Source: an uncultured Bacteroidales bacterium (lineage in GTDB: Bacteria; Bacteroidota; Bacteroidia; Bacteroidales; VadinHA17). From it: a DNA stretch of 64,000 bases. The notes beneath the pieces were generated by a model. It saw only the letters and a program-made list of their open reading frames with translations. It did no database searches and had not been told where the DNA came from. Position 1 is the stretch's first letter. Every line of letters starts with the position of its first letter. Shown here one piece after another: positions 1 through 64,000 of this stretch. A program made the position numbers and the translations under genes. The stretch covers positions 133,640-197,639 of the forward strand of contig CAVXUP010000002.1 of assembly GCA_963765005.1 (NCBI GenBank), given 5' to 3'.

Positions 1-936
1 ATGAAACTCACCGAAGAGAACCTCATAAGATCAGAGCTCGATACAAGGGAAGCTGTGAGTACCGCCTATTACCTGATCCTTGTTGCAGAGAAGTCACTTG
101 AGATACTTAATGGGAATATCGTAAATCTTACCGAGACATTAAAATCAACAAGGTCGATGTTTGCTGCAGGTATGGCTGAAGCAACCGATGTTGACCAGAT
201 GGTCTCTAATCTGACGAGCGTTGAAAATCAGCGGATCTCAATGCAGAGGACAATAGAGCTTAACTATAATCTCCTCAGGTTCCAGCTTGGACTGGCTCCC
301 GGGGTTAAGGTGACACTTACTGAAACACTGGATGACATTACTGCAAGGGTAAATGTTGATGCCCTTCTGTCGCAGCAGTTCGACCATAAACAGAATGTAA
401 ATTACCGTCTTATAGAAGGTCAGGAGCAGATCTCTTCCCTGGCACTGAAGTCTCAGAAAGCTACAACACTCCCCACACTTTCAACATTCTATACCTATGG
501 AACGAATGGAATGGGGGATAAGCTGGGAGAACTTCAGTGGTTTCCAAATTCTATGGTTGGACTTTCACTTTCCGTTCCCATTTTTGCCAGCGGACAGAGG
601 TACCAGGGAATAAAAAAGGCCCAGGTAAATCTTAACAAGGCGCAAAATGCAAAGGCTATGGTAACCGACCAGCTTCTTCTCCAGGAAAAGCAGCTGAGAT
701 ACAACCTTATGAATGCAAATCTTCAGTACAAAAGCATGAAGGATAATGTAGATGTCTCAAAAAGGGTCTATGCAAGCATGGAGAATAAATTCAGGCAGGG
801 TGTAGCTTCAAGTCTCGATCTTACACAGGCCAATATACTCTATCTCCAGGCAGAGAATAATTACATAACGTCTCTGTTAAACCTTTTCCAGTCGAAGGTA
901 GCACTTGATAAACTTTTAAACAATCCATTACAGTAA
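1..936 (+). CDS. TolC-family outer-membrane efflux channel, C-terminal part (frame open to window start, so probably 5' partial)
   Basis: Long helical segments typical of OEP/TolC repeats (e.g. QANILYLQAENNYITSLLNLFQSKVALDKLL). Sits directly upstream of the adaptor and RND pump genes. Confidence 0.8.
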   Translation: MKLTEENLIRSELDTREAVSTAYYLILVAEKSLEILNGNIVNLTETLKSTRSMFAAGMAEATDVDQMVSNLTSVENQRISMQRTIELNYNLLRFQLGLAPGVKVTLTETLDDITARVNVDALLSQQFDHKQNVNYRLIEGQEQISSLALKSQKATTLPTLSTFYTYGTNGMGDKLGELQWFPNSMVGLSLSVPIFASGQRYQGIKKAQVNLNKAQNAKAMVTDQLLLQEKQLRYNLMNANLQYKSMKDNVDVSKRVYASMENKFRQGVASSLDLTQANILYLQAENNYITSLLNLFQSKVALDKLLNNPLQ

Positions 937-956
937 AACCATTTAATTATAACATA

Positions 957-2021
957 ATGAAATATCTTAAATCAATTTCGGTGATAATGATAAGCGGACT
1001 ATTACTTGCGGCCTGTTCATCAAAAACAAATAAGGAAAGTGGCCCTGGAACTTCAACAACTCCAGTAACAGAAAAACCAGCTATCCCGGTAAAGGTATTG
1101 ACACTTGCCAAAACAAAAATTTCGAGAACTATTGATTATACGGCTACCGTCTTACCTTTCGAAGAGGTTAATGTGGCTCCCGCTTCACCGGGAAGGATAG
1201 AGAAGCTCTTTGTTGAGGTCGGCGACAGGGTAAACAAGGGAGACAATCTTTTTCAGATGGACCGCACGCAGTTGTACCAGTTGAAGCTCCAGCTTGCCAG
1301 TCTTGAAAAGGATCTTAGCAGGACAGATACCCTGCTGAAATCGGGAAGCGCCAGGCAGCAGCAATACGATCAGCTTAAGACACAATATGATGTCACAAAA
1401 ACAAATGTCGATTTCATGGAACAAAACTCGCTGATGAAATCACCTTTCTATGGGATAGTTACAGGCAAATATTTTGAGGATGGAGAGATCTATTCAGGAG
1501 CTCCAACTACATCTGCAGGAAGATCCTCTGTTGTTACTGTCATGCAGGTAAATCCGCTTAAAGTGAATGTGAATATTTCAGAACAGTATTATCCGCTCAT
1601 CAAGAAGGGTATGAAGGTATCTTTGAAGGCAGATGTTTATGAAAATGAGCTGTTCACAGGAACTGTATTCCGTATATCTCCTACAATCAGTGCGGCAACC
1701 CGAAGCTTCACCGTTGAGATCGAGCTCCCAAACAGGAATGAATTGCTGAAGCCAGGCATGTTCGCAAGGGTTTCAATGGACCTGGCTGAGGTAGACACAT
1801 TTGTCGTTCCTGCCAACACGGTTCTGGTGCAGGAGGGAACCAATTTAAGATATGTATTCGTTGATGAAAATGGTAAAGCAAAAAGAGTTGAGATAGTTCT
1901 TGGGAAGCGATTTGATGACCAGTTTGAGATCATTTCGGAAACACTTAAGGAAGGAGCCAGCCTTGTCATTGAAGGGCAGTCAAGGCTTATCGATGGGGAT
2001 AAGATCGAAGTAGTAAGGTAG
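957..2021 (+). CDS. RND efflux periplasmic adaptor (membrane fusion protein, HlyD/AcrA-like lipoprotein)
   Basis: Lipobox LLLAAC at the N-terminus, a coiled-coil hairpin segment (QLYQLKLQLASLEKDLSRTDTLLK), and a barrel-sandwich/beta-barrel C-terminus. Lies between the TolC-like and RND genes. Confidence 0.9.
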   Translation: MKYLKSISVIMISGLLLAACSSKTNKESGPGTSTTPVTEKPAIPVKVLTLAKTKISRTIDYTATVLPFEEVNVAPASPGRIEKLFVEVGDRVNKGDNLFQMDRTQLYQLKLQLASLEKDLSRTDTLLKSGSARQQQYDQLKTQYDVTKTNVDFMEQNSLMKSPFYGIVTGKYFEDGEIYSGAPTTSAGRSSVVTVMQVNPLKVNVNISEQYYPLIKKGMKVSLKADVYENELFTGTVFRISPTISAATRSFTVEIELPNRNELLKPGMFARVSMDLAEVDTFVVPANTVLVQEGTNLRYVFVDENGKAKRVEIVLGKRFDDQFEIISETLKEGASLVIEGQSRLIDGDKIEVVR

Positions 2022-2045
2022 GTTTAAAAATTCAAAAATAACATA

Positions 2046-5000
2046 ATGAGTATATATAGTACCTCAGTAAAAAGACCCGTAACGACAATCCTTGTATTTG
2101 TCGGACTTATGGTAATGGGTCTTTATTCGCTGGTTCAGCTGCCAGTGGATCTTTATCCCGAGATGGAACTTCCATTTGTCGTGGTTATGACTACTTATCC
2201 CGGCGCAAGCGCATCGGACATTGAATCAAATGTAACGAGGCCAATTGAGAATACACTGAACTCAGTCAGCAAGCTAAAGGAGATCACATCCACCTCGAGC
2301 GATGGGACCTCTGTCATATTCATGAACTTTGAATACGGTACCAATCTCGATGAGGCCTCAAATGATATTAGGAGTAACCTGGGATTTGTTGAGAGGGCTC
2401 TGCCAGAAGATTGTGAGAAGCCGGCAATCATTAAGTTCAGTACAAGTATGATGCCGATAATTTTTTATGCTATTACTGCCAGGGAGAGTTATGCCGGACT
2501 TGAGAAAATACTTGATGAAAAAATAGTCAACCCGCTTAACAGGATTGATGGTGTCGGATCTGTAGGCCTTTCAGGTGTGCCAGGACGGAAGGTGTATATA
2601 GATGTTGATCCTCAGAAAATGGAGGCATACAATCTCACAATCGAACAGATCGGAAATATCCTGAGGGCAGAAAACATGAATATGCCGGCAGGTTATATCG
2701 AAATGGGAGAGACCGATTATCCTCTCCGCATCCAGGGTGAATTTCCTGAGAGTGATGTCGTAAAAAATATTGTGGTAAGCAGTATAAATGGCAGCAATGT
2801 CTATCTGAAGGATATAGCTGAGGTAAGGGATACGATCCGTGAATCAAAATTCGACACAAAGATAAACGGCACCAAGGGGATGGCGATGTATCTCATGAAA
2901 CAATCAGGAGGAAATACCGTCCAGGTCACAAAGGAGGTGGAGAAGAATCTTGAAATTCTTAAAAAGGATCTTCCTCCCGATGTGACGATAGAGAAGTTGT
3001 TTGACAGTGCGTCATTCATTAAGGATTCAATCAGGAACCTCTCTGAAACTCTGATGTATGCTGCAATATTTGTAATCCTGGTAGTCCTGTTCTTCCTGGG
3101 AAGATGGAGAGCAACGTTTATTGTCATTCTTACAATTCCAATCTCACTCATTGTTGCATTCATTTATCTCTTTATAACAGATGCGTCAATAAACATTATC
3201 TCTCTTACGTCTTTGTCAATTGCGATCGGGATGGTTGTTGACGATGCTATTGTTGTGCTGGAGAATATTACAAAGCATATTGAAAGAGGAAGCCGGCCGC
3301 GAGAAGCTGCAATTTATGCAACAAACGAGGTATGGCTTGCAGTTATCGTAACCACTCTTACCGTAGTTGCAGTTTTCTTCCCCTTAACCTTTGTAACAGG
3401 CCTTACAGGAGTGCTCTTTAAGCAGCTGGGCATGATAGTTACAATAACTATCGTAACATCAGTGTTTGCCGCAATAACTCTTACCCCAACCCTTAGTTCA
3501 CTTCTCCTGAAATGGTATCCGATAAATAAGGATGCCGGTTTCTGGACCTACGACGGGAGCATAAGAAAGTGGCTTGACAGGCTTGATCATTTTTATGAAA
3601 GAACACTGAGATGGGCTCTTCGGCATAAGACTGTGGTTTCAATTTTCGCTTTTGTGATTTTTGTGATGTCAATGGGGCTGTTCACTGTCATCAAAACGGA
3701 ATTTTTCCCGCAGGCTGACGAATCACGGCTGACGGCAACAATAGAATTGCAGACAGGAACAAGAGTAGATCAGACATTAAAGACATCAAAAAAGATAGAT
3801 GAACTTATCAAGAACAAGTACCCGGAAGTAAAAATAATATCAACATCAACCGGCTCGGATGACCAGGGCGGATTTGCATCAATATTTTCTGCCGGAGGAA
3901 GCCATACCATAAGTTACAGTCTCAGTCTTGTGCCAATTGAAGAAAGAACAAAATCGGTATTTGAGATGGCAGAGGAGATGAGAGCTGACTTTGCAAAGAT
4001 GCCGGAAGTGATAAATTTCACTGTAAGCACCTCCGACAACATGGGAAGTTTCGGGGGAAGTGCAGTTGACGTTGAGATTTATGGCTATAACATCTCAGAA
4101 ACAAATATTGTTGCAGGTGAACTTGCGGAGAAAATAAAGAATATCGAGGGAGCCAAGGATGTTACAATCAGCCGTGATAAATCAAAACCTGAATTACAGA
4201 TCGTTTTTGATCAGAATAAGATGGCAGCAAACGGGTTGAATACTGCAATGGTATCGGCTGCCGTTAAGAACAGGGTTGACGGTATGACAGCAACAAGGCT
4301 TCGGCAGTTTGGAACAGAGTACGATGTTGTTGTGAGGTTTAAACGTAATGCAACAAGCACTCTTACCGATGTCGAGAACATTGGAATACCATCCCCCACA
4401 GGCCAGTTGGTCAGGCTTGGGGAGATTGCAGAGATAAAGGAATACTGGTCACCTCCCAGTATCGAACGTAAACGTAAGGAACGTATTGTAAGGGTTTCAT
4501 TTACACCTTACAAGAGATCCCTGACGGAATTGCAGGTTGAAGTTCAGAAAGCAATAGATTCAATTGTCATGCCTGCAGGGGTTATGGTCCAGATCTCAGG
4601 CGCAATACAAGAGCAGATGGAATCTTTTATGGATATTGCTCTTCTTATGGCCATAAGTCTGATACTTGTTTATCTGATAATGGCATCTCAATTCGAGTCA
4701 TTAAAAATGCCTTTCATTATTATGTTCTCAATACCATTTGCTTTCTCAGGTGTGGCTCTTGCACTCTTCATAACAAATACAACTTTAAGTGTAATATCCG
4801 CTATCGGAGGGGTAATGCTGATTGGCATTGTTGTCAAGAACGCCATCGTTCTTGTCGACTTTATTAACCTGATGCGCGAGAGAGGACATGAGCTGTATGA
4901 GGCAATTGCAATATCAGGACGTTCAAGGCTTAGACCTGTAATAATGACATCCGCCACAACAATCCTTGGGATGCTGCCTCTGGCAATGAGCACAGGTTCA

Positions 5001-5186
5001 GGATCGGAGTTGTGGAGCCCGATGGGAATAGCTGTGATCGGCGGACTGGTCTTTTCAACAATTGTCACACTAATCCTTGTGCCGGTTGTTTATGCTATTT
5101 TCTCAAAGCGTGGTGAGAGGAATAAAAATCTGGCTGTTTACTCTGATTTTGACTTTATAATTGACACCAGTAAAGCCCTAAAGTAA
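2046..5186 (+). CDS. RND-type efflux permease (AcrB/HAE1-like, 12-TM, 1046 aa)
   Basis: Size, N-terminus RPVTTILVFVGLMVMGLYSL, conserved TM4-type motif AIGMVVDDAIVVLENI, and a duplicated half with VKNAIVLVDFIN. Confidence 0.95.
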   Translation: MSIYSTSVKRPVTTILVFVGLMVMGLYSLVQLPVDLYPEMELPFVVVMTTYPGASASDIESNVTRPIENTLNSVSKLKEITSTSSDGTSVIFMNFEYGTNLDEASNDIRSNLGFVERALPEDCEKPAIIKFSTSMMPIIFYAITARESYAGLEKILDEKIVNPLNRIDGVGSVGLSGVPGRKVYIDVDPQKMEAYNLTIEQIGNILRAENMNMPAGYIEMGETDYPLRIQGEFPESDVVKNIVVSSINGSNVYLKDIAEVRDTIRESKFDTKINGTKGMAMYLMKQSGGNTVQVTKEVEKNLEILKKDLPPDVTIEKLFDSASFIKDSIRNLSETLMYAAIFVILVVLFFLGRWRATFIVILTIPISLIVAFIYLFITDASINIISLTSLSIAIGMVVDDAIVVLENITKHIERGSRPREAAIYATNEVWLAVIVTTLTVVAVFFPLTFVTGLTGVLFKQLGMIVTITIVTSVFAAITLTPTLSSLLLKWYPINKDAGFWTYDGSIRKWLDRLDHFYERTLRWALRHKTVVSIFAFVIFVMSMGLFTVIKTEFFPQADESRLTATIELQTGTRVDQTLKTSKKIDELIKNKYPEVKIISTSTGSDDQGGFASIFSAGGSHTISYSLSLVPIEERTKSVFEMAEEMRADFAKMPEVINFTVSTSDNMGSFGGSAVDVEIYGYNISETNIVAGELAEKIKNIEGAKDVTISRDKSKPELQIVFDQNKMAANGLNTAMVSAAVKNRVDGMTATRLRQFGTEYDVVVRFKRNATSTLTDVENIGIPSPTGQLVRLGEIAEIKEYWSPPSIERKRKERIVRVSFTPYKRSLTELQVEVQKAIDSIVMPAGVMVQISGAIQEQMESFMDIALLMAISLILVYLIMASQFESLKMPFIIMFSIPFAFSGVALALFITNTTLSVISAIGGVMLIGIVVKNAIVLVDFINLMRERGHELYEAIAISGRSRLRPVIMTSATTILGMLPLAMSTGSGSELWSPMGIAVIGGLVFSTIVTLILVPVVYAIFSKRGERNKNLAVYSDFDFIIDTSKALK

Positions 5187-5205
5187 AAAATAACCTGATA
5201 ACGAA

Positions 5206-5505
5206 ATGATTATGAAAGCAGTAATGATAATATACAACCAGGCTCATACCGAGAAGATCGAGTATATGCTTGACAAGCTCGGCATAAAAGGCTATTCACT
5301 CTGGGAGAATGTTCAGGGCAGGGGAAGCAATACAGGAGTCCCTCATCTTGGTACCCATGCATGGCCCGAGATTAATAAAAGTGTGCTTACAGTAATTGAG
5401 GACGATATGGTCGATACAGTTCTGGACACTGTTAAGCGGATAGATGCCATTAATGATGAAGTAGGGATCAGGGCATTCGCCTGGGATATTCTGAAAATGG
5501 TTTGA
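5206..5505 (+). CDS. Small P-II-fold-like transporter-associated protein (99 aa; the start could be the second ATG at 5212)
   Basis: About 100-aa ORF 20 nt after the RND stop, with a beta-alpha-beta pattern (MKAVMIIYNQAHTEKIEYMLDKLGIKGYSLWENVQGRG) reminiscent of P-II/GlnB-like proteins. The family assignment is from memory only. Confidence 0.55.
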   Translation: MIMKAVMIIYNQAHTEKIEYMLDKLGIKGYSLWENVQGRGSNTGVPHLGTHAWPEINKSVLTVIEDDMVDTVLDTVKRIDAINDEVGIRAFAWDILKMV

Positions 5506-5529
5506 CGCTAATTCAATTGCTTATTGAGA

Positions 5530-5556
5530 GGCTGGCCCGTTTGGTCAGCCTTTTTT
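5530..5556 (+). terminator. Rho-independent terminator of the efflux operon
   Basis: GGCTGGCC / GGTCAGCC 8-bp stem with a 5-nt loop, followed by TTTTTT. Confidence 0.75.
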
Positions 5557-5653
5557 GTTGATAAACAGGCATATATGACAATAAATCATAAAAAATAATA
5601 TCATACCTATTAAAAATATGGGGGTAAACATAAAAAAATACATAAATAATGAG

Positions 5654-5732
5654 TTAACCCCCTATTTTAATAGGGGGTGCAAGATAAATAAAGTATAATA
5701 TTTATCACTAACCCCTAATTTAAATAGGGTCT
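5654..5732. repeat. Two related short palindromes, TAACCCCCTATTTTAATAGGGGG and TAACCCCTAATTTAAATAGGG, about 54 nt apart
   Basis: Read directly at 5656-5677 and 5709-5729, in the A+T-rich spacer upstream of the porin-like gene. Confidence 0.5.
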
Positions 5733-5789
5733 AAATAAAATATTACATATTATTGCACCGTAATTAGTATTAATTTAATATTTGAGAGT

Positions 5790-6494
5790 ATGAAAAAGAG
5801 AATGATGATTTTTACAGGAATGCTGGCGCTGGTATTAATAAGCAATACCCGTCTTGCAGCTCAGACCGAAACAGTAGAGTCCAAATTTAGTGTAGGGGCT
5901 GATCTCTACTCCAATTACATCTGGAGGGGAACCAAATTCGGAAAAGGACCTGCTGTACAGCCTTCTGTAAAATTCGTCACAGGGGGATTGACACTTGGTG
6001 TCTGGGGTTCATTTGATGCCAGCGGTTATGCAGAAGCAGATCCATATATCTCTTATGCATTGCCATTTGGACTGAGTCTGGGTATGACAGACTATTATTA
6101 TCCGGGGACAAAATTTTTTGAAGTGTCTGATACAGCAGGAAGCCATGCATTTGAATTTAATGCAGGATTTACAAAAGGAGGATTAAGTCTGAGTGCAAAC
6201 TATATATTAAACCAGGCCGGAGCTGCAGGCTCGGTAGGCGGAGATATGTACTTTCAGGCTGGATATGCTTTTACATACGTGAATGTGTTCCTGGGAGCAG
6301 GTGATGGCTGGCATACTTCGGACGGCGAATTTGCCCTGTGCAATTTGGGAATAGGAACCTCCAAAACAATAAAATTAACTGATAACTTCTCAATACCCGT
6401 CAGCGGACAGGTTATTCTCAATCCCGACAGGGAGCAGCTTTATGTGGTAGTAGGCTTCTCCTTTAAATATTTAAAACGCTCAGGTCTACGATAA
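5790..6494 (+). CDS. TorF-family putative outer-membrane porin (signal peptide, beta-barrel)
   Basis: Signal peptide ending LAAQ. Motif SNYIWRGTKFGKGPAVQPSV matches the remembered TorF/Gcw_chp signature (S-Y-x-RG...PAvQ). Alternating beta-strand pattern throughout. Confidence 0.6.
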   Translation: MKKRMMIFTGMLALVLISNTRLAAQTETVESKFSVGADLYSNYIWRGTKFGKGPAVQPSVKFVTGGLTLGVWGSFDASGYAEADPYISYALPFGLSLGMTDYYYPGTKFFEVSDTAGSHAFEFNAGFTKGGLSLSANYILNQAGAAGSVGGDMYFQAGYAFTYVNVFLGAGDGWHTSDGEFALCNLGIGTSKTIKLTDNFSIPVSGQVILNPDREQLYVVVGFSFKYLKRSGLR

Positions 6495-6515
6495 ATAGAG
6501 CTGTACGATAGCTTC

Positions 6516-6600
6516 TGTAAAGATGCATCGCGTTTCTACGACTGAATATATGAACCATGGAGCCACATTGTAAAAACGCGATGCATGGCGTTTCTGACAA
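6516..6600. repeat. REP-like palindromic elements (family A), one partial and one near-complete copy
   Basis: CTGTAAAGATGCATCGCGTTTCTACG and CCACATTGTAAAAACGCGATGCATGGCGTTTCTGAC lie between convergent genes. Same family as at 28319-28466 and 62781-62871. Confidence 0.65.
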
Positions 6601-6606
6601 AGACTC

Positions 6607-8763
6607 CTATTCTTCTTCTTCCTCTTCAGAGTAAGCCTTGATTACAGCATCCTGTACATCACCCGGAACCTGGGCATATTCGGCAAACTTCATTGTATAC
6701 ATTGCACGTCCGCCTGTTATTGAACTGAGTGCAGTGGAATACTTATTCATCTCGGCAAGAGGTACCTTGGCCTTTATTACCTCAAACCTCTTTTCGCTCG
6801 ACATTCCAAGAACCATTCCGCGGCGGCCCTGAAGGTCACTTATCACATCACCCATACGGTCGGAAGGAACAAAGATCTCAACATCATAAACCGGTTCAAG
6901 GATCTTTGGGCCGGCAATTTTAAATGCCTGGCTGAAAGCGTTCCTGCCGGCAAGGCGGAAAGATATTTCGTTAGAGTCAACCGGGTGCATCTTCCCGTCG
7001 TAAACATAAACCCTGATATCGCGTGCATATGAACCCGTAAGCGGGCCAATCTCCATTTTTTCCATCAGGCCTTTCAGGATAGCAGGCATAAATCGGGCGT
7101 CGATTGCTCCTCCGACAATACTGTTTACATATACAAGCTTTCCTCCCCATGGAAGATTAATCTCTTCCTTATCGCGTACCGAGATCTTTATCTCTTTACC
7201 GTTTATTTTCTGCATTGTGGCTTCCTTTGAACCCTCTTCGTAAGGCTCAATTATCATATGAACCTCGCCAAACTGGCCAGCGCCTCCTGATTGTTTCCTG
7301 TGACGGTAATCAGCCTGTGCTGTCTTCGTAATTGTTTCGCGGTATGGTATTTTAGGAGGATTGAAAACAGTGGGGATCTTATAGATATTATCAAGGTGCC
7401 ACTTCATTATATTCAGATGGTATTCACCCTGACCGTGAACTATGATCTGCTTGAGTTCCTTCGAATACTCAATTATTATAGTAGGATCTTCAAGATGAAT
7501 TTTATTAAGCGATTCGCCAAGCTTTTCATCGTCGCTCTCACTCTGAGCCTTTATTGCTGTCCTGTATTTCGGATCGGGGAATTTGACTCCTTCATATTTC
7601 CAGTCGTTGCCGGGAGCATTAAGGGTATGACCTGTCTTTGTGCTTTTTAGTTTTACAAAAGCACCGATATCACCGGTATGGAGTTCCGGTACCCTGGTTC
7701 TGCTTTTACCTGCACTGATATAGATCTGAGATAAACGCTCCTTGCTGCCGTTGCTGCTGTTTACAACATCGAGGTTTTCTGAGATTTTTCCGGAATAAAC
7801 CCTGAAGTAGTTGATCTCACCAATGTGCTCCTCAATTGCTGATTTGAAAACATAAACTGATGGGGACCCTGCAGGATCTGCCTTGACCGGGTTACCCTTG
7901 CTGTTAACCGGAGGTGTCATGTCTGCAAGCGATGGTGCCTCGTTTACAATGAATTCGAGAAGACGATCGACGCCAATGTTATTCTTTGCCGAGATGCACA
8001 GAACCGGGAATAATCCGCGTGTAAGGATACCTTTGGCAATGCCTTTCCTGATTTCGTCTTCTGTAAGGGTGTCGTTGGTAAAGAACAGTTCCATAAGAGA
8101 TTCATCGCTTTCGGCTGCTTTTTCAACAAGAGCGCCATGCAGTTCGGCTGCTTTTTCCGCCTGGTCGGCAGGGATATCCAGAACTTCTGCCTTGCCTCCA
8201 TCCTTGGCATACCGCAGCATCTTCATTTTAAGAACATCTATTATCGAGTTGAATCCCGAACCTTCATTCACAGGATACTGTACAAGGATAATATTGCTGC
8301 TTAACCTCTCCTTAAGCATTTCAACCGATTTCTCAAAGTTGGCCTTTTCATGATCGAGTCCGTTCACAACAATAATGAGAGGCTTATGATCCTTTTCAGC
8401 ATGGCGGAAATGAATCTCGGTACCTACTTCAACACCATTCTGGACATTGATTGTCATTACTGCTGCATCGGAAGCATAGAGTGAAGATATTACTCCTCCG
8501 CTGAAATCGTCGAGACCCGGAGTGTCGAGGATATTGATCTTATTGTTCTGAAATTCAGTGTATAGAACAGTTGAAAATATTGAGTTTCCGTTTTCATGTT
8601 CAATCGGCCGGTAGTCCGATACACTGTTTTTACCTTCAATAGTTCCTCGTCTTTCGATTATTCCGCCATTAAAAAGCATAGCCTCTGCAAGGGTTGTTTT
8701 ACCTGAACCCGAGTTACCCAGCAGGGCAATGTTCTTAATCAAGTCAGCCTGGTATGTTTTCAT
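6607..8763 (-). CDS. Elongation factor G paralogue (EF-G-like translational GTPase with divergent G domain and poly-Glu C-terminus)
   Basis: 718 aa collinear with EF-G (G1 GNSGSGKTT, DTPG, domain IV HPVDSNEISF). It has DTPGL instead of DTPGH, NGLD instead of NKMD, and ends SEEEEEE. Confidence 0.9.
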   Translation of the reverse strand: MKTYQADLIKNIALLGNSGSGKTTLAEAMLFNGGIIERRGTIEGKNSVSDYRPIEHENGNSIFSTVLYTEFQNNKINILDTPGLDDFSGGVISSLYASDAAVMTINVQNGVEVGTEIHFRHAEKDHKPLIIVVNGLDHEKANFEKSVEMLKERLSSNIILVQYPVNEGSGFNSIIDVLKMKMLRYAKDGGKAEVLDIPADQAEKAAELHGALVEKAAESDESLMELFFTNDTLTEDEIRKGIAKGILTRGLFPVLCISAKNNIGVDRLLEFIVNEAPSLADMTPPVNSKGNPVKADPAGSPSVYVFKSAIEEHIGEINYFRVYSGKISENLDVVNSSNGSKERLSQIYISAGKSRTRVPELHTGDIGAFVKLKSTKTGHTLNAPGNDWKYEGVKFPDPKYRTAIKAQSESDDEKLGESLNKIHLEDPTIIIEYSKELKQIIVHGQGEYHLNIMKWHLDNIYKIPTVFNPPKIPYRETITKTAQADYRHRKQSGGAGQFGEVHMIIEPYEEGSKEATMQKINGKEIKISVRDKEEINLPWGGKLVYVNSIVGGAIDARFMPAILKGLMEKMEIGPLTGSYARDIRVYVYDGKMHPVDSNEISFRLAGRNAFSQAFKIAGPKILEPVYDVEIFVPSDRMGDVISDLQGRRGMVLGMSSEKRFEVIKAKVPLAEMNKYSTALSSITGGRAMYTMKFAEYAQVPGDVQDAVIKAYSEEEEEE

Positions 8764-9127
8764 TTTTTTGGATATAATTATGTTATTACTTATTTATTAT
8801 ATACTATTGTAAGGAGGGGACAAAAATAATAATTTTTTAAAAACAGGATAAAAAAGGAGTGATAATTCCAAATTATTTATTTCCTTTGCACCAGTTTTTT
8901 GAAATACAGGAGTACCGGTTTTTCTTTCAAAGTAAGTTTACAAAACGTTTTTCACTTGGAAAGGTCGGGAAGGAACCTGTTTATAACTTACATTTTTTGT
9001 AAGACATATAGTTTCTTAAGATGCTTCAATAGCTGGTTATTGGGATAGATCAGTTATGTAAGCCTTCTTATTATTCCTGTTTCAAAAAAAATATTTTACT
9101 TGTTTGTGAATTAACAAAATAAAACAA

Positions 9128-9135
9128 TACCTTTG
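9128..9135 (+). promoter_or_regulatory. Candidate Bacteroidota -7 promoter box (TACCTTTG) for the str operon
   Basis: Matches TAnnTTTG about 48 nt upstream of the rpsL ATG. Confidence 0.4.
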
Positions 9136-9182
9136 CAAACCGTTTTTTTGAGTATAATTTAATGCTAAAATAAATTGGATTT

Positions 9183-9557
9183 ATGCCGACAATTCAGCAG
9201 TTAGTAAGAAAAGGCAGGAAGAAACTGGTAGATAAAAGTAAAGCTCCTGCTTTGGATTCATGCCCTCAGAGAAGGGGAGTATGTGTGCGCGTTTATACAA
9301 CAACACCCAAGAAACCAAACTCAGCAATGAGAAAGGTTGCCAGGGTAAGGCTTACCAATCAGAAAGAGGTAAACGCTTATATTCCGGGAGAGGGTCATAA
9401 TCTCCAGGAACACTCGATCGTACTGATCAGAGGTGGAAGGGTTAAAGACCTTCCGGGTGTGCGTTATCACCTTATCCGTGGTGCTCTCGATACATCAGGA
9501 GTGGATGGCCGCACACAGAGAAGATCAAAATATGGTGCCAAAAGACCGAAGAAGTAA
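9183..9557 (+). CDS. rpsL: 30S ribosomal protein S12
   Basis: [13 protein letters not shown]-terminus and PGVRYH motif; first gene of the str operon. Confidence 0.98.
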
Positions 9558-9576
9558 CAGTTAAAGGAATAAGATA

Positions 9577-10053
9577 ATGAGAAAGTCAAGACCAAAGAAA
9601 AGGATTCTGTTACCGGATCCTAAGTACAAAGATCCGTATGTAACAAGGTTTGTGAATAATCTTATGTATAGTGGCAAGAAAAATCTTGCATTCAAGATAC
9701 TCTACGACTCGCTTGACATAGTCGCTGACAAGTTTAAGAATGAAGGAAAGACCCCTCTTGAGATTTTCAAGCAGGCACTTGATAATGTTACACCGCAGGT
9801 AGAGGTAAAGGCCCGCAGGGTAGGTGGCGCAACTTTCCAGGTTCCTATGGAGATAAGGACCGACAGGAAAGTCAGCATCAGCATGAAGAACATGGTTTCG
9901 TTTGCAAGAAAGAGAACAGGTCACTCGATGGCTGAAAGGCTTGCAGCTGAACTGATGGCAGCCTATAAACTTGAAGGCGGAGCATATAAGAAGAAGGAAG
10001 ACACCCACAGGATGGCTGAAGCCAACAAGGCTTTTGCACATTTCAGGTTTTAA
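9577..10053 (+). CDS. rpsG: 30S ribosomal protein S7
   Basis: 158 aa, DPKY...VTRFVN and VGGATFQVP motifs; follows rpsL. Confidence 0.98.
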
Positions 10054-10083
10054 TAGTATTAAGGCAGCAGAGTAAAAGAAAAA

Positions 10084-12186
10084 ATGGACAAAAACCTGAA
10101 ATATACCAGGAACATCGGAATCATGGCTCACATCGATGCCGGGAAGACCACAACGACAGAAAGGATTCTGTTCTTTACGGGTCGTACCCACCGCATGGGT
10201 GAAGTTCATGATGGAAATGCAACGATGGACTGGATGGTTCAGGAGCAGGAGAGAGGGATCACAATTACTTCAGCTGCTACAACAACTTACTGGAAATACA
10301 GGGGCGACGACTATAAGATAAACATTATTGATACCCCGGGTCATGTCGATTTTACCGTTGAGGTTGAACGATCGCTCAGAGTACTCGATGGGGCAGTTGC
10401 CGTATTCTGTGCAGTCGGAGGTGTGGAACCTCAGTCTGAGACGGTATGGAGACAGGCAAACAAATATGTTGTTCCAAGGATCGCTTTCATTAATAAGATG
10501 GATCGTGCCGGCGCTGACTTTTACTCAGTTGTTCAGCAGATTGAGGAAAAGCTGGGAGCTCATCCTGTACCTGTTCAGATACCGATTGGTGCTGAGGAGA
10601 ATTTCAACGGGGTGATCGACCTTGTGAACATGAAGGCGGTAGTCTATTACAATGATCCCGAAACAGTTACACGTTTTGAGATTGAAGAGATCCCTGCCGA
10701 TATGAAAGATGAGGCAGAAGAATGGAGGGGCAAGCTTATTGAGGCAGTTGCTGATGTTGATGATACCCTTCTTGAAAGATACCTTGAAGATCATGAATCG
10801 ATAACAGCCGAAGAGATAATGGTCGCCCTGAGGAAGGCAACAACACTCGGACTCGCAATTCCGGTGATATGCGGTGCATCGTTTAAGAATAAAGGTGTGC
10901 AGATCCTTCTTGATTCAGTTATAGCATATCTTCCATCACCCCTTGATAAAGGTTCTGTTACAGGTCTTGATCCAAGGAATGATGAGGAGATCACCCGTGA
11001 TCCTGATGATGAGCAGCCGCTTGCGGCCCTCGCTTTCAAGATTGCAACAGATCCTTTTGTCGGACGTCTCGCATTTATCAGGGTCTATTCAGGTGTCCTT
11101 AATGCCGGCGATACAGTGCTTAATGTGCGCACAGGAAAAAGAGAGCGTATAAACCGTCTCTTCCAGATGCACGCAAACAAACAGAATCCGAAAGAAAGCA
11201 TCTCTGCAGGCGATATTTGCGCCGGGGTTGGTTTCAAAGATATAAAGACCGGCGATACACTTTGTGCCATAAACAAGCCTATATTACTGGAGACGATGGA
11301 TTTCCCGGAGCCGGTAATCGGTGTGGCAATTGAGCCGAAAACCCAGGTCGATGTCGACAGGTTATCTCTTGCACTCAGCAAACTTGCTGAAGAGGATCCG
11401 ACATTCCAGGTAAAGACAGACCCCGACAGCGGTCAGACTATCATTCATGGTATGGGAGAACTCCATCTGGAGATTCTCATCGACAGGCTGAAGAGGGAAT
11501 TTAAAGTTGAATGTAACCAGGGTGCGCCCCAGGTTGCATACAAGGAGGCCATCACAACAACTGCTGAATTCCGCGAGGTATTCAAGAAGCAGACAGGAGG
11601 CAGGGGCAAGTTTGCAGATATGACTTTCGACCTGGCGCCCGCCGACGAGAATATGAGAGGCCTTCAGTTTGTGAATGAGGTTAAGGGCGGACATATTCCA
11701 AAAGAGTATATTCCGTCGATAGAAAAAGGATTCCGTGAGGCAATGGTTAACGGACCACTCGCCGGATTCCCTCTCGACAGCCTTAAAGTAGTACTCAAAG
11801 ACGGTTCGTACCATCCGGTTGACTCCGATGCACTTTCGTTTGAGATCGCAGCCAAACAGGCTTTCAGGAAATTTGCATCAAAATGCAGTCCTGTTATCCT
11901 TGAGCCAATAATGTCCACAGAGGTAGTTACCCCTGAGGAGTATGTTGGCGATGTGATCGGCGATTTCAACAGACGAAGGGGCAGGGTGGAAGGTATGGAA
12001 TCGAAAGCAGGCTCAAGAGTCGTAAAAGCAAAAGTACCTCTGGCCGAGAAATTCGGTTACGTTACAGTACTTCGGACTCTTACCTCAGGCAGGGCAACTT
12101 CAACAATGGAGTTTTCCCACTATGAAAAGGTACCTGCAGATATATCAAACAGGATTGTAGAAATTACTAAAGGAAAAATTCTTTAA
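10084..12186 (+). CDS. fusA: Elongation factor G (canonical)
   Basis: [33 protein letters not shown] and HPVDSD motifs; 700 aa. Confidence 0.98.
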
Positions 12187-12188
12187 AG

Positions 12189-12494
12189 ATGAGTCAGAAA
12201 ATTCGAATCAAACTGAAATCTTATGATCATAATCTGGTGGATAAGTCTGCCGAGAAGATCGTAAAAACAGTAAAATCAACTGGTGCAGTTGTCAGCGGTC
12301 CTATTCCCCTGCCAACCCACAAAAAGATTTACACAGTGCTTCGTTCGCCCTTTGTAAACAAGAAGGCAAGAGAGCAGTTTCAGCTCTCATCCTATAAGAG
12401 GTTGCTCGACATTTACAGCTCAACCCCAAAAACAATTGATGCTCTTATGAAACTGGAGCTTCCGAGCGGAGTTGAAGTAGAGATTAAAGTGTGA
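12189..12494 (+). CDS. rpsJ: 30S ribosomal protein S10
   Basis: [18 protein letters not shown]...; 101 aa; heads the S10 operon directly after fusA. Confidence 0.98.
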
Positions 12495-12515
12495 AACCAG
12501 TAAAGTAATATAGAG

Positions 12516-13136
12516 ATGCAGGGATTAATTGGTAAAAAGGTAGGAATGACATCCATTTTCGACGAAAATGGAAAGAATATTCCATGTACGGTTCTGCAGG
12601 CCGGTCCATGTGTTGTTACACAGGTAAAGACAGTGGAAAGGGATGGCTACTTTGCTGTACAGTTAGGTTTTGACGAGAAAAAAGAAAAGCATACTACAAA
12701 AGCTGAACTGGGCCACTTCAAAAAAGCAAGTACCACTCCAAAAAGGAAACTTATGGAGTTTACGGGTTTTGAGGATGGTCAGGTGAAAGAGGGCGAAGTG
12801 CTTACTGCCTCACTTTTCGAGAATGATTCTATTGTCGATGTAAGAGGATGGTCAAAAGGAAAAGGCTTTCAGGGTGTTGTAAAACGTCACGGCTTTGCCG
12901 GTGTCGGCGGGCAGACCCACGGACAGCACAACAGGGGAAGGGCTCCCGGCTCACTTGGAGCATCATCATTCCCGTCGAGGGTTTTACCCGGCATGAGAAT
13001 GGCAGGCCGTACAGGTAATGCTAAAGTAATGTCGATGGACCTTAAGGTTGTTAAGCTTATGGCCGATAAGGACATAATTATTGTTAAAGGATCTGTACCG
13101 GGTCCTAAAGGTGGTTACGTAATAATTACAAAATAA
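12516..13136 (+). CDS. rplC: 50S ribosomal protein L3
   Basis: [13 protein letters not shown] and [14 protein letters not shown] motifs. Confidence 0.98.
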
Positions 13137-13765
13137 TGGAATTAGCTATTCTTAATACTAGCGGCAAGGAGACCGGAAGGAAAGTTAATCTTAATGATTC
13201 AATTTTCTGTGTGGAACCAAATGATCATGCCATTTACCTTGATACCAAGCAGTACCTCGCCAACCAGAGGCAGGGGACTCATAAAGCAAAGGATCGTGGT
13301 GAGATAGCAGGAAGTACCAGGAAGATCAAAAGGCAGAAAGGAACAGGTACTGCCCGCGCTGGAAGCATAAAGAACCCGTTGTTCCGCGGTGGCGGCCGTA
13401 TTTTCGGTCCAAGCCCCAGGTTCTACGGCTTCAAGCTTAACAAAAAGGTCAAACAGCTGGCCAGAAAATCTGCACTTTCATATAAGGCATCTACAAATAA
13501 TATTATTGTTCTGGAAGATTTTAATTTTGAGGCTCCTAAAACAAAGGAATTCATCAAATTGGGAGATAATCTGAAAATTACAAATAAAAAATCTGTAATT
13601 GTTTTACCGGAACAAAATAAAAATATATATTTGTCAACCCGAAATATATATGGGGTGGAAGTTGTAATTGCCAGTGAGTTAAATACTTACAAGATAATGA
13701 AGGCTTCAACATTGGTACTTGTAGAGAGCGCAGTTGACGTTTTGCAGGCAACTTTTGAAAACTAG
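13136..13765 (+). CDS. rplD: 50S ribosomal protein L4
   Basis: TAATG overlap with rplC; [12 protein letters not shown] motif. Confidence 0.97.
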
Positions 13766-13778
13766 AAAACTTTGAGTG

Positions 13779-14069
13779 ATGAATATTTTGCTTAAACCGA
13801 TTGTAACGGAGAAGATGACAAGCCAGGGCGATAAATTTAACCGCTATGGTTTTCTCGTTGCCCGCAACGCAAACAAGTTACAGATAAAAAAAGCCGTTGA
13901 AGAACTGTACAGTGTTACAGTGGATTCGGTGAACACGATGCGTTATGGCGGGAAGATCAAGACCCGCAATACCAAATCAGGTCTTCTTACAGGAAAAACA
14001 GCCGCAACAAAAAAGGCAGTAGTAACTCTTGCTGAAGGAAACAAAATCGATTTCTACAGCAATATTTAA
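13779..14069 (+). CDS. rplW: 50S ribosomal protein L23
   Basis: [12 protein letters not shown]. The ATG at 13779 is preferred over the GTG at 13776 used by the ORF track. Confidence 0.95.
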
Positions 14070-14077
14070 TAATATTT

Positions 14078-14902
14078 ATGGCAGTCAGAAAGATCAAACC
14101 TGTTACACCAGGTCAGCGACACAAAATCGCAGGCACTTTTGACACGATCACAAGTGCTACGCCGGAGAAATCCTTACTTCGACCGCAGAAGAATTCAGGA
14201 GGAAGGAACGTTAACGGCAAACGGACTATGAGATACATCGGAGGCGGTCACAAGAAGATGTACAGAGTTATCGATTTCCAGAGAGCAAAGGACGGTATGG
14301 AAGCAACGGTTAAAACGATCGAGTACGATCCCAACCGTTCTGCACGTATCGCACTTGTTCTTTACAAGGACGGAGAAAAGAGATATATAGTAGCACCAAC
14401 AGGTCTTCAGGTCGGCCAGACATTGATGTCGGGAAAAGAAGCAACTCCTGAGGTGGGAAATACTCTCTTCTTAAGTGATATCCCCCTTGGTACGATAATT
14501 CATAATATTGAACTGAAACCAGGTAAGGGAGCAGCTATTGCACGCAGTGCCGGTACATATGCACAGCTTTCAGCGCGCGATGGAAAATATGCAACAATAA
14601 AGCTTCCGTCAGGTGAAACAAGAATGATCCTCACTACCTGCAAGGCAACTATTGGTACTGTTTCAAATGCTGACCATAATCTCGAGAGATCAGGCAAGGC
14701 AGGCCGTTCACGCTGGCAGGGACGCCGTCCGAGAGTAAGGGGCGTTGTTATGAACCCTGTTGATCATCCTATGGGTGGTGGAGAAGGACGGGCTTCAGGA
14801 GGCCATCCAAGGTCGCGTAAAGGAATTCCTTCAAAGGGCTTCAAGACCAGGGATAAGAAAAAGTACTCTGCAAAACATATTATTGAAAGAAGGAAAAAAT
14901 AA
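14078..14902 (+). CDS. rplB: 50S ribosomal protein L2
   Basis: [15 protein letters not shown] and [14 protein letters not shown] motifs. Confidence 0.98.
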
Positions 14903-14912
14903 CTGATATATT

Positions 14913-15176
14913 ATGAGTAGATCAATTAAAAAAGGCCCTTTCATAGATTTCAAACTCGAGAAGAGAATTCTTGAAATGAATGAAGGACAGAAGAAATCAG
15001 TACTTAAGACCTGGTCGCGCAGATCAGTAATCTCACCTGATTTTGTAGGACATACTATAGCAGTTCATAACGGTAATAAGTTTATCCCCGTTTACATTAC
15101 CGAGAATATGGTTGGCCATAAACTTGGAGAGTTTTCACCTACCCGCACATTCAGGGGTCACTCTGGTAACAAATAA
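14913..15176 (+). CDS. rpsS: 30S ribosomal protein S19
   Basis: [12 protein letters not shown]... [13 protein letters not shown]. Confidence 0.98.
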
Positions 15177-15205
15177 GTAATGTAAACATTGAAAAACATT
15201 TAGAA

Positions 15206-15625
15206 ATGGGTGCAAGAAAAAGAAATACAGCTGACCAGAGAAAAGAGGAAGCTAAAAGCAGATACCAGGCTATCCTCAGAAACTGTCCTACCTCCCCGCG
15301 AAAAATGAGGCTCGTAACAGACCTTATCAGCGGCATGGAAGTAAACAAAGCACTTGATGTCCTTAAATTCAGCTCTCAGGAGGCATCACGTCGTCTGGAA
15401 AAACTGCTTCTTTCAGCAATTGCCAACTGGCAGTCGAAGAATGAAGGAGTGAGAGTTGAGGAAAGCAATCTGTACGTAAAGCTTGTGCATGTCGATGGAG
15501 GCCGCCAGCTTAAGAGACTCCAGACAGCTCCTCAGGGAAGGGCATACAGGGTGAGAAAAAGATCAAACCATGTAACTCTCGTGCTTGACAGTAAGAAAAT
15601 GGAAGTTGAAAAAACATCAAATTAG
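15206..15625 (+). CDS. rplV: 50S ribosomal protein L22
   Basis: [14 protein letters not shown] motif and operon position. Confidence 0.96.
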
Positions 15626-15630
15626 AACAG

Positions 15631-16329
15631 ATGGGACAAAAAGTAAATCCGATAAGCAACAGGTTAGGTATTATTAAAGGATGGGATTCAAACTGGTACG
15701 GCGGAAAAGATTTCTCCGGCAAACTTGTGGAAGATACAAAAATCAGGGAATACCTGAATGCCAGGCTTGCAAAAGCAAGTATCTCAAAGATCATCATTGA
15801 AAGAACTCTGAAGCTTATAACAGTAACTGTCAACACTGCCCGTCCGGGTATCATTATTGGAAAAGGCGGCCAGGAGGTTGACAAGCTAAAAGAGGAATTA
15901 AGGAAGATTACGAAAAAAGAGGTCCAGATAAACATCTTTGAAGTAAAACGTCCTGAACTTGATGCCAACATAGTCGGAAATAATATTGCCCGTCAGCTTG
16001 AAGGTAAGATTTCATACCGCCGTGCAATCAAAATGTCAATAGCCTCTACAATGCGTATGGGAGCGGAAGGAATAAAGATAATGATCTCCGGTCGTCTTGG
16101 CGGTGCTGAAATGGCACGCAGCGAGACCTATAAGGAAGGTCGTATTCCTCTGCATACTTTCAGGGCCGACATAGACTATGCCCTTGCTGAAGCCCACACA
16201 AAAGTAGGTCTTCTGGGAGTTAAAGTATGGATTTGCAATGGCGAGGTTTTCGGAAAAAGGGACCTCAGCCCGAACATCGGTGCAAGAAATGCCAAGACCA
16301 AGAGCCTTAAGCGGAAAGCAAAGAAGTAG
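15631..16329 (+). CDS. rpsC: 30S ribosomal protein S3
   Basis: [14 protein letters not shown] and KH-domain GIIIGKGG motifs. Confidence 0.98.
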
Positions 16330-16368
16330 TTGACGAAGTAGTTAATAATTGATAATAATATTTGAGTA

Positions 16369-16791
16369 ATGTTACAACCGAAAAGGACCAAATTCAGGAG
16401 AGCCCAGAAGGGACGAATGAAAGGAAATGCCCAGAGAGGCAACCAGCTGGCATTCGGGTCATTTGGTATCAAGGCACTTGAGGAGCACTGGATCACCGGA
16501 AGGCAGATCGAGGCAGCCCGTCAGGCTGTTACCCGTCATATGAAACGTGAAGGACAGTTATGGATACGTATATTCCCCGACAAGCCTATAACCAAGAAAC
16601 CTGCTGAAGTACGTATGGGTAAGGGAAAAGGAGCACCGGAAGGGTTTGTTGTTCCAATTACTCCCGGAAGGATAATACTTGAAGCTGAAGGTGTGCCTTA
16701 TGAAGTGGCAAAAGAAGCACTGCGTCTCGGAGCACAGAAACTTCCCATCACAACAAAATTTATTGTAAGACGCGATTACATACAGGAATAA
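16369..16791 (+). CDS. rplP: 50S ribosomal protein L16
   Basis: [19 protein letters not shown]. Confidence 0.98.
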
Positions 16792-16805
16792 TATTTTAGA
16801 CAGAG

Positions 16806-17012
16806 ATGAAAACGTCAGAAATACGGGAATTAAGCACACCGGATCTTATCGAAAGAATAGATACAGAAAGGACTATGCTCGTCCGCATGAAGCTTAACCA
16901 TGCAATTACTCCTCTGGATAACCCGCAGAAGGTGAAACAGGTGAAACTTACGATAGCACGTCTGGTAACTGAATTGCGTGCAAGAGAGTTGAATAAGAAA
17001 TCTAATAGCTAG
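16806..17012 (+). CDS. rpmC: 50S ribosomal protein L29
   Basis: 68 aa, [14 protein letters not shown]...; operon position. Confidence 0.95.
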
Positions 17013-17019
17013 ATCAGCA

Positions 17020-17283
17020 ATGGAAGCAACTGAAAGGAATCTTAGAAAAGAACGTATTGGTGTGGTTGTCAGTTCAAAAATGGACAAATCAATAGTCGTT
17101 GCCGTTAAAAGAAAGGTAAAACACCCTATTTACGGTAAGTTCATTAACAAGACGAAGAAACTGATGGCGCACGATGAAGAGAACACTTGCAATATCGGCG
17201 ACACCGTACGTATATCGGAGACCAGGCCTCTGAGCAAGAACAAAACCTGGAGATTGATAGAAATAATCGAAAGAGCGAAGTAA
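17020..17283 (+). CDS. rpsQ: 30S ribosomal protein S17
   Basis: [19 protein letters not shown] and WRLIEI motifs. Confidence 0.97.
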
Positions 17284-17285
17284 TC

Positions 17286-17651
17286 ATGATACAGCAGGAA
17301 AGCAGGTTAAACGTAGCCGATAACTCCGGAGCCAAAGAGGTATTATGCATCAGGGTACTTGGCGGAAGCAAGAAAAGATATGCTTCTGTCGGCGACAAAA
17401 TTGTTGTGAGTGTTAAGTCAGCACTTCCATCAGGTGAAGCAAAAAAAGGTACTGTGAGCAAAGCAGTTGTCGTAAGAACAAAGAAAGAGATCCGTCGCCC
17501 CGATGGTTCATATATTAGGTTCGATGATAATGCAGTTGTTCTTCTTAACAACGTTAACGAGGTTCGTGGTACACGTATCTTCGGTCCGGTTGCAAGGGAG
17601 CTGCGCGACAAGTATATGAAGATTGTATCACTGGCACCGGAAGTGTTGTAA
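17286..17651 (+). CDS. rplN: 50S ribosomal protein L14
   Basis: True start [18 protein letters not shown] at ATG 17286. The ORF-track start at 17187 overlaps rpsQ and adds non-homologous residues. Confidence 0.97.
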
Positions 17652-17670
17652 TATTTTAAGAAAGACAACG

Positions 17671-17994
17671 ATGCAGAAGAAAACACATATCAAAAAAGGC
17701 GATTCGGTTATGGTCATAACCGGTGAATCAAAAGGGCAGAAAGGCCGTGTGCTTGAAATTGACAGAGATAAGAGCAGAGCTCTTGTTGAAGGCGTTAACA
17801 TGGTTTCGAAACATACAAAGCCTAATTCAAAAGCTCCGCAGGGAGGCATTATCAAAAAAGAAGCCCCTGTTCATATTTCAAATCTGATGCTTATTGACCC
17901 AGCATCAGGAAAACCTACCCGCGTAGGAAAAAGATTAAATGAGAAAGATAAATTGGTGCGTTATTCAAAAAAATCAGGAGAGGAGATTAAGTAA
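17671..17994 (+). CDS. rplX: 50S ribosomal protein L24
   Basis: True start [22 protein letters not shown] at ATG 17671; KOW motif. Confidence 0.96.
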
Positions 17995-18545
17995 TGTATA
18001 TACCTGCACTTAAAACGAAGTATAACGACGAGATCGTTCCTGCATTGATGAAGGAGTTCAGCTACAAATCTATTATGCAGGTCCCGAGGTTGGACAAGAT
18101 TGTAATTAACCAGGGGGTAGGACAGGCAATTGCCGATAAGAAACTTCTTGAATTTGGTGTTAAGGAGATTTCAGATATCGCCGGACAGAAAGCAGTCCAG
18201 ACTTACTCTACTAAGGATATATCAAATTTCAAGCTCAGGAAAAATATGCCGATCGGTATAATGGTGACCTTGCGCAAGGAAAGGATGTATGAGTTTCTTG
18301 AAAGACTTATTTCAGTTGCACTTCCAAGAATCCGCGATTTTAAAGGCATCAGCGCAAAACTCGACGGTCGCGGAAACTATACCCTTGGAATAACGGAACA
18401 GATTATTTTCCCGGAAATTGACCTCGATAAGGTCGCAAAAATAATGGGTCTCCAGGTAACTTTTGTCACCTCTGCAAAGACTGATGAAGAGGCTCTCGCC
18501 CTTCTCAGGTATTTCGGTTTACCCTTCAAAAATCTTAAAAACTAG
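17994..18545 (+). CDS. rplE: 50S ribosomal protein L5
   Basis: TAATG overlap with rplX; RIRDFKG and GNYTLGI motifs. Confidence 0.97.
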
Positions 18546-18549
18546 GAAT

Positions 18550-18819
18550 ATGGCTAAAGAATCAATGATGGCCCGCGAAGTAAAACGCGCACGACTGACT
18601 CAGAAATATGCTGCAAAAAGAGCCCTTCTCAAAGCCAATGGCGATTATGTGGGTCTCAGCCGTCTGCCAAGGAATTCAAATCCTAACAGAATGCATAACA
18701 GGTGCAAACTTACCGGACGTACAAGGGGTTATATGAGACAGTTTGGAATCAGCAGGATAACATTCAGGGAAATGGCCTCTTTCGGTCTCATCCCCGGCGT
18801 TACAAAAGCCAGCTGGTAA
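18550..18819 (+). CDS. rpsN: 30S ribosomal protein S14 (long, Cys-poor form)
   Basis: True start [13 protein letters not shown] at ATG 18550; ends KASW; 89 aa. Confidence 0.96.
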
Positions 18820-18858
18820 TAAGAAAATAAAAACAAAAACTATATTAATAAATTAAAG

Positions 18859-19257
18859 ATGACTGATCCAATTGCAGATTTACTGACCAGAATAAGGAAC
18901 GCCATCATGGCAGGTCATAAGGTCGTTGAGGCACCAGCATCAAACCTTAAAAAAGAGATAGCCAGGATCCTTTTCGAAAAGGGTTTTATTCTCAGCTATA
19001 AGGTTGTTGAAGGTGACGGACCGCAGGGAGTATTGAAAATTGCTCTTAAATATAATTCGAAGAGTAAGCAGCCTGCGATAAAAGCAATACAGAGAATCAG
19101 CCGCCCGGGCCTTCGCCAGTATACCGGCGTTGAGGAATTGCCCAGGGTACTGAACGGACTCGGTGTTGCAATTATCTCTACCTCAAAAGGATTAATGACT
19201 GACAAAGAGGCAAGAAAAGAGAAAATTGGCGGTGAAGTATTATGTTATGTTTACTAA
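18859..19257 (+). CDS. rpsH: 30S ribosomal protein S8
   Basis: [15 protein letters not shown]. Confidence 0.98.
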
Positions 19258-19273
19258 ATAGGAGGATAGCTCA

Positions 19274-19828
19274 ATGTCGCGAATAGGAAAATTACCTGTA
19301 AACCTGCCCAAAGGAGTCACCATAAGCGTGAGTGACGACAATGTGGTAAGTGTGAAAGGCCCCTTGGGAGAGTTGACTCAGGCAGTCGACAAGGACCTGA
19401 AGGTGGAAATGGTGGGAAACGAAGTTGTTTTATCGAGACCATCGGAATCGAAAAATCATAAATCTTTACATGGCCTGTACCGTGCGCTTATTGCCAATAT
19501 GGTTACTGGCGTGTCGGTAGGATTCAGAAAAGATCTTGAACTGGTTGGAGTTGGTTACCGAGCTGAAGCAAAAGGACAGAACCTTGAGATGAGCCTTGGC
19601 TTTTCACATGAAGTGATTCTTCAACTCCCTGATGAGGTTAAGGTTGAAACCAAAACGGAAAGAAGGGCAAATCCTATTATTACCCTTACATGCATCGACA
19701 AACAGCTTATCGGGCATGTTGCAGCAAAGATCAGATCGCTCCGTCCGCCTGAACCTTACAAGGGAAAGGGTATTAAGTTTGTTGGAGAGCAGCTGAGAAG
19801 GAAGGCTGGAAAATCTGCTAGTGTTTAA
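19274..19828 (+). CDS. rplF: 50S ribosomal protein L6
   Basis: MSRIGKLPV... PEPYKGKGI. Confidence 0.98.
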   Translation: MSRIGKLPVNLPKGVTISVSDDNVVSVKGPLGELTQAVDKDLKVEMVGNEVVLSRPSESKNHKSLHGLYRALIANMVTGVSVGFRKDLELVGVGYRAEAKGQNLEMSLGFSHEVILQLPDEVKVETKTERRANPIITLTCIDKQLIGHVAAKIRSLRPPEPYKGKGIKFVGEQLRRKAGKSASV

Positions 19829-19848
19829 TCTGGTAAAAGTAAAGAATC

Positions 19849-20208
19849 ATGGCCTTAACTAAGTTGGAAAGAAGAGCAAGGATCAAAATGAGGATCCGCA
19901 AGAAAATAAGCGGAACTGCAGAATCACCACGTCTTGCAGTTTACCGCAGCAATAAACAGATATATGTTCAGGTTGTTGACGACCTGAACGGACTGACTAT
20001 TCTGTCGGCATGCTCTAAAGAGAAAGAGATTGCTGCCCAGACAGGCATAAAGAAAATTGAACAGGCTAAACTTGTTGGAAAGCTGCTTGCTGCCAAATGT
20101 AAGGAAAAAGGTATCGAGAAGGTTGTTTTTGACAGAAGCGGTTATAAATATCACGGCAGAGTAAAATCATTGGCTGATGCAGCCCGCGAAGGCGGATTAA
20201 AATTCTAA
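19849..20208 (+). CDS. rplR: 50S ribosomal protein L18
   Basis: [19 protein letters not shown] and YHGRVK motifs. Confidence 0.97.
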
Positions 20209-20214
20209 TGAATT

Positions 20215-20730
20215 ATGGGAAACGGTATAAGAAAAGTAAAAACCAGCGATCTCGAACTTAAAGATCGGCTTGTAAGCATTCAGAGAGTAACCAAAGTTAC
20301 AAAAGGAGGACGTACATTCAGTTTTTCAGCTATTGTTGTAGTTGGTAACGAGGATGGTATTGTCGGACACGGACTTGGTAAAGCCAGTGAGGTAACAACA
20401 GCTATATCAAAGGGTATCGAAGATGCCAAGAAGAATCTGATAAAAGTGCCTGTAATCAATGGTACAATACCTCATGAGCAGGTAGCTAAATTCGGCGGCG
20501 CCAAAGTATTCATCAAGCCTGCCTCCGATGGTACAGGAGTTAAGGCAGGCGGAGCTATGCGTGCTGTGCTTGAGAGCGTGGGAGTGAAGAACGTGCTTGC
20601 AAAATCAAAGGGTTCATCAAATCCTCATAACCTTGTGAAAGCAACTTTTGCAGCCCTCCTCGAAATGAGAGATGCATTTACTGTTGCCGAACACAGAGGT
20701 GTGGCTATGGAGAAAGTATTTAACGGTTAG
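20215..20730 (+). CDS. rpsE: 30S ribosomal protein S5
   Basis: [22 protein letters not shown] motif. Confidence 0.98.
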
Positions 20731-20743
20731 AAAAAAAAGCGCA

Positions 20744-20923
20744 ATGGCAAAAATTCGTATAACCCAGGTAAAAAGCAAAAACGGGAAGCCCGAAAGGCAG
20801 AAAAGAACTCTTGAAGCTCTCGGCATTAAAAAGTTAAACCATAGTGTTGAGCACGAAGCCACTCCTCAGATACTTGGAATGGTTGTTAAGGTACAACACC
20901 TTGTGAAAGTTGAAAACATATAA
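20744..20923 (+). CDS. rpmD: 50S ribosomal protein L30
   Basis: True start MAKIRITQVKS at ATG 20744; 59 aa. Confidence 0.95.
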   Translation: MAKIRITQVKSKNGKPERQKRTLEALGIKKLNHSVEHEATPQILGMVVKVQHLVKVENI

Positions 20924-20952
20924 GATATAAACCATATTTATAATACAAAGTT

Positions 20953-21399
20953 ATGGATTTGAGCAACTTAACGCCTGCTAAAGGATCAGTAAAAAAAGGT
21001 AAGCGTCTGGGCCGCGGACAGGGTTCCGGAAGAGGAGGAACTTCAACAAGGGGGCATAAAGGCGCTAAATCCCGTTCAGGCTACAGCAAAAAAGTAGGAT
21101 TTGAAGGCGGACAGATGCCGCTTCAGAGACGAGTCCCAAAATACGGATTTAAAAATATAAACCGTGTTGAGTATAAGGGTATTAATATAAGTTCCCTTCA
21201 GGCTATCGCTGAAAAACACAGTATTGAGAAGATCGATTTTGAAGTGCTTGTAATGGCCGGTCTGGTTTCTAAAAATGCAAAGGTTAAGATCCTTGGTAAA
21301 GGCATCCTCGATAAAAAACTTGAGGTGCATGCACATGCATTCAGCAAATCAGCTGTCGAAGCAATTGAAGCCAAAAAGGGAACCGCTGTAATACTTTAA
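20953..21399 (+). CDS. rplO: 50S ribosomal protein L15
   Basis: Gly/Arg-rich N-terminus (GRGQGSGRGGTSTRGHKG) and operon position. Confidence 0.97.
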   Translation: MDLSNLTPAKGSVKKGKRLGRGQGSGRGGTSTRGHKGAKSRSGYSKKVGFEGGQMPLQRRVPKYGFKNINRVEYKGINISSLQAIAEKHSIEKIDFEVLVMAGLVSKNAKVKILGKGILDKKLEVHAHAFSKSAVEAIEAKKGTAVIL

Positions 21400-21403
21400 T
21401 TTC

Positions 21404-22723
21404 ATGAGACTGATTCAGACTATAAAAAATATCTTTAAGATTGAAGATCTTCGCTCAAGGCTGATCTACACTTTTAGTATCATTTTATTATACAGACTGG
21501 GAAAATATGTTTCGCTTCCGGGTATAGATCCAGCATTTCTTGGAGGGCTGAGAGACCAGACGTCTTCAGGTATAATGGGTCTGCTTGATATGTTCTCAGG
21601 GGGAGCTTTCTCCCAGGCTTCAATATTTGCCCTCGGAATTATGCCGTATATTTCTGCATCTATCGTTGTGCAGCTTCTTGGCATTGTCTTCCCCTATTTC
21701 CAGAAACTTCAGAAAGAGGGTGAAAGCGGCCGCCGCAAAATGAATCAGTATACGAGGTATCTTACTGTTGGTATACTTATTCTTCAGGCTCCGACTTACC
21801 TTGTCAATCTTGCAAATACTCTTCAGCCTGAAGCATTTGTTCTGTCAGGCTTCTTCTTCAAGTTCTCGTCTGTTGTGATCCTGACTGCAGGAACAATGTT
21901 TGTGATGTGGCTTGGTGAGAAGATAACTGATAAAGGTATCGGAAACGGTATCTCACTTATCATTATGATTGGTATTGTGGCCAGAATGCCGGCAAGCTTC
22001 ATATTTGAGTGGGGTGCCAGGGTAAATGGCTCGGGCGGACTCATAGCACTCATAGTTGAAATAGTATTCCTTTTCGTTATAGTTCTTGGAACCATCCTTC
22101 TTGTCCAGGGTACCCGGAGGGTTCCTGTCCAGTATGCAAGACGAATAGTCGGAAACAAGCAATATGGCGGTGTGCGCCAGTATATTCCTCTTAAGGTTAA
22201 TGCTGCAGGAGTTATGCCGATAATCTTTGCCCAGGCTATTATGATGCTGCCAATAATTATTGCAGGCTACTCAAACTCAAGTTCAGGATTTGTAGTTGCC
22301 TTTTCCAACATGTACGGATTCTGGTATAACCTGGTAACTGCATTTTTGATAATACTATTCACATACTTTTATACTGCCATTACAATTAATCCGGTACAGA
22401 TGGCAGAAGATATGAAGAAGAATGGCGGCTTTGTTCCCGGAATTAAACCGGGAAGGAAGACAGTAGAATTTTTCGATACGATCATTTCAAGGATAACACT
22501 TCCGGGTTCCATTTTCCTTGCGATTGTTGCCATACTTCCGGCTATTGCCGTAAGAGCTGGCGTGTCGGCTGAATTTGCGCAGTTCTTCGGAGGCACATCA
22601 CTTCTGATCCTTGTCGGAGTTGTCCTTGACACACTCCAGCAGATCGAAAGTCATTTGCTTATGCGTCATTACGACGGGCTGATGAAGTCAGGCCGTGTTA
22701 AGGGTAGAACAGGAGCAGTTTAG
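21404..22723 (+). CDS. secY: Preprotein translocase subunit SecY
   Basis: 439 aa, 10-TM pattern, GIMPYISASIVVQLL motif; follows rplO. Confidence 0.98.
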   Translation: MRLIQTIKNIFKIEDLRSRLIYTFSIILLYRLGKYVSLPGIDPAFLGGLRDQTSSGIMGLLDMFSGGAFSQASIFALGIMPYISASIVVQLLGIVFPYFQKLQKEGESGRRKMNQYTRYLTVGILILQAPTYLVNLANTLQPEAFVLSGFFFKFSSVVILTAGTMFVMWLGEKITDKGIGNGISLIIMIGIVARMPASFIFEWGARVNGSGGLIALIVEIVFLFVIVLGTILLVQGTRRVPVQYARRIVGNKQYGGVRQYIPLKVNAAGVMPIIFAQAIMMLPIIIAGYSNSSSGFVVAFSNMYGFWYNLVTAFLIILFTYFYTAITINPVQMAEDMKKNGGFVPGIKPGRKTVEFFDTIISRITLPGSIFLAIVAILPAIAVRAGVSAEFAQFFGGTSLLILVGVVLDTLQQIESHLLMRHYDGLMKSGRVKGRTGAV

Positions 22724-22747
22724 GCATAATTAGTTTAACGTTCTTTG

Positions 22748-23524
22748 ATGTTGTATTTAAAGACTGATGAAGAGGTCGGGTTCTTAAGAGCAAGCAACAT
22801 GCTGGTGTCAGAAACACTTGCAGAGCTCGCAGCGCTTATAAAACCCGGGATCACCACTCTTTATCTCGATGGAATTGCCGAAGAGTTTATCCGCGATAAT
22901 GGAGCAACTCCGGGGTTCAAGGGATATGGTGGTTTTCCGAATACACTCTGCACATCTGTCAACGACGAAGTGGTTCACGGTATCCCCTCAGACTATGTTC
23001 TCCGCGAAGGCGACATAATTTCGGTCGATTGCGGAGTTATATTGAACGGATGGTATGGCGACAGCGCTTTTACCTTCCCTGTTGGTGAGATAAGTGAAGA
23101 GGCAAGACGGTTGCTCGATTATACAAGGGCAGCTCTCGAGGAGAGTGTGAGATTTGCTGTTGCAGGGAACAGGGTTGGAGACATCTCCTTCGCAGTCCAA
23201 TCCAAAGCGGAAAGCGGCGGTTACTCGGTGGTAAGGGATCTGGTTGGACACGGGCTGGGCAAAAAACTTCATGAACCGCCGGAAGTGCCAAATTGGGGAA
23301 GACAGGGAACAGGCGCCAAAATGGAAGAAGGTCTGGTGATCTGTATCGAACCAATGATAAACGCCGGAAAGAAAGAGACGTTGCAGATGAGAGATGGCTG
23401 GACAATCAAGACAGCTGACGGTAGTCGGTCAGCACATTTTGAATATGCCGTGGCCGTCGGCAAGGGGAAAGCGGATGTATTGACAACTTTTGAATTCATT
23501 GACAAAGTTTTAAATAAAAAGTGA
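22748..23524 (+). CDS. map: Type I methionine aminopeptidase
   Basis: VHGIP, DCG...GWYGDSA, VGHGLG and EPM metal-ligand motifs. The ATG at 22748 is preferred over the TTG at 22745. Confidence 0.96.
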
Positions 23525-23528
23525 TCGT

Positions 23529-23747
23529 ATGGCGAAACAGGCATCAATTGAGCAGGACGGTACCATTATCGAAGCCCTTTCAAATGCAATGTTCAGGGTG
23601 GAACTCGAAAACGGGCATGTTATAACTGCTCATATCTCGGGAAAGATGAGGATGCATTATATCAAGATCCTGCCAGGCGATAAGGTAAAAGTTGAGATGT
23701 CACCATATGATCTGACAAAAGGAAGAATAACATTCAGGTATAAATAA
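23529..23747 (+). CDS. infA: Translation initiation factor IF-1
   Basis: 72 aa S1-like fold, [19 protein letters not shown]. Confidence 0.98.
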
Positions 23748-23761
23748 GAAATATTAAGGTA

Positions 23762-23878
23762 ATGAAAGTAAGAGCATCTGTAAAAAAGCGTAGCGCTGAC
23801 TGCAAGATTGTCAGGAGAAAAGGACGCATTTACGTTATTAATAAGAAAAATCCCAAGTTCAAACAGAGACAGGGATAA
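23762..23878 (+). CDS. rpmJ: 50S ribosomal protein L36 (38 aa; below the ORF-track length cutoff)
   Basis: Hand translation gives [38 protein letters not shown], in the conserved infA-rpmJ-rpsM position. Confidence 0.95.
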
Positions 23879-23913
23879 TTTAATTAGTTTTGCACATTAT
23901 TTAAAAGTTTTAT

Positions 23914-24291
23914 ATGGCACGTATTGTTGGTGTAGATTTACCAAGAAATAAAAGAGGCGAGGTTGGCCTGACTTACATCTACGGAGTAGGAAGAAGCATA
24001 GCCCAGAGAGTACTCGATGAGGCAGGTGTTGACAGACAAGCTAAGGTTCAGGACTGGACTGATGATCAGATTAATTCTATTCGTAGAATTCTGAATGATA
24101 ACTTCAAGCTTGAAGGTGAACTCCGTTCCGAGACTCAGATGAACATCAAGAGGCTTATGGATATCGGTTGTTATCGTGGTGTACGCCACAGACTCGGGCT
24201 TCCTGTAAGAGGACAGAGCACAAAGAATAACGCCAGAACCCGTAAAGGGAGGAAGAAGACCGTTGCAAACAAGAAAAAAGCTACTAAATAA
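23914..24291 (+). CDS. rpsM: 30S ribosomal protein S13
   Basis: [14 protein letters not shown]. Confidence 0.98.
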
Positions 24292-24298
24292 ATAGAAT

Positions 24299-24688
24299 AT
24301 GGCAAAGAAGACCGGAGTATTGAAGAAGAGGGTCGTAAAGGTAGAACCTACAGGGCAGGCTCACGTACATTCATCATTTAACAATATCATTGTGACCCTG
24401 ACAAATAATTCAGGACAGGTAATTTCGTGGGCATCAGCTGGCAAGATGGGCTTTAAAGGTTCAAAGAAGAACACTCCATATGCTGCACAGATGGCATCTG
24501 AAGAGTGCGGCAAAGTTGCTTACGATCTGGGATTAAGAAAAGTGAAAGTCTTTGTGAAAGGTCCGGGTTCAGGCCGCGAATCTGCTATCAGGGCTATAAG
24601 TAATACAGGAATTGAGGTTACAGAGATAGTTGATATCACTCCTATGCCTCATAATGGTTGCCGTGCTCCCGGCAGGAGAAGAGTATAA
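24299..24688 (+). CDS. rpsK: 30S ribosomal protein S11
   Basis: [21 protein letters not shown] and TPMPHNGCR motifs. Confidence 0.98.
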
Positions 24689-24733
24689 GAATTATTGAAT
24701 TGATTTATTGTAAGTATTAATTTATATAGCACA

Positions 24734-25342
24734 ATGGCAAGATATACTGGCCCAAAATCAAGAATAGCAAGGAAGTTCGGTGAACCGATCTTTGGTCCCG
24801 ATAAGAACCTGGAAAGGAAGAATTTTCCTCCGGGGCAGCATGGAATGAACAAGAAGAGAAAAAAGACTTCGGAATATGGTGTCCAGCTGAGAGAAAAACA
24901 GAAGGCGAAATATACCTACGGTATGCTCGAGCGTCAGTTCCGCAATACTTTTGAAACAGCTTCAAGAAGTAAAGGTGTAACAGGTGAGGTACTCCTGCAG
25001 CTGCTCGAATCACGCCTCGACAATGTTGTTTACCGTCTTGGCATTTCACCCACCAGATCAGGTGCACGTCAGCTCGTATCGCACAGGCACATAACTGTGA
25101 ACGGAAAGGTTGTCAATGTACCGTCATGCCAGCTTAAACCAGGCGATATAATCGGAGTTCGTGAAAAATCAAAGTCACTTGAGGTAATAATCGATTCTCT
25201 TACTACAAGGAAGTATACAAAACTTTCATGGCTCGAGTGGGACGACACCCAGATGGCAGGTAAATTCATGAACGTGCCTGAACGTACTGATATTCCTGAG
25301 AACATCAAGGAACAGCTTATAGTTGAATTGTATTCAAAATAA
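24734..25342 (+). CDS. rpsD: 30S ribosomal protein S4
   Basis: [16 protein letters not shown] and an S4 RNA-binding domain. Confidence 0.98.
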
Positions 25343-25360
25343 TAATTTAAGATAAATTCT

Positions 25361-26353
25361 ATGGCCATTTTATCATTCCAGAAGCCTGATAAAGTAATAA
25401 TGCTGGAGGCGGATGACAAACACGGAAAATTTGAATTCCGTCCGCTCGAACCTGGCTATGGTATTACTGTCGGCAATGCATTGAGAAGGATTCTTCTCTC
25501 TTCGCTTGAGGGTTTTGCCATTACTACAGTTAAGATCGAGGGCATAGACCACGAGTTCTCAACAATTACAGGCGTAAGGGAAGACGTCACCGAAATTATC
25601 CTTAATCTGAAACAGGTGCGTTTCAAAAGAACTGTTGAAGATGCCGATCATGAAAAAGTTACTGTTAAGATCAGCGGTCAGGAGTTATTCAAGGCCGGAA
25701 ACCTGAACAGCTCACTTACAAACTTTGAGGTTTTAAACCCCGAGCTTGTGCTCTTCAGAATGGAACCTGACGTTAAGCTTCATATTGAACTTACAATCAA
25801 TAAAGGAAGAGGATATGTACCGGCAGAGGAGAATGAACCGGTTGACAGTGTTTTCGGACTTATTGCCGTGGATGCGATTTTTACTCCCGTGCGAAATGTA
25901 AAATATGCTGTTGAAAATTATCGTGTTGAGCAAAAAACCGACTACGAGAAACTTCTCTTCGATATTGAGACTGATGGTTCAATACATCCGAAAGATGCTC
26001 TTAAAGAGGCAGCAAAGATCCTCATATATCATTTCATGCTCTTTTCCGATGAGAAGATTACTCTCGATTCAGACGATAAGATGGCAAATGAGGAGTTTGA
26101 TGAGGAAGTTCTTCATATGCGTCAGCTTCTTAAGACAAAACTCGTTGACCTTGACCTTTCAGTAAGGGCTCTGAACTGCCTTAAAGCTGCAGAGGTTGAA
26201 ACACTTGGTGATCTCGTGAAGTTCAATAAGAACGACCTTCTTAAATTCAGGAACTTTGGTAAGAAATCACTCACCGAGCTTGATGAATTGCTCGAATCCA
26301 TGAGCCTGTCATTCGGCATGGATGTAGGCAAATATAAATTAGAGAAAGATTAA
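25361..26353 (+). CDS. rpoA: DNA-directed RNA polymerase alpha subunit
   Basis: 330 aa, [12 protein letters not shown]-terminal-domain motif and a C-terminal domain [10 protein letters not shown]. Confidence 0.98.
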
Positions 26354-26381
26354 TTTGAAAACTGGTTAAGGAAATAGAGAA

Positions 26382-26927
26382 ATGCGACATTCAAGGGTTA
26401 TTAACCATTTAGGAAGAACAAGTTCACACAGGAAGTCAATGCTGGCTAATATGGCAACATCACTTATCCTCCACAAAAGGATAACTACTACTACTGCCAA
26501 GGCAAAAGCGCTTAGAACCTATGTTGAGCCGATTATAACAAAATCAAAGGAAGATTCAACTCATTCGAGAAGAACTGTATTCAGTTACCTTAAAGACAAA
26601 GAGGCAGTAGCTGAGCTTTTCCGTGAGGTTTCACCGAAGATAGCCGAGCGTCCGGGAGGATATACCCGCATTCTTAAGATAGGCAACAGGATTGGCGATA
26701 ATGCCGATATGTGCATTCTTGAGCTTGTCGACTACAACGAGGCAATGCTTGGTGGTGAAGCCGCCAAAACAAAAACTACACGCAGAAGAAGGCCTTCAGG
26801 TAAAAAGAAAGATGAGACTGCCGCTGAAGCAAAACCGGCTAAGAGCGCAAAACCAAAGGCTGCAAAGAGTGAGAAACCCGCTGCTAAAGCTGAAGACACA
26901 AAGGAAGAATCAGTTCCTGAAGAATAG
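26382..26927 (+). CDS. rplQ: 50S ribosomal protein L17 with Lys/Ala/Glu-rich C-terminal tail
   Basis: [24 protein letters not shown], plus a ~55-aa tail ([22 protein letters not shown]). Confidence 0.97.
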
Positions 26928-26956
26928 AGAAATGTATTCAGAAATATTTTAAAGAG

Positions 26957-28307
<1,351 letters not shown>

Positions 28308-28318
28308 CATCTATTCAG

Positions 28319-28466
28319 TTGTAGAAACGCCATGCATGGCGTTTCTACAATGTGGTATATAGACGCCATGCAGGGTATTGTAAAAACGCCATGCATGGCG
28401 TTTTTACAATGTGGCACGATGATACATATGTTCGGTCGTATAAACGCCATGCATGGCGTTTTTACA
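28319..28466. repeat. Cluster of three or four REP-like palindromic elements (family A)
   Basis: Perfect 32-nt palindrome at 28319-28350 (TTGTAGAAACGCCATGCATGGCGTTTCTACAA). Perfect 34-nt palindrome at 28377-28410. Near-perfect copy at 28438-28465. Degenerate half-copy near 28359-28376. Confidence 0.85.
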
Positions 28467-28575
28467 ACTGCATCCTGTGTTCATTCCCGACGTTATTAAC
28501 AATTATTGTTAACAGCTGTTCACATCGGGTGCATAACAACGGCTCAATTCATTAGGATTTTACCGGTAACCAGTG

Positions 28576-28583
28576 TAATTTTG
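28576..28583 (+). promoter_or_regulatory. Candidate -7 promoter box (TAATTTTG) for the downstream ORF-free unit
   Basis: Exact TAnnTTTG match, with a T-rich stretch (GATTTTA) about 20 nt upstream. Confidence 0.35.
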
Positions 28584-28589
28584 TTTCAT

Positions 28590-29080
28590 CAGGTGAGCGA
28601 TAAAAGACTGCTCAAAAGATGTGGAGACAGAAGATGTTTCTTAAGTGAAGCGGAAGATGTTTCGGTCAGACCCTCGGGACTGCGCATCAAGAGAGCCGAA
28701 GCCTGAACGAAACTGACCAGGCGTCAGCGATGTTCAGAAAATCGACGAAAACCAGAAATGTTCTTTCAGAGATTGAGTCACAGGGCTTCAGAAAATGAAG
28801 GGTTTCGACCCCGGGTTTACTGAAACTGTTTTCAGATCCTTCGGGAAATGTCGACAGAGCCTGAAAGACACTTCGTCCCGGAATCCCGACTTGTCGGGAG
28901 AAAGGACAGCCGGATGGTAGAGCTGTAACAGGCCTTACCGGAAAGCCAAGGGTTGCAGAATGGGATCTTGTATTCAGCGAAGCAGCCGGTCAGAATAACA
29001 GTAATCTGACATCTGACGCAACTTCGGTTGTTGACGATGGATGGGAACTACTCCTAGCGAATAGTTCCCATTATTGTTTT
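28590..29080 (+). ncRNA. Candidate large structured non-coding RNA of unrecognised class (5' end approximate)
   Basis: No ORF of 60 aa or more in any frame over 28707-29152. Visibly more G+C-rich than other spacers. Many local hairpins, including UUCG loops. Ends in a 10-bp-stem intrinsic terminator. The downstream gene has its own promoter box. Confidence 0.45.
29041..29080 (+). terminator. Rho-independent terminator
   Basis: ATGGGAACTA (29041-29050) pairs perfectly with TAGTTCCCAT (29062-29071), with an 11-nt loop, followed by TATTGTTTT. Confidence 0.8.
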
Positions 29081-29137
29081 ATACATATCCTCTTCCTCAA
29101 TTTATTTCCGCTTTTACAACTCTTCCATCCTTATTCA

Positions 29138-29145
29138 ATATATTT
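29138..29145 (+). promoter_or_regulatory. Candidate -7 promoter box (TATATTTG) for the UbiD-like gene
   Basis: TAnnTTTG match 21 nt upstream of ATG 29166. Confidence 0.4.
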
Positions 29146-29165
29146 GCTGCTGTTAATCCTTACAA

Positions 29166-31067
29166 ATGCCATATTCAGGTCTTTTCGATTTTATAGCAGG
29201 TCTGGAGAGTATAAATGAACTCCAGCGAATAAAAGTTTTTGCCGATCCTGTTCTCGAGATCACGGAGATAACCGACAGGGTAACAAAAGCAGGTGGAAAA
29301 GCGCTTTTATTTGAAAATACCGGTACGCAATTTCCTCTTCTTATCAATGCCTTTGGCTCAGAAAAGCGAATGTCGGCAGCAATAGGCCGAAACAACCTTG
29401 ATGAGGCCGGGGCAGAAATAGAAGCTGTTTTCAATAATCTCTCTGCCAATCAGGGTAGTCTGCTGAAGAAATTAAGTTCTGTTCCCGGTTTTATCAGGCT
29501 TGCAGGATATATACCTGCAAGGCTCAGGCGAAAAGGAAAATGCCAGGAGGTAGTGCACAATGTCCCTGATCTCTCAATATTCCCGGTTTTAAAATGCTGG
29601 CCGCATGATGGCGGACGCTTTGTGACCCTTCCGATGGTTCATACTATCCATCCCGTGACAGGAAAGCCGAATACGGGCATGTACAGGATGCAGATCCTCG
29701 ACAGCAGCACTACAGCAATGCACTGGCAGCGTCATAAAACAGGAGCCAGCCATTATGATGCCTGGAAAAAAGCAGGTAAGATAATGCCTGTGACAGTTGC
29801 CCTGGGCGGCGATCCTGTATATACATACTCAGCCACGGCTCCTCTGCCGGAAAATATAAGCGAATATATCCTTGCAGGATTTCTGCGAAAGAAAAAGGTG
29901 AAACTGGTAAAGTGTCTTACAAATGACCTTTATGTGCCTGAAGATGCTGACATCGTGATAGAAGGGTATGTTGATCCTGCTGAAGAGCTGGTGTGGGAAG
30001 GCCCCTTTGGAGATCATACCGGTTTCTATTCTCTTGCCGACTGGTATCCTAAATTCCATGTTACCTGCATCACACATTCTAAAAATGCAGTATACCCGGC
30101 AACAATAGTAGGTGTGCCTCCACAGGAAGATGCCTGGCTCGCAAAAGCAACAGAAAAAATTTTTCTGGCACCGGTAAAAGTGGCCCTGCTTCCTGAAGTT
30201 GAAGATTTTCACATGCCCGACGCAGGTATTGCACATAATCTTGTTATTGTGAAGATCCGTAAAAGCTATCCGGGTCAGGGAATGAAAGTACTCAGTTCTC
30301 TCTTCGGGGCAGGACAGATGATGTTCTCAAAATATATTGCAGTGATAAGCAGTGATGTCGATATCAGAAACTACAGGGCGCTCATTTCACATGTTTTTGA
30401 AAATCTCGATATCAGGAAGGACTTCCTCTTCAGCAGGGGACCCCTTGATGTGCTTGACCATGCATCCGATGCTTTTTCATTTGGCGGGAAACTGGGAATT
30501 GATGCTACAATAAAACATCCCGAAGAACTGGCAGGAAGAGCGGAAATACCTGCCGGTACGAAGACTTCAATCAAAGATTTTCTGGAGAGCTTTATTGACA
30601 ATACACTTATTAAAAGCTATTGCATAACTCTTTTTGAGGAGAAAATACCGATTTTGATCGTGACTGTCGATCAGGCAGGTAATGAAAATGCTATTAGCAG
30701 CGTTAAAGAACACTTCAGAAAGAATGACCTGACCGGGAGGTTCAGTGTTATCGTGGCTGTTGATAGTACGGTTGATCCCTGTGACTTTTATACTGTGGCA
30801 TGGCAGTGCCTTGGAAACAGTGATCCTCAGAGGGACCATGAGTATCTCTCGCCTGCGTCCATTTTTATTGATTGTACAGCAAAAGCCTACCGGAAAGGAG
30901 GCTTTACCAGAAAATGGCCAAACGTGGTTTGTTCAGGCCTCGAGACAATATCTGCCATTGACGCAAAATGGGAATCTCTGAATATCGGGCCATACCTGAG
31001 TTCACCATCCTTAAAGATCAATGATTTAATCCGTCCTGGCAAAGATGAGATTTTCACAGCAAAATGA
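29166..31067 (+). CDS. UbiD-family (prenylated-FMN-dependent) decarboxylase, menaquinone/ubiquinone-biosynthesis type, long form (633 aa)
   Basis: N-terminal ELQRIKVFADPVLEITEITDRV, GMYRMQ and HWQRHKTGA motifs typical of the UbiD family, plus a C-terminal extension. Confidence 0.85.
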   Translation: MPYSGLFDFIAGLESINELQRIKVFADPVLEITEITDRVTKAGGKALLFENTGTQFPLLINAFGSEKRMSAAIGRNNLDEAGAEIEAVFNNLSANQGSLLKKLSSVPGFIRLAGYIPARLRRKGKCQEVVHNVPDLSIFPVLKCWPHDGGRFVTLPMVHTIHPVTGKPNTGMYRMQILDSSTTAMHWQRHKTGASHYDAWKKAGKIMPVTVALGGDPVYTYSATAPLPENISEYILAGFLRKKKVKLVKCLTNDLYVPEDADIVIEGYVDPAEELVWEGPFGDHTGFYSLADWYPKFHVTCITHSKNAVYPATIVGVPPQEDAWLAKATEKIFLAPVKVALLPEVEDFHMPDAGIAHNLVIVKIRKSYPGQGMKVLSSLFGAGQMMFSKYIAVISSDVDIRNYRALISHVFENLDIRKDFLFSRGPLDVLDHASDAFSFGGKLGIDATIKHPEELAGRAEIPAGTKTSIKDFLESFIDNTLIKSYCITLFEEKIPILIVTVDQAGNENAISSVKEHFRKNDLTGRFSVIVAVDSTVDPCDFYTVAWQCLGNSDPQRDHEYLSPASIFIDCTAKAYRKGGFTRKWPNVVCSGLETISAIDAKWESLNIGPYLSSPSLKINDLIRPGKDEIFTAK

Positions 31068-32098
31068 ATCAACTTCTCCTGACATACAATTATTTGCCAT
31101 TACAATCTCTTTCGCCTGGTTTTGAGAAATCCATTTCATACGGATTGTTGAAACTATTGATTCTTCCGCAGGGCTTGTTATTTTATGCAGCACTTGCAGT
31201 GCTGTTGATTCTAATTGTTATTGCTGTTTCAGTAACTCAATTGAAAAGGATAAGGAAAGTGCTCAGGGAAAAGGAAGAGGCTCTTAAATGTATTGGCATA
31301 CAAAAGATTGAGCTTGAATTCAGGGAAAAAGGCATTACAGACAGCCTTATTTATGCTAAGAGGATTCAGGAGGCTTTGCTGCCTTCAGAATTATATTTCA
31401 GGATACATTTTCAGGAGTCATTTATTCTTTTCAAACCAAAAGATATTGTAAGCGGCGACTTCTACTGGATAGGCGAAAAAAACGGCAGGGTCTTCATTGT
31501 AGCGGCCGATTGCACAGGTCATGGAGTCCCTGGAGCTTTACTGTCGATTATAGGCAGGGAGATTATCGAAAAGACTATTAATGAGGAATATATTGCTGCT
31601 CCTTCTGAAGTTCTTGCAGTACTTGACAAAACCCTGGAAAGGACATTCAGCAGAGAAAAAAATGTTGGCACTGTGATAAGAGATGGAATGGATCTGGGTT
31701 TGTGCGTTGTTGACAAGAGGAGGAGATCTCTTGTTTTTTCAGGAGCATTCTTTCCCTTGTATCTTATCAGGGATAACAATCTTACCGAGATTAAAGGCGA
31801 CAAGATAGTCCTGGGGATGAATCCTGAGGGAAGGAAATATGCTGATAATGAAATTGAGCTGCAGGATGATGATATTTTCTACCTCTTTTCCGATGGATAT
31901 GTTGATCAGTTTGGCGGGCTGGACAATAAAAAATATATGTACAGAAGGTTCAGATATCTTTTAATGACAATCCATGGTTTTCCTGCCGAAACACAGAAGT
32001 CCATCCTTAACGAAAGTATTATGACCTGGCAGGGTAAAAATGTTCAGGTTGATGATATTATGGTTATCGGCTTTAAACCTCTTGCAGGAAAAACTTAA
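31064..32098 (+). CDS. Membrane-anchored PP2C/SpoIIE-family serine phosphatase
   Basis: One or two N-terminal TM segments, then AKRIQEALLP, SGDFYW, DCTGHGVPGALLS, SDGYVDQ and DDIMVIG motifs. ATGA overlap with the upstream gene. Confidence 0.85.
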   Translation: MNQLLLTYNYLPLQSLSPGFEKSISYGLLKLLILPQGLLFYAALAVLLILIVIAVSVTQLKRIRKVLREKEEALKCIGIQKIELEFREKGITDSLIYAKRIQEALLPSELYFRIHFQESFILFKPKDIVSGDFYWIGEKNGRVFIVAADCTGHGVPGALLSIIGREIIEKTINEEYIAAPSEVLAVLDKTLERTFSREKNVGTVIRDGMDLGLCVVDKRRRSLVFSGAFFPLYLIRDNNLTEIKGDKIVLGMNPEGRKYADNEIELQDDDIFYLFSDGYVDQFGGLDNKKYMYRRFRYLLMTIHGFPAETQKSILNESIMTWQGKNVQVDDIMVIGFKPLAGKT

Positions 32099-33438
32099 AG
32101 GTTTTTTTTGATTATTTCAACAAGAGTTGAAGGATTAAATGGCTTGCTGATATAATCATCAATTCCTGCAGAAAGACATTTTTCCTGGTCGCCAAGCATT
32201 GCATTCGCAGTAATTGCTATTATTGGAACATGTGAATCAGTTGCAGATTCAAGTGCTCTTATCTTTTCTGTCGCAACAAGTCCGCTCATCACAGGCATCT
32301 GGATATCCATAAGGATGACGTCGTATTTTGATGTTCCAAACTTTTGGAGAGCCTCCTTTCCGTTGGCTGCAGTATCGATAAATCTGACCAGCGGTTTAAG
32401 AGTGAGCAGAATGATCTTCTGGTTTATAGCATTGTCCTCAACCAGAAGCACATTGAGATCCTTAAGGTTTTTCCTTGTCTTCTCCTTCTGTGCCAGTTCC
32501 CCGATAATAGAGGGGGCAATTCTCTGTTTAATGTCTTCAACAGGATCAACAAAGGGAAGCAGAATTTTCAGGACAGCAGAGTCAGCCCTTTTTTCCTGAG
32601 TGTAACTTCCACCGGCATAAGATACCAGCCTTGATGCTAAACTCTCGTCTGTACCCTTGCCGCTGATTAAAGAGATATCCTTGTCGGCCAGCAGAAAAAC
32701 AGATACCTGTTTTCCCTGGGTTTCTGAGGAGACTTTATTAATTGTCATTTCGACACTCAACACTTTTTCCGAAACCTGGCTCTGAATTCTGCTCAAAAGG
32801 TCGAGGATTATCTGTTTGATTATTATTGGATCTCCAAGACAGTCATAATCATCATTTTCACTCCATTTCAGATCGAAATCGAGCTTTGCGTTGTCTTTGA
32901 GGTTATAAAGGGCTATCGTGTTTTGAACAGTTGAAACCAGGTTGTATTTTATTGCTTTTCTCTGAACAAAGCTCAGGTTTTCAGCCGACTGCATTGTTAA
33001 TTCATTAACAGAATCTACCATGTTGCTTGTGGAGGCAATAATAGTTTCTATCAGTTCTTTCTGCTTTTTCTGCAGGCTCGATTCCATGAGCATGTCTGCT
33101 ATAATAACCAGGTTGTTCAACGGTTCCCTTATCCTGTGCGAGAAATTGGTTATCACATCATCCTTCTTTTCGCTCATAATAGTTCTCTCTTCAAGCGATC
33201 TTAAGAATTCAATATTTATGTCCGATTTCTTCCTGATTACCATAATGCTCAGAGTTGCACTTACTATTATAAGACAACCTGCCAAAAGGTATAATCCTGC
33301 CATAATAAGCAGAAGGGCAGCAATAAGCAGGAATACAGATATTATAAGTAACACCTCAGTATATCTTCTTTTATTCCCTGATAAACTTTCAGCAGTTCCC
33401 TTTAATTCTCTGCTAATGTTACTTTTTACCTGAATCAT
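32095..33438 (-). CDS. Hybrid sensor histidine kinase-like protein (2 TM, H-box, degenerate catalytic domain, receiver domain)
   Basis: H-box FSHRIREPLNN. Receiver domain with VLLVEDN, DVILMDIQMPVMSG and ISKPF. No N/G1/G2 ATP-binding boxes found between the two. Confidence 0.8.
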   Translation of the reverse strand: MIQVKSNISRELKGTAESLSGNKRRYTEVLLIISVFLLIAALLLIMAGLYLLAGCLIIVSATLSIMVIRKKSDINIEFLRSLEERTIMSEKKDDVITNFSHRIREPLNNLVIIADMLMESSLQKKQKELIETIIASTSNMVDSVNELTMQSAENLSFVQRKAIKYNLVSTVQNTIALYNLKDNAKLDFDLKWSENDDYDCLGDPIIIKQIILDLLSRIQSQVSEKVLSVEMTINKVSSETQGKQVSVFLLADKDISLISGKGTDESLASRLVSYAGGSYTQEKRADSAVLKILLPFVDPVEDIKQRIAPSIIGELAQKEKTRKNLKDLNVLLVEDNAINQKIILLTLKPLVRFIDTAANGKEALQKFGTSKYDVILMDIQMPVMSGLVATEKIRALESATDSHVPIIAITANAMLGDQEKCLSAGIDDYISKPFNPSTLVEIIKKNL

Positions 33439-33587
33439 ACTAATAAATAATTTTCTGCTTTTGTAAATTTAAGCAAATTCTGTTATTAAAATTACACTAT
33501 CAATTATTAACGGCCTATTGTAGAAAAAACCTTAAATTTGCCGCTGCGGTATGATATTTGAACTGTATTGTTAAAATTATCCTTGCC

Positions 33588-34349
33588 ATGAATAAAGCGT
33601 TGAGAGTTGTTTTTCTTATGTCGTTCATTTTATCCCGCTTTTCTGTTAGTCTCTTAAGCGGACAAGAGGATGAAGGTACGGTGAAATACACCCCTGATTT
33701 CAAATTCACCGATGGTATTTATCTGAATTTTGAGCAGGTCAGGCTTAATAGTCCGATACCAAAAGCTAAGCTTCTGACTTCAGTTGATTATAACGACAGA
33801 GAGTTTTTCAAGCGGGTGCTTGCCCTTGATAAGATCTATTTTTACGATAACCTTGGAATAAGGCAGGACGTAAATAAGAGCGATATATGGGGATATTCCA
33901 GAAATGGGGTATTATATATCCAGATTCAGGAGAATTTCAACCGGATCACCTTTGTCGGAAATATATGCCATTTTGTTGCAGATATCACAACTATCGACAA
34001 CCGTTATTCAAACTCCCCGTATGGCTATTATGATCCCTATTATTCTCCTTACGGGTACGGGAACTATTATAGCCCGTATAACTATTATTCGCCGTATTCT
34101 CCATATAGCCCGTATTCATCATACAACCAGCCTGTATCGAGGACTGAGCTTCAGCAATACATGATCGACTTCGAAAGCGGGAAGGTGCTTGAATTTGATG
34201 TAGACAATACAGAGCTGCTTTTAATGAGAGACACAGAGCTTTATGATGAATATATTCAACTTTCAAAGCAGGCGAAGAAAGAAAAGATGTTTGTCTATAT
34301 AAGGAAGTTTAACGAAAGGAATCCACTCTATGTTCCTGTAAAACAATAA
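33588..34349 (+). CDS. Secreted hypothetical protein with a Tyr/Pro/Ser low-complexity segment
   Basis: Start MNKALRVVFLMSFILSRFSVSLLSGQ (signal-like) preferred over 33558. Segment SPYGYYDPYYSPYGYGNYYSPYNYYSPYSPYSPYSSYN. Confidence 0.65.
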   Translation: MNKALRVVFLMSFILSRFSVSLLSGQEDEGTVKYTPDFKFTDGIYLNFEQVRLNSPIPKAKLLTSVDYNDREFFKRVLALDKIYFYDNLGIRQDVNKSDIWGYSRNGVLYIQIQENFNRITFVGNICHFVADITTIDNRYSNSPYGYYDPYYSPYGYGNYYSPYNYYSPYSPYSPYSSYNQPVSRTELQQYMIDFESGKVLEFDVDNTELLLMRDTELYDEYIQLSKQAKKEKMFVYIRKFNERNPLYVPVKQ

Positions 34350-34356
34350 GATTATA

Positions 34357-35202
34357 ATGAAGATACCGATTCTGACAGCTTGCCTGTTATTATTTACCTT
34401 ACTGTTAAAAGCCCAGGCTCCCTTTCCTTTAAAAGATGAGATTAAGCAATTTACAGTATCAAAGACCTGTGTTGTACTTGACGAAGATCAGTATAGCGTT
34501 TATAATACATATATCAAAAGAGCAATGAAGGAGTACTGGACAGTAACTCCTTATGAATTCATTCAATCAACCGACTTTGAGGCCAGGCGTACCGACCCTG
34601 CATATTCTTTCATTCTGCTTACACAAACCAATTTTGAGAATGACAAGTCAAACTCAAAGTATAATTTCATTAATCTGCTCCAGGGAAAGAATGTCGATCA
34701 GCTGGGGAAAATGCCCGAGATATGTGCCATACCGCTTTCCTTTTCAGGTGAAGATGACCTTGAGTATGGTTACAAGCTGGGAGCTGTCCTTAAATTCATG
34801 CAGAAACATGCACTTATGATAGCTGATGATCCGACACTTACCGGCAGAAGATATCTTAAATACTATAATAAATTTACTCCTGAAGTGCACACGCGGAAAA
34901 TTCTTGTCAGGCAGGAAGATCTTTCTCCCGCGATCTCAACACCTGAGAGCATAAAATCGGTTTATAGCTATGAACTTGTTATTGTTCCTGAAGCAGATAT
35001 CGTGAAAGCTATTGCCGACAAGGCTCCGAATACACTGATTCTTCATGTGGTTGGCCCCGGGGTTGAGAGCCAGGCAGGATATTGTTATAAGATGCTTATC
35101 GGAGCAGATGATGCTAACATGTACTACTATAACCAGCACAGGATTGATAAGTCCAATCCTTACGGACTGCTTCCCGCAGATCTTAAGCGTATGGTAAAGT
35201 AA
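34357..35202 (+). CDS. Hypothetical secreted protein (281 aa)
   Basis: Signal peptide MKIPILTACLLLFTLLLKAQA, no recognisable motif, 7 nt after the previous gene. Confidence 0.6.
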   Translation: MKIPILTACLLLFTLLLKAQAPFPLKDEIKQFTVSKTCVVLDEDQYSVYNTYIKRAMKEYWTVTPYEFIQSTDFEARRTDPAYSFILLTQTNFENDKSNSKYNFINLLQGKNVDQLGKMPEICAIPLSFSGEDDLEYGYKLGAVLKFMQKHALMIADDPTLTGRRYLKYYNKFTPEVHTRKILVRQEDLSPAISTPESIKSVYSYELVIVPEADIVKAIADKAPNTLILHVVGPGVESQAGYCYKMLIGADDANMYYYNQHRIDKSNPYGLLPADLKRMVK

Positions 35203-35256
35203 CTTTGATGCAGCATTTGGATTCCGGCAACGTCTTTTAGAAAAACAGATAATATC

Positions 35257-35613
35257 ATGGAAGAGAACAGGCTCACATCAGAATCAGAACGAAACTGGGC
35301 AATGCTTTGCCATCTGTCGTCATTCTCAGGTTACTTTTTCCCTTTTGGAGGTGTTATCGGGCCGCTCATCTGCTGGTTATCAAAAAGGGATGAATCGTCG
35401 TGGGTAAATGAAAACGGGAAAAATTCAATGAACTTCCAGTTGTCAATGCTGCTTTATATGGTCCTTAATATTCCTCTCTGCTTTATAATAATCGGTTTTC
35501 CGATTCTTTTCCTTCTTCTGACACTCAAGCTTATCTGCGTGATAATCGCAAGTATCAAAGCTTCAAAGGGCGAGGTCTTCAGATACCCCTTGTCAATACC
35601 GTTTATTCAGTAA
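35257..35613 (+). CDS. DUF4870-like small membrane protein
   Basis: [31 protein letters not shown]...NFQLS pattern with 2-3 TM segments. Confidence 0.65.
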
Positions 35614-35621
35614 GGAAGAAT

Positions 35622-35723
35622 GCTGTAGAGGCTGTAAAGGCTGTAGAGGCTGTAAAGGGGAAGATACTATATATTCATTCCTTTAAAGCATTTACAGCCT
35701 TTATAGCATTTACAGCCTTTTTT
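35622..35723 (+). terminator. Very long imperfect hairpin built from tandem repeats, followed by a T6 run
   Basis: 5' arm is (CTGTAGAGG CTGTAAAGG) x2 at 35623-35658. 3' arm is (CCTTTAWAGCATTTACAG) x2 at 35680-35717. Followed by TTTTTT. Confidence 0.6.
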
Positions 35724-35759
35724 CATACTTTTGCCTTTTATCTTTTATCTTTTGAATTT

Positions 35760-37157
35760 ATGTCATCCAAACCTTCAATTCCCAAAGGGACGCGCGATTT
35801 TTCCACTGAGGAGATGCTCAGGCGCGACTATATCTTCGGCACTATAAAAGAAGTCTTCAGATTATACGGGTATCAGCCGATAGAGACACCGGCAATGGAA
35901 AACCTTACTACTCTTCTGGGAAAATATGGAGAGGAGGGAGACAAGCTTCTTTTCAGGATCCTTAACTCTGGTGATTTTCTTTCAGGCCTCACAGATGAGG
36001 AACTGGTCTCGAAGGAAACTGGTAAGATCTCCTCAAGGATCTGCGAAAAAGGCCTGAGATATGATCTTACTGTCCCTTTTGCCAGGTATGTTGTCCAGCA
36101 TCGCGACGAGATAGTGTTCCCTTTTAAGAGATTTCAGATTCAGCCGGTATGGAGGGCCGACCGCCCCCAGAAAGGCCGGTACCGTGAATTTTTCCAGTGC
36201 GATGTGGATGTGATTGGAAGTGATTCGCTGTTGAATGAATATGAGCTCGTCAGGATTATCGATGATATCTTTGAGAAACTAAAGGTATCGGTAATTGTAA
36301 AGATCAATAACCGGAAAATACTGGCAGGGATTGCTGAATATATCGGTGAAGCAGGAAGGATAACAGATATAACTGTTGCCATCGACAAGATTGACAAGAT
36401 AGGGATTGAAGCAGTTAACAGTGAACTGGCAGGCAAAGGTCTGTCGTCCGATGCAATTAAAGCTCTTCAACCTGTACTGAAGCTTGACGGAAGGAATACT
36501 GAGAAACTGGATAAGCTCGAAAATATACTCGCCGGATCTGAAGAGGGGCTTAAGGGTATATCCGAAATGCGTACAATTTTTAAATATCTCGAAGGCACTC
36601 AGTTGAACTGTGATATTGAACTTGACCTGACCCTTGCCAGGGGATTGAACTACTATACAGGTGCCATCATTGAGGTGAAGTCTAAAGACGTTGCCATCGG
36701 AAGCATTTGCGGGGGCGGACGCTATGATAATCTCACAGGAGTTTTCGGAATGGAGGGGGTGTCGGGTGTGGGTGTTTCATTCGGGGCCGACAGGATCTAT
36801 GATGTTCTCAGCCAGCTGGAGCTTTTCAAAACGATTAAAGTCTCATCATCTGATGTTATGGTTGTTAACTTTGGTAATAAAGAGGCGGAATTTGCTCTGA
36901 CTATTACCGATGCACTGAGGAAAAATGGAGTCAGCGCGGAGATATTTCCCGATGCATCGAAGCTTAAAAAGCAGATTTCATATGCTGATTCAAAAAAGAT
37001 CCCGTTTATTATTATGGCCGGTGAGGAAGAGATAATTCAAAACATTTTTACTGTTAAATCAATGTCGTCAGGCGATCAGAAAAAAGTTGCATTAAGCGAT
37101 CTTGAAGCCTATATTGAAAATGAACTTAAGCCTGAACTCACAGGCGAACGATCGTAA
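35760..37157 (+). CDS. hisS: Histidine--tRNA ligase
   Basis: PKGTRDF, class II motif 2 ([13 protein letters not shown]) and motif 3 (GGGRYDNL), plus an anticodon-binding C-terminus. Confidence 0.97.
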
Positions 37158-37169
37158 AAAACATCTCTT

Positions 37170-38660
37170 ATGATTTATGAAATATCTCCAAAGCAACTCA
37201 ATCCTGTTCTTATTGAGGAGCTCGTAAAGAAAAATGCAAGGCTGGTTCTGTCAGAGGAGTCGAAAGAACTCATTAACACCTGCAGGGAGTACCTCGATCG
37301 TAAACTTGAGAATGCCACAGAGCCGATATATGGTATCACGACAGGATTCGGATCGCTGTGCAACAAAACAATAAGCAAGGATCAGCTTAATAAACTCCAG
37401 GAGAATCTTGTCACGTCACACGCCTGTGGTGTAGGGCCGGAAGTCAGGGAGGATATAGTGAGGTCCATGCTGCTTCTGAAGATTCATGCACTTAGTTATG
37501 GAAAATCAGGGGTGCAGCTTGAGACTGTCCAGAGGCTGATTGATTTCTTTAATGAATCAGTTACACCAGTTGTATATGAGCAGGGATCGCTTGGCGCTTC
37601 CGGCGATCTGGCACCTCTTGCCCACCTGGTCCTTCCTCTTTTAGGAGTAGGGGAGGTTAACTTTCAGGGAAAGAGGTATGAGTCATCCACAATCCTGAAG
37701 AAATTCGGTTGGACACCTGTCACGCTCAAATCGAAGGAAGGTCTTGCCCTGCTTAACGGAACACAGTTTATGAGTTCCTATGGAGTATATATTATTATGA
37801 TGGCAGAAAGGTTGTCGGAAGTTGCGGATATAACTGCTGCCGTCTCGCTTGAAGCTTACGATGGCCGGCCCGACCCGTTCTTTGAGAGCCTTCATGCCAT
37901 AAGGCCTCACAGGGGGCAGATAGTGACTGCTGAATATTTCAGGAAAATACTTGCAGGGAGTCAGCTGATTTCCAGGAACAAGGCTCATGTTCAGGATCCC
38001 TACTCATTCCGTTGCATACCCCAGGTTCATGGAGCCAGTAAGGATGCGATATCCCATGCCGGATCAGTAATACATACCGAGATCAATTCTGTAACCGATA
38101 ACCCGACAATATTTCCTGATGATGACCTTATAGTTTCAGGAGGTAATTTTCATGGTCAGCCTCTGGCGCTCGTTTTTGACTTTCTCTCCATTGCGCTGGC
38201 TGAACTTGGCAGTATCTCTGAAAGAAGGATTTACAGACTGATATCAGGTGAGAGGGAACTTCCTGAATTTCTTGTAGCCAATCCGGGACTGAACAGCGGG
38301 TTTATGATACCGCAATATACAGCGGCTTCGGTTGTGAGTCAGAACAAGCAGCTCTGCACTCCTTCATCGGTAGACTCCATTCCCTCCTCAAATGAGCAGG
38401 AGGATCATGTAAGCATGGGTGCCAACGGAGCTACGAAACTGCTACGGATAGCTGAAAACCTTGAGAAGATCCTTGCGATTGAATTTTTTACTGCTGCCCA
38501 GGCACTTGAGTTCAGGAGACCTTTAAAATCGTCGCCTTTTATTGAAGGCATTATTGAGGCTTACAGGAAAAAAGTCTCATTCATAAATGATGATCGGATA
38601 ATGTATCACGAAATAGCAAAGACTATCGATTTTATAAGAGGCCTCAGTACAAATTTATAA
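37170..38660 (+). CDS. hutH: Histidine ammonia-lyase
   Basis: MIO-forming GASGDLAPLAH motif; 496 aa, aromatic ammonia-lyase architecture. Confidence 0.93.
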   Translation: MIYEISPKQLNPVLIEELVKKNARLVLSEESKELINTCREYLDRKLENATEPIYGITTGFGSLCNKTISKDQLNKLQENLVTSHACGVGPEVREDIVRSMLLLKIHALSYGKSGVQLETVQRLIDFFNESVTPVVYEQGSLGASGDLAPLAHLVLPLLGVGEVNFQGKRYESSTILKKFGWTPVTLKSKEGLALLNGTQFMSSYGVYIIMMAERLSEVADITAAVSLEAYDGRPDPFFESLHAIRPHRGQIVTAEYFRKILAGSQLISRNKAHVQDPYSFRCIPQVHGASKDAISHAGSVIHTEINSVTDNPTIFPDDDLIVSGGNFHGQPLALVFDFLSIALAELGSISERRIYRLISGERELPEFLVANPGLNSGFMIPQYTAASVVSQNKQLCTPSSVDSIPSSNEQEDHVSMGANGATKLLRIAENLEKILAIEFFTAAQALEFRRPLKSSPFIEGIIEAYRKKVSFINDDRIMYHEIAKTIDFIRGLSTNL

Positions 38661-38765
38661 ATCGGGATTCATTCTCTGCATCGAATTCTTTCTGGCTCCC
38701 TGCAACTCATTAAGAAGTTGAGCCTTATACTGATTATAAAGCCATGTGTAAAGTGAGCTCTCACT

Positions 38766-38800
38766 CACAAAGGAACACAAAGTACAACACAAAGGAACAC
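38766..38800. repeat. Direct repeat CACAAAGGAACAC x2 (22-nt period)
   Basis: Exact 13-mers at 38766-38778 and 38788-38800, upstream of ychF. Confidence 0.6.
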
Positions 38801-38871
38801 TAAGGGAAAACCATTAATAATTAGCTTTTCAGACAGTTCTGGCTCATGTTGAAAAATCCGCGGAATTATGA

Positions 38872-38879
38872 TAATTTTG
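38872..38879 (+). promoter_or_regulatory. Candidate -7 promoter box (TAATTTTG) for ychF
   Basis: TAnnTTTG match 28 nt upstream of ATG 38907. Confidence 0.4.
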
Positions 38880-38906
38880 CACCCATAAATTAATCCGTGT
38901 AACATA

Positions 38907-40004
38907 ATGGCTCTTCAGTGTGGAATTATCGGGATAACGAATGTTGGAAAGACTACAATTTTCAACTGTATCTCAAATACGAAAGGCGAGACAAATGCAT
39001 TTGCATTCAGCGCCACCAAATCGAACATAGGTGTAGTCCAGGTTCCGGACCCCAGGCTTTATGAGCTTGAGAAACACCAGGTCACCGACAGGATAGTGCA
39101 CACAACAGTTGAGATTGTCGATATCCCCGGGCTGGCAAAAGGTTCAAACAAAGGAGAGGGCGTTGGTAATAAGTTTCTTGGGGATATACGTAATACTGAT
39201 GCACTGATCCATGTGCTGAGATGCTTCGATAACGATGCTTTACCTCACATAGACGGCTCTGTTGATCCTGTCCGCGATCTGGAAACTGTCGATCTGGAAC
39301 TTCAGGTAAAGGATCTTGAGTCGGTGGAGAAGAAGATTGAGAGACTTGAGAAAGCTGTTCGTGCCGGTGATAAGGATGCAAAAAGAGGGGTGGAGGTACT
39401 GAATCATTTCCGCGAGCATTTTGAAAACTTCAGTAATGCAAGGACCCTTGAAGTGAAGGATGAGGACAGAAAGTTTGTGGATGACCTTTTCCTGCTTACA
39501 ATGAAACCTGTCATTTATGTATGCAATGTGGATGAAAGTTCAGCTGCAAAGGGCAATAAGTATGTGGAAAAGGTCAGGGAATATTTCAAGGGAAAGGATG
39601 CAGAAGTCCTTGTTATTGCAGGGGCAATCGAAGCTGAAATAGCTGAACTTGAAAGTGATGAGGACCGCCAGGCGTTCCTGAGTGATGCAGGCCTTTCAGA
39701 GCCCGGAGTTGATCAGCTGGTGAGGGCTGCCTATAAAATGCTGAATCTTCAGACCTTCTTTACTGTTGGCCCCATGGAGATAAGGGCCTGGACAATCAAA
39801 AAAGGTATGAAAGCTCCTGAAGCAGCCGGAGTTATTCACAGCGATCTTGAACGCGGTTTTATCAGGGCTGAAGTAATGAAATACAATGATTTTGTAAAGC
39901 TGGGATCAGAGCATGCCTGCAAGGAAGCCGGGAAATTTCACATCGAAGGGAAGAGTTATGTTGTCGACGACGGCGATATTCTTCATATAAGGTTTAACGT
40001 ATAA
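38907..40004 (+). CDS. ychF: Redox-regulated ribosome-binding ATPase YchF
   Basis: GIIGITNVGKTTIFN P-loop; 365 aa with a TGS-like C-terminus (DGDILHIRFNV). Confidence 0.96.
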   Translation: MALQCGIIGITNVGKTTIFNCISNTKGETNAFAFSATKSNIGVVQVPDPRLYELEKHQVTDRIVHTTVEIVDIPGLAKGSNKGEGVGNKFLGDIRNTDALIHVLRCFDNDALPHIDGSVDPVRDLETVDLELQVKDLESVEKKIERLEKAVRAGDKDAKRGVEVLNHFREHFENFSNARTLEVKDEDRKFVDDLFLLTMKPVIYVCNVDESSAAKGNKYVEKVREYFKGKDAEVLVIAGAIEAEIAELESDEDRQAFLSDAGLSEPGVDQLVRAAYKMLNLQTFFTVGPMEIRAWTIKKGMKAPEAAGVIHSDLERGFIRAEVMKYNDFVKLGSEHACKEAGKFHIEGKSYVVDDGDILHIRFNV

Positions 40005-40010
40005 TATTTT

Positions 40011-41711
40011 ATGGCCAGCCGTGCTTTGATACTCACACTTCTGCTGGTATTCACCTCAGCCTGGTCATATTCCCAGGAGGAAGGTAATGATGATAGATTA
40101 CGCAGGATTGTAAAAGAGTTTGGCCAGGCCGAAGTAGAGCTTCCTTTTTCAGGTACGGTATCGCTTGCGTTACTTTCGAAAGAAGTCTCAATATCCTCTG
40201 TTGCCGGAGGAAAAATAAGCATCAGGTTATCTCCCCTGACTGTTGACTGGTTTATCAGCAAAAGATTTGATTATGTGCTTATTGAAAAGCCCCGAAGCAA
40301 GGGTATTGTGACCGCTTCAGATGTTTCGCAGGCTGCCGGATGGGATAAATATCCCACATATACCCAGTACGATTCAATAATGCAGAGTTTTCAGTCGCTC
40401 TATCCGGCTATCTGTCAGCTTGATACTATTGGCATCAGCAATAACGGCAAGCTGGTGCTGGTCCTGAAGATTTCTGACAATTCCGGTACGGATGAAGATG
40501 AGCCTGAGGTTTTCTACAGCTCAACAATTCATGGCGATGAAACAGGAGGTTTTGTGCTTATGATGCATCTTATCGATCACATCCTCAAAAATTACAATAC
40601 CGATTCCAGGATAAAAAACCTTGTTGATAAGCTCGAGATCTGGATAAATCCTCTTGCCAATCCTGATGGAACATATCCTTCAGGAAACACAATTACAAAT
40701 CCGGTCCGCTTCAACGCCAAAGGTTACGACCTGAACCGTAATTTCCCGGACCCTACTGCTCCGGCGACTACACGGCAGAAAGAGACTCTCGACATGATGA
40801 AGTTCATGCAGGAGCGAAGGTTTGTCATATCAGCTAATTTCCATGCCGGCGTTGAGGTGGTTAACTATCCGTGGGACAGGTGGCTGGCAACTAAACATGC
40901 CGACGACCTGTGGTTTTATCTTATAAGCAGGGATTATGCAGATCTGGCGCATACTTTTTCAGTACCCGGATATATGACCGATCTGAACAATGGTGTTACA
41001 CGCGGGTCTGTCTGGTATGTTATTTCAGGAGGCAGGCAGGATTATGTAACTTATGAACTGCAGGGAAGGGAGGTGACTATTGAACTCGACGATGATTTTA
41101 TGACTCCGGCCAGTGATCTTCCTCTGCTGTGGGAATACAACTACCGTTCATTATTAGGATATCTTGAAAATGCTTTGTTCGGGATTCATGGTTATGTGAA
41201 GGATGCTTTAACCGGAAATCCTGTTCAGGCAAAAATATTTATCCCCGGGCACGATAAGGATAGTTCTCATATTTACAGTGACCAGCTGACCGGCCGGTTT
41301 ACACGGCTTGTCGATCCAAGATCGTGGACACTAAAGTTTTCAGCTCCCGGATATCTAGATGAAACAGTCTACAATATTCCTGTATTTGACGGGCAAAAGA
41401 CCGATATTGAAGTTAACATGGTTCCTTTTACAAATGCAATAGATACAATGAACCCGTCAACTCCTGTCTTCTATCCGAATCCGGCAAGTGAATCTGTTAA
41501 GGCTGTATTGCCTGAAAGCCTGTATGGACAGGTAAATGTCAGGATTTATGATCAGAGAGGCATGCTGATTTCTGATTATGAAGCTGAAGCAACAAGGGGA
41601 TTGCCGCTGATAATTGATCTGGGAGGCTTTCCTTCAGGTGTCTTTTCAGTAATTTTCAGAAGCAGGACCAGCGGGTTATCTTCAACCGGCAGGTTTATTG
41701 TAGTCAGATAG
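40011..41711 (+). CDS. M14-family zinc carboxypeptidase with T9SS C-terminal sorting domain
   Basis: Signal peptide; HGDETGG (HxxE) and NRNFP motifs; second His in NFHAGVEVVNYPW; C-terminal VFYPNPASESV...FIVVR tail. Confidence 0.85.
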   Translation: MASRALILTLLLVFTSAWSYSQEEGNDDRLRRIVKEFGQAEVELPFSGTVSLALLSKEVSISSVAGGKISIRLSPLTVDWFISKRFDYVLIEKPRSKGIVTASDVSQAAGWDKYPTYTQYDSIMQSFQSLYPAICQLDTIGISNNGKLVLVLKISDNSGTDEDEPEVFYSSTIHGDETGGFVLMMHLIDHILKNYNTDSRIKNLVDKLEIWINPLANPDGTYPSGNTITNPVRFNAKGYDLNRNFPDPTAPATTRQKETLDMMKFMQERRFVISANFHAGVEVVNYPWDRWLATKHADDLWFYLISRDYADLAHTFSVPGYMTDLNNGVTRGSVWYVISGGRQDYVTYELQGREVTIELDDDFMTPASDLPLLWEYNYRSLLGYLENALFGIHGYVKDALTGNPVQAKIFIPGHDKDSSHIYSDQLTGRFTRLVDPRSWTLKFSAPGYLDETVYNIPVFDGQKTDIEVNMVPFTNAIDTMNPSTPVFYPNPASESVKAVLPESLYGQVNVRIYDQRGMLISDYEAEATRGLPLIIDLGGFPSGVFSVIFRSRTSGLSSTGRFIVVR

Positions 41712-41861
41712 TCAGTTTCAGGCTCACATCTGCACCTGAAAAAAAGATTGCATTCTTAATAATTAATCCTTTAAAATTTGGTTCTTAATTCTATATTTGA
41801 GAGATTTTTTATTCATTATTTGTAATTGGTTGTTTAATAAAGGAATAGAGGGGATGATGTT

Positions 41862-43511
41862 ATGAAAAGATCTATAGCGACACTGGCATTGATTTCAGTT
41901 TTATTAAGATTATATGGTCAGAGTGCTTATTTGCCGCCTGATAAACCAAGGCTTGTAATAGGCATTGTGGTTGAGCAGCTGAAATATGATCAGCTCGAAA
42001 AGTTAAGAGACAGGTTTGGAGAAGATGGTATTAAAAGGCTGATTAACGAGGGTTCCTACTTCAAGAATGCATCCTACCAGTATATGCTTACGCAGTCAGC
42101 GCCCGGACATGCTACCATAGCAACGGGGACGGAGCCATCATTCCACGGGATCACCTCAGACCAATGGTATCTGCCGCTTAAGGATGAATTGATTTACTGT
42201 ACAAAGGATATTTCAGTTAACCCTGTGGGGGGTAGTTATGAGTCGGGCTTGCATTCGCCGGTTAATCTGCAGGCTTCGACGTTTTCAGATGAGCTTGAGA
42301 TGGCAACCGGAAAGAAGGCAAAGGTCTATGGAGTTGGAATAAAGGAAAGTTCTGCAATTTTTTCAGCCGGTCATGCTGCAGACGGAGTTTTCTGGTTCGA
42401 CAATGTCACAGGAACCTGGATGACAAGCACATACTATGCAAGTACCCTTCCTCCATGGGTTAACGACTTTAATGCCATGAAGCATGCTGACTCATATCTC
42501 AATGGCATATGGAGCCTTCTGAAGCCGGCTGAAGCATATGCCGATTGCCTGCCTGATTCAAGCCTGTCCGAATTCGGGTTTAACTCAAAGATCACTTTTC
42601 CATACGATCTGAAAAAGATGAAGCCTAAAAGTCTTTTCAATACAAAACAGGATTATTCATTGCTGCGGGAGACTCCTTTCAGCAATTCTCTTACAACAAG
42701 CTTTGCCTTGAAACTTATTGAGAAGGAAAAGCTTGGAAAGGACGATGTGACTGATTTTATATCAATTTGTTATTCGGCAACTGACAACATCGGACACCGG
42801 TTTGGCCCATCATCGGTTGAGGCAGCTGACGCAATACTTCGTCTCGATGAGGATATAAAAAACCTTCTCAAATATCTTAACGACAGTATTGGCAAGAAGA
42901 ATGTTCTTGTCTATTTCACTTCAGCGCACGGCATATCGGAAGTGCCAAGCGTTCTTGCAGGCTCTCGTATACCATCCGGTCTTTTCAAGCAATCCCAGGC
43001 TCTGCAGATCCTGAGAAGTTATCTCAATGCAGTTTATGGCGAGGGCAACTGGGTGAAGGGATATTCTGAAAGGCAGGTTTACCTTAACCGTACTCTTATT
43101 GAAGATGCCCGGCTTTCACTGGAGGATGTACAAAAGAAAGTTGCCAGGTTCCTGGTGCAGTTCACAGGGGTTGCAGCCGCATATCCCTACTCCGCTTTTG
43201 AAGCAAATGACTTTGGAAATGGCAACCTTAGGCGCATCAACAATAATTTCAATCCCCAGAAGACAGGAGATGTTATAATTGCCCTGCAACCGGGCTGGAT
43301 AGAAAAAGAGGGAGATTATGTTACAAATCATAATTCACCTTATGAATATGATTCACATGTTCCTCTGATATGGTATGGATGGACAGTCAACAGGGCAACT
43401 ATCGCAAGGAAAGTGAATATTACAGATATTGCTGCGACTTTATCATCTTTATGCCGGGTGCCATATCCTAATTCATGCAGCGGGGAACCGATGTTCGAGC
43501 TCTTCAGGTAA
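41862..43511 (+). CDS. Alkaline-phosphatase-superfamily protein (nucleotide pyrophosphatase/phosphodiesterase type)
   Basis: Signal peptide; SAPGHATIATGTEPSFHGITSDQWY; downstream DNIGHRFGP and TSAHG metal-site-like motifs. Confidence 0.8.
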   Translation: MKRSIATLALISVLLRLYGQSAYLPPDKPRLVIGIVVEQLKYDQLEKLRDRFGEDGIKRLINEGSYFKNASYQYMLTQSAPGHATIATGTEPSFHGITSDQWYLPLKDELIYCTKDISVNPVGGSYESGLHSPVNLQASTFSDELEMATGKKAKVYGVGIKESSAIFSAGHAADGVFWFDNVTGTWMTSTYYASTLPPWVNDFNAMKHADSYLNGIWSLLKPAEAYADCLPDSSLSEFGFNSKITFPYDLKKMKPKSLFNTKQDYSLLRETPFSNSLTTSFALKLIEKEKLGKDDVTDFISICYSATDNIGHRFGPSSVEAADAILRLDEDIKNLLKYLNDSIGKKNVLVYFTSAHGISEVPSVLAGSRIPSGLFKQSQALQILRSYLNAVYGEGNWVKGYSERQVYLNRTLIEDARLSLEDVQKKVARFLVQFTGVAAAYPYSAFEANDFGNGNLRRINNNFNPQKTGDVIIALQPGWIEKEGDYVTNHNSPYEYDSHVPLIWYGWTVNRATIARKVNITDIAATLSSLCRVPYPNSCSGEPMFELFR

Positions 43512-43517
43512 TCCCTG

Positions 43518-44240
43518 TTAACTTCTGAATGAATCCCTTATCCTGCATGCGTCTGCAAGAAGACCGGGAGTTTTTTCAACCCCGTTTCCAAGGATGACAA
43601 GGTTCGCTCCGGCTTCAAAGATCTGCTGAACTTCGCTGCCATCCTTTATTCCTCCACCGACGGCAAGAGGTATCGATATATTTTGCCTGACTGCCTTGAT
43701 AACAGGAACAGGTATATGTCTTCCGGCTCCGCTGCCTGCCTCAAGGTAAATCATCCCGAGTCCAAGCATTTCACCTGCCAGGGCTGTAGCAACTGCAATA
43801 TCCGGCTTGTTGTCGGGGATAGCTTCGGTCTGGCTGATATACTCAACCGAAGTCTTGTTGCCGCAATTAATAAGGATGTAGCCTACTGAAACCAGTTTTT
43901 CCCTGACATCTTTCAGAAAGGGCGCGGCAAGAACATGGTTGCCTATGAGCAATTCAGGGTTGCGGCCTGAGATCATTGAAAGCAGGAGAATAGTATCGGC
44001 TTTATTTGTAAGCTGAAGAAGGTTTCCGGGAAAGAGGACAACAGGAATGCTGCAGACCTCTTTTACCGAGTCGATAAGAACGTCAATACTCTTAAAAGTA
44101 ATGCTGCCCCCGACAAGAATAAAATCAGGTCTGGTATCGTTTGCAGTCTTGAGGATATTCTTGAGTGAGGCGCCATTTGCCTTATCCGGATCAAGCAAGA
44201 GGCCGACACTCCGGAAACCTGGAAAGTTATTTGATTTCAT
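43518..44240 (-). CDS. Geranylgeranylglyceryl/heptaprenylglyceryl phosphate synthase family protein (PcrB/GGGPS, TIM barrel)
   Basis: IYLEAGSGAG and PLAVGGGIKDGSEVQQIFEAGANLVILGN phosphate-binding motifs; 240 aa. Confidence 0.8.
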   Translation of the reverse strand: MKSNNFPGFRSVGLLLDPDKANGASLKNILKTANDTRPDFILVGGSITFKSIDVLIDSVKEVCSIPVVLFPGNLLQLTNKADTILLLSMISGRNPELLIGNHVLAAPFLKDVREKLVSVGYILINCGNKTSVEYISQTEAIPDNKPDIAVATALAGEMLGLGMIYLEAGSGAGRHIPVPVIKAVRQNISIPLAVGGGIKDGSEVQQIFEAGANLVILGNGVEKTPGLLADACRIRDSFRS

Positions 44241-44874
44241 AGTTCTTTTTCGTCCATACTATCGTGTAGTTATCATACTTTGAATAGAACAGGTCGAAAG
44301 ACTCATTTATCTTGTCAGTGTGAACATGGCCTTTGATCTCGCCTGAATCCTTTACAACAAAGGGCTCTATTGTGATATTTCGCCTTATACTTATCCCTTC
44401 CTTGTCGCAGATCTTATAGAGAGCCTCTTTTGCGCACCAGTGGAGATACAGATGATATCGCCTGTTATCAGGATCTTTTGAGATTTTTTCCTTTCTGTTG
44501 AGAAACTTGAAAGCGATGGCGGCAATATTTGAGCTCATATATTCAAGATCGATGCCTACCTTTTCATTTGTGCTGAGCAAAATGGCGGTAAGCTTATGTG
44601 AATGGGTTATGCTTATAAATCTTGATCCGTCTTTCAGAAATGGCTTATTGTTCTTATTGTAAACTATCCTGGCATCCTTTCCCACCAGTTCAGCAAGAAG
44701 GGCCCTGACACTCAGAAATTCGAGTTTGCGGGAGTTGCTGCTATAACCCTTGTACCTCTTTTTGTCATCCGGATCAAGGGTTACCATTTCGAGCAAGGTA
44801 TTTATGTCTTCCTCGATCTTCCAGACTCCAAGGACAGAAAACTCATTAAGGTAGTGTTTTGTTATACAGCCCAT
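44227..44874 (-). CDS. 4'-phosphopantetheinyl transferase (Sfp-type)
   Basis: ISITHS, VGIDLEYM and WCAKEALYK motifs. 14-nt overlap with the downstream gene. Confidence 0.85.
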   Translation of the reverse strand: MGCITKHYLNEFSVLGVWKIEEDINTLLEMVTLDPDDKKRYKGYSSNSRKLEFLSVRALLAELVGKDARIVYNKNNKPFLKDGSRFISITHSHKLTAILLSTNEKVGIDLEYMSSNIAAIAFKFLNRKEKISKDPDNRRYHLYLHWCAKEALYKICDKEGISIRRNITIEPFVVKDSGEIKGHVHTDKINESFDLFYSKYDNYTIVWTKKNYEIK

Positions 44875-44890
44875 TTACAGAGATCTCCTG

Positions 44891-45514
44891 TTATTTTTTC
44901 CATTCAAGTGATTCAACGAGATGAATTATGTCCTTCCTGAAGAAATCAATTACCGGTGCTAGCGAATCTGCGTCAGGTTCGGCATTGAAATACAGAGAAC
45001 CACGAAGGTAATGGTTTATACTGTCTGTAGCATAAAACTGGACTGCAGTTGCTGTTTTCCCTTTCAGATCGTAAAGAGTGCCGTATACCCTGTTCACGGG
45101 ATTATTGAAGATCTGTTCATTTATTGCATCAGCCTTTGAGATATGGTTCTTGACATTCATCTTGTATGTCTGTTCCATCAGTCCGTCAAAATCATTGTTT
45201 ATAGCCTTGTAGGTAAGATAAATACTGGCACCATACTGAGGGAAATCAATATTGAACCATCCTGCTTTTTTAGACATATCTGAATCAAAAGAAATATTGC
45301 CATAGACAGGGAATTCAAAAGAGAAAGGAAAATCCTTTTCTTCAGCTTTATTCTGATTAAACAGACGATACTCCTTCTGCGGGAGATCTATCCTGAAGTG
45401 CCCTTTCGGTTTTGGCACATTAACCTCCCTGCAACCAACAAAGGCAGACAGCACAAAGAGGAGCGGAACAATATTAATCTCTTTTATTTTCAATCTCGTC
45501 GCTGTTAATTTCAA
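44891..45514 (-). CDS. gldD: Gliding-motility lipoprotein GldD
   Basis: Lipobox LSAFVGC followed by PKPKGHFRIDLP. About 200 aa, immediately downstream of the gldE-like gene as described for Flavobacterium johnsoniae. Confidence 0.75.
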   Translation of the reverse strand: MKLTATRLKIKEINIVPLLFVLSAFVGCREVNVPKPKGHFRIDLPQKEYRLFNQNKAEEKDFPFSFEFPVYGNISFDSDMSKKAGWFNIDFPQYGASIYLTYKAINNDFDGLMEQTYKMNVKNHISKADAINEQIFNNPVNRVYGTLYDLKGKTATAVQFYATDSINHYLRGSLYFNAEPDADSLAPVIDFFRKDIIHLVESLEWKK

Positions 45515-46433
45515 CCCTGACCTCCTTTATTCTTCTCCTGTCGGAAGATTCGATTCTGAAGACAAAGTTTCTATAGGCTATGACCTGATCCTTCTGTGGT
45601 ATTTCTCCGGTCAGTTCAAGGATCAGTCCTGCAAGAGTTTCCGATTCTCCCCTATCTTCTTCAATAAGTTCTTCATCAAGCTCCAGCACCCTGCAAAAGT
45701 CATTCAACAGAATTTTGCCTTCGAAAATATAGGTCCTGTCGTCAACTTTTCTGTAAAGATCCTGATCATCATCACTCTCATCAGCTATTTCTCCCACTAT
45801 CTCTTCCAGGATATCTTCGAGGGTCACTATTCCTGAAGTCCCGCCAAATTCATCGATCACAACCGCCATATGTATCTTCCTGGTCTGAAATTCCTTAAGC
45901 AGATCATTAATTCTTTTTGTTTCAGGAACAAAATAAGGAGGACGTACAAGAGACTGCCATTTGAAGCTGGCAGGGTTGTTTGCATAAGGCAGGATGTCTT
46001 TGGCGTAAAGAATCCCTTTGACAGAATCGAAAGAAACTGAGTACACAGGGATTCTTGAGAAGCCGGAGCTTACGATGACATCTAATATCCTTTTGTAGCC
46101 CCATTTATTGTCGATAGCAGTCACATCCATCCTGGGACACATAATTGCGCTCACATTTGTATTCCCGAAATTGACAAGTCCCTTGAGTATTTTTCCATCC
46201 TTATTCAGCGGTCCTGATTTTAGTTCAAGCGCATCAGAGAGGTCATTCATGTTTATTTTCGACCTTCTGGCGTTTTCATTCCTTTTTACAAGGGATATTG
46301 TGATTATTACTGATAATGAGCATAGTATTACGAGCGCCAGAACAAATATCAATGTCAGGGTTCCGATGTCAGGTGCATTTTCGGTAATGCCTGTAATAAA
46401 TGTTAAGTAGATGTGATGATCAGCCGGTTCCAA
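45474..46433 (-). CDS. gldE: GldE-like CBS-pair/CorC_HlyC protein with only one N-terminal TM segment
   Basis: CBS-pair region (PRMDVTAID...RIPVYS...) and a CorC-type C-terminus (ETLAGLILELTGEIPQKDQ...FRIESSDRRRIKEVRVEI). Lies between ssb and gldD. Confidence 0.75.
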   Translation of the reverse strand: MEPADHHIYLTFITGITENAPDIGTLTLIFVLALVILCSLSVIITISLVKRNENARRSKINMNDLSDALELKSGPLNKDGKILKGLVNFGNTNVSAIMCPRMDVTAIDNKWGYKRILDVIVSSGFSRIPVYSVSFDSVKGILYAKDILPYANNPASFKWQSLVRPPYFVPETKRINDLLKEFQTRKIHMAVVIDEFGGTSGIVTLEDILEEIVGEIADESDDDQDLYRKVDDRTYIFEGKILLNDFCRVLELDEELIEEDRGESETLAGLILELTGEIPQKDQVIAYRNFVFRIESSDRRRIKEVRVEINSDEIENKRD

Positions 46434-46457
46434 TTTAATATTTTTGATTGAGAGTGA

Positions 46458-46976
46458 TTAGAAAGGAAGATCATCCTCATTATTCTGGGTTCCGGGTCCG
46501 TCTTTTCCGTAACTGTCAGCATTGTAATCACCGGGTCCGTTTTCTTTATCTGTATTATATGCATGAGGAGGTTCGGTTACAGCTGATTGTTTTTCGCTGC
46601 TGTCGCCTCTGTTCGATTCAGAAGCCGGGGTAAAGGATCCTGAGCCTTGTTTCTTCTCCAGAAGCAAAAGCGTATCTGCCAGGATTTCTGTGATATATTT
46701 ATTTACACCATCCTTATCGACATACGACCTGGTTTTTATCTTTCCTATAATATATACCTGGGCGCCTTTTTTTACAGTTTTTTCAGCAACTTCGGCCAGT
46801 GAACGCCATAATACAATATTATGCCACTCTGTTGATGTAATTGTCTCTCCCTGCTGGTTTGTGTAAGTCTCACTCGTTGCCAGAGGGAAAGTAGCTTTTG
46901 CAACACCTTTGTCGAAATACCTTACAACAGGGTCTTTTCCGACGTTGCCGACAAGTATCACTTTATTGATTGACAT
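46458..46976 (-). CDS. ssb: Single-stranded DNA-binding protein
   Basis: MSINKVILVGNVGKDPVVRY OB-fold N-terminus, Gly/Ser/Asn-rich linker and acidic tip DDLPF. Confidence 0.97.
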   Translation of the reverse strand: MSINKVILVGNVGKDPVVRYFDKGVAKATFPLATSETYTNQQGETITSTEWHNIVLWRSLAEVAEKTVKKGAQVYIIGKIKTRSYVDKDGVNKYITEILADTLLLLEKKQGSGSFTPASESNRGDSSEKQSAVTEPPHAYNTDKENGPGDYNADSYGKDGPGTQNNEDDLPF

Positions 46977-47234
46977 GTAGTTACTTGTTTATTAATACTA
47001 AAGATACAGAATGGTAAAGGTAATAAAAAAAGTGCTTTCTGCAACCGGCATAATCGATATTGATGCAAGGTTCTATTAATGAGTAATTTATCTAAATCAC
47101 TTTTGTTTCTGCCTCAGGCCATCCGGCGATTCATTCCAATTTACGCTTTTCCTATTTCATTGTATTTAAGGTAGTAATAAAAATAAAATAAAAAATTATT
47201 ATTTAACTATTTCATTTTAAACAAATAATATTTT

Positions 47235-47242
47235 TATATTTG
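47235..47242 (+). promoter_or_regulatory. Candidate -7 promoter box (TATATTTG) for the HU gene
   Basis: TAnnTTTG match about 57 nt upstream of ATG 47299. Confidence 0.4.
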
Positions 47243-47298
47243 CACAGTTGAAAAAACGCACTGACAAAATAAATAATTGAATTTAAACTTCACGAAAA

Positions 47299-47586
47299 AT
47301 GACTAAAGCAGACATCGTTAATGAGATTGCCAAGAATACTGGTATTGAGAAGGTAACAGTTCAAAAAACTGTTGAAGCCCTTATGGAAACAGTTAAGGAT
47401 TCTATGGTAAAAGGTAATAATGTTTACCTCAGGGGTTTTGGAAGCTTCATCGTTAAGAAAAGAGCTAAGAAAACTGCAAGGAATATCTCCAAGAATACAA
47501 CTATTATAATTCCTGCTCACAACATACCTGCCTTCAAACCGGCAAAAACATTCATAACCAAAGTTAAATCACACGTTAAGAAGTAA
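47299..47586 (+). CDS. HU-family DNA-binding protein
   Basis: MTKADIVNEIAKNTG...LRGFGSF...RNISKNTTIIIPAHNIPAFKP beta-arm motif. Confidence 0.95.
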   Translation: MTKADIVNEIAKNTGIEKVTVQKTVEALMETVKDSMVKGNNVYLRGFGSFIVKKRAKKTARNISKNTTIIIPAHNIPAFKPAKTFITKVKSHVKK

Positions 47587-47592
47587 CATCAT

Positions 47593-47682
47593 ATGCCAAG
47601 CGGTAAAAAAAGAAAAAGACATAAGATGGCCACTCACAAACGCAAAAAGCGTTTGAGGAAGAACAGACATAAGAAGAAGTAG
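47593..47682 (+). CDS. 29-aa extremely basic mini-protein (bS22/THX-like ribosomal-protein candidate); below the ORF-track cutoff
   Basis: Hand translation gives MPSGKKRKRHKMATHKRKKRLRKNRHKKK. Starts 6 nt after the HU stop and is followed by a terminator. Confidence 0.6.
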   Translation: MPSGKKRKRHKMATHKRKKRLRKNRHKKK

Positions 47683-47715
47683 CAGATCAGTAAGTGGTCG
47701 TATAACTGATATAAT

Positions 47716-47751
47716 AAACCTAAAGATCTGACGGTCTTTAGGTTTATTTTT
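47716..47751 (+). terminator. Rho-independent terminator
   Basis: AAACCTAAAGA / TCTTTAGGTTT 11-bp stem with an 8-nt loop, followed by ATTTTT. Confidence 0.8.
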
Positions 47752-47802
47752 AATTATGTTTCATAGTGCTGTTGGCATATTAACTCCGATTAATATAGTG
47801 AC

Positions 47803-49362
47803 GTGGTAAACAAGGATTTAATCATTGATGTTGGTGATTCCGAGGTTTCTTTGGCTTTGTTGGAAGACAAGCAGTTGATTGAACTAAACAAGGAAAAGCG
47901 CAATATCAGGTTTTCAGTTGGTGATGTCTACCTTGGAAAGGTAAAAAAGATAATGCCCGGACTCAATGCCGCATTTGTCAATGTGGGGTATGAACGTGAT
48001 GCTTTTCTGCATTACCTTGATCTTGGTGCCCAGTTCCGAACCCAGCAAAAGTACTATACATCTGCCATTCAGAAACTAGGGAAAGTTCCCCCTATCAGCA
48101 AATTCAAGCCCGAACCGGATATTGACAAGGATGGCAAGATAACAGATATTCTTACCACCGGGCAGACAGTAATTGTACAGGTTACCAAGGAACCAATATC
48201 AACCAAAGGACCAAGGCTCGCATCTGAAATTTCGCTTGCTGGCCGCAACCTGGTTTTGATGCCATATTCCGACAAGGTATCAATATCCTCAAAAATTGAA
48301 AGCTCGGAAGAGAAGAGCCGGCTTAAGGCTCTTGTGCATAGCATTAAACCTCGAAATTACGGGGTTATTGTAAGAACAGTCGCGGAAGGTAAAAAAGTGG
48401 CGGTTCTCGATGCAGAGCTGAAGGAGCTGGTAAGCAAATGGGAGTCAGCATTCGCATCTCTTAAAAAGGAGACAAAGACCCCCAGGCTTTTTATCGGTGA
48501 AATGAACAGGACCTCGACTATCCTGCGGGATATGCTGAACGTTACATTTAACAGCATCCATATTAACGATCAGTCATTAGCCGATGAGATACGATTATAT
48601 ATAAGGGAAATTGCTCCTGAGAAGGAAAAGATTGTCAAAGTTTATAAAAGTTCACTCCCGATCTTTGATCATTTCGGCATCAACAAGCAGATCAAGGCGC
48701 TCTTCGGGAAAACAGTATCTTTTAAGCATGGCGCCTACCTTATAATTGAACACACCGAAGCGCTTCATGTTATTGATGTCAACAGCGGGAACAGGTCCAG
48801 ATCGGGTAATGACCAGGAAGCGAACGCCCTTGAAGTAAATATGGAAGCTGCCGTTGAAATTGCCCGGCAACTAAGGCTGCGCGATATGGGCGGCATTATT
48901 GTTGTTGACTTCATTGATATGCAGACTTCAGAGAATAAGCAACAGCTGTATGATAAAATGAAGGAGGTGATGGGCAATGACAGAACCAAGCACAACATCC
49001 TTCCCCTTACCAAATTCGGGATTATGCAGATCACCCGGCAGAGAGTAAGGCCCGAAATGAATATTGTAACAGATGAGAAATGTCCCGCCTGCCAGGGAAC
49101 AGGTGAGACTAAACCAACAATATTATATACCGATGAACTTGAGAGGAGTCTGGCTTTCATTGTTGACAAGATAAAAACACGAAAGCTGACGCTGAATGTG
49201 CATCCTTTTGTTGCTGCCTACCTTAAAAAGGGAATAATCCCTTTATGCCGGAAATGGAATTTCAAATACAAGATCAGTCTTAAGGTCCAGCCAGTCACTG
49301 CATATCATATGCTCGAATATCATTTTTACGACAGATATGATAATGAGATAGATCTGGCTTAA
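47803..49362 (+). CDS. rng: Ribonuclease E/G family endoribonuclease (RNase G-like, GTG start)
   Basis: S1 domain (VGDVYLGKVKKIMPGLNAAFVNVG), catalytic core (HVIDVNSG) and a Zn-link CPACQGTG. Confidence 0.93.
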   Translation: MVNKDLIIDVGDSEVSLALLEDKQLIELNKEKRNIRFSVGDVYLGKVKKIMPGLNAAFVNVGYERDAFLHYLDLGAQFRTQQKYYTSAIQKLGKVPPISKFKPEPDIDKDGKITDILTTGQTVIVQVTKEPISTKGPRLASEISLAGRNLVLMPYSDKVSISSKIESSEEKSRLKALVHSIKPRNYGVIVRTVAEGKKVAVLDAELKELVSKWESAFASLKKETKTPRLFIGEMNRTSTILRDMLNVTFNSIHINDQSLADEIRLYIREIAPEKEKIVKVYKSSLPIFDHFGINKQIKALFGKTVSFKHGAYLIIEHTEALHVIDVNSGNRSRSGNDQEANALEVNMEAAVEIARQLRLRDMGGIIVVDFIDMQTSENKQQLYDKMKEVMGNDRTKHNILPLTKFGIMQITRQRVRPEMNIVTDEKCPACQGTGETKPTILYTDELERSLAFIVDKIKTRKLTLNVHPFVAAYLKKGIIPLCRKWNFKYKISLKVQPVTAYHMLEYHFYDRYDNEIDLA

Positions 49363-49373
49363 AATTACAAGTC

Positions 49374-51371
49374 ATGATAAAAAGAAGCCTCTTTATTATC
49401 CTCGCAGTCATTTTTGCTCTGAATGCAACAGCCCAGATATTTGATCCGGTAACCTGGAGTTTCGGATATGAAAAGAAGGGCGAAAACAAGTATGAACTTG
49501 TTTTTACTGCGACAGTTGAGAAAGGTTCACATATTTATTCAATGAATATTCCTGACGGAGGCCCGATTCCGACGACTTTTACAATTGACTCTCTGCCAGG
49601 ATATTCATTATCAGGAAAGGCATATGAAGTAACTGAAGCTGAAGAGATTTTCGACGAGGCCTTCGGATTCAAGATAAAAACATTCAGCGATAAAGCCGAA
49701 TTCAGACAGGCAGTTACCGGGACCTCTCCCTCTTTTACGGTAAAGGGAATGGTCAATTTTATGGCTTGCAACAATTCAACATGTTCGCCTCCCAAGGACG
49801 TGGAGTTTGAAATAAAAATTTCTGAGCCAGGCTCGGAACTTACTGCTGAAGCGGCTGATGTACCATTAACTGATTCAAGGCCCTCAGCAACAAATTCAGG
49901 ACTTCTGAAATTCTTTCTTATCTCTCTTCTTGCAGGATTTGCCGGAGTACTTACTCCGTGTGTCTTCCCAATGATCCCAATGACTGTTGCATTTTTCTCT
50001 CAGGGATCTGAGAACAGGGGCAAGTCGGTGCTGAAAGCAGTCGTTTTCGGGCTTTCAATAGTGCTTATCTATTCATCACTGGGCATAATTGTCTCACTTA
50101 CAAGTGCAGGTGCTGGTTTTGCCAATGCCTTAAGTACGCACTGGATCCCCAATACAATATTTTTCCTTCTTTTTGTCGTTTTTGCCACCTCATTCTTTGG
50201 TGCTTTTGAAATAGTGCTGCCAAACAGCTGGGTCTCCGGAGCTGATTCAAGAGTCGATAAGGGAGGAATTATTTCATCATTCTTTATGGGACTTACAACA
50301 GTAATTGTCTCATTTTCATGTACAGGTCCAATTATTGGCGCTTTGCTTGTTGAGGCAGCCAGCGGTGATGTTCTCCGTCCGACAATCGGAATGATAGGTT
50401 TTGGGCTTGCTTTTGCCCTGCCATTCACCTTTTTTGCCCTCTTCCCATCAGTAATGAACAAACTGCCCCGCTCAGGCGGATGGCTGAATTCAATTAAAGT
50501 TGTGCTGGGATTCATTATGCTTGCCTTCAGCATGAAATTCATTATGACGGTCGACAGTGTTTATTCACTCGGGATTCTGTCGAGAGATCTGTTTATTGCA
50601 ATCTGGATAGTGCTTTTTTCTCTTCTGGGCTTGTATCTCATGGGAAAAATAAAATTCTCACACGACAGCGACCTGCCATTCATAGGTACATTCAGATTGT
50701 TTCTTATTGTTGCAGTATTCTCATTCGTTGTTTATCTTATACCTGGTCTGTTCGGAGCTCCTTTGAGCGGCTTATCATCCTTTCTGCCGGCCTCTTCAAA
50801 ATCAGAGTTCAATCTCCAGAAAATGATATCGGAAAACCGCACCTTTCAGTCACCAGCCGCCGGCAATTCAACGGTAAGCATCCTCTGTTCAGAACCAAAA
50901 CATGCAGATATTTTTGAAATGCCCCTGGGACTTACCGGGTACTTCGACTTTAAGCAGGGACTTGCATGTGCTAAGGAGCAGGGCAAACCGGTATTGATCG
51001 ATTTCAAGGGACATGCCTGTGCCAACTGCAAACTGATGGAGGCCAAAGTGTGGTCAGATCCGGAAGTGCTGAGAAGGCTCAGGGAGAATTTTGTAATTAT
51101 TGCCCTTTATATCGACGACAGGACTCAGCTTCCGGAGAGTGAATGGATAACTTCCAGTCTTGATGGCAAGGTGAAGAAGACGATAGGGAAAATAAATGAA
51201 GACCTTGAAATTTCACTTTTCAAAACAAATGCTATGCCTCTTTATGTGATCGCCGATCACGATGGGAAACCACTCAATACACCAATGCCTACAAATCTTA
51301 ATGTTGAGGAGTACAAGAAGTGGCTCGATGAGGGTATTGAAATATATAAAAAAAGCAAAGGACCTCTTTAA
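49374..51371 (+). CDS. dsbD: Thiol:disulfide interchange protein DsbD-like (N-terminal domain, 8-TM core, C-terminal thioredoxin)
   Basis: Signal peptide; TM Cys motifs LTPCVFPMIP and SFSCTGPI; C-terminal KGHACANCK (CxxC). Confidence 0.9.
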   Translation: MIKRSLFIILAVIFALNATAQIFDPVTWSFGYEKKGENKYELVFTATVEKGSHIYSMNIPDGGPIPTTFTIDSLPGYSLSGKAYEVTEAEEIFDEAFGFKIKTFSDKAEFRQAVTGTSPSFTVKGMVNFMACNNSTCSPPKDVEFEIKISEPGSELTAEAADVPLTDSRPSATNSGLLKFFLISLLAGFAGVLTPCVFPMIPMTVAFFSQGSENRGKSVLKAVVFGLSIVLIYSSLGIIVSLTSAGAGFANALSTHWIPNTIFFLLFVVFATSFFGAFEIVLPNSWVSGADSRVDKGGIISSFFMGLTTVIVSFSCTGPIIGALLVEAASGDVLRPTIGMIGFGLAFALPFTFFALFPSVMNKLPRSGGWLNSIKVVLGFIMLAFSMKFIMTVDSVYSLGILSRDLFIAIWIVLFSLLGLYLMGKIKFSHDSDLPFIGTFRLFLIVAVFSFVVYLIPGLFGAPLSGLSSFLPASSKSEFNLQKMISENRTFQSPAAGNSTVSILCSEPKHADIFEMPLGLTGYFDFKQGLACAKEQGKPVLIDFKGHACANCKLMEAKVWSDPEVLRRLRENFVIIALYIDDRTQLPESEWITSSLDGKVKKTIGKINEDLEISLFKTNAMPLYVIADHDGKPLNTPMPTNLNVEEYKKWLDEGIEIYKKSKGPL

Positions 51372-51391
51372 TGTAATTAATTCAAAAAGAC

Positions 51392-51469
51392 AAAAGATAA
51401 AAGTCTAAAGACAAAAGTTTTCTTCAGCCTGACTTTTATCTTTTTACTTCCTGCCTGCCGGCAGGCAGG
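51392..51469. terminator. Bidirectional terminator region between convergent genes
   Basis: AAAAGATAAAAGTC (51392-51405) pairs with GACTTTTATCTTTT (51431-51444). A perfect 20-nt palindrome CCTGCCTGCCGGCAGGCAGG sits at 51450-51469. T-runs are present on both strands. Confidence 0.65.
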
Positions 51470-51487
51470 TTGTCTTTTATCTTCTCC

Positions 51488-52144
51488 TTAAAATCTTCCG
51501 AATTTAAAGGTTGCCATATAGGTGAAACCCTTCAGGGCTTCGGCATTCACCATCTCAGGAGGATTTGATCCTATCTCAAAAGCTGTTGTGAAACGGTAGG
51601 TAGCTCCGATCGAAAAACGAAAGTTCCGTGTTATATTGAGTTCAAGTTCAGCTCCGGGTTCGGCAATCAGAAAAGCCTGGGAATCCTCGATGAGGTTATG
51701 ATAGTCATTCCAGTCTTTTGTGATATATGATATGCCTCCTGCTCCGAAAAGACATGGGAATGCAATATGAACAGGAAAGTTTGGAGCGATAATTGGTTCA
51801 ACATAAAGCCCTCCATAGCCTCCTGTGAGGAACACGTCGGTGTTCAGCAGCGGCTCATAGTGATATTCATTGATAAAACCAGTTCCTCCGAACCCGAAAC
51901 CTATGCTGTGGCTTGCGACCCACATGAATCTTCCTCCGAACAGTATTGCCTGGTCGTTGTTGATTTCAGAATAGCCGACAGTAAAGGATCCGTACATTCC
52001 TCCTGAACGGTTATGGCCAAGTATTGTCTGAAATTCCTTTTGTTCGTTTTTATCCTTCTTTTTCTTCGATGAATCAGCCTCTTGTGAGAACGCTGCAGAA
52101 ACAAAAAAGATGAGAAGTGTTGTTAAAATAATCCTGTTTTTCAT
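51488..52144 (-). CDS. Hypothetical outer-membrane beta-barrel protein
   Basis: Start MKNRIILTTLLIFFVSAAFSQ (signal peptide) preferred, since the ORF-track start at 52216 would overlap the upstream gene. Gly/aromatic-rich strands and a C-terminal F. Confidence 0.6.
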   Translation of the reverse strand: MKNRIILTTLLIFFVSAAFSQEADSSKKKKDKNEQKEFQTILGHNRSGGMYGSFTVGYSEINNDQAILFGGRFMWVASHSIGFGFGGTGFINEYHYEPLLNTDVFLTGGYGGLYVEPIIAPNFPVHIAFPCLFGAGGISYITKDWNDYHNLIEDSQAFLIAEPGAELELNITRNFRFSIGATYRFTTAFEIGSNPPEMVNAEALKGFTYMATFKFGRF

Positions 52145-52163
52145 GGGTGTCCTGTATTTAATT

Positions 52164-52676
52164 TTAAAATATATATGCCATGCTAAATGCGAAATCTGCC
52201 GGAACAACCCTGACAAATGCAGGGATTGTCAATTCAATGAATGGTTTGTAGTTAAGGCTTACGGTAAGAGGTATGTCTTCGATCCGGTATTCGAGCGCCA
52301 GCCATCCGTCGGCACCGAAAAGCGGCATGAATCGTTCATTTCTGTAATAATAATCCTCTCCCATGAATCTTACATGATCGGAGTACGAAAACCCAAGATG
52401 CCCGCCGTAACCCCATGAAAAGAGAAGGTTTGGTGAGATATTGTCGAGGCTTGATTCATAAAAAATCCGTAAACCGGTTACCTGTATTCCGCTCTCCTTG
52501 AAACTGAGCAGTGTGTTAAAGCCAACCTCTGCAGTTCCTGCTTCCTGGCTTACCTGGTAGAAAATGCCGCTCCTGTAGCCAAAACGGAATCCTGCCTGCT
52601 TTGTGACAAACTGTCCATTAAGTAGCGACGGAGCAAGAAACAGGAAGATAAGAAATGGGTAGATTTGTTTTTTCAT
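52164..52676 (-). CDS. Hypothetical small outer-membrane beta-barrel protein
   Basis: Signal peptide MKKQIYPFLIFLFLAPSLLNGQ, alternating strand pattern, C-terminal AYIF. Confidence 0.55.
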   Translation of the reverse strand: MKKQIYPFLIFLFLAPSLLNGQFVTKQAGFRFGYRSGIFYQVSQEAGTAEVGFNTLLSFKESGIQVTGLRIFYESSLDNISPNLLFSWGYGGHLGFSYSDHVRFMGEDYYYRNERFMPLFGADGWLALEYRIEDIPLTVSLNYKPFIELTIPAFVRVVPADFAFSMAYIF

Positions 52677-52749
52677 AATGTTGTATTACTTTTTTGAATT
52701 GTTTGAATAAAGACACAAAAGCAAGAGCTTAGTTGCATGTCTTTGTATT

Positions 52750-53853
52750 TTATTTGATATAAATATTACCTCTTGTAGCGTCAATTTTTACTTTTGCCGA
52801 TCCTGCATTCTGGCCGAAGGTGCCGTAGGTTATATACTCCTTTTTATCCTGGTTAAGGGTCTTTTGCTCGGTTTTAATATTCTTCGGAGGCAGCACAACG
52901 AAGGTGTTCAGATGTCTGATTTCGAGCGTGTATGACGAGTTCTCTTCAAACTCCAGTGAGACGTCAGTGTAGCCTGAATTTATATTTATTGCATCGAAAC
53001 CCCTGCCGACCTGGTCAACATTAATCTTACCATACCTTGTTGAGATGTTTGATTCGCTGTTCAGCTTTCCTATCCTGAATTCCGTGAAATAGGCGCTTCC
53101 TTTGAGCATGTTGATTTCGTCGATAGAAAATTTATCTCTTCGTGAATCCAAATCAATATTACCGGCTTTTCTGATCTCGTATTTCGAGGAAACTGAATTG
53201 ATTGTCAGGTCTTCTGCCTCTTCAAGTGAAACTTCTGAAAACGAAGCCATTATTTTTCCCGATGCCAGAGATTTGATTGTGGCGTCGCAAAATGAAAATG
53301 TCAGTGCTGCAGATCTGCTTAGATTATTTGCCTTGAAGGACCCGTTCGAAACGGCAACTGTAATATCTCCCCGATGATTTTCCATTACCACATCGCCGTA
53401 CTTACTGTCAATCCTCATGTTAAGGTATTCAGGGACATTGACATAATAGTTTATTTCAACTCTGGATTCGTACGATATGATTTTACTTGTCATCCCCTTG
53501 AAGTTCTCGAATATCATATTAATATTCTGGTTAAATTCTGTCTGGACTTTAAGCAGCGATTTGGTTTCAGCAAAATTGACAGAGATGCCTTCGAACATTT
53601 TTTTAAGCTTGGCATCGCTGGTGGAATAAGCTTTCAATTCAACCCTTACATATGCTGAGTCTTTATCCCATGTAGTTATGTGCATTGTTCCGTACTTGTT
53701 TGTAAGCTCAAGCCACGACTCCTTATTGACGCTTACACTCTTCATGAAGCTGCGGACTTCAGTTTCACCCTGCCCGTATGCCGAACAGGAGAGAAGCCCG
53801 ATCACGAAGACCTGAAGAATGGTTCTATAGTTCATTATCTTTATTTTTTTCAA
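52750..53853 (-). CDS. DUF4097-like putative adhesin/beta-helix protein
   Basis: Signal peptide. Repetitive G-D/N-I-x-V strand motifs (YGDVVMENHRGDITVAVSNGSF, RGNIYIK). Overlaps the anti-sigma gene's end. Confidence 0.6.
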   Translation of the reverse strand: MKKIKIMNYRTILQVFVIGLLSCSAYGQGETEVRSFMKSVSVNKESWLELTNKYGTMHITTWDKDSAYVRVELKAYSTSDAKLKKMFEGISVNFAETKSLLKVQTEFNQNINMIFENFKGMTSKIISYESRVEINYYVNVPEYLNMRIDSKYGDVVMENHRGDITVAVSNGSFKANNLSRSAALTFSFCDATIKSLASGKIMASFSEVSLEEAEDLTINSVSSKYEIRKAGNIDLDSRRDKFSIDEINMLKGSAYFTEFRIGKLNSESNISTRYGKINVDQVGRGFDAININSGYTDVSLEFEENSSYTLEIRHLNTFVVLPPKNIKTEQKTLNQDKKEYITYGTFGQNAGSAKVKIDATRGNIYIK

Positions 53854-54373
53854 TATCTGTTTCGCTTTCTTTCAGAACACTCATCATCTCTTCAAGAATC
53901 CTGATGCGGGTCCTGTAATTCTGAATCAATGCTTCTACAACCTCCTGGTTGTCAACATTATCCTTCAGATCTTTCTTTATATCTATACATATACTGTCAA
54001 GCTGAGCTATATCTATGTTCAGCTCCTTTTCTGCTTCCGGGTGTGCATTAAGCAGGGGTGTAGCATCGATGTAGAGCGACTTGATCAGGTTTGTATAGTA
54101 GATCTCAGCCTCTCTCAGCTCAGGATTTGCGTTCTCAAAAGCCGCACCTGATCTGCTTCCCCTGCCTCCTGACTGGAATATGCCAGTCTGTCGCGAGACC
54201 AGAACAGTGATCCCCAGCAAAACCACAGCCATTGCAGCAATGTTTATCCATTTTGTCTTAAGTGACTTTCGTCTTTTAAGTTCTCTGCTGATTTGATCCC
54301 ATGTTTCAGCAGGAGGTGTGTATCTGTCAAGATCCTCCCTGTTTTTCCTGATATGTTCTTCAAGCCTGTTCAT
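53825..54373 (-). CDS. Putative anti-sigma factor (single TM)
   Basis: Starts 1 nt after the ECF sigma stop. Short cytoplasmic N-terminus, a TM segment (WINIAAMAVVLLGITVLV) and a helical periplasmic part. Confidence 0.6.
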   Translation of the reverse strand: MNRLEEHIRKNREDLDRYTPPAETWDQISRELKRRKSLKTKWINIAAMAVVLLGITVLVSRQTGIFQSGGRGSRSGAAFENANPELREAEIYYTNLIKSLYIDATPLLNAHPEAEKELNIDIAQLDSICIDIKKDLKDNVDNQEVVEALIQNYRTRIRILEEMMSVLKESETDIEKNKDNEL

Positions 54374-54374
54374 G

Positions 54375-54914
54375 TTAATGTTTTTTTAGAAGCAGATTTC
54401 TAAGCTTTTCCTTTGCCCTTGAATACTGCGATTTTGAAGTTGACTCTGTTATATCAAGTATGCCTGCAATTTCTGAGTGATCATAACCCTCCAGAAGGTA
54501 GAGTGTGAGGATAACTCTGTAGCCGTCGGGAAGCAGCTCTATGCATTTAATGATTTTTGAGTTGTCATATACAAGATCCTCTTCCTCTTCCTCGTATACA
54601 TTCTCCGGAAGTTTTTCACACAATGTGAGGTCAATCTTCTTCTTTTTAAGCTGGTTCAGGCATTTATTAATTACTATCTTTTTGAGCCATGCACCGAACG
54701 TTGAATCAAACCGGAAGGATTTCAGGTTCCGGAAGCATTCAATAAATGCCTCCTGAAGCATATCCTCAGCTTCTTCGCGGTTGTTCATTATCCTGTATGC
54801 AAGGTTATACATTGCTTTTGAGTATTGGTTATATAGCTTGAACTGGGCATAACTGTCACCCTTCTTGCATTCCTCAATAAGAGGTGCATGTATATGAATG
54901 TTTAAATTATCCAC
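54375..54914 (-). CDS. ECF-type RNA polymerase sigma-70 factor
   Basis: Region 2 (YNLAYRIMNNREEAEDMLQEAF...W) and region 4 HTH (SEIAGILDITESTSKSQYSRAKEKL). Confidence 0.9.
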   Translation of the reverse strand: MDNLNIHIHAPLIEECKKGDSYAQFKLYNQYSKAMYNLAYRIMNNREEAEDMLQEAFIECFRNLKSFRFDSTFGAWLKKIVINKCLNQLKKKKIDLTLCEKLPENVYEEEEEDLVYDNSKIIKCIELLPDGYRVILTLYLLEGYDHSEIAGILDITESTSKSQYSRAKEKLRNLLLKKH

Positions 54915-54980
54915 CTGTTAAGCTTACCTGATTACAAAGACAATATGAAGAACCCGGGGTTGCATGTTTTCGAAGAAAAT

Positions 54981-56594
54981 CTATTTATTTTTTATTAAGG
55001 GGATGGCAATGAAAACTGTTGTGAGTAGCATGATGCTGACTATGAGAGATATAAACAAAATATAGTCTCCGTATTTTACATATGGAGTTATGGCTGACTC
55101 AGGATATATTTTCCCTCTGAGCACTGCTGGTACCCACCATTCACTCTCAATGGTTCTCTTTCCTCTTATATCGATTATGCATGAAATGCCGGTATTTGCT
55201 GCCCTGGCAACCGGGCGGCGTGTTTCAATTGCCCTCAGGGAAGCGTAACTAAGATGATGCCTGTAGCCGCCTGTATTCTTCCACCAGCCATCATTTGTAA
55301 TAATGAATAGCGCTTCAGCGCCGTTCCTTACATATTCGGCAACATAGTTCCCAAAGGCTGATTCATAACATATAATTGGAGCAACCTTGTAATGAAGCAA
55401 GGGGTGCTCAAAGCAAGACCTCTCATCCTGAATTCCATATCCCCACTTTGTGCCTCCCAGGTAAGGAAGGATTCTTGCCGCAATTCTTCCGAGCCCATTC
55501 GAAAACTGCATCTCAATCCCGGGCACAAGTTTCGACTTGTGGTAAACTTCTATTATCTTTCCTGTATCGATCCTGAATGCTGAGTTGTAATAGTCGTAAT
55601 AAGCACCTGATTCATCCTTTTTCCTCGCGCTTTTTGTAGGCGGATTCTCCGCCGGAGGGTAAATTCTAAAGCTTACCAGTCCTGCAATAATGGATGCATC
55701 GGGATAGCGCCGGGCAAGTCTTTTTATAAGCCTGATGTATCGGTCCTCTTCCGGTGCTTCGAGGTCCAGCGGATCATCAACAATTGTCTCGGGAGTTATT
55801 ATCCAGTCGCTTTCCACGGTTGCAGACGAAGCAGCAATTCCGAGTATATTTTCAAGCTGCTCAATAAAAGGGATCCGGTACTTTTCACTGTAAGGATCTG
55901 AATTAGGCTGTACTATTACAAGCTCACTCTGTTTTGAGGTGGTTTGCTTTATTGTAAGGTACCTTGTTACGGAATAGAGTGAGGGTAAGACCAGAAGTAT
56001 CAGCCAGAATAACAGAATAGTTTTGTATCTGCGGTATCCGCTGTTGTAGTTGGCCAGGGCAGAAGCAAGCAAAAGATTCGACAGAAGTATCCAGAGGGAT
56101 CCGCCTCCTGTTCCTGTTAATTCATACCATTGAATAAACAGGATATCTTTTGCCAGGCCGTTGCCCAGATTTATCCAGGGAGTAATTATATTTATATTAA
56201 GTGTAGCATATTCAAGTGTGAGCCAAAATGATACCATAGCAATGAAACCGGGCAGATTACCTGCCCTGAGCCTTATAACATGGGCCAGCCACATTGTAAA
56301 TGACATCAGGAACGACATCCCGAGAATTACGGTGACAGCCCCGGTCATTGTTGCCACTCTCATCCATCCCAGGGTCATGATACTGAATGCAAAGAATCCC
56401 GGTAAAAGGTAAATAAAGAATGCATTGGGCGTATATCTCTCCCTGTTATTGTAAATATGGTCTTCAATCAGGAAGAAGGGGATGAAGCTGAAAAGAAGAA
56501 TTAGTCCGGGGCACCAGCCTGTCCAGGCGAGTCCCGAGCCCGCTCCGCCTGTTATCGATAATGCAATAAGGGTATATCTGTTAAATGAGGTCAT
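54981..56594 (-). CDS. lnt: Apolipoprotein N-acyltransferase
   Basis: Multi-TM N-terminal half plus a nitrilase-like domain (PIICYES catalytic Cys, ITNDGWW). Start MTSFNRY at 56594 preferred over 56753, which would overlap the divergent gene. Confidence 0.9.
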   Translation of the reverse strand: MTSFNRYTLIALSITGGAGSGLAWTGWCPGLILLFSFIPFFLIEDHIYNNRERYTPNAFFIYLLPGFFAFSIMTLGWMRVATMTGAVTVILGMSFLMSFTMWLAHVIRLRAGNLPGFIAMVSFWLTLEYATLNINIITPWINLGNGLAKDILFIQWYELTGTGGGSLWILLSNLLLASALANYNSGYRRYKTILLFWLILLVLPSLYSVTRYLTIKQTTSKQSELVIVQPNSDPYSEKYRIPFIEQLENILGIAASSATVESDWIITPETIVDDPLDLEAPEEDRYIRLIKRLARRYPDASIIAGLVSFRIYPPAENPPTKSARKKDESGAYYDYYNSAFRIDTGKIIEVYHKSKLVPGIEMQFSNGLGRIAARILPYLGGTKWGYGIQDERSCFEHPLLHYKVAPIICYESAFGNYVAEYVRNGAEALFIITNDGWWKNTGGYRHHLSYASLRAIETRRPVARAANTGISCIIDIRGKRTIESEWWVPAVLRGKIYPESAITPYVKYGDYILFISLIVSIMLLTTVFIAIPLIKNK

Positions 56595-56752
56595 GTCGGA
56601 AGAAATTATAATGTGAATTAAAAAGCACCTGAAGAAAAAGCAATCTGTCTTGATGCAAAAATAAGATAAGTGGGGCACAAGGTGATAAAAACTGCTCAGT
56701 TTGTGAGGATTGTTTGTATCTGATGGAGTTAAACTAATTATATTTGACGGCA

Positions 56753-57400
56753 ATGAACGATGGTGTATTTCCTGCTATTGAGTTACTGCTTAAGGGTATT
56801 ATTCTTGGGCTGACTGTATCTGTGCCCCTGGGACCGATAGGTATTATATTGATTAACAGAACAATAAAAAGGGGCGTGCTCTCAGGATTTTTTTCAGGTC
56901 TGGGCCTTGCTGCAGCAGATTTGATTCTTGCAATAGTTTCGGGCCTTGGGTTTTCGATAATCATAAATTTTGTTCTTGATCACCGGTTTAGTCTCAGTAT
57001 CGTTGCCGGAATAATAATAATTCTGACAGGAGTGAAGGTCCTTCTGTCAAATCCTGTCAGGGAATTCAGGAACAGGGAGAAATCTGAAAAGTCCTTATGG
57101 CGCGATTTCTATTCTGTTTTCATGCTTGCAATTACAAATCCCTATACAATCTTCATTTTTGTGGCCTTCTTTTCGGGGGTAAGTGTAAGCGGGGATGTAA
57201 GGCCTGAACATGTACCCTTTCTTCTGATCCCTGGTATTTTTATTGGCACACTCGGATGGTGGTTCTTCCTGAGTTACTTCGTCAGCAGGTTTAAGATGAA
57301 TTTCAGGTTGAGGGTCATTCTGAGGATTAATATAATTGCAGGGATAACAATCATTATATTGGGAGTATTAGTACTGTTAAGTGTTTTCGCCGTCATCTGA
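56753..57400 (+). CDS. LysE/RhtB-family amino-acid exporter
   Basis: About 215 aa, 5-6 TM, N-terminal GLTVSVPLGPIGIILINRTIKRG motif. The ATG at 56753 is preferred over the TTG at 56744. Confidence 0.7.
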   Translation: MNDGVFPAIELLLKGIILGLTVSVPLGPIGIILINRTIKRGVLSGFFSGLGLAAADLILAIVSGLGFSIIINFVLDHRFSLSIVAGIIIILTGVKVLLSNPVREFRNREKSEKSLWRDFYSVFMLAITNPYTIFIFVAFFSGVSVSGDVRPEHVPFLLIPGIFIGTLGWWFFLSYFVSRFKMNFRLRVILRINIIAGITIIILGVLVLLSVFAVI

Positions 57401-57517
57401 GAGGTGTTGATTGATTCAAGCAGCAGGTTGATCAAAAGGGATGTTTATATATTGCAAATTGAAAAGAATTAGTATATTTTTACAATAGGTCATTATTACA
57501 GGAATTAATACTCTTAA

Positions 57518-57997
57518 ATGAAACGCTGTTTATCGATAATTTTCCTGCTCGCTCTTGTTCTTTCGGTCAAGTCGCAGGTTAAGCATGAAGTGATTTCAAG
57601 TGCCGGAGATTTCAGCATTAACGGCAGTGTATCGATAAGCTGGACACTTGGAGAAACAGTGATCCCGACTTATCAAAACGGCGATGTTATCCTTACTCAT
57701 GGGTTTCAGCAGCAACTGATAGTAGCTACTCTTGAAAAAAACCTTGATCTGCAGGTTGAGATCCTTATCTATCCAAATCCTGCGAGTGATATGCTGAATC
57801 TTCGATTTGGCTCCCCAACCGCAGAAGTTATGACGCTCAATCTTTTTGATACAAGGGGGCAGTTGGTAAAAACTGTTATTGTTGAGGCATCCTCATCTGA
57901 AAAACAGATAAATATGCAGGATATGGCTGCAGGCTTATACTATCTTAAACTGACAAAAGGAAAACTTTCGAACGTATATAAAGTTGTAAAACTTTAA
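57518..57997 (+). CDS. Small T9SS C-terminal-sorting-domain protein
   Basis: Signal peptide, then IYPNPASDMLNLRF...GLYYLKLTKGKLSNVYKVVKL, a typical Por-secretion tail. Confidence 0.75.
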   Translation: MKRCLSIIFLLALVLSVKSQVKHEVISSAGDFSINGSVSISWTLGETVIPTYQNGDVILTHGFQQQLIVATLEKNLDLQVEILIYPNPASDMLNLRFGSPTAEVMTLNLFDTRGQLVKTVIVEASSSEKQINMQDMAAGLYYLKLTKGKLSNVYKVVKL

Positions 57998-58049
57998 GAA
58001 GAAGCTTTTTACTGTCCAAAAAAGCAGTTTTTACATTCTTTTCATGGCT

Positions 58050-58080
58050 GCCCCTGACTTCCGAGTCAGGGGCTTTTTTT
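58050..58080 (+). terminator. Rho-independent terminator
   Basis: GCCCCTGACT / AGTCAGGGGC 10-bp stem with a UCCG loop and a T7 run. Confidence 0.85.
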
Positions 58081-58084
58081 GTGT

Positions 58085-58311
58085 AGCCGCATAGCGGCTT
58101 TCTGTTTGTAGAATTAAGTATTCTGGTTATTTATGAGCCGCGTAGCGGCTTTCTGTTTGTAGAAATAAGTATTCTGGTTATTTATGAGCCGCGTAGCGGC
58201 TTTCTGTTTGTAGAATTAAGTATTCTGGTTATTTATGAGCCGCGTAGCGGCTTTCTGTTTGTAGAACGATGATTCTTATGATTTATGAGCCACGTAGTGG
58301 CGACCTGTATC
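58085..58311. repeat. Tandem array of a 51-bp unit (4 full units and 1 partial), each carrying the hairpin AGCCGC-RTA-GCGGCT followed by TTCTGTTTGTAGAA
   Basis: Unit starts read at 58085, 58136, 58187, 58238 and 58288. Units 1-3 are nearly identical including the inter-hairpin parts. Confidence 0.9.
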
Positions 58312-58415
58312 AGATTTTTAATAACTTTATTCTATTGTTTCCTAATTGAACCAACAAGGTATTTTGTCGTTTATCAGCATAATTATCTTATTATAAGAAC
58401 TTAATTCTGATTTTT

Positions 58416-58877
58416 ATGGCTAATACTTATACTAAAATTTACCTTCACCTTGTCTTTTCTCCAATGGGCCATGAGAATGTAATTCCTGTAAGACATAAGG
58501 AAGAATTGCAAAAATATACTGCCGGAATTATACAAAACCGGAAACATAAACTACTGGCGATAAATTTTATGCCTGATCATGTGCATATTTTTATAGGATA
58601 TTCACCTTCGCAGGCTTTACCTGATTTATTGAGAGATATCAAAGCGAACACTTCAAAATTTATTAACGAAAAGAAATGGATGCCTGGCAGATTCCAATGG
58701 CAGGAAGGTTACGGTGCATTTTCATACGGGCATTCACAGATCAATGACGTTATCCATTACGTAAATTCACAGGAGGAGCATCATAAAAGAGCCTCATTCA
58801 GGGAGGAGTATCTTAAATTATTAGAGAAATTTGATGTTGATTTTGATCCAAAGTATATGTTTGAATGGATAGAATAA
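58416..58877 (+). CDS. Y1 HUH transposase of the IS200/REP-associated tyrosine transposase (RAYT) type
   Basis: 153 aa, KIYLHLVFS, HUH motif PDHVHIF, and a Tyr region QEGYGAFSY. Flanked by inverted hairpin repeats. Confidence 0.85.
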   Translation: MANTYTKIYLHLVFSPMGHENVIPVRHKEELQKYTAGIIQNRKHKLLAINFMPDHVHIFIGYSPSQALPDLLRDIKANTSKFINEKKWMPGRFQWQEGYGAFSYGHSQINDVIHYVNSQEEHHKRASFREEYLKLLEKFDVDFDPKYMFEWIE

Positions 58878-59010
58878 CAGGTCGCTCCACTGGAGCTAAG
58901 GTTGAATTATTAAGACGTTATCTACAAACAGGGCGTCCCTGACGGGACTGAGAGAACTGGTTGTGCTCATAAAGTATTTATCTGGAGCTTGTAGAATAAT
59001 CTGGTTTTTT
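58877..59010. repeat. Downstream REP-like segment related to the upstream array, mostly in inverted orientation
   Basis: ACAGGTCGC (58877-58885) is the inverse of GCGACCTGT (58300-58308). TCTACAAACAG plus a hairpin GTCCCTGACGGGAC follows. GCTCATAAA is the inverse of TTTATGAGC. Confidence 0.7.
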
Positions 59011-59024
59011 TAAATCAATAAGTA

Positions 59025-59483
59025 ATGTTAAACGATAAACAGATGCTTAAACTTACTCAGGATCAGATCAAAGAAATCGCAGAAGAACTTGACTGCGGTA
59101 TGAGATGCTACATTAATAAAGAAACAGGGGAGATAAAATCTGTGCTTAATTTTGAAAGCTGGAATACCGATGACAGAGAACCCTGGAATGATGTTCTGAA
59201 TGAGATAGAAGAGAATTGGGATAAATACTTAGAGATAGATGGCATGGAATCCCACGAATCATTTAAGGTAATGGCTGACTTTGCTGAAAATGTTAATAGC
59301 AAGGAACTGAGGAATGCACTCATTGATGCATTAAATAGAAAACATCCATTCCAGAACTTCAATTGGGTTATGGATAATTCCGGTACATATCGTAAGGAAT
59401 GGTTTGACTTCAAAAACCAGAAATTGATCGAATGGGTCAGAAATCAAATTGAGATCATAGATTTTGAAAACCATAATGAATAA
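59025..59483 (+). CDS. UPF0158-like hypothetical protein
   Basis: 152 aa, acidic, with a C-terminal KHPFQNFNWVM...WFDFKNQKLIEWV pattern resembling UPF0158. The assignment is from memory. Confidence 0.5.
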   Translation: MLNDKQMLKLTQDQIKEIAEELDCGMRCYINKETGEIKSVLNFESWNTDDREPWNDVLNEIEENWDKYLEIDGMESHESFKVMADFAENVNSKELRNALIDALNRKHPFQNFNWVMDNSGTYRKEWFDFKNQKLIEWVRNQIEIIDFENHNE

Positions 59484-59490
59484 CATGGCT

Positions 59491-59526
59491 GCCCCGGTCC
59501 GCTCAACAGCGGAACGGGGCTTTTTT
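59491..59526 (+). terminator. Rho-independent terminator
   Basis: GCCCCGGTCCGC / GCGGAACGGGGC stem with one mismatch, followed by T6. Confidence 0.85.
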
Positions 59527-59615
59527 AGTATGTTGTAATCAAGAAAACCAGCATTTTTGACCTTTTAAAGCTAATTTGTTTCTAACTTAATAGTGAAATC
59601 GAGATTGCTGATATT

Positions 59616-60332
59616 ATGAAATATCTCCTGTCATTCGTTGTGCTCATGCTAGCACTGATTATTACTGGTTGTGCAACTGTTGATACCACATCACAGCATG
59701 GTTTCCATTCGGATTACTATAAGTTCGAAAAAGACAAAAAGGAAGTTTCCCGGGTATATGCTGAGGTCTCCGAAGATTCGGTCTTTATTTATAAGCTCAG
59801 GGAAGGAAGCACCGGGATCCCTGAGACTGAATCGGTAATTGGTTCAAGGATAAGCACCATTGACCCTGAAAACTATCTTTTTAACAGCAGGTTTGTTAAG
59901 AATTCCATCGAGGTTGATCTTTCAACTATAATAACGAAGCTTCGTCCGGCTGTGTCCGGAGTGCCTGTTCAGCTTAATGCCAACATTAATGCCCTTATTT
60001 ACATGGGTGCACGGAAGGACTTTTATATCCTCCGTACACGGAAATCTGTGCTTAACAGGAGCAGTTCACATATAAAACATCTGGGTTATGATGTCGGGAT
60101 TTTTGGAGGAATTGGCATTACACCTGTTAATCCAACTGTAACCAATGATAATACAGCTCTGGAATATGATGGTATTGTTTTTCAGAAAGGAATTGGTGCC
60201 TTCATTACTGTCGACAATATATCAATTGGTCTTACACTGGGATTTGATAACCTGTTGAACAGCGATTCAAAAATATGGATATACAATAACAAACCATATA
60301 TTGGTATCGCTATCGGAATCGCCAATTTCTGA
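59616..60332 (+). CDS. Hypothetical lipoprotein
   Basis: Lipobox LIITGC; no recognisable domain. Confidence 0.55.
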   Translation: MKYLLSFVVLMLALIITGCATVDTTSQHGFHSDYYKFEKDKKEVSRVYAEVSEDSVFIYKLREGSTGIPETESVIGSRISTIDPENYLFNSRFVKNSIEVDLSTIITKLRPAVSGVPVQLNANINALIYMGARKDFYILRTRKSVLNRSSSHIKHLGYDVGIFGGIGITPVNPTVTNDNTALEYDGIVFQKGIGAFITVDNISIGLTLGFDNLLNSDSKIWIYNNKPYIGIAIGIANF

Positions 60333-60428
60333 ATCTGCCGTGAATATTGTTAAAATTGGTTAAATAGTAAGCCAGAGGAATAGCACATGCCCATTTTAAT
60401 TATATTGCGGCTGATAAAACTTTTTGCG

Positions 60429-61646
60429 ATGAAATTATTCTACTCATTATCAGCAGCGATACTTTTGCTTTCGGGCTGTACCTCCGGTGAAGAAAAACTT
60501 ATCAGCCAGGCTGACCGAATACATGAAGCAATACTCACCGTCGATACGCATTGTGATACTCCGATGGATTTTTCAGATCCTGATTTCGATCTTGGAGTGA
60601 GGCATGATGAGGGATGTGTTGACTTTCCCCGGATGGTTGAGGGTGGGCTTCATGCTGAGTTCTTTGCCGTTTTCATCGGACAGGGACCAAGAAATGATTC
60701 GTCATTCAATAAGGTTAACAACGATGCCCTTGAAATATTCAATGCAATACACAGGAATGTGGAAAAAAATTCGGCTATGGCTGAAATAGCAGTGAGTTAC
60801 GACGATGCTTACAGACTTAAAAAAGCAGGTAAGATCGCTGCATTCATAGGCCTCGAGAATGGTTATCCTATTGGATCCGATCTATCAAGGGTAAAACAAT
60901 ATTACGATCTTGGGGCAAGGTATATTACACTTTGCCATACTTCGAATAATGATATCTGTGACTCCTCAAACGACCGGAAGGGGCCTGAGCATGACGGCCT
61001 GTCGGAGTTTGGCAAAGAGGTTGTAAAAGAGATGAACCGACTCGGAATGATGGTTGATGTTTCGCATATTTCCGATAAATCGTTTTACGATGTTCTCAGC
61101 GTGACCCAGACTCCTGTAATTGCTTCACACTCTTCATGCAGGGCGCTATGCAGCAGTCCGAGGAACCTTACCGACGATATGTTGCTTGCCCTTAAACAAA
61201 ACGGTGGTGTTATCCAGATTTGCATACTCAGTGATTATCTCAAAACACCGGAGCCCAATCCTGAAAGAGAAGCAAAACTAAAGGAGCTCCAGGCTAAGTA
61301 TGGTGATTACGCTGCTCTTCCCGAGGACGTGAAAAAGAAGATGAGAGAGGAATATCGTGCTATACAGAAACAATATGAGAAGCTTGCAACCGTAAAGGAT
61401 GTGGTAGACCATATTGATCATGTGGTACAGGTAGCCGGCATTGACTTTGTTGGCATAGGAACCGATTTCGACGGTGGGGGAAAGGTTGCTGACTGCAGCA
61501 CAGCTGCTGAAATGAAAAACATCACAATTGAGCTTCTTCGCCGTGGTTACTCTAAAAAAGATATAACCAAGATCTGGGGCGCAAATGTTATGCGGGTCCT
61601 GAAAAATGTTGAGGGCAAAGCTGCCGCTGCCAATGCTCCGGCATAA
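60429..61646 (+). CDS. Membrane dipeptidase (peptidase family M19) lipoprotein
   Basis: Start MKLFYSLSAAILLLSGC (lipobox) preferred over 60387. Motifs DTHCDTP, LCHTSNN, VDVSH, ASHSS and GTDFDGG. Confidence 0.88.
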   Translation: MKLFYSLSAAILLLSGCTSGEEKLISQADRIHEAILTVDTHCDTPMDFSDPDFDLGVRHDEGCVDFPRMVEGGLHAEFFAVFIGQGPRNDSSFNKVNNDALEIFNAIHRNVEKNSAMAEIAVSYDDAYRLKKAGKIAAFIGLENGYPIGSDLSRVKQYYDLGARYITLCHTSNNDICDSSNDRKGPEHDGLSEFGKEVVKEMNRLGMMVDVSHISDKSFYDVLSVTQTPVIASHSSCRALCSSPRNLTDDMLLALKQNGGVIQICILSDYLKTPEPNPEREAKLKELQAKYGDYAALPEDVKKKMREEYRAIQKQYEKLATVKDVVDHIDHVVQVAGIDFVGIGTDFDGGGKVADCSTAAEMKNITIELLRRGYSKKDITKIWGANVMRVLKNVEGKAAAANAPA

Positions 61647-61662
61647 GGCAATTATGAGCTGC

Positions 61663-62739
61663 TTAAAGCTTAACCCTTGAAAACCGTAGTGTTTTGAGCA
61701 TCCACGACGGAAGAGATTTATGAGGATTTCTTCCGCGGAGGTCAAGATACCAGCCAAATTTCTTCAGTATAGGGAGCTTGTGGGTTTCAACAAACTCAAT
61801 CAGCGTGCCATCGGGGTCTGCAATATATGAGAAATGTCCAGCCGCTTCGCCCATGTCAAAACTGTTTCCCTCATGACTCTTCTTACTGTCGACAGTAAAG
61901 GGGAAGCCGACACTTTCTGAGTAGGCCTTCAGTTCATCCATTCCCCTTACATCATAGCAAAGGTGAATGAATCCGAGATCCCCCCAGAACCGCCCTTCGT
62001 AGATCTTCTTCCCTGGTTGCCGGGTTGAAGCAATAAGTTCAATAACGCTGTCGCCAAGCATCTTGCTGAAAGGACCTGAGAAAGGGACAGATCTTTTCAG
62101 GAGTATACGCCTGACTTCTGTATCCCCTCCATTCAGGACGGCAAGATCACTGAAGATCCCTGTTTTGTCATAAACAACCTCATCATATCCGAGAATGCCG
62201 GAATAAACGATTCTTGCCTTTTCGACATCTGAAACGCCAATAATTGCCCCGTATGAACCGCCGGTTGGTTTATTTTCATTCATAAACCAGTCAGATGCCT
62301 CAACTACCTGGAAAACATTTGAATAAGGGTCTTTTAAGAAGAATGTCTTCCTGCCGGTCGGATCAGTTGAAGCTTCAGAGAGGAGAGGGGTACCCTGCTT
62401 TTTATAGAAAGCAAGCGACTCATCGATACTCCTTGCTTTTATCTTGCATGCAATTATTCCAAGGTCACCAAGCATTATCTCATCTTTAATGGCAAGCGGA
62501 TCCCTTCCCTTGTACTGCCAGATCTCGAACCCTCCGCCGCTTTGAAGGTTGAGTGCCAGCGCTGCATGCCTGCTTCGTGGTTCTCCCCCGGTGTATGGAA
62601 GCATTAATTTTGCTACGGCCTCATCCTCAAAGATCCGGCAATCCATTCCAAACCGGCTTATGTACCATTTCCATGCCTCAGCAACATTTCTTACTCCTAT
62701 GCCTATCTGTTGTATCCCGCTGATCACATAATCTTTCAT
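61663..62739 (-). CDS. VOC-superfamily (glyoxalase/dioxygenase-fold) protein, multi-module
   Basis: 358 aa with repeated beta-alpha-beta-beta-beta modules (GIQQIGIGVRNVAEAWKWY, HLCYDVRGMDE, DPDGTLIEFVE). Confidence 0.6.
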   Translation of the reverse strand: MKDYVISGIQQIGIGVRNVAEAWKWYISRFGMDCRIFEDEAVAKLMLPYTGGEPRSRHAALALNLQSGGGFEIWQYKGRDPLAIKDEIMLGDLGIIACKIKARSIDESLAFYKKQGTPLLSEASTDPTGRKTFFLKDPYSNVFQVVEASDWFMNENKPTGGSYGAIIGVSDVEKARIVYSGILGYDEVVYDKTGIFSDLAVLNGGDTEVRRILLKRSVPFSGPFSKMLGDSVIELIASTRQPGKKIYEGRFWGDLGFIHLCYDVRGMDELKAYSESVGFPFTVDSKKSHEGNSFDMGEAAGHFSYIADPDGTLIEFVETHKLPILKKFGWYLDLRGRNPHKSLPSWMLKTLRFSRVKL

Positions 62740-62780
62740 ATGGTAATAGTTTATTCGTATTTACTATCTTCATTGTATAT

Positions 62781-62871
62781 CTTGTATAAACGCGATGCAT
62801 CGCGTTTTTACAAGATGCACGATGTTTCTACAAGATGTTCGACGTTTCTCGATGCATCGCGTTTCTGCATC
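62781..62871. repeat. REP-like palindromic elements (family A), one near-complete copy plus degenerate copies
   Basis: CTTGTATAAACGCGATGCATCGCGTTTTTACAAG at 62781-62814, followed by ATGCACGATGTTTCTACAAG and ...CGTTTCTCGATGCATCGCGTTTCTGC. Confidence 0.75.
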
Positions 62872-63676
62872 AGGTGTTTTTTATCTTATCTGCTATCCTG
62901 AAAAACAGCCATGGCAGAAACCTTCTAATATAGAGCATCAGCAATTCGCTTTTGCCTACAAGGATCTCCCTTTTATTTTTTCTTATCCCTTTTATTATTG
63001 TTTTGGCAGCCTCCTGAGGAGATACTCCTTTTGCCTGTCCGTCGTCGAGTTTTCCGTGAGGTCTCCCGTCACTTTCGAGAGCGTTGAACGAAATTGAAGT
63101 CCTCACTCTTCCCGGGATAATAATCGATGCTCTTATATTATTTATCTTATTCTCGAGATAAAGAGTTTCTATAAATCCATGCAGTGCCTGTTTTGAGGCC
63201 GAATAGGCTGAACGGAGAGGAAATCCGAATCTTCCTGAAATGCTGCTTGTAGCGAGAATGTGTCCTGATTTCTGCCTTATCATGTATGGCAGTACAGCCT
63301 TGGTAAGTGCAATAGTCCCAAAGTAGTTGATCTCAAAGATCTTTCTGTCGAGCCATATGGGAGTTTCCTCTATCCTTGCCCTCTGGCTTATCCCTCCGAT
63401 ATTCAACAAGTAGTCAATACTTCCATGCTGGCTTACCTGTTTATCAACAAGGTTTATAATTTCAGAAGTTTCAGACAGGTCAAAAGGTGCAAGATGGACA
63501 TGGTCTGATTTTTCATTACAGGCTGCTTTTACCCGCTCAAGACCCGGCAGGTCCTGTGATGAAGCAATTATTACTGCTCCGAGCCGGCTGAATTCATATA
63601 CGAGTGCTTCGCCAATACCTGAGGAAGCGCCGGTTATCCATACCACCTTGCCTGTGAACATATTATTCTTACTCAT
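62870..63676 (-). CDS. Short-chain dehydrogenase/reductase (SDR)
   Basis: Start MSKNNMFTGKVVWITGASSGIGEAL at 63676 (TGxxxGxG); catalytic YSASKQAL. Confidence 0.9.
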   Translation of the reverse strand: MSKNNMFTGKVVWITGASSGIGEALVYEFSRLGAVIIASSQDLPGLERVKAACNEKSDHVHLAPFDLSETSEIINLVDKQVSQHGSIDYLLNIGGISQRARIEETPIWLDRKIFEINYFGTIALTKAVLPYMIRQKSGHILATSSISGRFGFPLRSAYSASKQALHGFIETLYLENKINNIRASIIIPGRVRTSISFNALESDGRPHGKLDDGQAKGVSPQEAAKTIIKGIRKNKREILVGKSELLMLYIRRFLPWLFFRIADKIKNT

Positions 63677-63677
63677 C

Positions 63678-64000
63678 TTATAATTCCGAAACAAGCCTGA
63701 CAAGCTCATTGTAGTTCTTCCAAAGTATTTCAAAATCGCTGTTCTTCTGCTTGATCAGCTTTCTGATTCTGAACCCTCCAATTATGCGGCGGAACTGCAA
63801 ATAGTAGTTCCATGCAAATAATCCAGACAGTGGAATTGTAAGGAAAACCAATAAAGCAAGCCACCAGGGCGAAATGAAGATAAGCAGCAGGATCAGTGCC
63901 AGGGGCACCAGGATAAATGCCATTATCAGTGATAGTGCATATCTGATGGATGAGTGGAACTGAGGATCGCGGATCTTTCGGATCTGAAGATTCGGGATTT
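63678..64000 (-). CDS. Membrane protein, 5' partial (frame stays open to the window end)
   Basis: The reading frame upstream of the ORF-track Met at 63923 has no stop through 63998. Two TM segments (AFILVPLALILLLIF, WWLALLVFLTIPL). Function unknown. Confidence 0.5.
   Translation of the reverse strand, partial: IPNLQIRKIRDPQFHSSIRYALSLIMAFILVPLALILLLIFISPWWLALLVFLTIPLSGLFAWNYYLQFRRIIGGFRIRKLIKQKNSDFEILWKNYNELVRLVSEL

Follow-up and report, generated by a model that had tools for sequence, protein, structure and literature searches.

Large, intricately folded bacterial RNAs with no known function are rare. The short list comprises OLE, GOLLD, ROOL, raiA and a few others, each of which has turned out to hold unexpected biology, such as ribonucleoproteins tied to stress adaptation or RNA-only cages. 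The OLE RNA (ornate, large, extremophilic) of Bacillota is about 600 nt long, and its known role is as the RNA of an RNP (PMC9723947, PMC12054373). ROOL and GOLLD RNAs have been shown to form RNA-only homo-oligomeric cages (PMC12286853), whilst the raiA motif RNA, found in Bacillota and Actinomycetota, is a very abundant structured RNA of about 200 nt with its own promoter and terminator (PMC10861870, PMC12968392). 6S RNA, including the Bacteroidales-1 type, is a rod of about 180 nt with a central bubble, which works by protein sequestration.

Here we describe a spacer between eno and a UbiD-family gene in an uncultured Bacteroidales bacterium, examined within a window of 64,000 nt (contig CAVXUP010000002.1, positions 133,640 to 197,639). 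It almost certainly holds an independent gene for a heavily folded non-coding RNA of roughly 490 nt, although the start site, 3' end and abundance of the transcript are inferred rather than mapped. The family matches no model in Rfam 15 and is probably an undescribed class, insofar as searches of the literature by topic, by the conserved RNA strings and by the upstream palindrome found no description in the sources covered. Such loci are hence currently annotated as empty spacers.

An independent unit with conserved boundaries

The original prediction of a promoter-to-terminator unit of about 0.5 kb, encoding a large structured RNA of no known class and separate from the UbiD gene, was supported by each element that could be tested. 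The sequence features were where it had placed them, save that the box preceding the UbiD gene is one base away from the proposed 29138. The G+C content of the unit is 48.1%, against 42.4% for the window and 23.5% and 26.1% for the two other spacers with which it had been compared.

Table 1. Features of the RNA locus, in window coordinates
Feature	Position	Strand	Composition
Upstream DNA element, candidate operator or upstream regulatory site of the RNA promoter	28493-28537	.	Inverted pair of DnaA-box-like 9-mers (20-mer at 28493-28512), here the variant TTATTAACA..TGTTAACAG, family consensus GTTATYAACAATTGTTRATAAC; further box-like 9-mers TGTTCACAT (28517-25) and GTGCATAAC (28529-37)
-7 promoter box	28576-28583	+	TAATTTTG, Bacteroidetes TAnnTTTG type; predicted start near A28588
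RNA gene	28588-29080	+	About 493 nt, from predicted start to terminator U-run
5' core domain	28589-28696	+	5' strands of P1 (28589-98) and P2 (28606-09); invariant strand GAGCGAUAAAAG (28595-28606); helices 28610-13/28693-96, 28620-23/28683-86, 28624-30/28657-63, 28636-40/28647-51 (conserved loop CUUAANUGA) and 28667-72/28677-82
Central variable domain	28698-28874	+	Closed by GAAG 28698-701/CUUC 28871-74; hairpins 28703-08/28732-37, 28800-03/28808-11 and 28837-39/28844-46; conserved stretch GAAAUGUUCUUUCAG
3' core domain	28875-29039	+	Helices 28875-78/28904-07, 28916-23/28932-39 and 28951-56/28982-87; hairpin 28885-89/28894-98; 3' strands of P2 (28988-91) and P1 (29001-09); near-invariant strand CAGAAUAACAGUAA (28991-29004); hairpin 29010-13/29036-39 with 29018-22/29027-31
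Intrinsic terminator	29040-29080	+	Stem 29040-53/29059-72, then UAUUGUUUU; includes a perfect 10-bp stem 29041-50/29062-71, followed by TATTGTTTT
Box of the UbiD-family gene	29139-29146		TATATTTG

A TAnnTT(T/A)(G/A) box begins 11-14 nt before profile position 2 in 113 of 116 family loci, whatever the upstream gene. The terminator is likewise conserved in position; its stem core, GGGAAC/GUUCCC, is unusually conserved in sequence, although it covaries in divergent members (for example GGGGAAAC/GUUUCCCC and AGGAAC/GUUCCU), and the tail is T-rich on the + strand only. The fixed position of the box bears on whether the RNA is instead a structured 3' UTR of eno, or is processed from eno read-through. 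In several loci the eno stop codon abuts the upstream palindrome, leaving no separate spacer, and in the window eno is followed by REP-like palindromes with no T-run. However, conservation starts at the promoter rather than at the eno stop codon, and in several lineages the upstream gene is divergent, on the opposite strand, making this explanation very unlikely.

A long cis-acting leader, such as a riboswitch or attenuator, controlling the UbiD-family (menaquinone pathway) gene through the conserved terminator appears equally improbable. In about 90 loci the RNA does lie directly upstream of this gene on the same strand, ending a median of 111 nt before it. However, in 60 of 82 loci the UbiD gene has its own exact TAnnTTTG box between the terminator and the start codon, mostly 23-30 nt before the latter, and no conserved alternative pairing to the terminator stem was seen, the one candidate (28959-68 with 29063-72) lying in a variable hairpin. 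In about 30 loci the downstream gene differs or is convergent. Draconibacterium and other Prolixibacteraceae carry the RNA between a fucosidase-like gene, named by eye from its sequence, and a convergent argS, whilst other lineages carry it next to a divergent protease-like gene of about 1,077 aa. The UbiD loci of these lineages lack the RNA, and the closest outgroups have eno and UbiD adjacent without it.

Conservation and consensus structure

Searches with Rfam 15 (4227 covariance models) gave no hits above gathering thresholds in the window. At E ≤ 10 on 28300-29200, the only hits were spurious miRNA-like matches to the REP-like palindromes at 28312-28478, with nothing falling in 28576-29080, and none were found at the RNA in 8 + 17 divergent loci. 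About 30 of 80 UbiD-anchored loci keep 500-600 nt at 72-81% nucleotide identity, where the flanking UbiD protein is only 60-70% identical. A scan with a 24-nt motif gave 120 genome hits, of which 119 are true members, and 120 metagenome hits, of which 119 are true; 41 more members were found through the upstream palindrome plus a covariance model of the 103-position 3' module. Hence homologues occur in at least 160 Bacteroidia genome bins and at least 119 metagenome contigs, from peat, sediments, digesters and activated sludge. The carriers retrieved are almost all metagenome-assembled genomes, though the family occurs in genera with cultured representatives. Most loci cover profile positions 2-498, but lengths range from 282 to 901 nt: the 5' and 3' core of about 280 nt flanks a central domain that is absent in variants of about 280-400 nt and expanded in those of 600-900 nt, whereas the 5' core is present in every size variant.

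Folding of the single sequence was only weakly better than shuffled controls (z -2.5 on the + strand and -4.1 on the - strand, so that the minus strand even scored better); therefore the evidence that the structure is more than chance comes from comparative data. On a sequence-only MAFFT alignment, 54 of 119 predicted pairs show compensatory changes. In this alignment 96.5% of cells are paired, against 28-44% when partners are slid, and 54 pairs and 185 cells carry double changes, against 15-21 pairs and 20-43 cells in the slid controls; no shuffle out of 500 reached any of the measures. The top mutual-information pairs in 196 sequences are Watson-Crick covariations of the predicted helices. 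These include pairs 28-108, 36-100, 42-75, 45-72, 83-96, 84-95 and 86-93 in the 5' core, the closing pair 114-288 of the central domain, and the long-range pairs 6-424 (AU 163/GC 29) and 22-407 (AU 92/GC 65/GU 32). Several core helices, such as 28875-78/28904-07, never vary in the close set and so rest on few changes. In the 3' module all 21 pairs show compensatory change in 68 diverse sequences, although that covariance-model alignment was fitted to its structure. The resulting architecture is closed and multi-domain, with P1 and P2 pairing the 5' end with the 3' domain and bringing together two near-invariant A-rich strands, GAGCGAUAAAAG and CAnAAUAACAGUAA.

Only the detailed hairpin assignments of the original prediction needed correction. 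Of six proposed, three are supported by covariation among homologues: UCC-UUCG-GGA (28837-46), CCCGA-CUUG-UCGGG (28885-98) and GCAAC-UUCG-GUUGU (29018-31). The proposed enclosing CAGG/CCUG helix is supported with a 2-nt shift (GGGC 28783-86/GCCU 28859-62). The other three are not the conserved pairing. In place of CUUCA/UGAAG, CAG (28789-91) pairs with CUG (28820-22), in a helix that by eye may extend to UUCAG/CUGAA and that encloses a GGGU-UUCG-ACCC hairpin at 28800-11; GUUUC/GAAAC is likewise not the conserved pairing; and the bases of GUCAG/CUGAC (28989-29010) instead form the long-range helices P1 and P2.

An excess of G·U over A·C combinations, 309 to 30, fixes the + strand. Neither a decayed gene nor a small protein is at all likely to account for the conservation, although no database-wide BLASTX-type search was made. 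No open reading frame of 60 aa or more lies over 28707-29152; a 66-aa ORF ends at 28706, the longest internal ORF is 41 aa (28795-28920), and the median longest ORF across the family is 48 aa. Period-3 power is 0.19x the mean, against 102x in a UbiD coding control, invariant blocks are conserved at all three codon positions, indels are not multiples of three, and the internal ORFs have no Pfam hits.

The upstream element and indirect evidence of expression

With up to three mismatches, the palindromic 20-mer starts 93-99 nt (in one case 106 nt) upstream of the conserved RNA 5' end in 93 of the roughly 115 loci that have upstream DNA, and occurs nowhere else in 883 kb of those loci. Mirrored positions vary independently, with frequent C/A combinations, so this is a DNA-protein site and not an RNA hairpin. 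The DnaA-box reading rests on resemblance to TTATNCACA-type boxes and on the same 20-mer lying directly upstream of dnaA in 13 non-Bacteroidota genomes; however, a partial Lutibacter dnaA upstream region shows no such boxes, and the window copy is an imperfect variant. We infer that transcription of the RNA is modulated by a protein bound to the array at about -100 to -55, possibly DnaA, though control by DnaA itself remains doubtful. In Flavobacteriia the palindrome precedes an AT-rich, ORF-free unit of about 400-500 nt, but this is matched by neither the 3'-module model nor Rfam; homology is undecided.

This array raises the alternative that the conservation reflects a DNA-level element, such as a replication origin or a DnaA-titrating or DnaA-reactivating locus. 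This is very unlikely: the compensatory changes and the 10:1 excess of G·U over A·C are RNA- and strand-specific, the body is G+C-rich, only one exact box lies in the spacer, and one contig carries three tandem copies. In addition, there is no GC-skew switch in the window, and the ribosomal-protein operon is transcribed toward the site, which is the wrong orientation for an origin. The boxes may still be a DNA-level site attached to the RNA gene. It is also conceivable, but unlikely, that this is a class-wide, abundant RNA of Bacteroidia (Bacteroidales in the broad sense, including Prolixibacteraceae, Marinilabiliaceae and Lentimicrobiaceae) with a promoter hard-wired to an array of DnaA boxes, the production of which reports or feeds back on the chromosome-replication initiator, with the invariant A-rich internal loop as its active or binding centre; its standing would then be comparable to that of 6S or OLE RNA.

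Evidence for expression is indirect. Sense fragments of the RNA are fused at contig ends to PNPase, Hsp20, ClpB-like and other mRNAs, and to viral contigs, suggesting an abundant transcript captured in RNA-derived chimeric assemblies. Five IMG/VR contigs with the motif at first looked like viral carriage, but three encode eukaryote-type RdRps, one carries dicistrovirus-like capsid domains and one, by eye, a levivirus-like coat, each fused to partial fragments. As the same kind of fragment is fused to unrelated bacterial mRNAs, these too were considered chimeric. The RNA component of a mobile or defence element, such as a nuclease guide RNA, retron RNA, intron fragment or phage RNA, is therefore a remote possibility, notwithstanding the contig with three tandem copies: no phage or plasmid match was found, and the gene is single-copy and syntenic within lineages, with no recurrent neighbouring nuclease, reverse transcriptase or integrase.

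Comparison with described RNAs

The RNA is inferred to act in trans as an abundant, stable molecule, the invariant internal loop and conserved hairpin loops of which bind a cellular partner, with GAGCGAUAAAAG and AAUAACAGUAA as the proposed binding centre. Whilst no partner has been identified and no conserved neighbouring gene constrains the function, a protein is the most probable candidate, making this an RNP scaffold or sequestering RNA in the manner of 6S, OLE or raiA RNAs, a mode of action about as likely as not. A base-pairing sRNA or a cis-regulator seems less likely, and a ribozyme or an RNA-only homo-oligomer is improbable.

OLE RNA is similar in being a large, multi-domain bacterial RNA with blocks of near-invariant nucleotides between covarying helices, found in mostly anaerobic environmental bacteria and apparently abundant. 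However, the two occur in different phyla and show no sequence or structure match at E ≤ 10, and no oapA/B/C-like genes lie beside the present RNA, which has its own promoter box and terminator and variable neighbours, whereas OLE appears to sit in a conserved operon. ROOL and GOLLD RNAs are also ornate, with expandable peripheral domains, but are often found in phages or prophages, whilst this RNA is chromosomal and syntenic; there is no evidence here for self-assembly, although it is not excluded. Neither these, raiA, which is shorter and has an unrelated consensus, nor HEARO (omega RNA) gave a covariance model match, and no recurrent nuclease gene was found in the flanks.

In 6S RNA, as here, the two ends pair and conserved unpaired strands face each other in an internal loop, and its protein sequestration is the kind of mechanism favoured for this RNA; however, the consensus structure is multi-branched, with 26 helices, rather than an extended rod, and neither 6S nor Bacteroidales-1 was hit. 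RNase P RNA and tmRNA are comparable in size, in the closing helix formed by the 5' and 3' regions, in having a conserved core with lineage-specific expansion domains, and in being single-copy genes with their own promoter and terminator. Neither family was hit at E ≤ 10, and the superficial resemblance of GAAAGGAC to CR-I of RNase P pairs locally with GUCC at 28875-78. ARAGORN found no tmRNA in the window, and the RNA lacks a tRNA-like end and a tag ORF, ending instead in an intrinsic terminator. Unlike these universal housekeeping RNAs, it is restricted to part of one class.

The eno-UbiD spacer and conservation of the RNA

The spacer between eno and the 633 aa UbiD-family gene, which has the Pfam domains UbiD_N, UbiD and UbiD_C, is 858 nt long and is composed of three REP-like palindromes, a stretch of about 100 nt that is conserved in relatives, a TAnnTTTG box, and about 490 nt without a reading frame, ending in a perfect hairpin followed by a T-run. 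The G+C content here is 48.1%, against 42.4% for the window and 23-35% for other spacers. The coordinates of the original prediction, which had described a promoter-to-terminator unit encoding a large structured ncRNA, were found to be right, except that the UbiD promoter box lies one base further along than the 29138 it had given. The REP-like elements are three tandem copies of a perfect palindrome (TTGTAnAAACGCCATGCATGGCGTTTnTACAA), related copies of which lie elsewhere in the window. The gene following UbiD overlaps its stop codon (ATGA) and encodes a 344 aa protein with a SpoIIE/PP2C-type phosphatase domain; its pairing with UbiD is conserved in most related loci.

Coordinates of features in the window
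Feature	Position	Strand
Related copy of the REP-like palindrome	6574-6593	
eno	27030-28307	+
Three REP-like palindromes	28319-28468	
Imperfect variant of the upstream 20-mer palindrome	28493-28512	
Palindrome plus two further box-like 9-mers	28493-28537	
TAnnTTTG (-7) box of the RNA	28576-28583	
5' end, pairing with 29001-29009	28589-28598	+
Segment pairing with 28988-28991	28606-28609	+
Perfect hairpin followed by a T-run	29040-29080	+
UbiD promoter box	29139	
UbiD-family gene	29166-31067	+
Gene with SpoIIE/PP2C-type phosphatase domain	31064-32098	
Related copy of the REP-like palindrome	62788-62807	

Comparison with Rfam 15 gave no hit at the gathering thresholds anywhere in the window, and nothing in 28576-29080 even with E ≤ 10; the REP-like palindromes produced only spurious miRNA-like matches below the gathering scores. 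ARAGORN found no tRNA or tmRNA. Folding of the single sequence does not discriminate, with z-scores of -2.5 on the + strand and -4.1 on the - strand.

In order to assess conservation, eighty loci were retrieved using the UbiD protein. BLASTN showed that 500-600 nt just upstream of the gene are kept at 72-81% nucleotide identity in about 30 of these, although the protein is only 60-70% identical. A profile built from 28 sequences found full-length copies in 28 loci and one copy cut by a contig end. A 24 nt motif from the most conserved strand was then scanned against one genome per species and against metagenomes, with 119 of the 120 metagenome hits being true. Scanning for the palindrome found upstream of the RNA, and searching with a covariance model of the 3' module, added 41 more divergent members, including Lentimicrobium, Marinilabiliaceae and Tangfeifania. 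All carriers are Bacteroidia, whilst Flavobacteriia, Chitinophaga and outgroup UbiD loci gave no match. Lengths range from 282 to 901 nt; the core corresponds to profile positions 2-110 plus 316-498, with the central domain missing in short forms and expanded in long ones. One genome contig (L413, 836-3022 on the - strand) carries three tandem full-length copies of the RNA, and one metagenome contig (L220) has a partial copy of the 3' domain upstream of a full copy (303-496 and 647-1203).

Predicted structure, strand and genomic context

RNAalifold, applied to the sequence-only MAFFT alignment, predicts 119 pairs in 26 helices, 54 of which pairs have compensatory changes. Of the alignment cells, 96.5% form a standard pair, compared to 28-44% when partners are slid by 1-3 columns; similarly, 54 pairs and 185 cells have changes on both sides, against 15-21 pairs and 20-43 cells in the slid controls. 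No shuffle out of 500 reached any observed measure. In an independent profile alignment of 196 sequences, the pairs with the highest mutual information are Watson-Crick covariations of these helices, including the long-range pairs 6-424, 22-407, 28-108 and 114-288. The two long-range pairings of the 5' region close the molecule, and set GAGCGAUAAAAG opposite CAGAAUAACAGUAA. In the 3' module all 21 pairs, including the terminator stem, covary across 68 diverse sequences, although this alignment is fitted to the model. Three of the six hairpins in the original prediction, as well as the helix proposed to enclose the first three of them, are supported, whilst the other three hairpins are replaced by other pairings.

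G·U cells outnumber A·C cells 309 to 30, hence the + strand is the RNA, and the T-run follows the hairpin only on this strand. Column entropy has no period-3 signal (0.19x mean power, against 102x for UbiD coding DNA from the same loci), and the internal open reading frames have no Pfam match.

The -7 box begins 11-14 nt before the conserved 5' end in 113 of 116 loci, and an exact TAnnTTTG box, mostly 23-30 nt before the UbiD start codon, is present in 60 of 82 loci. The order rplQ-eno-RNA-UbiD-SpoIIE-like is conserved in one clade; however, its nearest outgroups have eno and UbiD adjacent without the RNA. In about 30 loci the RNA is found elsewhere: in Draconibacterium and other Prolixibacteraceae it lies between a fucosidase-like gene and a convergent argS, whilst in others it lies beside a divergent protease-like gene of about 1,077 aa. 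No protein gene recurs next to it, and there is no phage or plasmid match.

Indirect evidence of expression and the upstream element

Five IMG/VR contigs and at least seven metagenome contigs carry sense fragments of the RNA, mostly profile positions about 311-458 and in one case 54-447. Most of these sit at a contig end, and each is joined to unrelated sequence: either bacterial mRNAs (PNPase, Hsp20, a ClpB-like ATPase, a radical-SAM protein and an ABC permease) or RNA-virus sequence (three contigs with RdRP_3 polymerases, one with a levivirus-like coat as judged by eye, and one with Dicistro_VP4/Rhv capsid domains). A bacterial ncRNA fused to a dicistrovirus-like capsid gene can only be an artefact of RNA-derived libraries or assemblies, and we infer from this that the RNA is abundant in those RNA pools. 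None of the fragments runs into the terminator hairpin, and four stop at profile positions 454-458, just before it, which hints at a processed 3' end near 29039.

A near-invariant palindrome (GTTATYAACAATTGTTRATAAC) lies at a fixed distance upstream of the RNA promoter. The 20-mer TTATYAACAATTGTTRATAA, allowing up to 3 mismatches, starts 93-99 nt (106 nt in one case) before the RNA 5' end in 93 of the roughly 115 loci with upstream DNA, and occurs nowhere else in 883 kb of those loci. It is followed by TGTTTATAT-like and GTKNAYAA-like boxes, the whole array lying about 55-100 nt upstream of the RNA start. Mirrored positions vary independently, so it is a DNA site. Of 120 hits to this element, 65 precede this RNA, 13, in Spirochaetota, Geobacter and Veillonellales among others, lie directly upstream of dnaA, where the 20-mer is identical, and about 12 are in Flavobacteriia, downstream of rplS. 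In the Flavobacteriia loci L337, L355, L370, L376, L381 and L388, the palindrome is followed by a -7 box, an ORF-free stretch of about 400-500 nt and a conserved GCCATRT...AYATGGC terminator before icd. This unit shares a short ACGTTCTTT-like motif with the central domain of the Bacteroidales RNA, yet is matched neither by Rfam nor by the 3' module model, and so may be an analogous or very distant RNA gene. In one Bacteroidetes MAG, what looks by eye like a tRNA gene lies about 60 nt downstream of the palindrome, hinting that the element may serve promoters of other stable RNAs too.

The 9-mers differ from the TTATNCACA DnaA box at one position. Therefore the array is read as DnaA-box-like, the palindrome resembling an inverted pair of such boxes, and we propose, without proof, that DnaA or a protein with similar specificity controls the promoter. 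An alternative, that this site is an origin of replication, is unlikely, as there is no skew switch, the ribosomal protein operon is transcribed toward the site and the body is G+C-rich.

Comparison with known RNA classes

The evidence establishes a stand-alone, structured and probably abundant ncRNA gene, of a family absent from Rfam and from the literature that was searched, although a description outside that literature is possible. Whilst its biological role is unknown, the most likely mode of action is that of a trans-acting, protein-binding structural RNA, a reading we hold to be about as likely as not, with catalysis and RNA-only assembly being the minority alternatives. Three features, namely the architecture of a conserved core with an expandable periphery, the invariant A-rich internal loop formed by long-range pairing and the conserved hairpin loops, resemble RNP RNAs and ribozymes more than base-pairing sRNAs or riboswitches.
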